The notes: generated by a model not told the origin, from the letters alone. Counted from the first letter of the stretch, positions 1-45,593 are shown. The stretch is DNA of 45,593 bases from Parcubacteria group bacterium GW2011_GWA2_47_21 (GCA_001000545.1 LCOC01000001.1:1-45593); one strand, 5' to 3'. Made by a program: numbers and translations.

Positions 1-62
1 TTTATACGGTTCTATAATAGCGAATGACAGGCTGGGGGTTTTCTCAATTTTAATTCTGAAAT

Positions 63-1166
63 ATGGCCAAAGATTATTATGAGACATTAGGGGTGCCGAG
101 GAACGCGTCAAAGGATGACATTAAAAAAGCGTTCCGGAATTTGGCGCACAAATATCACCCCGACAAAAAAGACGGCGACGAGAAAAAGTTTAAGGAAGCC
201 AACGAGGCCTACTCAGCGCTCTCCGACGACAAAAAACGCGCCGAATACGATTCCTACGGACGGGTGTTTAGCGAGGGTGGCCGTCCGGGCGGTGGTTTCG
301 GTGGATTTAACGGCTTCGGCGGTTTTGATGGTTTTGGAGATTTTGATTTCTCTAACTTTTCCGCCCAAGGCGGACCAGCCTCGGGCTGGGACCTCGGCGA
401 TGTCTTTGGCGATATTTTTGGAGGAGGTTTCGGCCGAGAAAATCGGCGCGGGCGGGACATTTCCATAGACCTAGAGCTATCCTTCGCTGAAGCGGTGTTT
501 GGCACCACCAGAAAAATTCTTTTGGCTAAAACATCATTCTGCGACATCTGTAAAGGAAGCGGCGGGAAAGTCGAAACGGGGATGGAGCAATGTAAGACCT
601 GCAACGGCAAGGGTAAAATCAGAGAGAACCGCAGGTCGTTTTTCGGGGCGATTTCCACCGTTCAAACCTGTTCCGCCTGCCATGGCCGAGGCGAAGTGCC
701 TAAAGAAAAATGCCCGGACTGTCGCGGGCTAGGGGTGATTAGGAAAGAGCAAGAAATATCAGTCGCCGTACCTGCCAGTATTGAAGATGGAGAAATGATT
801 AGAATGGCTAACGGCGGCGAAGCGGTACAAGAAGGGATAGCCGGCGACCTTTATATTAAAATCCGCGTCAAACCCCACCCGCAATTTAAGAGGGAAGGCA
901 AAAATTTAGTCACCGAATTGAGCATCAAGCTTACCAGCGCGATTTTGGGCGGCGAGTACACGATACAGACGCTTGACGGCGACATCGTCGTCAAAGTCCC
1001 AGCCGGCGTTTCTTTCGGAGAAATACTGCGCATCAAAGGGAGAGGGGTACCGGTTGATAAGCATCGCCGAGGCGACTTATTGATTAGGATTCATATTGAA
1101 CTGCCGAAGAAACTTTCCAAAGAAGCCGTTAAAAAAATTGAAGAACTAAAGCGGGACGGAATATAA
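63..1166 (+). CDS. dnaJ: Molecular chaperone DnaJ
   Basis: J-domain with HPD motif, G/F-rich linker, four CxxCxGxG zinc-finger repeats, C-terminal substrate-binding domain. Confidence 0.98.
360..389. repeat. Double-hairpin palindromic element in-frame within dnaJ
   Basis: TCCGCC-caa-GGCGGA followed by CCAGCC-tcg-GGCTGG; exactly 10 codons ([10 protein letters not shown]). Confidence 0.75.
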
Positions 1167-1199
1167 CAAATAATCCCCCCCCTTGCCCGCCTTAAGGCG

Positions 1200-1296
1200 G
1201 CGAAATGCGAAATTTTACGGTTGGTTCCGCAAAATCTCACTTAAAAACTTAGGGATTTTGCGACCCGAGGACCTAAAATTTTGTGTTTCGTAATTC
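1200..1296. repeat. Dispersed hairpin repeat family 1, copy 1 (MITE/REP-like)
   Basis: About 85 bp nearly identical to the reverse complement of 17278-17364; nested inverted repeats with inner stem CGCAAAATC...GATTTTGCG. Confidence 0.85.
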
Positions 1297-1391
1297 ACGA
1301 TTTTTCAAAACATTGCGTAGCGCTGGCGCGAGCATAGCAATCCACCTCAAGCGGCTCTGCCCGTTTTGAAAAAGGTGTGTCCGAACGGTTC

Positions 1392-1420
1392 TTTACACCA
1401 AAGAAATTCCATGCTAACTT
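1392..1420 (+). promoter_or_regulatory. Putative sigma70 promoter
   Basis: TTTACA-N17-TAACTT with extended -10 TG. Confidence 0.5.
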
Positions 1421-1426
1421 ACGAGA

Positions 1427-1595
1427 CGGATGAAATTGAAACCTAGAAAATCGGTAGAACCAGTCGCTTTATTTCGTTGGACTTGGGAAAGTTTCAGGGT
1501 GCGTATCGGCGCATCCTCGAATCCCAGCGACCCAACTCGTTCAGAGCGAGTAATTAAACACAAACATCCCCAATCAGCAGGGGGTGTTTCTTTTT
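1427..1595 (+). ncRNA. Candidate ~170 nt structured small RNA (6S-like size, unassigned)
   Basis: Lies between a putative promoter and terminator; rod-like stem 1464-1549 with four to five stacked helices. Confidence 0.4.
1562..1595 (+). terminator. Rho-independent terminator
   Basis: AAACATCCCC...GGGGTGTTT hairpin followed by a T tract. Confidence 0.7.
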
Positions 1596-1630
1596 AGAGT
1601 GAATTTCCGGTTTATGATATATTAAAGGGT

Positions 1631-1903
1631 ATGAGATTGGCGTTATTCATCCTGCTGTTTCCGATATTTATGCCCTTAGCGATTGTTATGGAACTAGTGC
1701 GTCCGCTTTGGTTCAATAAACCTGAAAAAAAGCGGAGTCCTTGGGTTTACATTCCGATTTTTTTAATTTTCGGCCCTATTTACCTTATCGTGGCCGCTGG
1801 ATTTTTCTGGTGGGCGAAACTGGCCGAGCCGGGCGAGAAAGGCGGCGTATCCGAGGAGTTCAAGGAAATTTTCAGAGAATTGCTGACTTTCTTCAAGCCA
1901 TAG
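1631..1903 (+). CDS. Small membrane protein, hypothetical
   Basis: 90 aa with two hydrophobic segments; -10-like TATATT 7 nt before ATG. Confidence 0.7.
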   Translation: MRLALFILLFPIFMPLAIVMELVRPLWFNKPEKKRSPWVYIPIFLIFGPIYLIVAAGFFWWAKLAEPGEKGGVSEEFKEIFRELLTFFKP

Positions 1904-1913
1904 CGATTTAATT

Positions 1914-2111
1914 TCTAATTGACCTAATTGGTCTAATTACTAAACAAGCACCCCGCCTACGCCACATCTTCGGCGGGCAGGCAAACAAATTCTAATGACC
2001 AAAATTCAAATCCGAAATAGCGAGATTGTTAGTTTAGAATTTTGGAATTGGAATGTTAGTATTGTTTGGCATTTGAAATTTGGGATTTGGGATTTTTTTA
2101 GGTCAATTAGA
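1914..2111. repeat. Nested inverted repeat built from 9-nt and 7-nt periodic units
   Basis: 14-bp perfect outer IR TCTAATTGACCTAA/TTAGGTCAATTAGA; internal TTTGGGA-type heptamers. Confidence 0.65.
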
Positions 2112-2181
2112 TTAATTAGAACAAATAGGAATTATTCTTGTTCCCTTTGATAAGAACCTTATTACTGCTATCATCTTGAGC

Positions 2182-3141
2182 ATGAGCGATAAACCAAAAA
2201 TTCTTCTGTCCGGCGTCAAACCAACTGGCGCGCCGCATATCGGCAATTACTTTGGCGCGATGAAACAATTCGTGGATTTACAAGATGAATACAAACCGTA
2301 CATTTTTATTGCCGACTACCATGCTCTAACGACCATTCACAGCGCCAAAGAGCTCCATCAAAACATCCTTGGCGTTGCTCTAGATTATCTGGCTATCGGC
2401 CTTAACCCCGAGAAAACCGCGCTCTTTAAGCAGTCAGACGTGCCGGAAGTCGCCGAGCTCGCTTGGATTTTTAACTGCATTACAACCGTTCCTTATCTTG
2501 AGCGCGCCCACGCTTACAAGGACGCGGTCGCTAAGGGTAGGGAGGTATCCGTTGGCACTTTTGATTACCCAATTCTTATGGCCGCCGATATTTTGATTCA
2601 AGACGCCGACGTGGTGCCGGTGGGACAAGACCAAAAACAGCACATTGAATACGCCCGCGATACGGCGGAAAAATTCAACCGAATTTTCGGCGAGACCTTT
2701 AAATTGCCCGAGGCCTTCATTCTGCCAAATGTTGAAGTCGTGAAAGGCATTGACGGCCAGAAAATGAGTAAAAGCTACGGCAACACCATTCCCTTATTCG
2801 CCTCAAGAGGAGAAATCCAAAAATTAGTTATGAGCATTGTTACGGACTCCGGCGCCGATATTCCGCAAAACGTCTACGCCATCCATAAACTTTTCAAATC
2901 GGAATCCGAACTCGCGAAACTTTACGAAGACAATAAAGGGAAATACAAAATTCTCAAAGAGGCGCTGATTGAGGACGCCGACACAACGCTCGCGCCGCTC
3001 CGGCGCCGGCGCCAAGAACTGGCGAAGAACCAGTCCACTGTCCTAAAAATCGTTGCGGAGGGCGGCAAGGTCGCCCGCGCCCGCGCCGCAAAAAAACTTG
3101 AAGAGACGCGAAGAAAAATCGGAGTCGTTCTGGAATCATGA
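2182..3141 (+). CDS. trpS: Tryptophanyl-tRNA synthetase
   Basis: HIGN and KMSKS motifs, YPILMAADIL, VPVGQDQKQH; ATG at 2182 preferred over TTG at 2176. Confidence 0.97.
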   Translation: MSDKPKILLSGVKPTGAPHIGNYFGAMKQFVDLQDEYKPYIFIADYHALTTIHSAKELHQNILGVALDYLAIGLNPEKTALFKQSDVPEVAELAWIFNCITTVPYLERAHAYKDAVAKGREVSVGTFDYPILMAADILIQDADVVPVGQDQKQHIEYARDTAEKFNRIFGETFKLPEAFILPNVEVVKGIDGQKMSKSYGNTIPLFASRGEIQKLVMSIVTDSGADIPQNVYAIHKLFKSESELAKLYEDNKGKYKILKEALIEDADTTLAPLRRRRQELAKNQSTVLKIVAEGGKVARARAAKKLEETRRKIGVVLES

Positions 3142-4922
3142 ATCAGCAAATAACAAAAGGGGGGCTAAAACAGAGCTTCTCTGTCTTAATCGGTTATTTG
3201 AAAAAATACCGGAGAGAGACGCTGGCTCTCTCCTTTTTAGGCGTGGTCTCGGCGGTGGGGAACGGCGCTGTGCCCTTTATCGCCGGCCGGTTTTTTGACT
3301 CCATTATCTCGCCGGAAACCAACGCGATTTTTGGTATCGTTTTGCCTCTTTACGCCATTTTACTTGCGCTTTGGGCCATAATCCAAATTGCCACTTACCT
3401 CGTGGATTGGCAGATAAATATAAGAAGTGAAAATTTTTCTAACGCCGTTTGGGTTGATTATTGGTCAAAAGGCGTCGCGCATCTTTTAGAACTGCCGATG
3501 GCGTTCCATAAAGCCAAGAAAATCGGAGAGGTGGGCGAAAAAATCAACCGCGCTTCTTTCGCTTTGGAAACGATTATCGGCCGGATAGTGATAGATTTGG
3601 CGCCGCAGTTTCTGTCTATCGCTATCGCTCTTGGCATAGGTTTTTACATTAATCCTATGCTTGCTCTGGCTCTTATCGTAGGCATCACAATCTATACGGC
3701 CATTCTCATCCGTTCGGTCGCGCCAATAGCGGCAATCCAACGCGAATACCACACTCATCTGTTTCGGGCTTTCGGCAACAGCTATGATATGGTGGGCAAC
3801 GCTCTCGCCATCAAACAGGCGACGGCGGAAGAATTTGAAGCCAAAAGAATGACTACGCTCCTCAAGGGGCCGGTCCTGTCTTTATGGTCAAAAATGAATA
3901 AAATTTGGAGTAATTTAACACTCGGCCAACGCATCATAATTCTCGGCACGCAACTGATAATTTTCGTCGCTTCAATTTATTTTATTAACCAAGGCAAAAT
4001 GACGATAGGCGGCCTTTTGGCTTTCAACGCCTACGCCACTATGGTGTTCGGGCCGTTTGTCGTCGTCGGCCGCAACTGGCAGACGATTCAAAACGGCGTT
4101 ATCCAGCTGGAAGAGGCCGAGGGCATTCTCCGCGAGCCGGAAGAAAAATATCACCCATCCGGCGCGGCGGAAAACACCAAAATCCAAGGGAACATAGCTT
4201 TCAAAAACGTTTCTTTCTACTACGACAAAAAAACGCCGGTGCTTCATGGCATAAATTTTGAAGTGAAAGCCGGCGAAATTGTCGCCTTGGTCGGCGAGTC
4301 GGGAGTCGGCAAATCCACCCTAATTGATTTAATTTCCGGCTATCATTTCCCGAAAGAGGGCCAGGTGCTAATTGACGGCCAGCCGATTGAGATACTTGAC
4401 TTACTGTCGCTTCGTTCACAAATTGGCGTCGTGCCTCAAGAAGTCGTCCTTTTTAATGACACGATTCTTCACAACATCCGGTACGGCTCGTTTAGCGCCA
4501 CCGAGGAAGCGGCCAAAACGGCGGCAAGAGAGGCGCACGCTTATGATTTCATAGAGAAATTTCCGGACAAGTGGCAACAAACGGTTGGCGAGCGTGGGGT
4601 GAAATTGTCTGTCGGCCAGAAACAGCGGGTGGCAATCGCTCGGGCGATTCTACGAAACCCTAAAATTTTAATTTTGGATGAGCCGACTTCGGCTTTGGAC
4701 GCCGGTTCGGAAAAAATAATCACCGAGTCGCTGGAGCGGCTAATGCGGGGTAAGACCACTTTCATTATCGCCCACCGCCTTTCAACCGTTAGGAAAGCCC
4801 ATAAAATCTTGGTCTTTAAAGACGGTAAAATCGTGGAATCCGGCCAACACGAGGAACTTCTTAAAATCGCAAGCGGCGAGTACCGCCGGCTTTATGAATT
4901 ACAAATCGGACTGCATAACTGA
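3138..4922 (+). CDS. ABC exporter, fused permease/ATP-binding (MsbA/ABCB-like)
   Basis: N-terminal multi-TM domain; Walker A GESGVGKST, signature LSVGQKQR, Walker B ILILDE, H-loop. Confidence 0.95.
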   Translation: MNQQITKGGLKQSFSVLIGYLKKYRRETLALSFLGVVSAVGNGAVPFIAGRFFDSIISPETNAIFGIVLPLYAILLALWAIIQIATYLVDWQINIRSENFSNAVWVDYWSKGVAHLLELPMAFHKAKKIGEVGEKINRASFALETIIGRIVIDLAPQFLSIAIALGIGFYINPMLALALIVGITIYTAILIRSVAPIAAIQREYHTHLFRAFGNSYDMVGNALAIKQATAEEFEAKRMTTLLKGPVLSLWSKMNKIWSNLTLGQRIIILGTQLIIFVASIYFINQGKMTIGGLLAFNAYATMVFGPFVVVGRNWQTIQNGVIQLEEAEGILREPEEKYHPSGAAENTKIQGNIAFKNVSFYYDKKTPVLHGINFEVKAGEIVALVGESGVGKSTLIDLISGYHFPKEGQVLIDGQPIEILDLLSLRSQIGVVPQEVVLFNDTILHNIRYGSFSATEEAAKTAAREAHAYDFIEKFPDKWQQTVGERGVKLSVGQKQRVAIARAILRNPKILILDEPTSALDAGSEKIITESLERLMRGKTTFIIAHRLSTVRKAHKILVFKDGKIVESGQHEELLKIASGEYRRLYELQIGLHN

Positions 4923-4992
4923 GGCGGAGCCGACGCGGAAAAAAGTTATTGAAAACTATGAAAAATGTTATGGCTCTGTTAATATCATTCTC

Positions 4993-6411
4993 ATGCAGAG
5001 AACTTATATAAAAGATGTAAAAGGAAAGACGGGAGAGGAAGTCAAGATTTCCGGTTTTGTGGATGTGCGGCGCGACCACGGTAAACTCATTTTTATTGAC
5101 CTCCGCGATATTTCCGGCAAAGTGCAAATGGTCGCATTACCTAACCATAAAGAAGCGCATAAATTGGCGGGTGAGGTTCGCCCGGAATGGGTTATTGAAG
5201 TAATGGGTAAGGTCAATAAGCGACCGGAAAAATTGATAAACAAAAACGAACCGAACGGAGAAGTGGAGTTAGAAGTTTTGGAAATCAAGATTTTGAATCA
5301 AGCGGAAACCCCGCCGTTTAACCTTCAAAGCGATGGAAAAGAAATCGGCGAAGAAGCCCGCTTAAAATACCGCTTTCTTGATTTGCGCCGCCCTCGCCTT
5401 CAAACTAACATGGTGAATCGTTTTAAAATCACCCAGTTTGTCCGCAACGCTTTGGAAAAAGAGGGCTTCGTTGAAATTGAGACCCCGCTTCTTTCTGCCA
5501 CTACCCCGGAAGGTTCGCGCGATTACATCGTTCCGGCGCGATTGGATAAAGGAAAATTTTATTCTCTGCCTCAATCGCCGCAACAATACAAACAGCTTAT
5601 TATGGTTGCCGGTTTTGAGAGATACTTCCAATTCGCTCGTTGTATGAGGGACGAAGACACCAGAGGCGACCGCCAGCCGGAATTCACGCAACTGGACTTG
5701 GAGATGAGTTTCGTGGCGCAGGAAGATGTTATGGCCTTAAACGAGAAACTCTTGATTGAACTTGTCAAAGCAATCTACCCCGAGAAAAAAATTCAAGAAA
5801 TCCCTTTCCCTCGCTTGACCTATAAAGAAGTGGTGGAGAAGTATAAAACGGACAAGCCGGATTTGCGCCAGGACAAAAATAATCCCGACTTGCTGGCTTT
5901 TCTGTGGATTGTTGATTTTCCGTTTTTTGAGAAAGATGACAAAACGAAGCCAAATTCCGATGGAACGCCTAAATGGACTTTTACTCACAATCCGTTTTCC
6001 GCGCCTAAACCGGAACATATGGATTGGCTTATGAAAGCGGAACAGATACCCGAAATTCTTACGACCCAATACGACGTGGTTCTGAACGGCTTTGAAATCG
6101 GCGGAGGCAGTATCAGAAATCATCGGCCGGAAGCGCTAAAAAAGGTCTTTCAAATCATGGGTTACACCGACGACAGAATAGAAAAAAATTTCGGCCATAT
6201 GTTAAAGGCCCTTTCTTCCGGCGCGCCTCCTCACGGCGGGATTGCTTGGGGATTTGACCGACTGGTAATGCTCCTTCAAAACGAGCCCAACATTCGTGAA
6301 GTTATTGCTTTTGCTAAAACCGGCGAGGGAAGGGATTTGATGATGGGCGCGCCTTCGGAGGTCTCCTCCGAACAACTTGCTGAACTCGGAATTAAAATTA
6401 CTCCGCGATAA
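4993..6411 (+). CDS. aspS: Aspartyl-tRNA synthetase, short form lacking the GAD insertion (probably non-discriminating)
   Basis: RRDHG OB-fold, LPQSPQQYKQ, RDED..RQPEFTQLD, GGGSIR, PPHGGIAWGFDR; ATG at 4993 preferred. Confidence 0.96.
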   Translation: MQRTYIKDVKGKTGEEVKISGFVDVRRDHGKLIFIDLRDISGKVQMVALPNHKEAHKLAGEVRPEWVIEVMGKVNKRPEKLINKNEPNGEVELEVLEIKILNQAETPPFNLQSDGKEIGEEARLKYRFLDLRRPRLQTNMVNRFKITQFVRNALEKEGFVEIETPLLSATTPEGSRDYIVPARLDKGKFYSLPQSPQQYKQLIMVAGFERYFQFARCMRDEDTRGDRQPEFTQLDLEMSFVAQEDVMALNEKLLIELVKAIYPEKKIQEIPFPRLTYKEVVEKYKTDKPDLRQDKNNPDLLAFLWIVDFPFFEKDDKTKPNSDGTPKWTFTHNPFSAPKPEHMDWLMKAEQIPEILTTQYDVVLNGFEIGGGSIRNHRPEALKKVFQIMGYTDDRIEKNFGHMLKALSSGAPPHGGIAWGFDRLVMLLQNEPNIREVIAFAKTGEGRDLMMGAPSEVSSEQLAELGIKITPR

Positions 6412-6412
6412 A

Positions 6413-6510
6413 ACTAGCAAGGTTCAACCTCGCTAGAACAACCTCGCCAGAAAGGTTAAACCTTTGCTATTCTCCAATAGCCCCCGTGTCAACGTGGCAG
6501 GTTGACGCGT
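6413..6510. repeat. Cluster of short palindromes after aspS (AGGTT-N-AACCT x2 plus a hairpin)
   Basis: AAGGTTCAACCT at ~6419, AAAGGTTAAACCTTT at ~6451, GTCAAC-N7-GTTGAC hairpin. Confidence 0.5.
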
Positions 6511-6642
6511 AAATATGGCTTTAAATAAAGAAATTTCAAGAGTTAAGAAAATTTGATGATTTTGCTTGACTTTTTTGTTGCTCTGATAACTTCGTACTTC
6601 CATTAACTTAATACTTAATAAATAATGAGTTATACTTTCCCT

Positions 6643-7377
6643 ATGTCGTTCCCTATGTCGTTTGAGGTTAAAACGGGGGTGTTTCAAGGGCCGCTTGATT
6701 TGCTTTTGAATTTGATTGAAAAACGGAAACTCCATATCAATGAAATTTCGCTCGCCAAAGTGGCCGACGATTTTATTCTTTACACCAAACGCTTGGGGGA
6801 CTTCCCGCTCTCCGAAAGCGCCAATTTTATTTTAATCGCCGCCACGCTGGTTCTTATAAAGTCCAGGTCTTTGCTCCCAAACTTGGAACTCTCTGAGGAA
6901 GAGGGGGGGAGTATTGAGGAGTTGGAAAGACGCCTCAAACTGTACAAAAGAATGCGCGGGCTTGCCCGCCATATAAGCAAGAATCTCGGCCTATCGCCCA
7001 TATATAATCCCTGCGAACGCCCAATAGAACCAGTTTTTTCTCCCGACTCGGCCATTACCCCATCAAATTTGCTCGGCTCTATTCGCGAGGTGCTCAAGAA
7101 TCTGCCGAAAAAGGATTTTCTGCCCAAAGCGATAGTGGATAAAGTAATCAGTTTAGAAGAGATGATTGAAAATCTGACGGAAAGGATTAAAACCAGCATT
7201 AAAATGAGCTTCAGGGAATTTTCTAAGATTGGCAGAGAGAAAAAAGTCAATGTGATTGTGGGATTTTTGGCTATGCTTGAATTGGTGAAACAAGGTATAA
7301 TTCAAGTCAAGCAGGAAAAACATTTTGAAGACATTACCATAGAAACAGAAAGCGTTGCGACCCCAAATTATGCCTAA
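6643..7377 (+). CDS. scpA: Segregation and condensation protein A
   Basis: FQGPLDLLLNLI N-terminus, FLAMLEL C-terminal winged helix; start is 6643 or 6655 because of a 12-bp tandem duplication. Confidence 0.93.
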   Translation: MSFPMSFEVKTGVFQGPLDLLLNLIEKRKLHINEISLAKVADDFILYTKRLGDFPLSESANFILIAATLVLIKSRSLLPNLELSEEEGGSIEELERRLKLYKRMRGLARHISKNLGLSPIYNPCERPIEPVFSPDSAITPSNLLGSIREVLKNLPKKDFLPKAIVDKVISLEEMIENLTERIKTSIKMSFREFSKIGREKKVNVIVGFLAMLELVKQGIIQVKQEKHFEDITIETESVATPNYA

Positions 7378-7963
7378 CATAATTAGTTTGGAATCAAAAA
7401 TCGAGGCCCTGCTTTTTTGGAAAGGTGAACCGGTTAAAATCAAACGGCTAGCCGCGATTTTGGAGGCCTCGGAGGAAGAGGCCGCGAAAGCGCTGGAACG
7501 GCTGGAGAAGAATTTTTCCGGACGCGGTGTAGCGCTTATCAAGAAAAGCGACGAAGTCATGATGGGAACGGCGCCCGAAACGTCGAGCATCATAGAAAAA
7601 TTGACAAAAGAAGAACTAGCGAGGGATTTGGGAAAAGCCGGTCTGGAAACTCTTGCCGTCGTTCTTTATAAAGGGCCGGTAGTCAGAAGGGAAATAGATT
7701 TTATCCGCGGAGTCAATTCAACATTTATCATAAGAAATTTAATGATTAGGGGGCTCATTGAAAGGATTCCGAATAAAAACGATATGCGGGCGTTTTTATA
7801 CCAGCCGACATTTGCGCTTCTTGGCCATTTGGGGATTAAAAGAATGGAGGATTTGCCGGAGTGGGCAACGGTAAAAAAGGAAATTGAAATGTTTGAATTG
7901 GCAAACAAAGAAAGCGCCGAGGGGGACGATTCAAATTTAAAAAATGTCTCTGCCGAAGATTAA
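7370..7963 (+). CDS. scpB: Segregation and condensation protein B
   Basis: IEALLF, LETLAVVLYKGPV, IDFIRGVNS; overlaps the scpA stop. Confidence 0.94.
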   Translation: MPNIISLESKIEALLFWKGEPVKIKRLAAILEASEEEAAKALERLEKNFSGRGVALIKKSDEVMMGTAPETSSIIEKLTKEELARDLGKAGLETLAVVLYKGPVVRREIDFIRGVNSTFIIRNLMIRGLIERIPNKNDMRAFLYQPTFALLGHLGIKRMEDLPEWATVKKEIEMFELANKESAEGDDSNLKNVSAED

Positions 7964-7968
7964 AAAAT

Positions 7969-9036
7969 ATGGATGCTTCAAGCGAACAACTGAATAATCC
8001 GGAAAACCCAAACCAAGAGAAGGAAGCGGAAAATGCTCCGGCCGGCTCTAACCAGAATACTGTCGGCATTGCGGCGGTCGTATTGGCGCTAGCGCTCTTC
8101 GGAATTTTTACCTTCCATATTGATTTAAACCAGAAATCAGAAAACACGCGGGCGGCTTTTCAGAGGGGCGGTATGGATAATTTAAAGTTTCCCGCCGACC
8201 GCCGAATGATTGACGCCTTTCAAGGCCTTCAGTTGGAAGCAAAATCGGTGGCTATTTTTGACTTGCAATCGGGAGAGTTTGTGTACGAAAAAAACGCAAC
8301 CGCCCAACTGCCACTGGCTTCTCTTACAAAAATAATGACGGCTATTGTCGCCAAAGAGTCAATTAGCAACCCGACGATTGTGACTATAGAAAAAGATGAC
8401 ATCACTCAGGATGGCGATAGCGGCCTAAAAATCGGCGAGGAATGGAATCTTTACGATTTGATTAAATTTATGCTGGTCTCTTCTTCAAATGACGGCGCCA
8501 GCGCTTTGGCCACGGCTATCGGCGCCAGCGCGGATGGCCTGGCTAAACCAGAAACCGAAGGGGAAATCGCGTCAAGCAAGGAGTCCTTTATAGAAAAAAT
8601 GAACGGGAAAGCGGTTGAACTGGGGTTGGACCAGACATTTTTCCTGAATGAATCCGGCCTTGATGAGACCGAGGGATTAAGCGGCGCATACGGTTCGGCC
8701 CGCGACGTGGCAAAGCTCTTGGCTTACGCCATTATCAAACACCCCGATATAATGTCCGTTACGGGCGAGAATGAGTTAATCTTTTCCACCTTCGGTAATG
8801 AAAATCATTCTGCCAAAAATACCAACCCGAACGCCGCGTCGCTCCCCGGAATCCTCGGCTCCAAAACCGGTTTTACGGATTTGGCCGGCGGTAATTTAAC
8901 CGTCGCTTTGGACGCGAGTTTTGGTCGGCCAATCATAATCGTCGTTTTGGGCTCAAGCGAAGAGGGAAGGTTTAGGGATGTGGAAACATTGGCAAAAGCG
9001 GTGTTCGCTGATTTTTATTGGTCGGAGAAGACATAG
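7969..9036 (+). CDS. D-alanyl-D-alanine carboxypeptidase (peptidase S11)
   Basis: N-terminal TM; SLTK (SxxK), SSN (SxN) and KTG motifs. Confidence 0.92.
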   Translation: MDASSEQLNNPENPNQEKEAENAPAGSNQNTVGIAAVVLALALFGIFTFHIDLNQKSENTRAAFQRGGMDNLKFPADRRMIDAFQGLQLEAKSVAIFDLQSGEFVYEKNATAQLPLASLTKIMTAIVAKESISNPTIVTIEKDDITQDGDSGLKIGEEWNLYDLIKFMLVSSSNDGASALATAIGASADGLAKPETEGEIASSKESFIEKMNGKAVELGLDQTFFLNESGLDETEGLSGAYGSARDVAKLLAYAIIKHPDIMSVTGENELIFSTFGNENHSAKNTNPNAASLPGILGSKTGFTDLAGGNLTVALDASFGRPIIIVVLGSSEEGRFRDVETLAKAVFADFYWSEKT

Positions 9037-9137
9037 ATAAGCTGATTTGATAAAGATTGGCCTCATGCGCCCGATTTCCGATTGACCCAAACCATTAAAC
9101 CTCAGGAGCTTGATTTTATTTGGTAATTTTTTGTTTT

Positions 9138-10208
9138 ATGATTTTAAACGCCGTAAAAATCCTTTTGCCCGCCGCCGTCGCGTTCTTTGTCGGAATCGGC
9201 ATAACTCCCGCTTTGACTCACTTTCTTTACAAATATAAATTTTGGAAAAAGAAAGCGGGTAAGAAAACCTTTGACGGAGAAGAGACGCCAATCTTTAACT
9301 CGCTTCACGCCGGCAGGGAAGTGGGCATTCCTAAAATGGGCGGGCTGGTGATTTTAGCTTCGGTCGCTATTACAACTTTCCTGCTTTGGGCAATAGGCAG
9401 TATTTGGCCCCAGAGCGTTTTCCCTAAACTTGACTTCTTAAGCCGAGACCAGACATGGCTCCCGCTTTTTACTTTAATTGCCGGCGGCCTAATCGGTCTC
9501 ATAGACGACTTTCTGGAAGTCAAAGGAAGCGGTGATTATATTGCCGGCGGATTGTCGCTTAGAAAGCGCTTGATTTTGGTTGCCGCCATTGCTTTGGGCG
9601 CGGCCGCTTGGTTTTATTTAAAACTTGATGTGGCCGCCATCGGGGTACCGTTTCTAGGCGATGTCAATATCGGCCTTTTCTTTATACCGTTTTTTATCTT
9701 GACGGTTATCGGCATTTATTCGGGTGGAGTGATCGACGGCATTGACGGTTTGGCCGGCGGCATTTTCGCGACAATCTTCGGCGCTTATTCCATAATCGCT
9801 TTCGCCCAAGAACAGATAAATCTCGCAGCTTTCTCCGCCGTGGTCGCCGGAGGTATTTTGGCTTTTCTTTGGTTTAATATCCCGCCGGCGCGATTTTATA
9901 TGTCCGAAACCGGCACGATGGGGCTGACCATCGCGTTGGCCATCGTCGCTTTTATGACGGACAGCGTCGGCGAAGGGCACGGCGTTTTAGCGCTCCCGAT
10001 TATCGCCGCGCCCCTTGTGCTGACAACCGCTTCTGACATTATCCAAGTAACGGCAAAAAAAATTTTTGGCAAAAAGGTCTTTGTGATTGCCCCGCTCCAC
10101 CATCATTTTGAAGCCAAGGGCTGGCCTTCTTATAAAGTGGTAATGCGTTACTGGGTCTTGGGCATTATTTTCGCCGTGCTGGGGGTCGTTTTTGCTTTGA
10201 TTGGATAA
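9138..10208 (+). CDS. mraY: Phospho-N-acetylmuramoyl-pentapeptide transferase
   Basis: PKMGG, IGLIDD, DGIDGLA, FNIPPARFYM, APLHHHFE. Confidence 0.95.
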   Translation: MILNAVKILLPAAVAFFVGIGITPALTHFLYKYKFWKKKAGKKTFDGEETPIFNSLHAGREVGIPKMGGLVILASVAITTFLLWAIGSIWPQSVFPKLDFLSRDQTWLPLFTLIAGGLIGLIDDFLEVKGSGDYIAGGLSLRKRLILVAAIALGAAAWFYLKLDVAAIGVPFLGDVNIGLFFIPFFILTVIGIYSGGVIDGIDGLAGGIFATIFGAYSIIAFAQEQINLAAFSAVVAGGILAFLWFNIPPARFYMSETGTMGLTIALAIVAFMTDSVGEGHGVLALPIIAAPLVLTTASDIIQVTAKKIFGKKVFVIAPLHHHFEAKGWPSYKVVMRYWVLGIIFAVLGVVFALIG

Positions 10209-10209
10209 A

Positions 10210-11322
10210 ATGAATTTCCTTACGCCATCCGCTAAAAAAATTGACAGAGTTTTCCTGATATCCTCGTTATTAATCGTCTTTGCCGGGGTCTTAATTTTTT
10301 CGTCCGCTTCGCTCGGCCTTTTGGTCAAAGACGGCCCTAATTTGGGCCATGTGGTTTTCAGCCAGCTCTTTCTTGGTCTGGCGCTCGGACTCGTCGGACT
10401 CTTTGCCTGCTCCAAAATAAACTACCGCGTCTGGCGCAAGTGGTCTTTTTACATATTCATCGGCGCCTTAATTTTAAATTTAATAGTGTTTCTGCCGAGA
10501 CTCGGATTAACCCACGGCGGCGCCACTCGCTGGATTGAGATAGGGGGTTTGACTTTCCAACCGTCTGAATTTTTAAAGCTGGCTTTCGCCCTCTACTTGG
10601 CGGCTTGGCTTTCAGGGATGAGAGAAAAGGTCAAAACGGCAAAGTGGGGGCTGTTCCCTTTACTCCTTATCTTAAGCGTGATAGCTCTGATAATTTTTGC
10701 TCAACGCGACACCGATACCTTCTTTGTTATGACCGCTGCCGGTCTCATCATGTATTTGGTGGCGGGCGGAAAATTAAAACACCTCGCCGTTATCGCTTTG
10801 ACGGGTCTGGCCGTCATCTTTGTTTTGGTGATTTCCCGCCCTTACCTCATGACCAGAATAACGACTTTCATAAATCCCGACGACAACCCGAGCGGTTCCG
10901 GCTACCAAATCCAGCAATCTTTAATTGCCATCGGCTCCGGCGGGCTTTCCGGCAGGGGATTCGGCCAAAGCGCTCAGAAATTTATTTTACCGGAACCGGT
11001 GGGCGATTCTATCTTCTCCGTCGCGGCGGAAGAATTCGGTTTCTTGGGGAGCACTCTTTTGATTGCGTTATTCGTATTTTTTGCCATTCGGGGGTTTAAA
11101 GTCGGCGCCCGAGCGCCGGACCAGTTCGGTGGTCTGATAGTCGTTGGTATTATCAGTATGATAATGGTTCAATCATTTATGAATATGGCCGCTATGATGG
11201 GCATTATTCCGCTTTCCGGTATGCCGCTCATCTTTATCAGCCACGGCGGCACGGCGTTGTTCGTGGCGCTGTGCGAAGTGGGCATTATTCTTAATGTTTC
11301 AAGATACGGGAGATTGGATTAA
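10210..11322 (+). CDS. ftsW: SEDS peptidoglycan glycosyltransferase FtsW
   Basis: GATRWI, FQPSEFLK, GYQIQQS, AEEFGF, PLIFISHGG; between mraY and murG. Confidence 0.93.
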   Translation: MNFLTPSAKKIDRVFLISSLLIVFAGVLIFSSASLGLLVKDGPNLGHVVFSQLFLGLALGLVGLFACSKINYRVWRKWSFYIFIGALILNLIVFLPRLGLTHGGATRWIEIGGLTFQPSEFLKLAFALYLAAWLSGMREKVKTAKWGLFPLLLILSVIALIIFAQRDTDTFFVMTAAGLIMYLVAGGKLKHLAVIALTGLAVIFVLVISRPYLMTRITTFINPDDNPSGSGYQIQQSLIAIGSGGLSGRGFGQSAQKFILPEPVGDSIFSVAAEEFGFLGSTLLIALFVFFAIRGFKVGARAPDQFGGLIVVGIISMIMVQSFMNMAAMMGIIPLSGMPLIFISHGGTALFVALCEVGIILNVSRYGRLD

Positions 11323-11388
11323 AAATATCAATGTATAATGGGCGCAACGAGTATTGTCCCAATTACCGTTAAACATTAAAATGAACCT

Positions 11389-12516
11389 ATGAAAATCCTA
11401 TTGACAGGCGGCGGTTCGGGCGGGCATTTCTACCCGATTATCGCCGTGGCTGAAGCGCTCCGAGAAATCGCCAAAGAGGAAAGATTGTTCAACTTGGAAC
11501 TTTATTTTATGTCCGACCGGGCGTACAGCCGGCAAATTCTTTTTGAACAGGACATAATCTTCAAAAAAGTGTCCGCCGGAAAAAGGCGCTTGTATTTCTC
11601 TCCCAGAAACATTATTGATTTATTCAAAACAGCCATCGGAGTGTTAAAAGCGATTTTTGAGATGTATAAGATTTTTCCCGATGTCGTTTTCGGCAAAGGC
11701 GGTTACGCCAGTTTTCCGGCGCTTTTTGCCGCCAAAACACTTAAAGTTCCCGTCCTCATTCACGAATCAGACAGCACACCGGGACGAGTCAATATCTGGG
11801 CGGCGGAATTCGCCAGAGGCATTGCCGTTTCTTTCCCCTCCGCCGCCGATTATTTTCCCAAAGAAAAAGTGGTCTATACCGGCAACCCCATAAGAAAAGC
11901 GATACAAGCCGTCTCGCCGGAGGGCGCCTACGAACTTCTAAATCTTGAAAAATATGTGCCGGTTGTTTTTATTCTAGGCGGGTCGCTTGGCGCCGAAATT
12001 ATAAATGATGTCATCATAGACGCCTTGCCGGAATTGGTAAAAAAATACCAAGTGATTCACCAAACCGGCATCGCGAATTTTAAAATTGTTTCCGACACGG
12101 CAATATTGAATTTAATGGACCATTCGAATAAGAACCGCTACCACCCTTTTGAGTACTTAAATGATTTAAAACTCAAGGCGGCAGCCGGCGTGGCCGATGT
12201 AATCATATCCCGCGCCGGTTCAACGATTTTTGAAATCGCCTTATGGGGCAAACCGTCAATCATTATCCCCATCACCGAATCGCACGACGACCACCAGCGC
12301 CGCAACGCTTTCAATTACGCCCGTTCCGGCGCCGCCACCGTTATTGAAGAAAATAATCTCGCCGCCAACGTCTTGCTCTCGGAGATTGATAGAATAATAA
12401 ACAATTCCGTTGAAAGAGAAAAAATGGCGGCGGCGGCCAAAAACTTCGCCCACGCCAACGCCGCGGAAAAAATCGCCAAAGAGCTTATTGCCATCGCCCT
12501 AGAACACGAAACCTGA
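11389..12516 (+). CDS. murG: Undecaprenyl-PP-MurNAc-pentapeptide GlcNAc transferase
   Basis: GGGSGGH, GGYAS, HESD, GNPIR, GGSLGA, SRAG, HQRRNA. Confidence 0.96.
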   Translation: MKILLTGGGSGGHFYPIIAVAEALREIAKEERLFNLELYFMSDRAYSRQILFEQDIIFKKVSAGKRRLYFSPRNIIDLFKTAIGVLKAIFEMYKIFPDVVFGKGGYASFPALFAAKTLKVPVLIHESDSTPGRVNIWAAEFARGIAVSFPSAADYFPKEKVVYTGNPIRKAIQAVSPEGAYELLNLEKYVPVVFILGGSLGAEIINDVIIDALPELVKKYQVIHQTGIANFKIVSDTAILNLMDHSNKNRYHPFEYLNDLKLKAAAGVADVIISRAGSTIFEIALWGKPSIIIPITESHDDHQRRNAFNYARSGAATVIEENNLAANVLLSEIDRIINNSVEREKMAAAAKNFAHANAAEKIAKELIAIALEHET

Positions 12517-12548
12517 TACTCCTCCCTAGAGTATGATAAAATGGCTTC

Positions 12549-13937
12549 ATGGAAAAGAAGCCGATTGTCAGGTTCGCGCCCAGCCCCACCGGTCCCTTTC
12601 ATGTCGGGGGAGCGAGAACCGCGCTCTTCAATTACCTTTTCGCCAAACAAAACGGCGGAAAATTTATCTTACGCGTTGAAGATACGGATAAGGAAAGAAG
12701 CGAACCGAAATACGAGGAGGATATTATTGATTCCTTGAAATGGCTCGGCCTTTCTTATGACGAGGTGTATCGCCAGTCGGATAGGGGAGATGCCCATAAA
12801 AAATACTTGAAACAACTGGTTGATTCCGGCCACGCCTACATCTCCAAAGAACAACCGGCTACCGACCTGCCTCTGCAGGCAGGCAACCGACAACCGACGG
12901 CAAATACGGGTCGGAGAGAGGAGGTCATCAGATTTAAAAATCCCAATAAGAAGGTCGCTTGGCGGGATTTAATCAAGGGAGAGATAGAATTTGACACAAC
13001 CGAGCTTAAAGATTTCGTGATAGCAAAAAGTTTTGACGAGCCCCTTTTTCACCTGGCCGTCGTCGTAGACGATTTTTTAATGGGTATCACCCATGTGATA
13101 AGAGGCGAGGACCATATTTCAAACACTCCCCGCCAAATTTTGATTCAGGAGGCGATAAACGCGCCAAGACCCAAATATGCCCACATCCCGCTTATATTGG
13201 CGGCTGATAAATCAAAGCTTTCCAAGAGAAAACACGGCGAGTCGGTTTCCGTTTCATACTACAAAAAAGAGGGCTATTTGCCTGAGGCCCTGATTAACTT
13301 TTTGGCTTTCCTTGGCTGGAATCCGGGAGATGATAAAGAGATAATGTCTGTTGGCGAGTTGATAAAAGAATTCAACCTGTCAAAAGTCCAAAAAAGTGGC
13401 GCTATCTTCAATGAAGATAAACTCCGCTGGCTCAATCGCGAGTACATAAGAAAGGGGGTAGGGGAAGACAACACCTTCGTAATGAGTAGCGTGCCGGAAG
13501 AATTCAAAATGGGGAGAAACGGGAAAGAGTTGAAAGAACTTCTTACGGTGGTATTTGAACGGTTGTCTACATTAAGCGAGTTTAGAAAGGAAACAAAAGC
13601 GGGGGAATGGGATTTCCTAGTAAAAGGTAGGAAGATTAAATATGATTCGGAGTTACTTTGCCGCGCTCTTGACAGAAATGACACATTATTACATTTAAGT
13701 AAAGCGGGTGAAATCCTACAAGAGCTTCCTGACGGCTCATTTACAAGCCAGTCCGTCAAAGAAAAAATATTTCCTTACGCTGAAAAATCCGGCAAAAAGA
13801 ATATCCTGTGGCCCTTGCGCGTGGCGCTCTCCGGCAAAGAAAAATCGCCAGACCCTTTCACTATTCTGGCGCTTATCGGCCGGGCCGAAGCCGTTCTGCG
13901 CCTTCGAGCGGCGGTGGAATTCTTGAGACAGAGTTGA
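12549..13937 (+). CDS. gltX: Glutamyl-tRNA synthetase
   Basis: RFAPSPTG, HVGG, RGEDH, KLSKR; zinc-binding region replaced by a short repeat-derived insert. Confidence 0.96.
   Translation: MEKKPIVRFAPSPTGPFHVGGARTALFNYLFAKQNGGKFILRVEDTDKERSEPKYEEDIIDSLKWLGLSYDEVYRQSDRGDAHKKYLKQLVDSGHAYISKEQPATDLPLQAGNRQPTANTGRREEVIRFKNPNKKVAWRDLIKGEIEFDTTELKDFVIAKSFDEPLFHLAVVVDDFLMGITHVIRGEDHISNTPRQILIQEAINAPRPKYAHIPLILAADKSKLSKRKHGESVSVSYYKKEGYLPEALINFLAFLGWNPGDDKEIMSVGELIKEFNLSKVQKSGAIFNEDKLRWLNREYIRKGVGEDNTFVMSSVPEEFKMGRNGKELKELLTVVFERLSTLSEFRKETKAGEWDFLVKGRKIKYDSELLCRALDRNDTLLHLSKAGEILQELPDGSFTSQSVKEKIFPYAEKSGKKNILWPLRVALSGKEKSPDPFTILALIGRAEAVLRLRAAVEFLRQS
12852..12897. repeat. In-frame palindrome within a heptamer array inside gltX
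   Basis: caaccgg-ctaccga-[CCTGCCT-ctgc-AGGCAGG]-caaccga-caaccga. Confidence 0.75.
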
Positions 13938-13955
13938 TTAAAATCCCCATCTAAA

Positions 13956-15254
13956 ATGACGACGCGAGTCCCGCGAATTAAATATAATGCGAATGCCGCC
14001 GGTATCGCCGCCATCATTCTGCTATCAAACTTCATGACGGCAAGCGCCGCACAGGTGGACACCATCTCTGATTTGCAGCAGAAAATCCGCGAGCGAAACG
14101 AAGAAATCAGCAAACTTGAGGCGGAAATCGTCATTTACCAAAGCGAAGTTGGGAAAACGGTTAAAGAAGCAAATACGCTTCAAAACACCTTAAAGGCACT
14201 GGACTTGTCGCGCAAAAAACTGGTTGCCGATATTGGGGTTACTACTAGCAAAATTAGCAAAGCGAATTTGGAATTAGACCAATTATCTTTGGCAATTCAA
14301 GGCAAAGAATCGGATATTTCGGAAAATCACGAGGCCATAGCCGAATCGGTGCGAAGAATCAACGAAGCGGACGCCAACAATCTCGTGGAAATAATGCTCT
14401 TTGCCGAAAGTATTTCAGATTTCTGGAATGACATTGAACGGCAGAAACAATTCCAGCTCGGCCTTACGGCGCGTTTGGAAATTCTTAAGAACCTCAAGGC
14501 CGATTTAGAAACTAATCACAAAGAAGTCGGATTGAAAAAATCCCAACTGGAATCGCTTCAAAGGCAATTGTCGGACCAGAAAAAAATCATTGAGATAAAC
14601 CAAAAGGAAAAGGATGGCATATTAAGGGCGACAAAAAACAAAGAATCCGCATTCCGAAAAACCCTTGAAGAAAAACTGGCTTTGAAAGAGGCCTTTGAAG
14701 AGGAGCTCTTAGAATTTGAATCCAAACTCCAGCTGGAAATTGACCCGACTAAATTGCCGAAAACCGGCAGCGGGGTCCTAAAGTGGCCTCTGGCCTCGGT
14801 CTTCGTAACCCAATACTTCGGCAATACGACTTTCGCCAAAACCACAAACGCTTATAGCGGGAAGGGGCACAACGGCATTGACCTGCGCGCCGGAACTGGC
14901 ACGCCAATCTTAAGCGCCGCCTCCGGCACCGTAGCGGGCACCGGCGACACCGATACTGTCTGTCCCGGCGCGTCGTACGGTAAATGGGTGTTAATTACTC
15001 ATGAAAACGGTCTTTCCACGCTTTACGCGCATTTATCGCTGATTAAGGTCGTGCCGGGCCAAAATATCGGCACGGGCGAACTTGTGGGTTATAGCGGCAA
15101 TACCGGCTACTCAACGGGCCCACACTTACATTTCACCGTTTATGCCACTCAAGGCGTGCAAATTCTAGAAAGAAAAAGCCGGGTCTGCGGCGGAACTTAC
15201 CGAATGCCGGTTGCGGACTTGAAAGCGTATATTAATCCGCTGTTGTATTTGTAA
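13956..15254 (+). CDS. Coiled-coil M23 family murein endopeptidase
   Basis: Signal peptide, long coiled coil, HNGID (HxxxD) and HLH zinc motifs. Confidence 0.92.
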   Translation: MTTRVPRIKYNANAAGIAAIILLSNFMTASAAQVDTISDLQQKIRERNEEISKLEAEIVIYQSEVGKTVKEANTLQNTLKALDLSRKKLVADIGVTTSKISKANLELDQLSLAIQGKESDISENHEAIAESVRRINEADANNLVEIMLFAESISDFWNDIERQKQFQLGLTARLEILKNLKADLETNHKEVGLKKSQLESLQRQLSDQKKIIEINQKEKDGILRATKNKESAFRKTLEEKLALKEAFEEELLEFESKLQLEIDPTKLPKTGSGVLKWPLASVFVTQYFGNTTFAKTTNAYSGKGHNGIDLRAGTGTPILSAASGTVAGTGDTDTVCPGASYGKWVLITHENGLSTLYAHLSLIKVVPGQNIGTGELVGYSGNTGYSTGPHLHFTVYATQGVQILERKSRVCGGTYRMPVADLKAYINPLLYL

Positions 15255-15304
15255 AATACCAATACAATATACGAGATACGAGTTTAAAATATTTTTTTCA
15301 GAGA

Positions 15305-15607
15305 ATGCTTAATAAAAATACAAATCACCGTGGGCGAATCCTAGTAACCGCGCTTATTGTGGTCGGGCTTGTCGGCTTGATGGCTTATTTTGACATCAAC
15401 GCTAGGGAACTCGCCGATAAAGCCACTAAAAGCCCGGCTGGCGCATTCGTAATGACAAATTTTGACAAGGCGAAAAAAATTTTGATACCGGTCGTTAGAA
15501 ATAGTTGGACGGTAGTTGCGGATTCTCATACATGGTCAGCCATACAAACTTTTACCTCCGCATTTATTGCTAACATAATTTACACAGAAGAAACTCAAAG
15601 CGAGTGA
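15305..15607 (+). CDS. Hypothetical membrane-anchored protein
   Basis: 100 aa, single N-terminal TM. Confidence 0.6.
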   Translation: MLNKNTNHRGRILVTALIVVGLVGLMAYFDINARELADKATKSPAGAFVMTNFDKAKKILIPVVRNSWTVVADSHTWSAIQTFTSAFIANIIYTEETQSE

Positions 15608-15627
15608 TTACTAATTACTATTTGAAG

Positions 15628-16305
15628 ATGGAACCACGGACAACAAAAAATAAATGGACCATTTCTAATATTAAAGACGGCTTTGAGAGATTTTTTCGTG
15701 ACTATTCTAGATATCCTACAGCCACAGAAATAGACGGATGTGATTATTTACCTTCATCCAGGCAAATACAGAGAAGATTTGGCGGTTTGCCTCGTCTTCG
15801 CGAAACTCTTAAACTTAAAGGAGTCCATGATTTCACTAAAGGCGAATACAGCTCAAATAGAGCAAAAAAAATAAATAAACGCTCTTATGAACTTGAAACC
15901 CAAATCTATCGCTATCTACTAGATAGATTCGGAAAACCATTTGTTCACCGTGAGTATCTTTTTAACGATGACAGAAGAACGCGAACGGATTTTTTTGTTT
16001 TTTGCTCAAACGGAAATTTCTCTGTGGATGTATTTTATCCGAGTGATAAGAAAAATATGACCGGCTGTATCAATAGTAAACTTAAAACATATAGCAGCAA
16101 TCACACACTCCAGTACCCTGTGATTTTCTTAATGATGAATGATGAGATTCAAGAATCTGAGATTGAAGCTATGATAAAGAAGAAAACAAAACCCCTCAAA
16201 GATTATCAGAAGATAATGACAATGAATCAATTCAAGAAATTCTGCGAAGGAAGGAAGAACAGCGATAAAAGCTCCAATCCAACCAATGTCGCACAAGTTA
16301 TCTGA
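15628..16305 (+). CDS. Hypothetical protein, putative helical repeat plus PD-(D/E)xK-like nuclease domain
   Basis: N-terminal YPT..E.....PS..QIQRRFGG resembles the homing-endonuclease-associated repeat; C-terminal REY...RTDFFV...VDV resembles a PD-(D/E)xK fold; AT-rich. Confidence 0.6.
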   Translation: MEPRTTKNKWTISNIKDGFERFFRDYSRYPTATEIDGCDYLPSSRQIQRRFGGLPRLRETLKLKGVHDFTKGEYSSNRAKKINKRSYELETQIYRYLLDRFGKPFVHREYLFNDDRRTRTDFFVFCSNGNFSVDVFYPSDKKNMTGCINSKLKTYSSNHTLQYPVIFLMMNDEIQESEIEAMIKKKTKPLKDYQKIMTMNQFKKFCEGRKNSDKSSNPTNVAQVI

Positions 16306-16393
16306 ATAAAAGATATATTGTGCGACACGGCAATTTAAACTCTTGCCCCAGATGTCTGCCCTACCCCGAGCGGATTTTCTTCAGAAATTCAGC

Positions 16394-16430
16394 AAAACAA
16401 AATCTCCGCCGTAGGCGGAGATTTTGTTTT
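16394..16430. terminator. Bidirectional intrinsic terminator
   Basis: AAAACAAAATCTCCGCC-gta-GGCGGAGATTTTGTTTT between convergent genes. Confidence 0.85.
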
Positions 16431-16441
16431 TAAAGCTTTGA

Positions 16442-16906
16442 TTACCTTCTGCTGATACTCATCCAAGAGTCCGAATTATTCCAGCAAGGAGCCGAGGCCT
16501 GCCAGGGCTTCGCGCCGTATTTGTTGTAAAGATACTTGGCGAAATCCATATTCCCTTCCAGGGTGTAAATGTCAAACCCAAGCGCATCGGCCTTATCACC
16601 ATGATAAAACTCGTTTATCTGCATTACACCGACATCGCCTCTGTTGACCTTCCCCCTAAGAATTTGCCCGTTCTTGCCTAAGTGCCGGAAAGTGGATTCG
16701 CATTTGGCAATTTCCGCGAGAATTGGCTCGTCCGTAAAATACTCGCGAACATAGGACTCCAAGGTCATCGGCCGGTCCAACTTTCTTTCCGAAACAACAA
16801 TATTTGTATCGGAAGGCGCAACATTCTCGTGAATCAGTACGGTTGTTTGAGCATGAGTCGCGGTGATGAAAGTAATCAAGCTTGTTAGCATTCCAAGTGT
16901 CATCAT
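16442..16906 (-). CDS. Secreted lysozyme-like / lytic transglycosylase (SLT-like) protein
   Basis: Signal-like N-terminus; IAKCES (catalytic E), GVMQIN, GNMDFAKYLY, PW..S..CW. Confidence 0.75.
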   Translation of the reverse strand: MMTLGMLTSLITFITATHAQTTVLIHENVAPSDTNIVVSERKLDRPMTLESYVREYFTDEPILAEIAKCESTFRHLGKNGQILRGKVNRGDVGVMQINEFYHGDKADALGFDIYTLEGNMDFAKYLYNKYGAKPWQASAPCWNNSDSWMSISRR

Positions 16907-17043
16907 AAATTTTCTTGATTAACCCGCCCGCTATTTCCAATGATTGTGGAAAATTAGAGGCGAGCATACTTACAAACCAATCCGCCTGGCGGCGGATTAT
17001 TCGTAAACTAAAAACCAGAGCTTGGCTCTGATTTACGCCGAAC

Positions 17044-17072
17044 ATCGTAGCAGAAAAAACACTTGCTGTCAA
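17044..17072 (-). promoter_or_regulatory. Sigma70 promoter of the SLT-like gene
   Basis: TTGACA-N17-TACGAT with extended TG on the minus strand. Confidence 0.7.
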
Positions 17073-17214
17073 GGTTATTTCGTTGTCTAAAAAACGGCTC
17101 TATTGGGGCGTTGTTTAGTGTTTTGTGACCCGTGTCTATTCTATTTTGTCCACCTTGTGAAGTTGAAAATATCTGCTAAAGCGCCCTACTTTATCCTCGT
17201 GGCCAAGGCGTTTT

Positions 17215-17243
17215 TTGACAAAAATTATCAAAAATGTTAATTT
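17215..17243 (+). promoter_or_regulatory. Sigma70 promoter of typA
   Basis: TTGACA-N17-TAATTT with extended TG. Confidence 0.65.
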
Positions 17244-17276
17244 GTATGGTCTGACTTCAAAAACCCCCATTAGCTT

Positions 17277-17384
17277 TGAATTACGAAACATAAAATTTTA
17301 GGTCCTCTGGCCGCAAAATCCCTAAGTTTTTTTTAAGGAGATTTTGCGGAACCAACCATAAAAAAATTTATGTTTTGTAATTCA
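17277..17384. repeat. Dispersed hairpin repeat family 1, copy 2 (in the typA leader)
   Basis: Terminal IR TGAATTACGAAACATAAA...TTTATGTTTTGTAATTCA; core matches 1213-1296 inverted. Confidence 0.85.
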
Positions 17385-17400
17385 CGCCTTTAACTAAAAT

Positions 17401-19212
17401 ATGGAAATTAGAAACATAGCCATTATCGCCCATGTTGACCATGGCAAAACCACCTTGACTGACGCCTTAATGCGGGAAACGGGCATGGTTAAGGACGCAA
17501 GCGTCAGTATGGATTCCAACGCTCTTGAACAGGAGCGCGGCATTACTATTTATTCAAAAAACGCTTCGTTTTTTTGGAAAGGGACAAAGGTGAATATCGT
17601 AGACACGCCCGGCCACGCTGATTTCGGCTCGGAGGTTGAACGGGTGCTCCGCTCTATTGACACGGTGCTTCTCGTGGTGGACGCCCAAGAAGGGCCGATG
17701 CCCCAGACCAGATTTGTGCTCAAGAAGTCCCTTGAACTCGGCTTAAAGCCCATCGTCGTTATAAATAAGATTGATAAGCCGGCAGCCAGGCCGGCGGAAG
17801 CGCATGATGAAGTGCTGGAACTTTTTATGGAGCTTGGCGCAAGCAATGAACAGCTTGATTTCAAGACGCTTTACGCTATCGGCCGGCAGGGCATCGCCAA
17901 AAGGCGCTTGAACGATGAAAATGAAAATCTCGCTCCCCTTCTAGACACCATCTTAAGGGAAGTGCCGCCGGCCAAAACCAAAGACGCGCACGGGGAAAAA
18001 CTTTTAATGCAGCCCTTTAACTTGGGCTATGACAACTTTCTCGGCCGTTTGGCGGTTGGGAGAATCTATCAAGGCGTCGTCCGCCAAGGAGATGGGGTTT
18101 TTGTAAAAAAGACAAACGGCGAAACGGAAGAAGGCAAGATTACAAAAATATTTACCTTTGAGGGTATGGAAAAAAAGAGCGTGCCGGAAGCGTTTGCCGG
18201 CGATATCGCCATGGTTGCCGGTTTGCCGAATGTCTATATAGGCGACAGTATTTGCGAAAATGCCGAACAAACACCTATGCCCGCCATCGCGATTGACGAG
18301 CCGACCATTGCCATAAATCTGTTGGTGAACGACTCCCCTTTCGGCGGACGAGAAGGCAAATTTGTGACCACTCGCCAAATAAGGGAGCGCCTCGAGAAAG
18401 AGCTGGAGGTTAATGTCGGCTTAAAAATCGATTGGAGCGCGCCCGATTTCTTCCGGCTTTACGGGCGAGGTGAGCTTCATATTTCCATTCTCTTGGAAAA
18501 TATGCGGCGCGAGGGTTTTGAATTTCAGGTCTCCGAACCGCAGGCGATTATCAAAGAAGAAAATGGCGAGCGATTAGAGCCGTTTGAGGAGGCGGTCATT
18601 GACGCACCGGCCGCTTCCGCCGGTTCGGTGATAGAAAAGTTAACGCGCCGGCGGGGCATTCTGACGGCAATGAAAGAAGAGAGTTCGCATACCAGGATGA
18701 TTTTTGAAATGCCGACCCGAGGGCTCTTGGGTTATAGAAGTGAATTTATCATTAACACCAAAGGCGAGGGCAGTTTGTCCTCCCGCTTCATCGGTTTCAA
18801 ACCGTTCGCCGGAGACATAAAACGGCACACTTTCGGTTCAATGATTTCAATGGAGAACGGCACGGCCCTCGCCTATTCCCTTTTTAAACTGCAAGAGCGC
18901 GGCATTATATACATAGACCCGGCAACGCCGGTTTATGAAGGAATGATTATCGGCAACACCGCCAAAGGCGAGGACTTGGATGTGAACCCGACGAAAAATA
19001 AACAACTGACGAATTTTCGAAACACCAGCATGGGGGACGCGATTGACCTCACTCCCCCATTCCGGCTCTCTATTGAACGCGGCATGGAAATAATGAAAGA
19101 AGACGAGTACCTGGAAATCACGCCGAAATCGGTCCGGCTTCGCAAGAAATATCTTTCAAAAACCGCCCGCGCCAAAGCGGAGCGCCAAGAGAGAAAAATC
19201 CCTGACGATTAA
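17401..19212 (+). CDS. typA: Translational GTPase TypA/BipA
   Basis: AHVDHGKTT, DTPGHADF, NKID, GRGELH, C-terminal LEITPKSVRLRK. Confidence 0.97.
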   Translation: MEIRNIAIIAHVDHGKTTLTDALMRETGMVKDASVSMDSNALEQERGITIYSKNASFFWKGTKVNIVDTPGHADFGSEVERVLRSIDTVLLVVDAQEGPMPQTRFVLKKSLELGLKPIVVINKIDKPAARPAEAHDEVLELFMELGASNEQLDFKTLYAIGRQGIAKRRLNDENENLAPLLDTILREVPPAKTKDAHGEKLLMQPFNLGYDNFLGRLAVGRIYQGVVRQGDGVFVKKTNGETEEGKITKIFTFEGMEKKSVPEAFAGDIAMVAGLPNVYIGDSICENAEQTPMPAIAIDEPTIAINLLVNDSPFGGREGKFVTTRQIRERLEKELEVNVGLKIDWSAPDFFRLYGRGELHISILLENMRREGFEFQVSEPQAIIKEENGERLEPFEEAVIDAPAASAGSVIEKLTRRRGILTAMKEESSHTRMIFEMPTRGLLGYRSEFIINTKGEGSLSSRFIGFKPFAGDIKRHTFGSMISMENGTALAYSLFKLQERGIIYIDPATPVYEGMIIGNTAKGEDLDVNPTKNKQLTNFRNTSMGDAIDLTPPFRLSIERGMEIMKEDEYLEITPKSVRLRKKYLSKTARAKAERQERKIPDD

Positions 19213-19235
19213 CTTTTCCGTTTTTAGGACATCTT

Positions 19236-19306
19236 TCGGGGTACCCGGTAATGCTCCGGGGCCTCACGCACCCCATGCGTGTATACTGCTTTTATACTAT
19301 ACCCCG
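19236..19306 (-). tRNA. tRNA-Pro(GGG) with atypical D and T loops
   Basis: Minus strand: CGGGGTA TA GTAT AAAAGCA GTAT A CACGC ATGGGGT GCGTG AGGC CCCGG AGCATTA CCGGG TACCCCG A; C1-G72 and A73 fit Pro identity. Confidence 0.85.
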
Positions 19307-19443
19307 AACGCGCGACATTTCGCCCGCCGGCGCATTAAATGTAATACAAATAGAGCGGGTTGCCTAGCCGAAACCGCTCTGCGGAAGAAATTCTGAATGT
19401 CTTCCCGCAACCTCATTGATATTGGGCTAATCGCTTGCCAAAA

Positions 19444-19527
19444 GACCCAAACGCCTATTCTCAAATTCCTTGCCTCGCCCTGCCTGCCGGCAGGCAGGTT
19501 GGGAATTTGAGAATAGGCGTTTGGGTC
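19444..19527. repeat. 26-bp perfect inverted repeat carrying a 20-bp palindrome in its loop (just after the uvrB stop)
   Basis: GACCCAAACGCCTATTCTCAAATTCC and its reverse complement; loop contains CCTGCCTGCCGGCAGGCAGG (19479-19498). Confidence 0.9.
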
Positions 19528-19531
19528 GGAA

Positions 19532-21562
19532 TTATTTGTCTGAGTGAATTAATTTTTCCAATTCCTTAATTTCATCCCGAAGCAACGCCGCCGATTCAAA
19601 GTCCAAAATTCTCACCGCCTTGCTCATTTGCTTCCTTTTCTCGGCGATAAATTTATTGGGGTTGTCTTTAAAGAGCTTACTGTCCAGAATCAAAAGATTC
19701 CTCACGATTTTTTTATGCTCGCTTCCAAACTCTTCGGTAATATCCTTAATGATTTTAGAAATGGTCTTCGGCGTGATGCCGTGGCGTTTGTTGTAAGAAA
19801 GTTGGATTTTGCGCCGGCGGTTTGTCTCTCTTATCGCCTTCTCCATTGAACCGGTGCTCTTATCGGCGTAAAGAAGGACTTTGCCGTTTACATTCCGCGC
19901 CGCCCGGCCAATGATTTGGATTAAAGAAGTCTCGGAGCGGAGAAACCCCTCCTTATCGGCGTCTAAGATGCCGATAAGGGAGACCTCTGGCAAATCCAAA
20001 CCCTCACGAAGCAGATTCACTCCCACCAAAATATCAAAATCGCCGCGGCGGAATTTTGAAAGAATTTGGATGCGCTCCAAGGTTTCTATGTCGCTATGAA
20101 GGTACTCGGCCTTTATTCCCCTTTCTTTCAAGAAGGCCGAAAGGTCCTCGGCCATCTTTTTTGTAAGCGTCGTGGCAATCGCCCGCTCCCCTTTTTTAAT
20201 AACGATTTCCGCCTCGGCGATAAAATCCTGGATTTGGCCTCGGTGTTTTCCGGATGAAATAATCGGCCGGACCTCCAGCTTGGGGTCAATAAGACCGGTG
20301 GGCCGAATGACTTGCTCCACCACTTTCCCGCTCTTTTCCTTCTCGTAGTCCCCCGGCGTCGCCGAAGTGAAAATCACCTGCCCCACCCTCTCCCCAAATT
20401 CCAGGAATTTAAGCGGACGGTTGTCGGCCGCCGAAGGCAGGCGAAAGCCGTGCTCTATAAGCGTTTGTTTCCGCGAAGCATCGCCTTGTTCCATACCGCC
20501 GATTTGCGGCACAGTGACATGGGACTCGTCTATAATCGTCAGAAAATCCGGTTCTCCATTTTCGGTTTTTGGGAAATACGAAAGCAGAGTGTCAGGCGGC
20601 TCGCCCGGAAGTTTCCCTGAAAAATGCCGCGAGTAATTCTCTATGCCGTTGCAATAACCGACCTCGCGGATAAGCGCCAAATCATAATTGGTCCGGCGCT
20701 TGAGCCGCTCCGCCTCCAGGGTTTTTCCTTCTTTCTGAAGGGCCTTAAGCCGCTCGGCCAGTTCTGATTTGATGGTTGTGGTCGCCCGCTTCACGGTCTC
20801 TTTATCCGTAACGAAATGCTTGGCCGGAAATATGAAAATCGTCTCCGTATTATTTTCTATGACGTCTCTGGTAATCGGGTTGATTTTGGAAATTTTTTCT
20901 ATCCGAGCGCCGGCAAATTCTATCCGCTGAATTATTTCTTCCCCGGTCGGCATAATTTCAACGCTTTGTCCAAGCGCTCTGAAATGTCCGCTTTTCAAAT
21001 CCGCGTTAGTGCGGGTGAAATAAATGCCGATTAACGCGCGTATTAAATCGCTCCGGGAAATTTTCATACCTCTATCAAAGCGCTTGTTTACCTTTTCATA
21101 CTCCTCGGGACTGCCTAGGCCGTAAATGCAAGACACTGAAGCGACAATGATGACATCGCGGCGGCTTAAAAGCGCCTGTGTGGAAGCGTGCCGAAGCCGG
21201 TCAATTTCTTCGTTTATTTGAGCTTCTTTTTCTATGTAGGTGTCGGTAACGGGCAAATAGGCCTCCGGCTGATAGTAGTCGTAGTAAGAAACGAAATAGT
21301 GGACGGCGTTGTGCGGAAAAAATTCCCGGTATTCTTGGGCCAATTGGGCGGCCAGCGTTTTATTGTGGGCGATAACAAGCGTCGGTTTCTGAATGGCTTC
21401 TATGACATTGGCCATGGTAAATGTTTTGCCGCTCCCCGTCACTCCAAGAAGCGTCTGATATCTCTCCCCCGCTTTAAGACCCTCCACTAAACCCTTGACG
21501 GCCTTGGGTTGGTCGCCAGCCGGAGAGAAGGGGCTCTTAAGTTTGAAAGTATCCTTTCGCAT
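19532..21562 (-). CDS. uvrB: Excinuclease ABC subunit B
   Basis: GDQP, GVTGSGKT, YFVSYYDYYQPEAY beta-hairpin, IDESH, QIIGRAAR, C-terminal UVR motif. Confidence 0.98.
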   Translation of the reverse strand: MRKDTFKLKSPFSPAGDQPKAVKGLVEGLKAGERYQTLLGVTGSGKTFTMANVIEAIQKPTLVIAHNKTLAAQLAQEYREFFPHNAVHYFVSYYDYYQPEAYLPVTDTYIEKEAQINEEIDRLRHASTQALLSRRDVIIVASVSCIYGLGSPEEYEKVNKRFDRGMKISRSDLIRALIGIYFTRTNADLKSGHFRALGQSVEIMPTGEEIIQRIEFAGARIEKISKINPITRDVIENNTETIFIFPAKHFVTDKETVKRATTTIKSELAERLKALQKEGKTLEAERLKRRTNYDLALIREVGYCNGIENYSRHFSGKLPGEPPDTLLSYFPKTENGEPDFLTIIDESHVTVPQIGGMEQGDASRKQTLIEHGFRLPSAADNRPLKFLEFGERVGQVIFTSATPGDYEKEKSGKVVEQVIRPTGLIDPKLEVRPIISSGKHRGQIQDFIAEAEIVIKKGERAIATTLTKKMAEDLSAFLKERGIKAEYLHSDIETLERIQILSKFRRGDFDILVGVNLLREGLDLPEVSLIGILDADKEGFLRSETSLIQIIGRAARNVNGKVLLYADKSTGSMEKAIRETNRRRKIQLSYNKRHGITPKTISKIIKDITEEFGSEHKKIVRNLLILDSKLFKDNPNKFIAEKRKQMSKAVRILDFESAALLRDEIKELEKLIHSDK

Positions 21563-21686
21563 AATGATGGCCCGCTTTCACGCGGTATGTGTTTAAAATC
21601 CTCAATACAATAGCAATTTTTTGAAATTTATCAAAAAAGTGCTATAGTTTTTTACCTGATTTCTACTTATTTTTTAGAAATCGGAC

Positions 21687-21777
21687 CTGCCAGTCGTCGG
21701 GCGGGAATTAAGATATAGATACCACCGCCTTTACAGGCGGGGAGCCCCCGCTAAATTAGAAATTTCCCGCTGTGGCA
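21687..21777 (+). ncRNA. Candidate structured RNA/leader upstream of tRNA-Glu
   Basis: TGCCA/TGGCA and GCGGGAA/TTCCCGC closing helices around competing inner hairpins; -10-like TGcTATAGT upstream. Confidence 0.3.
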
Positions 21778-21783
21778 AAGTGC

Positions 21784-21858
21784 GGCCTCATCGTCTAGTC
21801 CGGCCTAGGACGCCAGGTTCTCATCCTGGAAACTGGGGTTCGAATCCCCATGAGGTCA
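21784..21858 (+). tRNA. tRNA-Glu(CUC)
   Basis: GGCCTCA/TGAGGTC acceptor stem, CCAGG-TTCTCAT-CCTGG anticodon arm, GGGG-TTCGAAT-CCCC T arm; CCA not encoded. Confidence 0.95.
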
Positions 21859-21907
21859 AAAAAAATAACAAGGGCAATGCGGAGCATTGGCCGCCTATAT
21901 TTTTAAT

Positions 21908-22032
21908 ACCTCATGGGGATTCGAAAGACGGAGCGGGCACCCGTTCAGCAGAACGGGTCGCGAGTCGGGGTAGCGACTTTTTCCGAGCGACGGCGAGGAA
22001 AAAAGTTGTGACCGAATCCCCATGAGGTCAAA
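21908..22032. repeat. Element bounded by an inverted (21908-21925) and a direct (22013-22032) copy of the tRNA-Glu 3' end
   Basis: ACCTCATGGGGATTCGAA is the reverse complement of 21839-21856; CGAATCCCCATGAGGTCAAA is identical to 21841-21860. Confidence 0.9.
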
Positions 22033-22240
22033 TTTTTAAAATTGGTGAGGAGTGGCGCTTGCTGAAAATGAAGATATAGAGAATATCAAGAATGGCAACG
22101 GTTTGAATCAAAAGAAGCGCCACAAACCACCACTTGTCATTGAGTTTTGCCGCTTTCCAAAGCGCCCACCCTTTCCAGGGAATAGTCCAGACCATAAGGA
22201 CCATAAGCAACCAAAAATTTTGTTCTAATAATTCTTCCAT
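22028..22240 (-). CDS. Small membrane protein (DUF5652-like)
   Basis: WTIPWKGWALWKAA...WFVALL...ILDILYIF pattern; ATG at 22240 preferred. Confidence 0.8.
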   Translation of the reverse strand: MEELLEQNFWLLMVLMVWTIPWKGWALWKAAKLNDKWWFVALLLIQTVAILDILYIFIFSKRHSSPILKI

Positions 22241-22272
22241 ATTCAATATTAGTGAAATAATTATATTAAGCG

Positions 22273-23574
22273 CTATCTGTTTTTCCACTCATTGTCTTGC
22301 CGCGCCAGAAGTTCTTTGGCGCGGGCCGGTTCGGCCATAATTTCTTCCACTACCTTTTCAAGCCGAATACCCTGCGAGCCCTTAACCAAAATGGCGTCCT
22401 TTTCCTTAATAAGATTATCCATTTCCCTATTCGCGTCGGCGGCGGTTTCGTATTGAAAAATATTTTTCTCGTCCATGCCGGCCGAGAGCGCGCCCAAAGC
22501 GATGTCTCTGGCCCTGACTCCAACCGTAATAAGCAGTTGGCAAACTTGGGCCGCCAACGCGCCGGCTTTTTTATGCTCTTCGGTGGAATATTTTCCAAGT
22601 TCCAGCATATCGCCCAAAATTGCCGCTTTTTTGCCTCCCGTTTCAATATCTTTAAGAGTTTGCAGCGCTTCCTCAACCGCCACCGGCGAGGAGTTATAGG
22701 TATCGTCAATGATGACGCTTCCTTTAATGCCGGAAATCAATTTCATCCTGCCGTTTGGTCCGTGATGTCGCCTAAGCGCTAGAGCGGCGTCAACTAAATT
22801 CACATTCTGTAATTTGGCGGCGGCCAAAGCGAAAAGCAAGGGGTAGACATGTTGGCGGCCGAGCGAACCGTCAAAATCAACGGGCAAGGAATTACTCTCA
22901 TGGTCAACTTTAAAAGTGATGCCTTGGGGTATTTTTTGCCCGTCCCGTTTGGCGTAATTAATCTTATAATGAGAAGCGCGGAGAGAGGCCCCCTTGATAA
23001 AACCGACGCCAAACGCCTCACCGCGGTAGGACTCTTTGAGCGTCAAGACATCTTCATCGTCGGCGTTAAGAATTAAAATCCCGCCATCTTTCAGCGTATT
23101 GAGAATCTTGCTTTTTTCCGCCACGACCGCTTCGGGCGAGGCGAAAAATTCCACGTGGACCGGCACTTTGGCCAGTCGGGTGATTACTGCCATATCGGAA
23201 ACCAGCCATTTTGAAATTTTTTCAATGTCTCCCGGCCGGTCGGCGCCGATTTCCAAAACCAGCCATTTAGGATAATTCGTCCGAAAGGCAATTAAAAACA
23301 GACCTTTGAGGAGATTGGCAAACCAGACGAAAGGATTATGCCAGCCGTTTGGCGCGCCGATTATGGTGAGCGGCAAACCAATTTCGCTGTTGAAACTTTT
23401 TTCGCTCTTACGGACAAAAAAGAACTGGGAAAACACCGAGTAAATCGCGTCTTTGGCCGAGGTCTTTCCAACGCTTCCCGTAACGGCAATCACCCTCGGC
23501 CGATATTTGCGCAAAATAAGCTTGGCCTCTAAAGTGATTGCCCATATGACAATTGATTTAAGCATTTTCGGCAT
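22273..23574 (-). CDS. murF: UDP-MurNAc-tripeptide:D-Ala-D-Ala ligase
   Basis: VTGSVGKTS, NSEIGLP, DDTYNSSP, GDMLELG, VKGSQG. Confidence 0.92.
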   Translation of the reverse strand: MPKMLKSIVIWAITLEAKLILRKYRPRVIAVTGSVGKTSAKDAIYSVFSQFFFVRKSEKSFNSEIGLPLTIIGAPNGWHNPFVWFANLLKGLFLIAFRTNYPKWLVLEIGADRPGDIEKISKWLVSDMAVITRLAKVPVHVEFFASPEAVVAEKSKILNTLKDGGILILNADDEDVLTLKESYRGEAFGVGFIKGASLRASHYKINYAKRDGQKIPQGITFKVDHESNSLPVDFDGSLGRQHVYPLLFALAAAKLQNVNLVDAALALRRHHGPNGRMKLISGIKGSVIIDDTYNSSPVAVEEALQTLKDIETGGKKAAILGDMLELGKYSTEEHKKAGALAAQVCQLLITVGVRARDIALGALSAGMDEKNIFQYETAADANREMDNLIKEKDAILVKGSQGIRLEKVVEEIMAEPARAKELLARQDNEWKNR

Positions 23575-23768
23575 AATTTAAGATATGACGCTTAACCACG
23601 CAATCAATTTAAAATAAAAAAACAAGATGGATGCTCATTTCCCCAATTTTGAATTTTTAATTACCATTTTTAATTTTGGTATTTTAACTTTTAATTTTTT
23701 GTTTAGATTCACTCGTTTTTTATCAAAAATTTTGGTATTTTAATCTCATTATAACAGGAAAAACCGGC

Positions 23769-25472
23769 TTATCTGTCTGGCGGGATATTGTAATAATTGA
23801 GCAGAAATTTGGTTAAGTCAAAAAACGGCCGAGTCAGGGTTTCCGAGGCGAACATGGCGCCACGGGGATTGACGGTGTAAAGAAAAATCAAAAACTTCGG
23901 CTGATAAGCGGGAAAATAACCGAAGAAAGAATGGAGGTATTCATCTTCAAAATAGCCGCCGCCTTCCGGGTTTGCCATTTGCGCCGTGCCCGTCTTGGCG
24001 GCGATGCTGAAGCGTTCCATCTTAAATTTACCGTGCGCCAAAGCGCTGTCAACTACTTCCACAAGCATCCGCGTTATTTCTTCAGAGGTCTCTCGCTTGA
24101 TGACTTGCGCCACATTCTCATAGCTCTTCTTGCGCGAAATACCGACATCATAATCAATGGCCGAGACCAGATGCGGATTGACCAAGTAGCCGCCGTTTCC
24201 CAAAACCGCCATCGCGCGGGCCGTCTCAATCGGCGTAAAAGCGATGCCCTGCCCGTAAGACGCCGTGGCCAGCTCTATATCGCGCGGGCTGTCCAAATTC
24301 TCCATAAGGCCGTGGGTTTCGTTTGGCAAATCAATGCCGGTCTCTTCGCCTAGGCCGAACCGTTTGAAGTAATCGGCAAAGCGTTCCTTGCCCATTTTTA
24401 AAGCGACGAAAGCCGCGCCGGTATTCAATGATTGGTTCAAAACCTCCTGCATAGAAACCACTCCCCTGCCCCGGCCGTCAAAATTTGATATCCGCCTGCC
24501 GTTTAACTCTAAAAATCCCCTGTCGTCGTAAGTGGAACTTAGTTTAATAACCCCCGCATCAAGTCCGGCCGCCAATGTCAAGGGCTTAACGATTGAACCC
24601 ATTTCATAAACATTTTCCACTAACGGATTCCCGAAAATCCGGGGGTCGGAAACACTCTGGAAATTATTCAAATCAAAAGTCGGATTGACCGCCATGGCAA
24701 TGACGGCGCCATCTTTGGGGTCCATTATTATTCCGCCAGCGAGCTCCGAGTTCCAAACGGCATTAAAGTCCTTGAGCGTTTTTTCCAATTCGCCGGAGAC
24801 CGTCGGTTCAAGCGTCAAGACCAAATTACCTTCTAAAGATTCGTTTTTGGAAACGACTTTATTTAGGCCTTTAAAAATATCGGCAAAAAAATTGGCGTAG
24901 CTTTTATTACCCTCTCTAAACAAAATATCTTCGTAATACTGCTCCAAGCCGTAGCGGCCGCCGAGCGAGTCGCCTTTATAAGCGACAAAACCGATGGCGG
25001 TGGCGGCCAAAGAACCGGCCGGATAAAATCGGTGACGCTCCGTGGAAACCTCAATGCCTGGAATAGCCGCTTGCTTGATTCTTGCCGCTGCCTCTTCCGT
25101 CAGGCCGTGAGCAAACTCCTCGTAAGAGTCGCCGATTTTCCCCGCCTTCATCATAAAGTCGCTTCGGTCAATTTCCACCATCGGCGCCAGCGCCTGATAA
25201 ATGTCGTCCGGATTTTTTGTCAGAGAAGGATTGAAATAAATAAAATAGGAGGTTTTCAGAGTTGCCGCCGCCACCAATTCTTCATTATTGGTCTTAAAAA
25301 AGATGGAACCGCGGTCAAATAGATATTCCGCGGGATAACGGTGGTCGGCTCTCTCTCTGTAGGCGCTGCCTTGAACAATCTGTAAAAAATACAGACGGCT
25401 GACTAAAATTCCGCCAAGGAGAATAAAAACGAAAGCGACAATTCTTAATTTCAAGGCCGTGTTGATAGTCAT
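23769..25472 (-). CDS. ftsI: Class B penicillin-binding protein (FtsI-like transpeptidase)
   Basis: N-terminal TM, dimerization domain, GSIVK (SxxK), SLN, KTGTAQ; dcw position. Confidence 0.9.
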   Translation of the reverse strand: MTINTALKLRIVAFVFILLGGILVSRLYFLQIVQGSAYRERADHRYPAEYLFDRGSIFFKTNNEELVAAATLKTSYFIYFNPSLTKNPDDIYQALAPMVEIDRSDFMMKAGKIGDSYEEFAHGLTEEAAARIKQAAIPGIEVSTERHRFYPAGSLAATAIGFVAYKGDSLGGRYGLEQYYEDILFREGNKSYANFFADIFKGLNKVVSKNESLEGNLVLTLEPTVSGELEKTLKDFNAVWNSELAGGIIMDPKDGAVIAMAVNPTFDLNNFQSVSDPRIFGNPLVENVYEMGSIVKPLTLAAGLDAGVIKLSSTYDDRGFLELNGRRISNFDGRGRGVVSMQEVLNQSLNTGAAFVALKMGKERFADYFKRFGLGEETGIDLPNETHGLMENLDSPRDIELATASYGQGIAFTPIETARAMAVLGNGGYLVNPHLVSAIDYDVGISRKKSYENVAQVIKRETSEEITRMLVEVVDSALAHGKFKMERFSIAAKTGTAQMANPEGGGYFEDEYLHSFFGYFPAYQPKFLIFLYTVNPRGAMFASETLTRPFFDLTKFLLNYYNIPPDR

Positions 25473-25484
25473 CGTCCTAGCCGT

Positions 25485-25805
25485 TTAAATTCCCGCGCCG
25501 AGAGAGAGACCCTCGCTCAAGGCCTTCCGAGAGATGAATTCGGGGTTCTCTGACTCTTGAAAGCCAAGCTGTTTTGCCAATTCCGCCGTAATGGACGATT
25601 TCTTCTCTATGTAAGCCGTTTCAAGCGCCGTCAGCTCTCTGGAAAAAGCGGCGATTTCTTTGTCGGCTTCCGCGGTTTTAACCGCGGCGGACACGGCTTG
25701 GCTGATAAAGTAAACATAAAACAGAAGCGAGGCAACCGAAAGAAAACCAGCCGCATAAAAACTGATTCGCCTAAGGGGGTATGTTATTGAAACCACTTTA
25801 TACAT
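25485..25805 (-). CDS. FtsL-like bitopic coiled-coil protein
   Basis: One TM followed by a coiled coil and AKQLGF; located between rsmH and ftsI. Confidence 0.7.
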   Translation of the reverse strand: MYKVVSITYPLRRISFYAAGFLSVASLLFYVYFISQAVSAAVKTAEADKEIAAFSRELTALETAYIEKKSSITAELAKQLGFQESENPEFISRKALSEGLSLGAGI

Positions 25806-25852
25806 ATAAATAAAATATTAAAAATTGCTGATAAGCGCTGCGCTGCGTTAAT

Positions 25853-26740
25853 TTACGATTTTTCAATCACTCTGAGTTTGGCGCTCCGCGCTCTGGGGTT
25901 TGCTTTCACCTCGTCCGGGGAAGGCGCGATTGGTTTTTTTACGATTGGCGTTCCCCTGCCCTCTCTCGCCAAATCGCGAAAAAAATTCTTGACGATTCTG
26001 TCTTCCAAACTGTGAAAAGAGATAACGGCAATCCGTCCGCCTTGAGGGATGGTTTCAAACGCCTTGCGAAGACCTTGGGAGAGGGCGTTAAGCTCGTCAT
26101 TCACCTTGATGCGGAGCGCTTGAAAGACCTTGGTCGCGGGGTGGATTCTGGTTTTACTCCGAGGAACGCTGGCCGAAACTATCGCCGCCAATTCGCCGGA
26201 GGTCTCTATCGGCTTCTTCTTTCTGGCGAGAACGATAGCCGCGGCGATTCTCCTGCCGAATCTTTCCTCTCCGTAACGCCAGAATATTTCCCGAAGTTCT
26301 TCTTCGCTTGATTGGTTGACCACATCGCGAGCCGTCAGAGTCAATCCGGCCATCGGATGAGCGTCAAAGGTCATAAGCAGCGGTTCGTTTTTCCGAAAAC
26401 TGAAGCCGCGGCCTGACTCTTCCAATTGGTTTGAAGAAAGGCCTAAATCAAAAATTATTTTCGTCGGCGAAATGCCAAGTTCGCTTAACGCTTCATCCAA
26501 ATCCCGAAAATTCTTTTTAACCGGCAGAAAAAGGCAATTCTGGCTTTTAAGCCGCTCTTGAGCCCGCTCTAAAGCGTCGGCGTCGGCGTCCAATCCAATG
26601 ATGGTTCCCCTGCCGCCAAGCCGCCGGCAAATAAGCTCGCTCGCGCCGCCGCCGCCAACCGTCGCGTCCAAGACCACATCGCCTTCCCGAAGGGCAAGCG
26701 AATCAACGGTCTCCGAAAGTAAGACGCTTTGGTGAATCAT
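25853..26740 (-). CDS. rsmH: 16S rRNA m4C1402 methyltransferase
   Basis: HQSVLL, DLGLSS, RGFSF, HPATKVFQALRI, ISFHSLEDR, NPRARSAKLR. Confidence 0.97.
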   Translation of the reverse strand: MIHQSVLLSETVDSLALREGDVVLDATVGGGGASELICRRLGGRGTIIGLDADADALERAQERLKSQNCLFLPVKKNFRDLDEALSELGISPTKIIFDLGLSSNQLEESGRGFSFRKNEPLLMTFDAHPMAGLTLTARDVVNQSSEEELREIFWRYGEERFGRRIAAAIVLARKKKPIETSGELAAIVSASVPRSKTRIHPATKVFQALRIKVNDELNALSQGLRKAFETIPQGGRIAVISFHSLEDRIVKNFFRDLAREGRGTPIVKKPIAPSPDEVKANPRARSAKLRVIEKS

Positions 26741-27171
26741 AAAACGCCCACTTGACCTAATTTCTCCGCCAAAGCGTCGGCCTTATGTTCAACCTCTTCT
26801 TTGTAGGAGCGCCAGGCTTTTTCATCCCAAATTTCCGCCCGGCCCTGAACGCCTACGATGGCCACTCGGCCGGACAATTTCGCGCGTTCAGCTAAGAATT
26901 CCGGAATGAGAATGCGGCCGATGGAATCAATTTCCGCTTCCACCGCCCCGCCGAATATAAAACGGCTGAAACTCCGCGAGTCGGATTGAAGCATGGAGGA
27001 CTCGGCAAGCTTGGCGGAAATTTCTTGCCATTGCTCCAAAGTAAAAACAAAGAGACAACCGTCAAGGCCCGGCGTTATAACCACCTTCTTTCCCATTTCC
27101 GCCCTGAACTTGGCCGGCAAAGAAAGGCGGTTTTTGTCATCTATGGTGTGGATGTATTCGCCGATAAGCAT
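26737..27171 (-). CDS. mraZ: Transcriptional regulator MraZ
   Basis: MLIGEY..IDDKNR, DSIGRILIP; ATG at 27171 preferred. Confidence 0.96.
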   Translation of the reverse strand: MLIGEYIHTIDDKNRLSLPAKFRAEMGKKVVITPGLDGCLFVFTLEQWQEISAKLAESSMLQSDSRSFSRFIFGGAVEAEIDSIGRILIPEFLAERAKLSGRVAIVGVQGRAEIWDEKAWRSYKEEVEHKADALAEKLGQVGVL

Positions 27172-27290
27172 TATGAGGTGCGCTCCCCCGCGCAATCCCG
27201 AAAAAACGGGATTGCGCGAAGTTCTTTTGAAGCGCGCTAAAGTTGACTAAACGCGTGCGATACGAAACGAACCGCGCTAGCTTGTGTTTC

Positions 27291-27341
27291 CCACAATTTC
27301 CCACTCAGTGTAATTTATACACCACTTTCTACCACTTGCAA
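27291..27341 (-). promoter_or_regulatory. mraZ promoter with MraZ-type GTGG direct repeats
   Basis: GTGG boxes (plus-strand CCAC at 27291, 27301, 27322, 27332) in ~10-bp phase, overlapping TTGCAA...TATAAA. Confidence 0.7.
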
Positions 27342-27346
27342 GCCAG

Positions 27347-27528
27347 TTATCCACAGCTAATGTGGAATAGACACGCCTGCCTGCCCCGCTGGGGCGGTAG
27401 GATGGGAACTACGCCGAACTAACGCGGAGATTCTTTACGAGTTTGGGTTTTGAGATTCATTTAAGGCCTGGAAATTATGATTTGGGAGTTTGAAAAATTA
27501 TCCCCACCTTCCCCACAGTTTATTCATA
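27347..27528. promoter_or_regulatory. DnaA box cluster
   Basis: Perfect TTATCCACA at 27347-27355; near matches TTATCCCCA (27498), TTCCCCACA (27509), TTATTCATA (27520). Confidence 0.55.
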
Positions 27529-27577
27529 TTTTCCGTTTGCCCACCGAAAAACCCTTTGTGGTAAAATTGGTTTCCCA

Positions 27578-28996
27578 ATGGCCGACTTCAAGACAAAAAA
27601 TCAAATCCAAGTACCGTCCACCTTTCTCCGGCTTCCACCGCAGAGTATTGAAGCCGAACAGGCCTGCTTGGGCTCCATTATGCTCCGGCCCGAGGCGATG
27701 AATGAGGTGTTGGATATCATTTCTCCCGCTTCCTTTTACGCCGAACGCAACAAGCTGATTTACGCCGCGATGCTGGAGCTTTTTGCCAAAAGCCGGCCGA
27801 TTGACCTCCTTTCCATCTCTACCTTGCTTGGCGAAAAGAAAGAGTTGGAAAGGGTCGGCGGGGCAAGTTATATAACGGAGCTGGTGGACAGCGTGCCCGC
27901 CGCTTCCAACGCCTCGCACTACGCGTCAATCGTTAGAAAGAAACACCTGCTTCGCGAACTTATCTCTGCCGCGGAATATGTGGCCAATCTGGGATTTGCC
28001 GAGGAGGGCGAATTGGAAGAAATCATTGACCGCGCTGAAAAGCGGATTTTTGAAATCAGCCGGGTCGGCAGGCCGGAGACCGTTGTTGAATTTAATCGCG
28101 CGCTCGCCGAGGCCTGGGAGCGGCTTGACCGGCTCCATAAATCAAAAGACGAACTCCGCGGCATCCGAACCGGTTTCAAGGAACTGGACAATCTGCTCGC
28201 CGGTTTCCAAAAATCCGATTTGATAATTTTAGCCGCTCGGCCTTCTATGGGAAAAACCGCTTTGGCGTTAGATATCGCGAGGCAAACCGCCGTGCTTCAC
28301 GGCACGCCAGTCGGCATTTTTTCTCTGGAAATGAGCTCGGCTCAATTGGTTGACAGAATGCTCGCAGCCGAGGCCAGAGTGAGTGCTTGGCATCTTCGCA
28401 CCGGCCGAATTCAAAGCGACGGCGATTTCGGAAAAATCCGCGATTCTCTAGACCGCTTGTCCCGCGCTCCGATTTACATTGACGACCAGCCCGGCAACAA
28501 CATCTTAAAGATACGCTCGGTCGCCAGGCGGCTTAAGATTGAAAAAGGATTGGGACTCATCGTGGTTGATTATCTCCAACTGATGGCGCCGACCATAACT
28601 CGTTCTAGCGATTCCATGGTTCAGCAAGTCACGGAAATTTCCCGCTCGCTCAAACACTTGGCGAGAGAGCTTGATACGCCAGTGCTGGCGCTCTCCCAAC
28701 TATCGCGCGCCGTGGAAAGCCGTGGCGGCAGGCCGCGGCTTTCCGACCTTCGCGATTCGGGCTCAATAGAACAAGATGCCGACGTGGTAATGTTCATTCA
28801 CCGCGAGGATAAATATAAAGAGGATTCCGCCAAGCCAAATATCGCCGAAATTCTAGTGGAGAAGCACCGCAACGGCCCGACCGGCAAAGTGGAATTATAT
28901 TTTGACGATAAAAAAGCCACTTTCTTAAGTTTGGAGAAGGGCGATTTTGGCGGAGGGGAGAACGCGGCGGCGGATAACGGCGCGGAGGTGTTCTAA
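27578..28996 (+). CDS. dnaB: Replicative DNA helicase
   Basis: PPQSIEAEQ, AARPSMGKT, FSLEM, VDYLQL, LSQLSR, LRDSGSIEQDAD, KHRNGPTG. Confidence 0.98.
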   Translation: MADFKTKNQIQVPSTFLRLPPQSIEAEQACLGSIMLRPEAMNEVLDIISPASFYAERNKLIYAAMLELFAKSRPIDLLSISTLLGEKKELERVGGASYITELVDSVPAASNASHYASIVRKKHLLRELISAAEYVANLGFAEEGELEEIIDRAEKRIFEISRVGRPETVVEFNRALAEAWERLDRLHKSKDELRGIRTGFKELDNLLAGFQKSDLIILAARPSMGKTALALDIARQTAVLHGTPVGIFSLEMSSAQLVDRMLAAEARVSAWHLRTGRIQSDGDFGKIRDSLDRLSRAPIYIDDQPGNNILKIRSVARRLKIEKGLGLIVVDYLQLMAPTITRSSDSMVQQVTEISRSLKHLARELDTPVLALSQLSRAVESRGGRPRLSDLRDSGSIEQDADVVMFIHREDKYKEDSAKPNIAEILVEKHRNGPTGKVELYFDDKKATFLSLEKGDFGGGENAAADNGAEVF

Positions 28997-29002
28997 ATTT
29001 TT

Positions 29003-29623
29003 ATGAATCTGATTGATAAACTTTCAAAAATTTTTGGCGCTTTCCCGGGAGTGGGGCCAAGGCAAGCAAAAAGATTCGTTTATTTTCTGCTAAGCGATAA
29101 AAGAGGAGTAACCGCCGGTCTGCGCGAGGCACTCGCCTTGGTAGAGAAAAAAATCAGCCGGTGTAAATTCTGCGGGCGATATTTTAACGGAGAAACCAAA
29201 ACCGATATTTGCGCGGTTTGTTCCGACAAATCCCGCGACCACTCCATTTTAATGGTGGTCGCCAAGGACTTTGATTTTGAAGCGATAGAAAAAAGCGGCG
29301 CCTATAATGGATTTTATTTCGTCTTGGGCGGCACCATCCCGATTCTTTCAGATAAACCGGAGGAAAGGGTCAGAAGCAAAGAGCTATCGCAAGAAATTAA
29401 GAGACGGGTGCCGGAAGGGCTTAAAGAGATAATTTTGGCCTTGAACGCGAATCCCGAGGGCGAAAATACCACCCTTTACATTGAAAAACTGCTCACGCCG
29501 TTTAAGAGCAAAGACCTAAAAATCACCGTGCTCGGACGAGGTCTTTCCACTGGCACGGAATTAGAATACGCCGACCCGCTGACCATTAAAGAAGCCCTAT
29601 CGGGCCGTAAACCGGAGAGGTAA
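29003..29623 (+). CDS. recR: Recombination mediator RecR
   Basis: PGVGPR HhH motif, C4 zinc finger, Toprim domain, ELEYADPLT. Confidence 0.95.
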   Translation: MNLIDKLSKIFGAFPGVGPRQAKRFVYFLLSDKRGVTAGLREALALVEKKISRCKFCGRYFNGETKTDICAVCSDKSRDHSILMVVAKDFDFEAIEKSGAYNGFYFVLGGTIPILSDKPEERVRSKELSQEIKRRVPEGLKEIILALNANPEGENTTLYIEKLLTPFKSKDLKITVLGRGLSTGTELEYADPLTIKEALSGRKPER

Positions 29624-29688
29624 CCAGCAGTCAAAACGCTCTTTACAGCCGTGAATCACGAGCGGTCTGACTACTAGCGGCTACCCTG

Positions 29689-30009
29689 TTATTTTATGGA
29701 GTCAATCCGGACCTTGATATATGGCTGGCGGTGGCCCCGGCGTTTTAGATGGCGGCTTTTGGCTTTATATTTCACAACTAGAATTTTTTTTGAGCGTCCG
29801 ATTTCTTCAATTTTGCCAGAGACCTTCGCGCCGGCGATGTAAGGAGTGCCAACGGTGGTGTCTTGGCCATTATCAACCAAAAGCACCTTGTCAAAAATGA
29901 TAAGATCGCCCTCCTTGGAGGGGTCGGGTAGCTTTTCAATCTTCAAGACATCCCCGACGGAAACATCGTATTGCTTCCCGCCTGTTTGGATAACGGCAAA
30001 TTCTTTCAT
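29689..30009 (-). CDS. rplU: 50S ribosomal protein L21
   Basis: FAVIQTGGKQY, VGTPYI, GHRQPY; ATG at 30009 preferred. Confidence 0.97.
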   Translation of the reverse strand: MKEFAVIQTGGKQYDVSVGDVLKIEKLPDPSKEGDLIIFDKVLLVDNGQDTTVGTPYIAGAKVSGKIEEIGRSKKILVVKYKAKSRHLKRRGHRQPYIKVRIDSIK

Positions 30010-30125
30010 AAAAACATTATACATAGCCATTTTAAAAAATCAATCGGCCGGTTCGGATTGCCCGTTTCCAAAACGCCCGCCTCTGCGGCGGATAATTTGG
30101 CTTCATAACGAAACTCATTGAGACG

Positions 30126-31181
30126 CTAACCTTCCGTTTCAGGTTTTTCCAACACCGGCGCTTGAAGTTCGCCGGACGCGCCGGTGATGCGCATCACATC
30201 TTTATCAATCTTCTTAAACTCCTTGCCGGTCGCATTGTAATGATTAACCGCCACCGAGATGGCATTGCCGAGCTTGACATGGTACTCCTCATAACTTTTA
30301 AGATGCCGAGCGAGCTCCCCCACCCGCTTGATAATTTCTTTGGCCGTCTCCTCAATTTGGAGGGCCTTAAGCCCTTGCAAGACCGTTTGGAGGTAAGCGA
30401 GAAATGAGGTCGGCGAAACAATAATCACCCGATATTTGCCAGCGGCTCTCTGCACTAGATTTTCAGTGTCATCGGTTACCGCGCCGACTTTATTGGCAAG
30501 AAGGTCGTAATAAATCGCTTCATGGGGGATAAACATAAAAGCAAAATCGGTGGTGTTTTGCTCCGGCTGAATATATTTTGAGGTCTCCACAATCCGATTT
30601 TTTAAATCATTGACGAAAAGTTTTTCCAACCGCTCCTTTTCCGCCGGGTCGCGGGTTTCCGAGAGACGGTTGTAATTTTCCAGCGAGAATTTGGAATCAA
30701 TGGGAATAATTTTGTCTTTCACAAATACGGCCGCATCCACTATCGTGCCGTCCGGAAAGGGATATTGCATCTGGTAGGAATTGGGCGGCAGGACATTCTT
30801 TAGGAGGGTTTCCAAATAATATTCGCCTAAAATCCCTCGTTGTTTTGGATTTTTTAAAATATCTTGCAGATTTTGGAGTTGGTCGGCGAAAGAGATGACT
30901 TGCCGATTCGTTTCATCTAACTTAGTAAGACCCTCCGTAACATCTTTGATAAGTTTTGCCGATTCGCCGAATTGGTGGCGGATAGCGCTTGAAACCTCTT
31001 TGGTCGTCTCCCCTATCTTTTGGTCAACCGTCCGCGCCAATTCATTCATTTGCTGGAAAAGGAGTTTAAACGCCGTTTCGTCTTTTTCATTATCTTTCGG
31101 CCGGTGGGACAAGCGCCAGAGCATTACTCCATTTAACACCAACAGAAAAATCACCAGCGCGATTAAAATGCCGTTTTGCAT
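30126..31181 (-). CDS. rmuC: DNA recombination protein RmuC
   Basis: TM and coiled coil, KQRGILGE, IDSKF, FAFMFIP.E, VSPT. Confidence 0.93.
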   Translation of the reverse strand: MQNGILIALVIFLLVLNGVMLWRLSHRPKDNEKDETAFKLLFQQMNELARTVDQKIGETTKEVSSAIRHQFGESAKLIKDVTEGLTKLDETNRQVISFADQLQNLQDILKNPKQRGILGEYYLETLLKNVLPPNSYQMQYPFPDGTIVDAAVFVKDKIIPIDSKFSLENYNRLSETRDPAEKERLEKLFVNDLKNRIVETSKYIQPEQNTTDFAFMFIPHEAIYYDLLANKVGAVTDDTENLVQRAAGKYRVIIVSPTSFLAYLQTVLQGLKALQIEETAKEIIKRVGELARHLKSYEEYHVKLGNAISVAVNHYNATGKEFKKIDKDVMRITGASGELQAPVLEKPETEG

Positions 31182-31208
31182 AAAACAAATTATACCTTAT
31201 AATTACCA

Positions 31209-31670
31209 ATGATGTCTTTACACCAACAAATAAAATCGCAAATCAAAGAGGCCATGCTTAAGAAAGAGGCCTTGCGGCTTTCCGTCGTGCGCTCGCTTGT
31301 GGCGGCATTTACGAACGAGCTCGTGGCCAAAGGGCGAAAACCGGACGGCGAATTGACCGACGATGAAGCGCTGGCGGTAATAAAACGCGCGGTCAAACAA
31401 AGGAAGGATTCGGTTGAGCAGTTCAAAAAGGGCGGTCGGGCGGATTTGGTTGAGGCGGAAGAAGCAGAACGGAAAATTCTTGAAACTTACCTCCCCGCCC
31501 AAATGCCTCGGGAGGAAATAAAAAAAGTCGCCGAAGCGAAAAAGGCCGCGCTTGGCATTGCCGACAAGAGCAAAGCGGGCATACTAGTCGGGGCGGTGAT
31601 GAAAGAACTCAAAGGCAAAGCGGATGGGGCGGATGTAAAAATTATAGTTGAAGAATTGCTCGCGGCGTAA
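31209..31670 (+). CDS. yqeY: GatB/YqeY domain protein
   Basis: KQRKDSVEQF..GGRADL..E..E...L..YLP, KGKADG. Confidence 0.9.
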   Translation: MMSLHQQIKSQIKEAMLKKEALRLSVVRSLVAAFTNELVAKGRKPDGELTDDEALAVIKRAVKQRKDSVEQFKKGGRADLVEAEEAERKILETYLPAQMPREEIKKVAEAKKAALGIADKSKAGILVGAVMKELKGKADGADVKIIVEELLAA

Positions 31671-31909
31671 CCACTTGCCAAGTTTAATCCGTAAGACAAA
31701 AAACCATGAATAAATTTGAAAAATTAGCGAGCTTGATGAGAGACGCCGTAAAGAATCCTGAAAAATATCCGGAGGCGCCGTCCGACAACAAGCCCGAAGA
31801 GGACAAGAAACGGGATGATTGGTTAAAGAAACTGGAAGATAGACAAGATAATGACAATCGGTCTTTTTAAAAAGTTTCCTCTTTATCCCTTCTCTTTCTG
31901 AAGAGCCAT

Positions 31910-31951
31910 ATTGTAAAAAAACTGATTCTGATTGTAAAAAAACTGATTCTG
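31910..31951. repeat. Perfect 21-bp tandem duplication in a promoter
   Basis: ATTGTAAAAAAACTGATTCTG x2, followed by TATAAT at 31954. Confidence 0.9.
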
Positions 31952-31982
31952 AATATAATTTCAGAAGACGTTTTGATTTGCC

Positions 31983-32294
31983 GTGTCTCATTACGGTAAA
32001 TCAAGACGAAGCTCCAAACCGCAACAAACCAAAAACATGCATATGGCAACAGTGATTAGCGTTTTGCGCAGGAACAAGCAGGTTCCGATTGGTGGACCGG
32101 CTCATAAAGTGAACACGACCTACGGCAACGGCGGCATCGCCGGCGGGAACCAGAAAGCCCGTCAAACCAAGGGCATTCTAGCCAGAACGGCGATTCCCAA
32201 GATTCTTCAAACTGGCTCGGGTGAACCTAACCCTCGGCCGAAAACCATCAAGCGCCCGCCCGCGCGCTGGGGTCCTGTGCCATTAAGAAGGTGA
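31983..32294 (+). CDS. Small basic hypothetical protein
   Basis: R/K-rich 103 aa ORF, preceded by a promoter-like TATAAT and followed by a hairpin; start uncertain. Confidence 0.45.
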   Translation: MSHYGKSRRSSKPQQTKNMHMATVISVLRRNKQVPIGGPAHKVNTTYGNGGIAGGNQKARQTKGILARTAIPKILQTGSGEPNPRPKTIKRPPARWGPVPLRR

Positions 32295-32296
32295 CG

Positions 32297-32872
32297 CTAA
32301 TCGCGTTTCGGCCGGACTTTTCTTAGAAAAGTCCGGCTTGTCTTTTTATTTTTCTTCAAAAGCGCAAACCTATACGGCTTATTGGCCCACACTTCGCCGG
32401 CATAATGAACGCCAACCCGAGGCAATTTTTTCACCTGCCCGCGCTTCGGCCTAAAGCCCCTATCCTCAAACCATAACCCAGACACCGGCGAAGCAATTTT
32501 GCCGTTAAGCCGCTTATCAATTTCAAGCGCTTCGGTGAGTTTGCCGGGGCCGTTAAATCCTCCCGCTCCCCGAATCAAGATGGCCGCCGGATAGTCCTTT
32601 TTCCCAACCACAACATTTAGCATCCAATACATTCCGTAAACGAAATACACATAGAGATAACTGGCGTCGCCCCACATCACTTCGTTTCGCGCCGTTTTCC
32701 CCCTAAAAGCGTGCGATGCCCTGTCCCGAAACCCATCATAAACCTCTACCTCGGTAATAGGTAAAGATATTTCCTTCACACCAACCGCCCTGACTAAGAA
32801 CTTGCCGAGAAGCTCCCGCCCGACTTTAAGCGCCGGCCGGTCAAAAAATTTCGGTTCAAGTATGACACGCAT
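32297..32872 (-). CDS. mpg: DNA-3-methyladenine glycosylase (AAG/MPG type)
   Basis: LLGKFL, ITEVEVY, DRASH, YVYFVYGM, NGPGKL, PRVGV. Confidence 0.92.
   Translation of the reverse strand: MRVILEPKFFDRPALKVGRELLGKFLVRAVGVKEISLPITEVEVYDGFRDRASHAFRGKTARNEVMWGDASYLYVYFVYGMYWMLNVVVGKKDYPAAILIRGAGGFNGPGKLTEALEIDKRLNGKIASPVSGLWFEDRGFRPKRGQVKKLPRVGVHYAGEVWANKPYRFALLKKNKKTSRTFLRKVRPKRD
32311..32337. terminator. Putative terminator hairpin
   Basis: GCCGGACTTTTC-tta-GAAAAGTCCGGC at the junction of convergent genes. Confidence 0.6.
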
Positions 32873-32986
32873 ACTAAAATATTACTCCTTGCTCCTTAAA
32901 CGGCAACCGCTGAAAGGCATCGTGGCCCTTTACAAAATCTCGGGCGGGTATAATCTTCTTTACAGAAAAACAATCAATAAAAACCT

Positions 32987-33274
32987 ATGCCGAAAGTGAT
33001 TGCCTATACTGCGATGACAGACGAAGAACGAGTTGACCTTTTAATGGACACCGTTCTAAGCTACGGAAAGCATCACCCTCTCACCAGACAAAACAAACAG
33101 CGGTTGCTGGATGAATTCCACGCGTTAAGAAAGCTCGTTGAACGGCAACCAGAATTGGTTGAGGGTCTAGTCGGTGAAAGCATAACCGTGCAGGAACAAG
33201 AAGAAATTTCTCTTCCAGCAGGAAGCTGGAGAATACCCTCTATGCTTGGCGTGCCAAACGAACCCATCTTCTGA
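32987..33274 (+). CDS. Hypothetical protein
   Basis: 95 aa ORF, TATAAT upstream, terminator downstream. Confidence 0.6.
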   Translation: MPKVIAYTAMTDEERVDLLMDTVLSYGKHHPLTRQNKQRLLDEFHALRKLVERQPELVEGLVGESITVQEQEEISLPAGSWRIPSMLGVPNEPIF

Positions 33275-33383
33275 CGCGTTGGATTATCCCAGGGCGACGG
33301 TATGAGTCCTGCTGGCGCCACTCATACTAAGGAAGAAGACGGCGACCCGGGTCCGGGGGTCTGAATCAAGACAGTAAATATCG

Positions 33384-33415
33384 CCCCGTCCGCCCGAAAG
33401 CGGACGGGGATTTTT
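33384..33415 (+). terminator. Rho-independent terminator
   Basis: CCCCGTCCGC-ccgaaa-GCGGACGGGG followed by ATTTTT. Confidence 0.8.
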
Positions 33416-33439
33416 GAACCAGCAGTCAGGCCGATGGTT

Positions 33440-34735
33440 TCAGCGCGTTGAATATTTTCTGGCGAAATCGGCGCGAAAATCTTCAAATTTATCGGCGAGG
33501 ACGCCTTCTCTTATCTCGCCCATCAATTTTGTGAAAAAACGCAAGTTGTGGATAGTGCCGAGCGTTGACGCCAAAATTTCTTTCGTCCGGTAAAGATGGG
33601 CCAAGTAAGAACGTGAGAAGTTCGCGCAAGTGTAGCAATCGCAATGCTCTTCAAGCGGGGAAAAATCTTTCACAAACTTGGCATTGGTGATATTGACCCG
33701 GCCGGCGCGTGTGTACAAGCTTCCTGTTCTCGCTTCTCTGGTTGGCGCCACGCAGTCAAAAGTATCAATGCCATTCTCCACGGCGCCCCAGATGTCTAAT
33801 GGGTCGCCGATACCCAAGAGATGTCGCGGTTTTTCCGGCGGCAAAATCTCATTAACCCAAGAAACAGCGCTCTCAATGTCCTCTTTCTCAAAAGAGCCGC
33901 CGATGCCGAAGCCGTCAAAATCCATCGCCCCGACGGCTTTTGCGCTCTCTTTGCGTAAGTCCCCATAACGCCCGCCCTGAACAATGCCGAATAGCGCTTG
34001 CTCCCCTTTCCGCATTTTTTTGCGCGAAGCCCGCGCCAGTCCACGCCGCGCTCGCTTATGTTCCGCAAGCGAGCGCAAGGCCCAACGATGCGTCCGCTCC
34101 ATTGCCTCTCTTTGGTATTCATAGGGCGCAGAAGGCGAAGGGCATTCGTCAAAAGCGAAAATGATGTCGGCACCGATGGATTGTTGGATTTGGATTGAGC
34201 GCTCCGGCGTAAAACGGTGCTTGGAGCCGTCCTTGTATGAAAGAAAATCAACACCGTCCTCGTCAATTTTTACGAGCGTATTTGTTGTTTTTCCGCCTTC
34301 TCCGCTATCAGCCATACCCATTCTGATGTTCTCAAGAACATCAGAATGGACGGGCTTTTGCCTCGGTGTGGCGTTTGATTTTTTACTGAAAGAAATCTTA
34401 CTCTGCCTTCTGCCGAAAGCGGCCCCCAAAGAAAAAACCTGAAAACCTCCGGAATCGGTCATCGTGGGTCCCGGCCAGTTCATAAATTTGCCGAGGCCTC
34501 CCGCGGCCTCAATGATTTTTTCCCCGGGCTCTAAATATAAATGATAGGTATTGGCCAGCACGACTGAAATACCAACATCTTTAATCTCCACCGGGGTCAA
34601 GGATTTGACCGAGGCCTTGGTGCCAACAGCGGCAAAAGCCGGCGTCAAGATTTTTCCATGCGCTGTTTCCATCACGCCGGCCCGCGCCAGGCCTTTCCCC
34701 TTTTTTTGAATGGTAAAACCGAATACCTTTTCCAA
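33440..34735 (-). CDS. tgt: tRNA-guanine transglycosylase
   Basis: ANTYHL, TDSGGFQVFS, GIVQGG, PRHLLG, DCVAPTR, CDCYTC...H zinc site; two non-canonical inserts. Confidence 0.96.
   Translation of the reverse strand: MEKVFGFTIQKKGKGLARAGVMETAHGKILTPAFAAVGTKASVKSLTPVEIKDVGISVVLANTYHLYLEPGEKIIEAAGGLGKFMNWPGPTMTDSGGFQVFSLGAAFGRRQSKISFSKKSNATPRQKPVHSDVLENIRMGMADSGEGGKTTNTLVKIDEDGVDFLSYKDGSKHRFTPERSIQIQQSIGADIIFAFDECPSPSAPYEYQREAMERTHRWALRSLAEHKRARRGLARASRKKMRKGEQALFGIVQGGRYGDLRKESAKAVGAMDFDGFGIGGSFEKEDIESAVSWVNEILPPEKPRHLLGIGDPLDIWGAVENGIDTFDCVAPTREARTGSLYTRAGRVNITNAKFVKDFSPLEEHCDCYTCANFSRSYLAHLYRTKEILASTLGTIHNLRFFTKLMGEIREGVLADKFEDFRADFARKYSTR
34318..34349. repeat. In-frame 32-bp palindrome within tgt
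   Basis: CCATTCTGATGTTCT-ca-AGAACATCAGAATGG, encoding HSDVLENIRM. Confidence 0.8.
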
Positions 34736-34795
34736 AATGTTCGTTGAAAAGAGACCTGTTGAAATTACGGAATCCCAAACGGTCTTCTCCTCTGA

Positions 34796-35263
34796 TTATT
34801 TAATTTCAATTACCTCCACCTCAAATACCAAAGTTGAATTCGCCGGAATCGGCCCCACCGCTTGATTGCCGTAACCGAGTTCCGGCGGAACGGTTATACG
34901 CCTGACTCCGCCAACTTTCATCCCAAGCACCCCCTCCTCAAAACCCCGGATAAGCAAGCCCTGGCCAAGCGCCACCTCAAACGGAGCGCCCCTCGCCTTT
35001 GAATCATCAAATTTGGAGCCGTTGGCCAGGAAGCCGACATAGTGAACGACCACCGTATCCGTCTTCTCAACGGTTTTGCCTTGGCCGACAGTTAAATCCT
35101 GTAGAGCCATGCTGTTTTGGGGATTGCCGGAATCATTTAAAACGTCGCCGGTTTCGTTTGAATCGGACGAATTCCCAAACGGATAAAATCGGTTGCCGAT
35201 TATAAAAAAAGAGGAAACGACAATAATTCCGACGATAACGGCAATAGTTTGCTTATTTTTCAT
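34796..35263 (-). CDS. FKBP-type peptidyl-prolyl isomerase, membrane-anchored
   Basis: VHYVG.L..G.KFD, GMKVGG.R, PPELGYG, IPANSTLVFEVE. Confidence 0.94.
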   Translation of the reverse strand: MKNKQTIAVIVGIIVVSSFFIIGNRFYPFGNSSDSNETGDVLNDSGNPQNSMALQDLTVGQGKTVEKTDTVVVHYVGFLANGSKFDDSKARGAPFEVALGQGLLIRGFEEGVLGMKVGGVRRITVPPELGYGNQAVGPIPANSTLVFEVEVIEIK

Positions 35264-35411
35264 AAAAAAAATTAGTTGCTAAATGTCATTCTCAAAGATT
35301 TTAACACACATAACGCCGCATGGGTAAGTTGCTTTTTGCACAGGTTATATCTTAAAATTAGCTGGAGGGTCTGAATGTTTTTTAGGTTAAACTTAAATTT
35401 GTAATTTTTCC

Positions 35412-36134
35412 ATGGACGAAGAAAAAAAGAAACGGAGACAAAGCGTTCCGCGAACTCCGGGGCAACCATTCACAAAAGATGAGCTGAGCGCGGACGCTAA
35501 GCGCCGCGCCTCTTATATTTTCAAAGAATTTCGAGCGGCGTTTGAGTTTATCGGTAAATACAGAAAGACGGTTAGTATTTTCGGCTCGGCCCGATTAAGC
35601 GAGGACAGTACTCATTATGAAAAAGCCAGACAGTTGGCGGCGAAACTTTCCAAGCTCGGCTATACCATAGTAACCGGCGGCGGACCGGGCATTATGGAGG
35701 GGGCGAATCGGGGCGCCTTTGAAACGGGAGGCGGGTCCGTTGGCTTGAACATCAAACTGGCCGAATTCCAGGAGCCGAATCGCTTCACCACCGACAATAT
35801 GGAGTTCTATTACTTCTTCACTCGAAAAGTAGCTCTTTCCTTTGCGGCGGAGGCCTATTTGTTTTTCCCCGGCGGTTTCGGCACGCTGGATGAATTTTTT
35901 GAGATTGTAACTTTGATTCAGACGAAAAAAATTCGGCGCGTGCCGGTCATTTTAGTCGGAAGCGATTACTGGCGTCCCCTCTACAACTTCCTCCGAAATG
36001 ACCTAAAAGACGGACACCGAACAATCACCGACGCTGATTTGGATTTAATAAAAATGTGCGATAACGACGAGGAAATTATAAAAATCATCCTGGAAAGCCC
36101 GACAAACCACGGAAATGGAAATCACGCGGTCTGA
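35412..36134 (+). CDS. LOG family nucleotide phosphoribohydrolase (Rossmann fold)
   Basis: SIFGSAR, TGGGPGIM, FFTRK, PGGFGTLDE. Confidence 0.92.
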   Translation: MDEEKKKRRQSVPRTPGQPFTKDELSADAKRRASYIFKEFRAAFEFIGKYRKTVSIFGSARLSEDSTHYEKARQLAAKLSKLGYTIVTGGGPGIMEGANRGAFETGGGSVGLNIKLAEFQEPNRFTTDNMEFYYFFTRKVALSFAAEAYLFFPGGFGTLDEFFEIVTLIQTKKIRRVPVILVGSDYWRPLYNFLRNDLKDGHRTITDADLDLIKMCDNDEEIIKIILESPTNHGNGNHAV

Positions 36135-36152
36135 TAAATACTCTCTACCGCG

Positions 36153-36638
36153 TCAGAGCAAGCTAAACAGCAAGAATAGGACAATAAACAGGAAGGCCAG
36201 AAAAACATTGGCGGCGACGCCGGTGGCCGAACCAATCAGAGCGCCCAGCGCCGCCCTGAAAGCGCTCTTTTCGCGGCGATGATTGATGAGTTCTATAAAA
36301 AATACGGCCAGAAAAAGCCCGAGGAAACCGCCGAAGGGCGGCAGGAGGGCGGTGCCAGTCAATAGGCCGGCTAAACCGCCGGCCAACGCCTTCTTTGAGG
36401 CGCCGCCATATTTGGCACCCAAAAGTCCAGCCAAGTGGTCAATTAAAACGGCAAAAGCGACAATGAGGCCTAAAATGCCGAAATTAGCCAGAGTAACGTG
36501 CTGCCAGCCGTCTATGAAACCGAAGACAATGGCCACCACGAACATATAAGGAATAGCCGGCATCAAGGGCGAAAAAACAAAAACCAAGCCCGGCACCATA
36601 AGTAAAGCAAAAACGCCAACAAGAATGTAGTAAGCCAT
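36153..36638 (-). CDS. Membrane protein (DUF456-like)
   Basis: Gly-rich TMs, GAKYGGASK motif. Confidence 0.8.
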   Translation of the reverse strand: MAYYILVGVFALLMVPGLVFVFSPLMPAIPYMFVVAIVFGFIDGWQHVTLANFGILGLIVAFAVLIDHLAGLLGAKYGGASKKALAGGLAGLLTGTALLPPFGGFLGLFLAVFFIELINHRREKSAFRAALGALIGSATGVAANVFLAFLFIVLFLLFSLL

Positions 36639-36758
36639 TCACATATCTTACAACATTACTTCATCAGTCCGCGGACGCGCTGTGGACAAACACTATAACA
36701 AACCGGCAGTCAGCGACTCGTTACGAGCAATCCGACTGCTGGCTTGTCAGGAACCACA

Positions 36759-36830
36759 CGGTATTGACTTAATTTGCGCCGCTCGCTCAGGAAAAAGATG
36801 ACTTTTTCCCCTCGCTCGCTAGGAAATAAA
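36759..36830. repeat. Dispersed repeat family 2, copy A
   Basis: About 72 bp; the reverse complement aligns with 40042-40115; inner hairpin GGAAAAAG-atga-CTTTTTCC. Confidence 0.85.
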
Positions 36831-36831
36831 A

Positions 36832-37401
36832 TTACGGCGTCAGGTCTTTAATGAGCTTGGCGTTTATCATAAACGCGCTGGTGGTACCAACTTGCCCGCG
36901 CAGAATAATCCGGTCGCCGATATGAATGTCGCTTAAAGTGCGACCGGCGGAAATAATTGTCGTGCTGGCATTGGTTAAGACGTTCCAGTTCCCTCCCCAA
37001 CTCTTGACCATTAAGGTGGTGGAGGCGTTTATGCCTTCCACGGTGCCGGAAAGCGAGGCCTGGCCGCGGGCGGAAATATGGATAACCATAGGCGTGGTGC
37101 TTGCCAGCATTATTCTTCGTTTCTGAACTCGCATCTCATCTTCTTCATCATCCCAATCGTCAAAACGAAACTTCTCCTGCAACCGTTCCATTTGCCTCGC
37201 AAATCTTTCTTGCGTCTTTTGTAATTTATTATCCATTTTCTCGCGGAGCTTGACCATCTTGGCTTCTTGTTTGACGCTGGCTGCCAATCTGGCGCCAAAA
37301 CCCATTTTTAATGAATCGGCAGACGCACTGCTAGCCACAACCAATAAGCCAAACACGATAGCTGAAATAATAACGGCCTTCTTGCCAAAAAACTTTTTCA
37401 T
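36832..37401 (-). CDS. Secreted protein with coiled coil and C-terminal beta domain (DUF5666-like)
   Basis: Signal peptide (ASA), charged helix, GTV...LSDIHIGDRI.LRG motif. Confidence 0.7.
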   Translation of the reverse strand: MKKFFGKKAVIISAIVFGLLVVASSASADSLKMGFGARLAASVKQEAKMVKLREKMDNKLQKTQERFARQMERLQEKFRFDDWDDEEDEMRVQKRRIMLASTTPMVIHISARGQASLSGTVEGINASTTLMVKSWGGNWNVLTNASTTIISAGRTLSDIHIGDRIILRGQVGTTSAFMINAKLIKDLTP

Positions 37402-37550
37402 ATTTTTAATTCAAATTAAAAACTTCTAAAAATCCGCTCTGTCACGCTAAATATGACGCTTGCGCCCCGCGCCCCTTACACCAACATGGCTTAATAAAAC
37501 AAAAACAGACGGACGTCAAACATCCATTCATTTACGAAAAAGACAGAAAA

Positions 37551-38831
37551 TTATTTTGTCTGGTCTGGTTCTTTCTGCCGCCAAACCTTAATCAGCCCAA
37601 ACGGCTGTTTGGGGTGGCTTTTATTCCACTTAAGCACGTTGTCGCTGAAATCATGAGAAGCGCCATAAACAAGAGGAATGACCTGTTGATTGTTGGTCGT
37701 TCCGAAATCGCCGAGTATGCGCAAGGCGACATCTTCGCGGATGTCGTAAGTAAGTTTCTTCTCCGACGCTCTTAATTTGGCAATTTCCATCACCGAGCGG
37801 TTAAGCTCCTCTTTAGTCCTAACATCATTCATTTTTTCAATGGCATCGTCTATTAAGTCGTCAATCTTAAACGCCGCTTCGTTTGACGCCCTGGCTTCGG
37901 CCGCTTTGCGATAAATCTTGCCGTCAAGAAATAACTTGTCGGTGGCGCCGTAATAAAAAATCGCGTCTTCATCGGGCCGCGTTTCTGTTCCAATAAACAT
38001 TTCGCGCGCGTCTTTCAAACTTTGTTCAAAGCCCCGTTTTTCCGGCTCATCCAAATCGCCAATCATCTCCGATTGGGACTGAAAATGTTTTTCCAAATCA
38101 CTGAATTTGTTCTGAAACAAGTAATTAAGCTGAGTCATAAACATTTTCAAGTGAGTCAGACCTCTTGAATGCTTGGCATACAAGACGGGCAACGCGTGGT
38201 AGCTGTTTAGGTCGGGCGCAAGTTCGGCCAAGTCCTCTTTAACATTTAAGCGGATTTCGTTGCAAATACTTTCGTCTTCAGTGGTAAAGCCCTCCGAGAA
38301 AACATTGGCGGCGGACGGCTGTTCATTAACGAGCGAGGAAATAAGTTCGGCGATTGATTTTTGGTAATCAATCACGCTCGCGCGTTTAGTCGCATTCGTT
38401 AAATTATGGGGCGTGGCGTGAATTTGGCCGATGTGTAAAATATACTTGCCTATACCGTTATCCAACAATAAAGAGCAGCCAAAACCGGTCCTAGCCGCGA
38501 TTTTGCTTATCTCCAATTTAATCGCCTGTTCCACCTGTTCAATAGAGTTGGTCGGACGATTCTCCCCTAATTCACGGCCCAAATCTTCACTGCGGGCCGA
38601 TTCCGCGAAAAGCGCGGCGCCCGCCAAGAAAGACGACAGGACCTTTTTAACTTTTTGGGAAAGAGACCGCTCGCGATGTTCGGAAGAAAATCTGCGAGTC
38701 CGTTCGTAAATCAATTCTTCGTCAAATAAAACCGAAAGCTTCTCTTGTTCCGGCAAAGCGCCGCGCTCAGCCAAAGATGCCGGCAAATCCAAATTATTAT
38801 CTGGTATGTTCTCAAATCCCGATGATTTCAT
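37551..38831 (-). CDS. Hypothetical protein
   Basis: 426 aa ORF; HIGQIH, FSEG and YGASHDF motifs hint at a metal-binding TraB/Tiki-like fold (inference). Confidence 0.7.
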   Translation of the reverse strand: MKSSGFENIPDNNLDLPASLAERGALPEQEKLSVLFDEELIYERTRRFSSEHRERSLSQKVKKVLSSFLAGAALFAESARSEDLGRELGENRPTNSIEQVEQAIKLEISKIAARTGFGCSLLLDNGIGKYILHIGQIHATPHNLTNATKRASVIDYQKSIAELISSLVNEQPSAANVFSEGFTTEDESICNEIRLNVKEDLAELAPDLNSYHALPVLYAKHSRGLTHLKMFMTQLNYLFQNKFSDLEKHFQSQSEMIGDLDEPEKRGFEQSLKDAREMFIGTETRPDEDAIFYYGATDKLFLDGKIYRKAAEARASNEAAFKIDDLIDDAIEKMNDVRTKEELNRSVMEIAKLRASEKKLTYDIREDVALRILGDFGTTNNQQVIPLVYGASHDFSDNVLKWNKSHPKQPFGLIKVWRQKEPDQTK

Positions 38832-38918
38832 TCATTAAGTTTAACTTAAATCCAATTATTTTGAAAAGAAAAACCCCCAGCCAAATCATTCGGTTGGGGG
38901 GAAAGAGCGAGCGGCCAG

Positions 38919-39639
38919 TCAGTATTGCCTTGATTCCTTGGCAATAATCTCTTTTCTGGTGGCAGCTTCACCGATTAAGCGAAGCGCCTCGGCAGACAGC
39001 CCTTTTTGCTGGCTGGTCAATCCCTGAAACACCTCGCCTTCCAAGACAAATTTCTCTCCCGCTTTAAGGACTGGGAAAAACGAGCCGAGGATTTTATGTC
39101 TCCCGACGAAAACCTGCTCTCCCTTTTTGGGCAACGCGCCCTTCCAATTCTCCCGCCTCACTACCACAAAACGGTCTTTGTCCTTAAAGACAAGATGCTC
39201 CGTCCCAAAGCCAAACTCCCAGCTGCGGCTGGTCCGCGAGAGAACCACGAACTCGTAGGCCTCCGTATCCATGTAAATCTCGTCTGTGAGATAAAGACAG
39301 CGCTTCAAGGCGTCTTCGGCAAATTTTCTCCATGTCTCGGCTGAAGAAAAGGAATTCTCCGTACTCGTGGCCGGAAAGACATTAAGTGTGCGGCTTGCCA
39401 TCTCCACTCACAATAGATAAGTTCAAACTGGTAATACTGCCGTTGCGGTCATATTCCGCGCTGAGAGTGGCATCCTGCCAGTAGATTAGCATGCCACTGA
39501 CCCACTTCTGCTCCTCGTTCTCATAGAGCTTGGACGGTTCAAACCCCCAAGCTCCTTTCGGAATTTCCTGGCCGAAAACAGAGACGGAGGGAGTTAAAAC
39601 GAGAAAAATAAAACCGACGCTGACAATGAGCTTCTTCAT
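38919..39639 (-). pseudogene. Secreted hypothetical protein split into two overlapping frames (39382-39639 and 38919-39407)
   Basis: The signal-peptide ORF ends 26 nt inside the next ORF; a single-base change would fuse them. Two separate genes are also possible. Confidence 0.4.
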
Positions 39640-40041
39640 GGGAACCTTTCTCAATATGTTTTTTGCCCTCAAATGGAACACACTTCCGATTGGCGGCAAA
39701 ACCAAAAACGATATTTCGGGCGATTTAACAGGGTGTCAACTCGTCAACATATTTACAAGTAGGATATTACGAAATATTACAGAAGTCAAGCTGGTTGGGG
39801 TGGTCCTGCAACAATTAATGTGGCGAATTTTTACTCTTGAAGAGTCCGCGGCGCGGCTTTTTTAATTGATTAAGATTTACGATTTTACGATTGCGGAAAG
39901 ATGAGGGCGTGCGATACGCCGGCCGGCCTTCCCTATTCCCCACTTTGGCGTAGTTTTTCATTGGAAAAATATACCAAAATACGAATGATACTAATCTACA
40001 AATAGCTACGAATCCGATACCTTGTGATGTCATTCACAATC

Positions 40042-40194
40042 TTTATTTCCTAGCGAGCGAGGGGGAAAAGATGACTTTTTTCCCGAGCGAGTGACGAAAA
40101 TATAGGTCAATACCGCGAGGTCTTTGCCACGCTAATTGACGAGCGAAGCGAGACCTCTCCCCGCGGTCTCTGCCGCGGGGACCTATATTTTTCG
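40042..40194. repeat. Dispersed repeat family 2, copy B plus an extended nested hairpin
   Basis: 40042-40115 matches copy A inverted; AAAATATAGGTC/GACCTATATTTT encloses GAGGTCT/AGACCTC and CCCCGCGG/CCGCGGGG stems. Confidence 0.85.
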
Positions 40195-40220
40195 CGTTAG
40201 AAACTAAATCCTATTAAAAT

Positions 40221-40763
40221 TCATTCGGCAACGACAAATTGTTTGATTAGCGCCGCTAATCCGCCGATATTGGAATAATCATGGTCATTGCCAAGTAATT
40301 CATGAAGTTGCCAGTTGACCGCTTTCGTCTCAATTAAGAAATGACGAAGTTCCTTGGAGCCCATCACCGAGTCATGAGTGTTCTGAATGAAAAACGCCGG
40401 CGGCTTAAATTTATCAAACCAAGTCCAAACGGGACAACCGATCTCCTCGCCCCAAGGAATCGCCGAACCGATGAAGACGCACTTCTCCGGCATCAGCCGA
40501 CCTTGAAAGATGCCTCTGGTGGCAATCAAAACCCCCGCGGATTTTGCGATGATAGCGTAAGGACTTTCCACAATTATTTTTTCTTCATCGCCCAAAAACA
40601 GCCGGCCAAGTTCTTTGCCAATATCCACAATCGGCGCGCCGGAAAGCCAATGTTCGTATGAGACCGCGTGAATCGTTTTGAACACAGGAAGGAGCGTTTC
40701 CCGAAGCGCCATTACCCACCTCTGGTTTGAAATACTGTTGCCGGGCAAAATTATCGCGTTCAT
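40221..40763 (-). CDS. Alpha/beta hydrolase (YdeN/RBBP9-like)
   Basis: ILPGNS, nucleophile elbow AKSAG, D and H in triad-like positions. Confidence 0.75.
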   Translation of the reverse strand: MNAIILPGNSISNQRWVMALRETLLPVFKTIHAVSYEHWLSGAPIVDIGKELGRLFLGDEEKIIVESPYAIIAKSAGVLIATRGIFQGRLMPEKCVFIGSAIPWGEEIGCPVWTWFDKFKPPAFFIQNTHDSVMGSKELRHFLIETKAVNWQLHELLGNDHDYSNIGGLAALIKQFVVAE

Positions 40764-40880
40764 AAACTCGCGAACCCACCCTAACCGATGAATAGGCCTG
40801 TATTGTAACTCCGAAAAGGGCGCAACGCAAAACCCTCATACACATACAATGAATTAATGAAAAAAGTCGTCCTCGAATAG

Positions 40881-40927
40881 CTGTAGAAATCAGATGTCTA
40901 CATTCTGTAGACATCTGATTTCTACAG
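40881..40927. repeat. Perfect 22-bp inverted repeat with 3-nt loop
   Basis: CTGTAGAAATCAGATGTCTACA-ttc-TGTAGACATCTGATTTCTACAG. Confidence 0.9.
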
Positions 40928-41057
40928 AATGGCTTTGGCAGAATCAGTGCAATTTTTTGACTAAACAATAAACTTAAGTTAGTTTAAATACTTCTGTGCG
41001 CCCGCAATGGTTCATTTTTAAAAGTCATTCCTCAATTCGTTTACTCGACTCCTTTGT

Positions 41058-42353
41058 ATGAAAAAAGTCACTTTCACGCCGCGGAAAAATTCTGTTTTAG
41101 AAGAGTCGCTTATCGCCCTAAAGGTCGGTTTCTTTCTCGCTATCCGGCAAATAAAGGGCTCCGGCAAGTGGACTAACGCGCTGGTCGTAGCGGTCATGGT
41201 TTTAACTTTCCTAAACCTCGTCGTGGTCAGCGGTATTTTGGTGGGACTCATTGAAGGCGCGGGCAGAGCGGTTCAAGGCCACTACCTCGGGGATATTTTC
41301 ATTTCCGCTCTTGACCGCCGAAGCTTTATTGAAAGAACTCCGATTGTGCTGTCCGCCATAAAAAATCAACCAGAGGTTTCCGCTTTTTCTCCGAGGTATA
41401 TCATAGGAGGCGTGATAGATGAAAATTTCCAAACACTCGCGAAGCCAGGCGAAAATCGCAAAACCGTAAGCACTTCTTTCGCGGGCATTAATCCGAAGAT
41501 GGAAAATGAAACAAGCGGCTTGGAGAAAAAAATTGTTGAGGGCGAATATCTCGAGGAAAATGATTACGGCGAGGTGCTTCTCGGCGCTTTGCTTCTGAAA
41601 AAATATTTGGACTTTGAATCGCCGAGCTTTCCCATCCTCTCCCATACCACCGTCGGCAGTAAAATCCGCGTAACTGTAAACGGCATCCAAAAGGATGTGA
41701 CGGTCAAAGGCATAGTAAGAAGCAAGGTGGATGAAATAGACCGCCGGGTTTTTATGACTGACTTGGAACTTCGCGCGTTGGCCGGCCGTTACGATTACAA
41801 TGTCGGAGAAATAGCCGTCAAAATATCGCCTGATGTAAGCCCTTTGGACTTAAAGAACCGCCTGATTGGCTTAGGGATTGGGCAATATGGGAGAGTGCAA
41901 ACTGCGGAAGACGCCGAGCCGAAATTCATAAAAGATATAAAAAAGACCTTCGCGATTTTGGGCAATGTCATAAGCTCAATCGGATTGGTCGTGGCGACCA
42001 TCACAATATTTATAGTGATTTTTATCAACGCCATCACCAGAAGGAAATACATCGGCATTCTAAAAGGCATCGGAGTAAACGCCCAAGCCATTGAGGCGGC
42101 TTATGTTTTCCAGGCGATTTTCTACGCGATTCTGGGCGCCACTTTGGGAGTGGCTTTGGTATTTTTTGTTTTGAAACCCTATCTTGACGCCCACCCGATA
42201 AATTTCCCTTTTAGCGATGGCATCTTGGTGGCGACGCCTATGGGCATTTCCATAAGAGTCCTGATTCTTTTGGCAGCGACGACCCTCGCCGGCTACGTGC
42301 CAGCCAGAATCGTAACCAAACAAAACACATTGGACGCGATTTTAAACAGGTAA
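41058..42353 (+). CDS. ABC transporter permease (LolE/FtsX/MacB-like)
   Basis: TM1, large extracytoplasmic domain, three C-terminal TMs, IGILKGIG motif. Confidence 0.9.
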   Translation: MKKVTFTPRKNSVLEESLIALKVGFFLAIRQIKGSGKWTNALVVAVMVLTFLNLVVVSGILVGLIEGAGRAVQGHYLGDIFISALDRRSFIERTPIVLSAIKNQPEVSAFSPRYIIGGVIDENFQTLAKPGENRKTVSTSFAGINPKMENETSGLEKKIVEGEYLEENDYGEVLLGALLLKKYLDFESPSFPILSHTTVGSKIRVTVNGIQKDVTVKGIVRSKVDEIDRRVFMTDLELRALAGRYDYNVGEIAVKISPDVSPLDLKNRLIGLGIGQYGRVQTAEDAEPKFIKDIKKTFAILGNVISSIGLVVATITIFIVIFINAITRRKYIGILKGIGVNAQAIEAAYVFQAIFYAILGATLGVALVFFVLKPYLDAHPINFPFSDGILVATPMGISIRVLILLAATTLAGYVPARIVTKQNTLDAILNR

Positions 42354-42363
42354 ACTTCATAAA

Positions 42364-43038
42364 ATGATTAAAGCTGAAAATTTGGTCAAAAAATATAAAT
42401 CGGGCGGTGGCGACCTACTGGTTTTGAAAGGTATTGACTTTTCCGTGGCCGACGGCGAATTTATTTCCGTCATCGGCCGTTCCGGTTCCGGCAAGTCAAC
42501 GCTGTTATATCAGCTCGGCCTCCTAGACCGCCCCACCGAAGGGCGAATCATTATCGGCGATATTGACGCCAATAATCTCCGCGAAGAAGAGAGAACTTCG
42601 CTTCGGCTCCGCGAGCTTGGTTATGTTTTTCAGGATTACGCTTTGGTGCCGGAACTCACGGGTTTGGAAAACGTAATGATTCCCCTTCTTATGCAGGGGC
42701 TGTCTAAGGCCAAGGCCAGAGAGCGGGCGGCTGACACGCTTCAAGAAGTCGGTTTGGGAGAACGCTTGAATAATACTCCAAGTAAGCTCTCCGGCGGTGA
42801 ACAGCAGCGGGTCTCAATCGCGCGCGCCATCGCTCATAACCCGAAAATTCTTTTTGCCGACGAACCGACCGCCAATTTAGACAATGAGACATCGCTCGGG
42901 ATTATCAAACTCTTCCAAAAACTTCACGCCGTCGGCCAGACCATCATTATGGTCACCCATGAACCGGAATACGCCAAGCTGACTGATAGAATCGTAACGC
43001 TCTTTGACGGACAAATTATCGCCGACCAGAAACCGTGA
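42364..43038 (+). CDS. ABC transporter ATP-binding protein (LolD/FtsE-like)
   Basis: [30 protein letters not shown]. Confidence 0.95.
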
Positions 43039-43269
43039 GCAACAATACCGGCTCTTGTGGCAGATGGCGGACTTTTGTGACGGCAGCAGGCAGGGGGCGG
43101 GGCATTTGCCTAGCGGCAAACGCCCCGTTCTTTGCTGGAGCGGTGTCGGGCTATCGCCCGACACATGTCTTATTGTCCATTCATCCCCACCGCAAGCGGT
43201 GGGACCTTCTTCAGTAACCTAAGCCCCAGATTGGGGATTTATAGTTAGTCCCAAGCATTAGGCGAAGTT

Positions 43270-43761
43270 ATGAGAATTCAATACGAAGGCGACGGGCACA
43301 TCGTAATTTATTGTCCCCAGCCGGAACTCCATCTGCCGTATTTCCCCAATGAGACCATCGCAAAATGCGAACAGGATGTGAAAAGAATCTTGGGGGTCTT
43401 GCCTTATAAAGCGGCGGCTCATTTGAAAAAATGCCTCCTACTGGGGCGGATAAACGGCGTGTTCAAGAGAACGGACTTGTTTGCGATTCTCTCGGAAGCG
43501 CTAATGGTGGAACGCGAAGCGCTCCTTCAATCATTGGGAGACAAACCGATTTATGACGCGCCGCGAAAGAAGATGCTTGATTATCTTCAAATAACGGACC
43601 AAGAACCGGCGTCTCCCGCCAGATATTGGTTTATGCAAATCGGTCCGTTGCCTATCATAGACGGCGCGCCGGCTAGGAATTTTTTCGCGGAAATGGCGCT
43701 CAAGTGGTGCGACGAGGCGCTTGCCAAAAAAGCCCACGAGACAATCACTCCGGTTATTTGA
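43270..43761 (+). CDS. Hypothetical protein
   Basis: 163 aa ORF followed by a terminator. Confidence 0.6.
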   Translation: MRIQYEGDGHIVIYCPQPELHLPYFPNETIAKCEQDVKRILGVLPYKAAAHLKKCLLLGRINGVFKRTDLFAILSEALMVEREALLQSLGDKPIYDAPRKKMLDYLQITDQEPASPARYWFMQIGPLPIIDGAPARNFFAEMALKWCDEALAKKAHETITPVI

Positions 43762-43780
43762 CGCGAGGACAGAAAACTTT

Positions 43781-43806
43781 AAGCCGCTTCCCAAAAGCGG
43801 CTTTTT
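43781..43806. terminator. Intrinsic terminator between convergent genes
   Basis: AAGCCGCTT-cccaa-AAGCGGCTTTT. Confidence 0.7.
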
Positions 43807-43818
43807 AATTTTCTATTT

Positions 43819-44388
43819 TCAACCCTTCAGGGGAATAAGTTTCTTTCTAAGCAAAAAAGTCGCCCCGAGCGCCAAACCAAGAAGTAGAAAATAAGCCATC
43901 ATAAATTCCGCGAAGGTAATCGGCACTTTGCCAAAGGTCCCAAGGACAAGAGCAAAGAGCCATGACACGCCCGAGATTGCCCCGCTAGCAATCATTAAAG
44001 GAACATACTTTATGACTTCGGGTAATTCGCTTAAAAACCGGTCAACGCTCTTTTCTAATTTTTTGATATGGAAGAAATGGAACACTAAACCGTTCAAAAA
44101 AATCACGGCTACAATAAACATCTTGGCGGCGAATTTATCGGATGCCAGATAGCGCGCCTCATTCTCAAAAAACAAGAAGACCCCCGAAATAACCAGAATG
44201 AGCAGTCCGAGCCAAACCACCAAACTGCTTAGTTTGATGAATTTCAATTCGGTCGCCGAGATTTTTCCGTCGCGCGCGCTCGCCAGAAAAATCAAGTCGC
44301 CTAAAAATGCCCCGCCGACACCTAAAGCGGTGCCGATGATGTGGCCGATGATGTAAAGCGTATGATAATCAATAAAACCTAAAATCAT
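43819..44388 (-). CDS. Polytopic membrane protein, hypothetical
   Basis: About five TM helices; H at the N-terminal helix and K...V...NG motif (DUF2214/CopD-like, inference). Confidence 0.75.
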   Translation of the reverse strand: MILGFIDYHTLYIIGHIIGTALGVGGAFLGDLIFLASARDGKISATELKFIKLSSLVVWLGLLILVISGVFLFFENEARYLASDKFAAKMFIVAVIFLNGLVFHFFHIKKLEKSVDRFLSELPEVIKYVPLMIASGAISGVSWLFALVLGTFGKVPITFAEFMMAYFLLLGLALGATFLLRKKLIPLKG

Positions 44389-44470
44389 TGGGGTAGTCAG
44401 TTTAAAAACTCTAAATTACCCCTTAAAGATAACAAATTTTTCTCCTAGAGCAACCACACTTTTCAACATC

Positions 44471-44500
44471 TTGACAAAAGCCCACTCACTGTGTTAAGAT
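44471..44500 (+). promoter_or_regulatory. Sigma70 promoter
   Basis: TTGACA-N18-TAAGAT with extended TG. Confidence 0.6.
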
Positions 44501-44568
44501 TTCAGCGGCTGATACAATTAAGACCGGAAAACTGACAAAATAAAAAAAGACAGAAAAAGAGGGGAAAT

Positions 44569-44883
44569 ATGAGAAACTTCCTTGACTTCATGCTACTCGT
44601 TCTCGGTCTCAAAGCGCGCGCAGACATCCGTAATGGTGCCGAAAAGAAGGAGCTCGTGAACCCGCCGTCTCCGCCGCCAGCGCCGGAAGAGCCAGTCATT
44701 ATTAAGGTTCGGCAAAACATCGCCTGCCCCATCGGTAACAACGGCCACAGCAAGAAAGCCGAGTTTCTTTCAAGAAGGGGTAACCGGCGAGTGGCAACAA
44801 TTGTCGCCCGAAACGGCCAACAAGCTACTCTCTCCTACCGCGGCGGCTCGCCATTCGTCCGCACGCTCGTCCCAGTGGCCTAG
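44569..44883 (+). CDS. Small hypothetical protein
   Basis: Promoter, purine-rich RBS (AGAGGGGA), downstream terminator; Pro-rich linker and basic C-terminus. Confidence 0.65.
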   Translation: MRNFLDFMLLVLGLKARADIRNGAEKKELVNPPSPPPAPEEPVIIKVRQNIACPIGNNGHSKKAEFLSRRGNRRVATIVARNGQQATLSYRGGSPFVRTLVPVA

Positions 44884-44907
44884 GAGAAGCCACTAAAGAA
44901 ATCACAC

Positions 44908-44942
44908 AAACACCGAACGCTCTATGCGTTGGGTGTTTTTTT
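44908..44942. terminator. Intrinsic terminator
   Basis: AAACACC.AACGC-tctat-GCGTT.GGTGTTT followed by a T tract. Confidence 0.7.
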
Positions 44943-44983
44943 AACTCATGCGGAACACATACGGAATTATGCAGAAAGAGATG

Positions 44984-45592
44984 CTACAACTCTTTTATTG
45001 AATAATCATCAAACTCCACATCCATAAAATCTGTTCGGATGCCGGCGTAACCCTCGTTTAAGAGCGCCGCTCCGCCGTAGCTTTTACCGTCATCCGTTGC
45101 TTCCGCCGCCAAAACCCAATTGCCAGTTTTATCCTTGTCAATAAAAAGTTTAATGCCGACCGTATTGTCGGGATTTGTTTTCACTTCGCTTCGCAAGCCG
45201 ACCCATTGCTGGCTTGGAATCAGATTTGGATTGGTGGCGCGATTGTAAGGCGTAGCGACATTATAAAAAGGTTTATAGGACAGTGTGTAATAAGCGCCGT
45301 TAATTTTCTTTTTTATCACCGCCGCGCCGTCAACACGAATGCCGGTGTAATATAAATTGTCGCCGGTCTGATAACGATTGAAAAGTAGAAGTCCATTTGA
45401 AGCGTTGCGATTCGGGCTGACGCTTAGGTTGAGTTTGTTTACTTTAAAATAAACTTCCTGGGTAAGATTTCTCCATTTATTGGTCTGTACCAACCGAAAA
45501 ATATTTTGAGGGTGCAAACCGTTATCCGTATCAACAGGATTGCTTCTTAAATACTCCGCGTACCACTTGTCGGAAATGCTTAAATCGCCTTG
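44984..45592 (-). CDS. Hypothetical beta-rich protein (lectin/ConA-like fold suspected), 5' end outside the window
   Basis: Frame is open to the window edge; C-terminal GYAGIRTDFMDVEFDDY beta-sandwich-like motif. Confidence 0.7.
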   Translation of the reverse strand, partial: QGDLSISDKWYAEYLRSNPVDTDNGLHPQNIFRLVQTNKWRNLTQEVYFKVNKLNLSVSPNRNASNGLLLFNRYQTGDNLYYTGIRVDGAAVIKKKINGAYYTLSYKPFYNVATPYNRATNPNLIPSQQWVGLRSEVKTNPDNTVGIKLFIDKDKTGNWVLAAEATDDGKSYGGAALLNEGYAGIRTDFMDVEFDDYSIKEL

Positions 45593-45593
45593 G

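Follow-up and report, generated by a model that had tools for sequence, protein, structure and literature searches.

A structured, protein-less element family behind the 3' ends of tRNA genes in Parcubacteria: a candidate insertion cassette with target-matching arms

Directly downstream of a tRNA-Glu gene in the Parcubacteria group bacterium GW2011_GWA2_47_21, the 3' end of that gene occurs twice more within about 200 nt, once in antisense and once in sense orientation. The question raised by this locus is what would leave a tRNA gene followed by both an inverted and a direct copy of its own end. The locus was analysed within a stretch of 45,593 nucleotides (LCOC01000001.1, positions 1–45593; the window hereafter) and was followed into related genomes by sequence and covariance-model searches. 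The explanation that we prefer, and to which we give somewhat better than even chances, is that the locus is one copy of an abundant insertion cassette without protein genes that homes to tRNA and tmRNA genes at their 3' ends, and likewise to a site resembling a T-arm at the 3' end of topA.

The features of the locus are given in Table 1. The three copies of the tRNA-Glu 3' end reported in the first-pass annotation are exact, namely an 18-nt antisense segment (21908–21925) and a 20-nt repeat in which 21841–21860 recurs as 22013–22032; the first sense copy is a portion of the working tRNA-Glu. The 16-mer common to all three, CGAATCCCCATGAGGT, lies at 21841–21856 (+), 21908–21923 (−) and 22013–22028 (+). 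With up to one mismatch the window contains three matches to it, whereas 100 shuffled sequences gave none (mean 0.00, maximum 0), and with up to two mismatches those three sites were the only ones in the whole 489,564-base genome. The two GC hairpins noted between the second and third copies are likewise present (ACCCGTTC/GAACGGGT at 21939–21958 and ACTTTTTCC/GGAAAAAAGT at 21976–22007) and correspond to stems P2 and P3 of the core described below. The flanking genes uvrB, DUF5652 and Mur ligase all lie on the minus strand, and the TGA stop codon of the DUF5652 gene (22028–22030) falls within the second sense copy. As the annotation had also stated, no integrase is found nearby: none was detected among the ORFs of 20000–24000. 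An assembly artefact had been named as a possible source of the layout; the locus is bridged with no differences by Logan contigs of three runs, namely record 8 of run X1 (21814–22379), record 30 of run X7 (21850–22095) and record 23 of run X6 (21942–22302), and the layout is therefore not an artefact of this kind. Run X7 belongs to another study, and run X1 may be the sample behind the window assembly. Among the runs listed for the locus none is an RNA run, and the contigs that cover it are of DNA. A further X7 contig that skips 21903–21998 (depth 3.1, one side of 22 nt) was set aside, as its likeness is 85% and it may derive from another organism.

Table 1. Features of the tRNA-Glu locus, in window coordinates.
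Feature	Position	Strand	Remarks
tRNA-Glu (anticodon CUC), target gene	21784–21858	+	ARAGORN; Rfam RF00005, 56.4 bits; CCA not encoded
Sense copy 1 (X1)	21841–21860	+	T-loop C56 through discriminator plus 2 nt; exact 20-nt direct repeat of 22013–22032
Linker	21859–21907	+	A-run, imperfect hairpin (21872–21880 with 21884–21892), T-rich run (21896–21904)
Antisense arm	21908–21925	+	Exact 18-nt complement of tRNA positions 54 to 71
Conserved core, three-way junction	21926–22012	+	Covariance model R1 match 21918–22017, 105.2 bits, E 1.6e-25
Core P2	21927–21966	+	GAC/GTC base, GGA/GA internal loop, CAGCAG-type loop
Core junction GGGG	21967–21970	+	
Core P3	21971–22011	+	Apical GAGCGACGGCGAG
Sense copy 2 (X2)	22013–22032	+	Pairs with antisense arm in 16-bp perfect stem P1 closing the core; inverted repeat I3, 100% complementary
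DUF5652 gene, convergent	22028–22243	−	Pfam PF18893, E 9.7e-22; neighbour, outside the element

The first sense copy, the linker and the antisense arm together form an imperfect palindrome with arms of 42 nt (inverted repeat I1, 76% complementary). Terminator prediction called no plus-strand terminator in the linker (21859–21907) and placed a terminator-like site on the minus strand at 21889–21875 within it; linkers resembling this one are present at other loci. Stem P1 encloses 89 nt including both GC hairpins, and the core terminates in GTGAC. The segment 21900–22040 folds at −68.7 kcal mol−1 (z = −8.3 relative to shuffles), and in the minimum-energy fold of 21784–22040 (−120.2 kcal mol−1, z = −8.25) the 3' half of the tRNA pairs with the antisense arm. 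The arm carries an A opposite U71, where the tRNA itself has G2–U71, so that it complements the 3' strand rather than copying the 5' strand of the tRNA.

A BLAST search of 15 genomes of the same family using 21859–22035 gave 13 places beyond the query, in five other genomes, and ten of the 11 loci examined lie directly 3' of a tRNA gene (Arg, Tyr, Val, Ser, Glu, His, Asn) or of tmRNA. At ten further loci the order in tRNA direction is tRNA, linker (across loci often a terminator-like hairpin), antisense, core and a sense copy starting from C56, the antisense consisting of the T-loop, T-stem and acceptor strand of the same tRNA. The covariance model R1 gave 93 matches in 12 of the 15 genomes (E up to 0.01), ranging from no copies (G002, G004, G013) to 14 per genome, with six in the window's genome (G000). 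In a sample of the order, 124 of 151 genomes contain an R1 match at E up to 1e-4 (109 of 133 in the high-quality subset); the remaining 27 are copy-free, complete genomes among them, and three complete genomes of 0.8–0.9 Mb carry 43, 39 and 21 copies. Copies at the level of the order number about 890. In a phylum-wide sample a match at E up to 1e-6 was obtained in seven of 151 genomes. Five of the seven lie outside the order, and in these the core is again found 3' of tRNAs; five genomes of other orders of the same class in this sample contained no R1 match. The first-pass annotation had raised the prospect that a sense–antisense–sense layout recurs at other tRNA loci, and this was borne out by a conserved, covarying interior in the 124 genomes of the order and by tRNA-specific arms. 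The cassettes are small (about 130–250 bp) and encode no protein. A second, unrelated core (motif TGTACnGA..CTGTAAG) with the same arm layout was found at seven places, one of them in G000.

When 21300–22500 was searched against Rfam 15 with E up to 10, the tRNA was the sole significant match and eight others scored far below their gathering scores; eight other loci (gathering score) and three loci with the second core (E up to 0.1) gave tRNAs only. A pattern scan of genome contigs produced a single match, the already known copy L122, and two exact patterns gave no matches in metagenome contigs. Two exact core patterns matched 21 loci and one locus in IMG/VR, none of which exceeded 18 bits with R1 or was accompanied by a tRNA; these are probably chance matches. 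No description of such an element was returned by a full-text literature search, the scope of which was text outside subscription journals and supplements. The family is very common and apparently undescribed.

The core consensus reads AAG-nC-GGAG, hairpin, CGAG-nC-GGGGT, hairpin, GTGAC. Copy after copy, the antisense directly adjoins the core on one side, and on the other the junction with the target is always GAC followed by C56. In many copies the antisense is interrupted by an extra hairpin, P0, which separates its acceptor and T-stem parts. Among 24 pairs predicted in an alignment of ten cores, 15 show compensatory changes. Covariation was assessed using 104 matches (100 distinct rows), an alignment that is fitted to the model and leans towards it and in which the genomes are kin and not independent; with this in mind, 88.4% of cells were paired compared with 61.0% in shuffles (none of 500 reached the observed value) and 32–48% with the partners slid, and there were 605 double-change cells compared with 192 in shuffles. 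In the 88 distinct strong rows G–U cells number 139 and A–C cells 37, and one conserved G–U pair is present in 66 of 100 rows. An excess of G–U over A–C of this size indicates that the fold is selected on the tRNA-sense strand, which fits an RNA and also fits folded top-strand DNA. Two hairpin-loop motifs recur, one CAGCAG-like and the other GCGACGGC flanked by G–A pairs; both exchange places between P2 and P3, the core having a short (75-nt) and a long (100-nt) form. Tandem G–A motifs and purine junctions are also conserved in the core.

Position relative to tRNA genes was evaluated for 90 family copies (the rows with E up to 0.01 minus two duplicated loci). Forty-nine copies have the end of a same-strand tRNA or tmRNA gene within 130 nt upstream and a further eight have one at 131–400 nt, so that all 57 linked copies share the strand of their gene; five copies are at contig edges and 28 have no tRNA within 400 nt. 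An opposite-strand tRNA upstream was found for none of the 90. The linked tRNAs represent 17 amino acids in the family genomes, to which G047 adds tRNA-Phe, and tmRNA is linked as well. In G047, 26 tRNA or tmRNA genes each have one to three copies within 130 nt on the 3' side, as counted from the regions around matches only. Five of the 43 tRNAs of G000 carry a copy, one of which is 5'-truncated, and the sixth copy of this genome has no upstream tRNA.

The first-pass annotation had also suggested a tiny tRNA-targeting element with ends derived from its target. For the sense arm this stands: over 48 loci it agrees with its own tRNA at a median of 14.5 of the final 16 nt, compared with 5 nt for other tRNAs, and at 35 of the 48 the repeat covers at least ten of these 16 nt. 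For the antisense arm templating by the target is less well borne out, with a median of 6 nt for the own tRNA and 5 nt for others; tRNA-specific antisense of at least 8 nt occurs in only 20 of 48 loci and of at least 10 nt in eight, and a tmRNA antisense described below fits a foreign copy. The window copy, with its perfect arms, is at the clean end of this range. T-loop variants are mirrored in the arms, TTCAAAT being accompanied by TTTGAA and CAAAT. An A opposite U takes the place of a G–U pair in the window (G2–U71) and for the G3–U70 pair of tRNA-Ala in L122. The arms pair through the former T-loop (ATTCG with CGAAT); the antisense thus complements the 3' strand and is no leftover 5' half from a duplicated tRNA. 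The discriminator is part of the sense arm, as is CCA where this is encoded; the repeat ranges from 18 to about 75 nt in length. A gapless comparison of antisense pairing with the first and the second sense copy was discarded, as it is confounded by insertions in the second copy.

The same element is found behind the stop codon of the protein gene topA in four genomes of two families (G009, G006 and G011, and G047 of another family). Here, the terminal 60–75 nt of topA recur downstream of the core, and the antisense fits a T-arm-like site, GGyACGAAAAC or CACAAAAAC; element-free topA orthologues read ACAAAAAC, ACTAAGAC or ACCAAAAC at this site. In G007 the corresponding position behind topA holds a different insert, between two repeats that are about 70% alike. 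Judged by eye, these differ mostly at third codon positions, so they appear to have evolved apart as coding sequence, one of them being imported. Tandem arrays occur after tRNA-Gly in G106 (three identical 148-nt units) and after tRNA-Leu in G118 (two units), in both cases with a terminator only past the last unit. At three loci, cargo of 2–3.6 kb is located between the sense copy and the antisense–core: NUDIX, PurD and alpha/beta hydrolase proteins in L057, HAD and SET proteins in L084, flanked by two 199-nt repeats that are identical, and a UvrD-like helicase with a protein of 390 aa in L181, flanked by 68-nt repeats of 85% likeness. An integrase gene was absent in or beside these three islands. 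At L008 the duplicated part extends through the terminator; at L020 the two terminators are not copies of one another.

Evidence on the origin of the arms comes from the tmRNA locus of G010, which has three sense copies with the T-stem strands CTCGG, CCGCC and CTCCC, of which the first alone agrees with that of the resident gene. The two antisense arms (GGGAG) match the distal, foreign-looking copy, and the arms therefore seem to travel with the core instead of being re-made at each insertion. Similar cores are found at different tRNAs. Another family contains, at tRNA-Ala, a copy with almost the same P2 stem as the window copy at tRNA-Glu, each set of arms being perfect for its own tRNA, and in G000 the copies at Glu(UUC) and Lys(CUU) share about 93% from P0 through the core between tRNA-specific flanks, a likeness that gene conversion explains as well as transposition. 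Orthologous copies persist between species at about 89–90% identity, which also fits a stable feature kept by the host. Empty tRNA-Glu(CUC) sites were found in G011 and G001, with flanks that are not syntenic and insertion borders that cannot be read; an excised form, a clean pair of empty and filled alleles or a recent transposition was not seen among the loci studied.

We infer from these observations that the cassette moves by means of its hairpin, the active molecule being single-stranded DNA or RNA, and that an enzyme supplied in trans acts upon it. The core would be closed by a stem, one strand of which is antisense and the other sense with respect to the 3' part of the target from the T-loop onwards, so that the folded antisense–core–sense strand would offer a duplex that mimics the target. 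An enzyme acting in trans could recombine this folded strand with the chromosomal copy, as occurs with an attC site or with the attP hairpin of CTX phage. Integration would leave, in order, the target 3' end, linker or cargo, antisense, core and a second target 3' end; this order of target, body, antisense, loop and target is the one expected of a circular strand integrating through a folded hairpin site, and the triple repeat at 21839–22032 would be the signature of such an insertion. Since the 3' part of the target is present twice, the target gene would stay intact. A folded hairpin would also explain why the antisense lies beside the core, why arrays and cargo accumulate at shared sites and why the element is not accompanied by an integrase. 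The proposal leaves unexplained how the arms first came to match about 18 tRNA species.

Every known family that was considered fails at least one of the defining features tested. One close analogy is with CTX phage attP and IMEX, in which a folded single-stranded site exploits the Xer recombinases of the host and the target is dif. The cassettes resemble these in having a hairpin stem that mimics the target duplex (in the window, a 16-bp perfect stem equal to the tRNA 3' half), in the order target–body–antisense–loop–target at the window and ten further loci, and in the lack of an integrase. They differ in that the target is a tRNA or tmRNA 3' half or topA and not known dif, in that the stem is tRNA-specific and the loop a conserved three-way junction, and in being about 150 bp long with up to 43 copies per genome. 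Integron attC sites carry R''/R' boxes with the consensus RYYYAAC/GTTRRRY. These boxes are absent from the cassettes, which end in GA-n-TCGAA and GAC-CGA-n (by eye on alignments), and no integron integrase platform was seen. Integron attC sites and attC clusters lacking an integrase (PMC2727003; PMC6393395) are, like the cassettes, structured imperfect palindromes folded as a single strand with the antisense box 5' and the sense box 3', and form arrays at one site with cargo or empty (compare G106 and G118 with L057, L084 and L181). The cassette junction, in contrast, follows T55 of the T-loop, and the arms are 8–21 nt in length and copied from the target.

Islands integrated in tRNA and tmRNA genes encode or need a tyrosine recombinase, are kilobases long and have no antisense copy or structured core. 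The cassettes differ from them in lacking an integrase, in their small size and in having both the antisense and a conserved structured core. The features shared with such islands, among which are the tycheposons (bioRxiv 10.1101/2020.12.28.424599), are tRNA and tmRNA 3' targets, direct repeats, tandem arrays, cargo and occurrence in streamlined genomes. The cassettes are also similar to short mobile repeats in being short, protein-less, hairpin-forming and persistent, with tens of copies. REP/REPIN sequences (with their RAYT, a Y1 HUH transposase) and other MITEs are short hairpin repeats without protein genes, of which tens of copies are long-lived. The arms of the cassettes, unlike theirs, are target-derived and change with the neighbouring gene, the sites are tRNA ends and Y1_Tnp is not associated; there is also no short fixed target duplication as in MITEs, the cassette repeat being 18 to about 75 nt. 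tRNA-like RNAs include tmRNA, bacterial Y RNA (YrlA) and viral tRNA-like structures, and the cassettes share with them an acceptor/T-stem minihelix with discriminator that is closed by the 5' and 3' ends. In the cassettes, however, the T-loop is replaced by a junction of about 87 nt, the stems copy the neighbouring gene and Rfam gives no match.

The main rival of the mobile cassette is a tRNA-like noncoding RNA transcribed with the tRNA or just after it, mobility being secondary or absent; this we regard as possible and rather less probable. In such an RNA, P1 would mimic the acceptor/T-stem minihelix with its discriminator and would be trimmed by RNase P, RNase Z and the CCA enzyme, and the core would be an expanded T-loop that might serve in protein binding, in catalysis or as a decoy of, or substitute for, the 3' halves of tRNAs. 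The RNA is favoured by the placement of all 57 linked copies on the tRNA strand and inside tRNA transcription units, by the ratio of G–U to A–C cells (139 to 37) and the G–U pair kept in 66 of 100 rows, and by tandem G–A motifs and purine junctions, which fit RNA better than DNA; arrays without a terminator until past the last unit, the retention of orthologous copies between species and the inclusion of the discriminator, and of the encoded CCA, in the sense arm point the same way. Against it, the arms of the topA copies are coding sequence and not tRNA, the G3–U70 pair of tRNA-Ala has become A–U so that its aminoacylation identity is lost, and 27 of 151 genomes, complete ones included, do without a copy. 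A terminator-like hairpin separates the tRNA from the element at many loci, some versions carry cargo and an unrelated second core has the same arm layout. The cassette and RNA readings are compatible and not mutually exclusive. Mobility that is itself mediated or guided by RNA, in which the antisense serves as a guide and a ribozyme-like core or a protein joins core and target at position 55/56 before copying into DNA, is improbable in our estimate. It would account for the constant GAC junction with C56 of the target, for duplications that sometimes reach the end of the transcription unit (the terminator in L008, the stop codon in topA) and for the RNA-type signals of G–U excess and covariation, but no reverse transcriptase is present in the copy-rich genomes G009, G011, G047 and G076, no ribozyme family in Rfam was matched by the loci searched and the terminators of L020 are not mutual copies.

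The first-pass annotation had proposed a maturation switch, in which the antisense of a read-through transcript pairs either with the tRNA 3' half and blocks its folding or with the second sense copy and releases it. Both pairings are possible, the former appears in the minimum-energy fold of 21784–22040 and the layout is repeated at many tRNAs. The same element nevertheless stands behind the protein gene topA and at the ends of cargo islands, and a switch therefore cannot be its general purpose, even if it is possible for read-through transcripts; moreover, only 20 of 48 loci have an antisense whose tRNA specificity reaches past the T-loop, a two-state hairpin needs no conserved 87-nt core and the number of copies per genome varies from 0 to 43. 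We judge the switch to have little probability. About as doubtful, and if anything slightly more so, is the possibility that the loci are decayed attL/attR scars of integrase islands and that the antisense arose by replication template switching that perfected palindromes around a terminator hairpin. Integrase islands typically leave direct repeats of a tRNA 3' end beginning in the T-loop; the 20-nt exact repeat in the window is of this type, the first sense copy, linker and antisense form one long imperfect palindrome (I1) and tmRNA is likewise a target. A scar, however, would hold no compensatorily conserved core across 124 of 151 genomes and would not be expected to have the antisense abutting the core copy after copy. 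An integrase is also missing in or beside the three cargo islands examined, and each of three copy-rich genomes has a single chromosomal Xer-like recombinase.

Movement of the preferred insertion cassette by way of a folded target mimic, if it occurs, would provide for gene gain and shuffling at tRNA loci in tiny genomes without integrases or transposases, possibly by a new recombination principle in which the recognition part is copied from the target. If the RNA is active, it would constitute a major class of structured RNA that mimics tRNA in uncultivated bacteria and reaches 43 copies per 0.8 Mb. We put forward only tentatively that the family is a new class, either a self-retargeting homing element with a target-copied stem that serves about 18 tRNA species, tmRNA and topA, or a class of RNA. 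Such an element might act as a folded strand or as a tRNA-mimicking RNA, with a host enzyme or its own catalytic core, might offer a docking site for cargo and may have spread to the majority of tRNA genes throughout an order of ultra-small bacteria. The family accounts for many unannotated intergenic stretches, contig breaks and repeats of tRNA 3' fragments, and the covariance model R1 is ready for use in annotating its copies.

Candidate partner enzymes were sought with Pfam models. Reverse transcriptase (PF00078), absent from the four copy-rich genomes named above, is present in the copy-free genomes G002 and G004, and the IS110 transposase model PF01548 exceeded its cut-off in none of five copy-rich complete genomes. 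The Y1 HUH transposase (PF01797) exceeded it in all five copy-rich and in one of five copy-free genomes. Over the order it is present in 91 of 151 genomes, including at least eight of 20 listed copy-free genomes, and it is lacking in G041, G019, G056 and G011, which have 9–15 copies each; it was rejected as a partner, its presence across the order being unrelated to that of the copies. The tyrosine recombinase model PF00589 gave one match each in G111 and G076 and, in G047, one on the large contig and two on small ones. The recombinase genes found about 3–5 kb from copies in three genomes were likewise rejected as candidates, the proximity being explained by conserved synteny: the chromosomal recombinases of the three copy-rich genomes are Xer-like and in housekeeping synteny, in a block consisting of xer, exonuclease III, a nucleotidyltransferase-like gene (by eye) and a tRNA cluster.

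Besides the core described by the covariance model R1, a second, unrelated core was observed, which carries the motif TGTACnGA..CTGTAAG and a small hairpin, GAnnC-TGTAA-GnnTC. Its layout is that of the R1 elements, with the antisense of the T-loop placed ahead of the core and the tRNA 3' end after it. Seven distinct copies were found, and an Rfam search with three loci that hold this core, at E up to 0.1, returned no match to it. The coordinates of these and other features are collected in the table.

Features in the window, in the genome that carries it (G000) and in the compared genomes of the same order
Feature	Location	Position	Strand	Details
Second core	G000, contig C5	about 56,400-56,560	minus	3' of tRNA-Ser(CGA)
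Second core, other loci	L034, L010, L014, L026, L057, L074			
Near-identical core pair	G047, L145 and L153	310881 and 628105		317 kb apart
Island cargo	G011, L181	699-3800		UvrD-like helicase (642 aa) and 390-aa protein
Exact 65-nt direct repeat	G011, L100	572-636 and 1379-1443		
Inverted repeat, 21-nt arms	window	21604-21651		arms 86% complementary; between uvrB and the tRNA
Weak R1 match	window	8807-8881	minus	13.7 bits, E 0.27; no tRNA nearby

At the topA 3' end of G007 (locus L127), a third type of insert was seen, with a long stem, GTCGAAACTTCGGCTT/AAGCCGAAGTTTAC. This insert gave no match to R1 and occupies the same topA site as is used by R1 elements. The coding-end repeats that flank it are about 70% alike, and their differences are mostly synonymous. 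The arms of the two G047 cores, GCTCAATTG and CAATTGAG, are not derived from a tRNA, and each core lies within a repeated unit about 150 nt long; this pair may represent a variant having its own stem.

A palindromic, terminator-like module consisting of ACAAAAATAAGGAG, a hairpin and GACTATATTTTTGTAG was also recurrent (in L132, L122, L020 and other loci). Several families have it 3' of tRNAs and topA as well as 3' of elements. It may serve these genomes as their standard bidirectional terminator, or it may be an independent repeat.

The L181 island of G011 (3.6 kb) lies behind tRNA-Ser(GGA), and its two cargo genes look like a defence-type pair; a Pfam search with the 390-aa protein gave no match. 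In L100 of the same genome, a tRNA-Glu(CUC) that has no element provides with its final bases the start of the first copy of the 65-nt repeat; the second copy lies 807 nt downstream, an arrangement that looks like an att-type pair around a small island.

ARAGORN identified 43 tRNAs in the whole G000 genome, the bin of which is 73% complete, with several duplicated anticodons (e.g. His-GTG twice, Trp-CCA three times and Thr-GGT twice). The bin may be a mix of two related strains. The start of contig C5 falls within an element copy. In the window, the weak R1 match is probably due to chance, and there is overlap between the inverted repeat and promoter-like hexamers, which occur on each strand (plus strand: TTGAAA-16-TATAGT).
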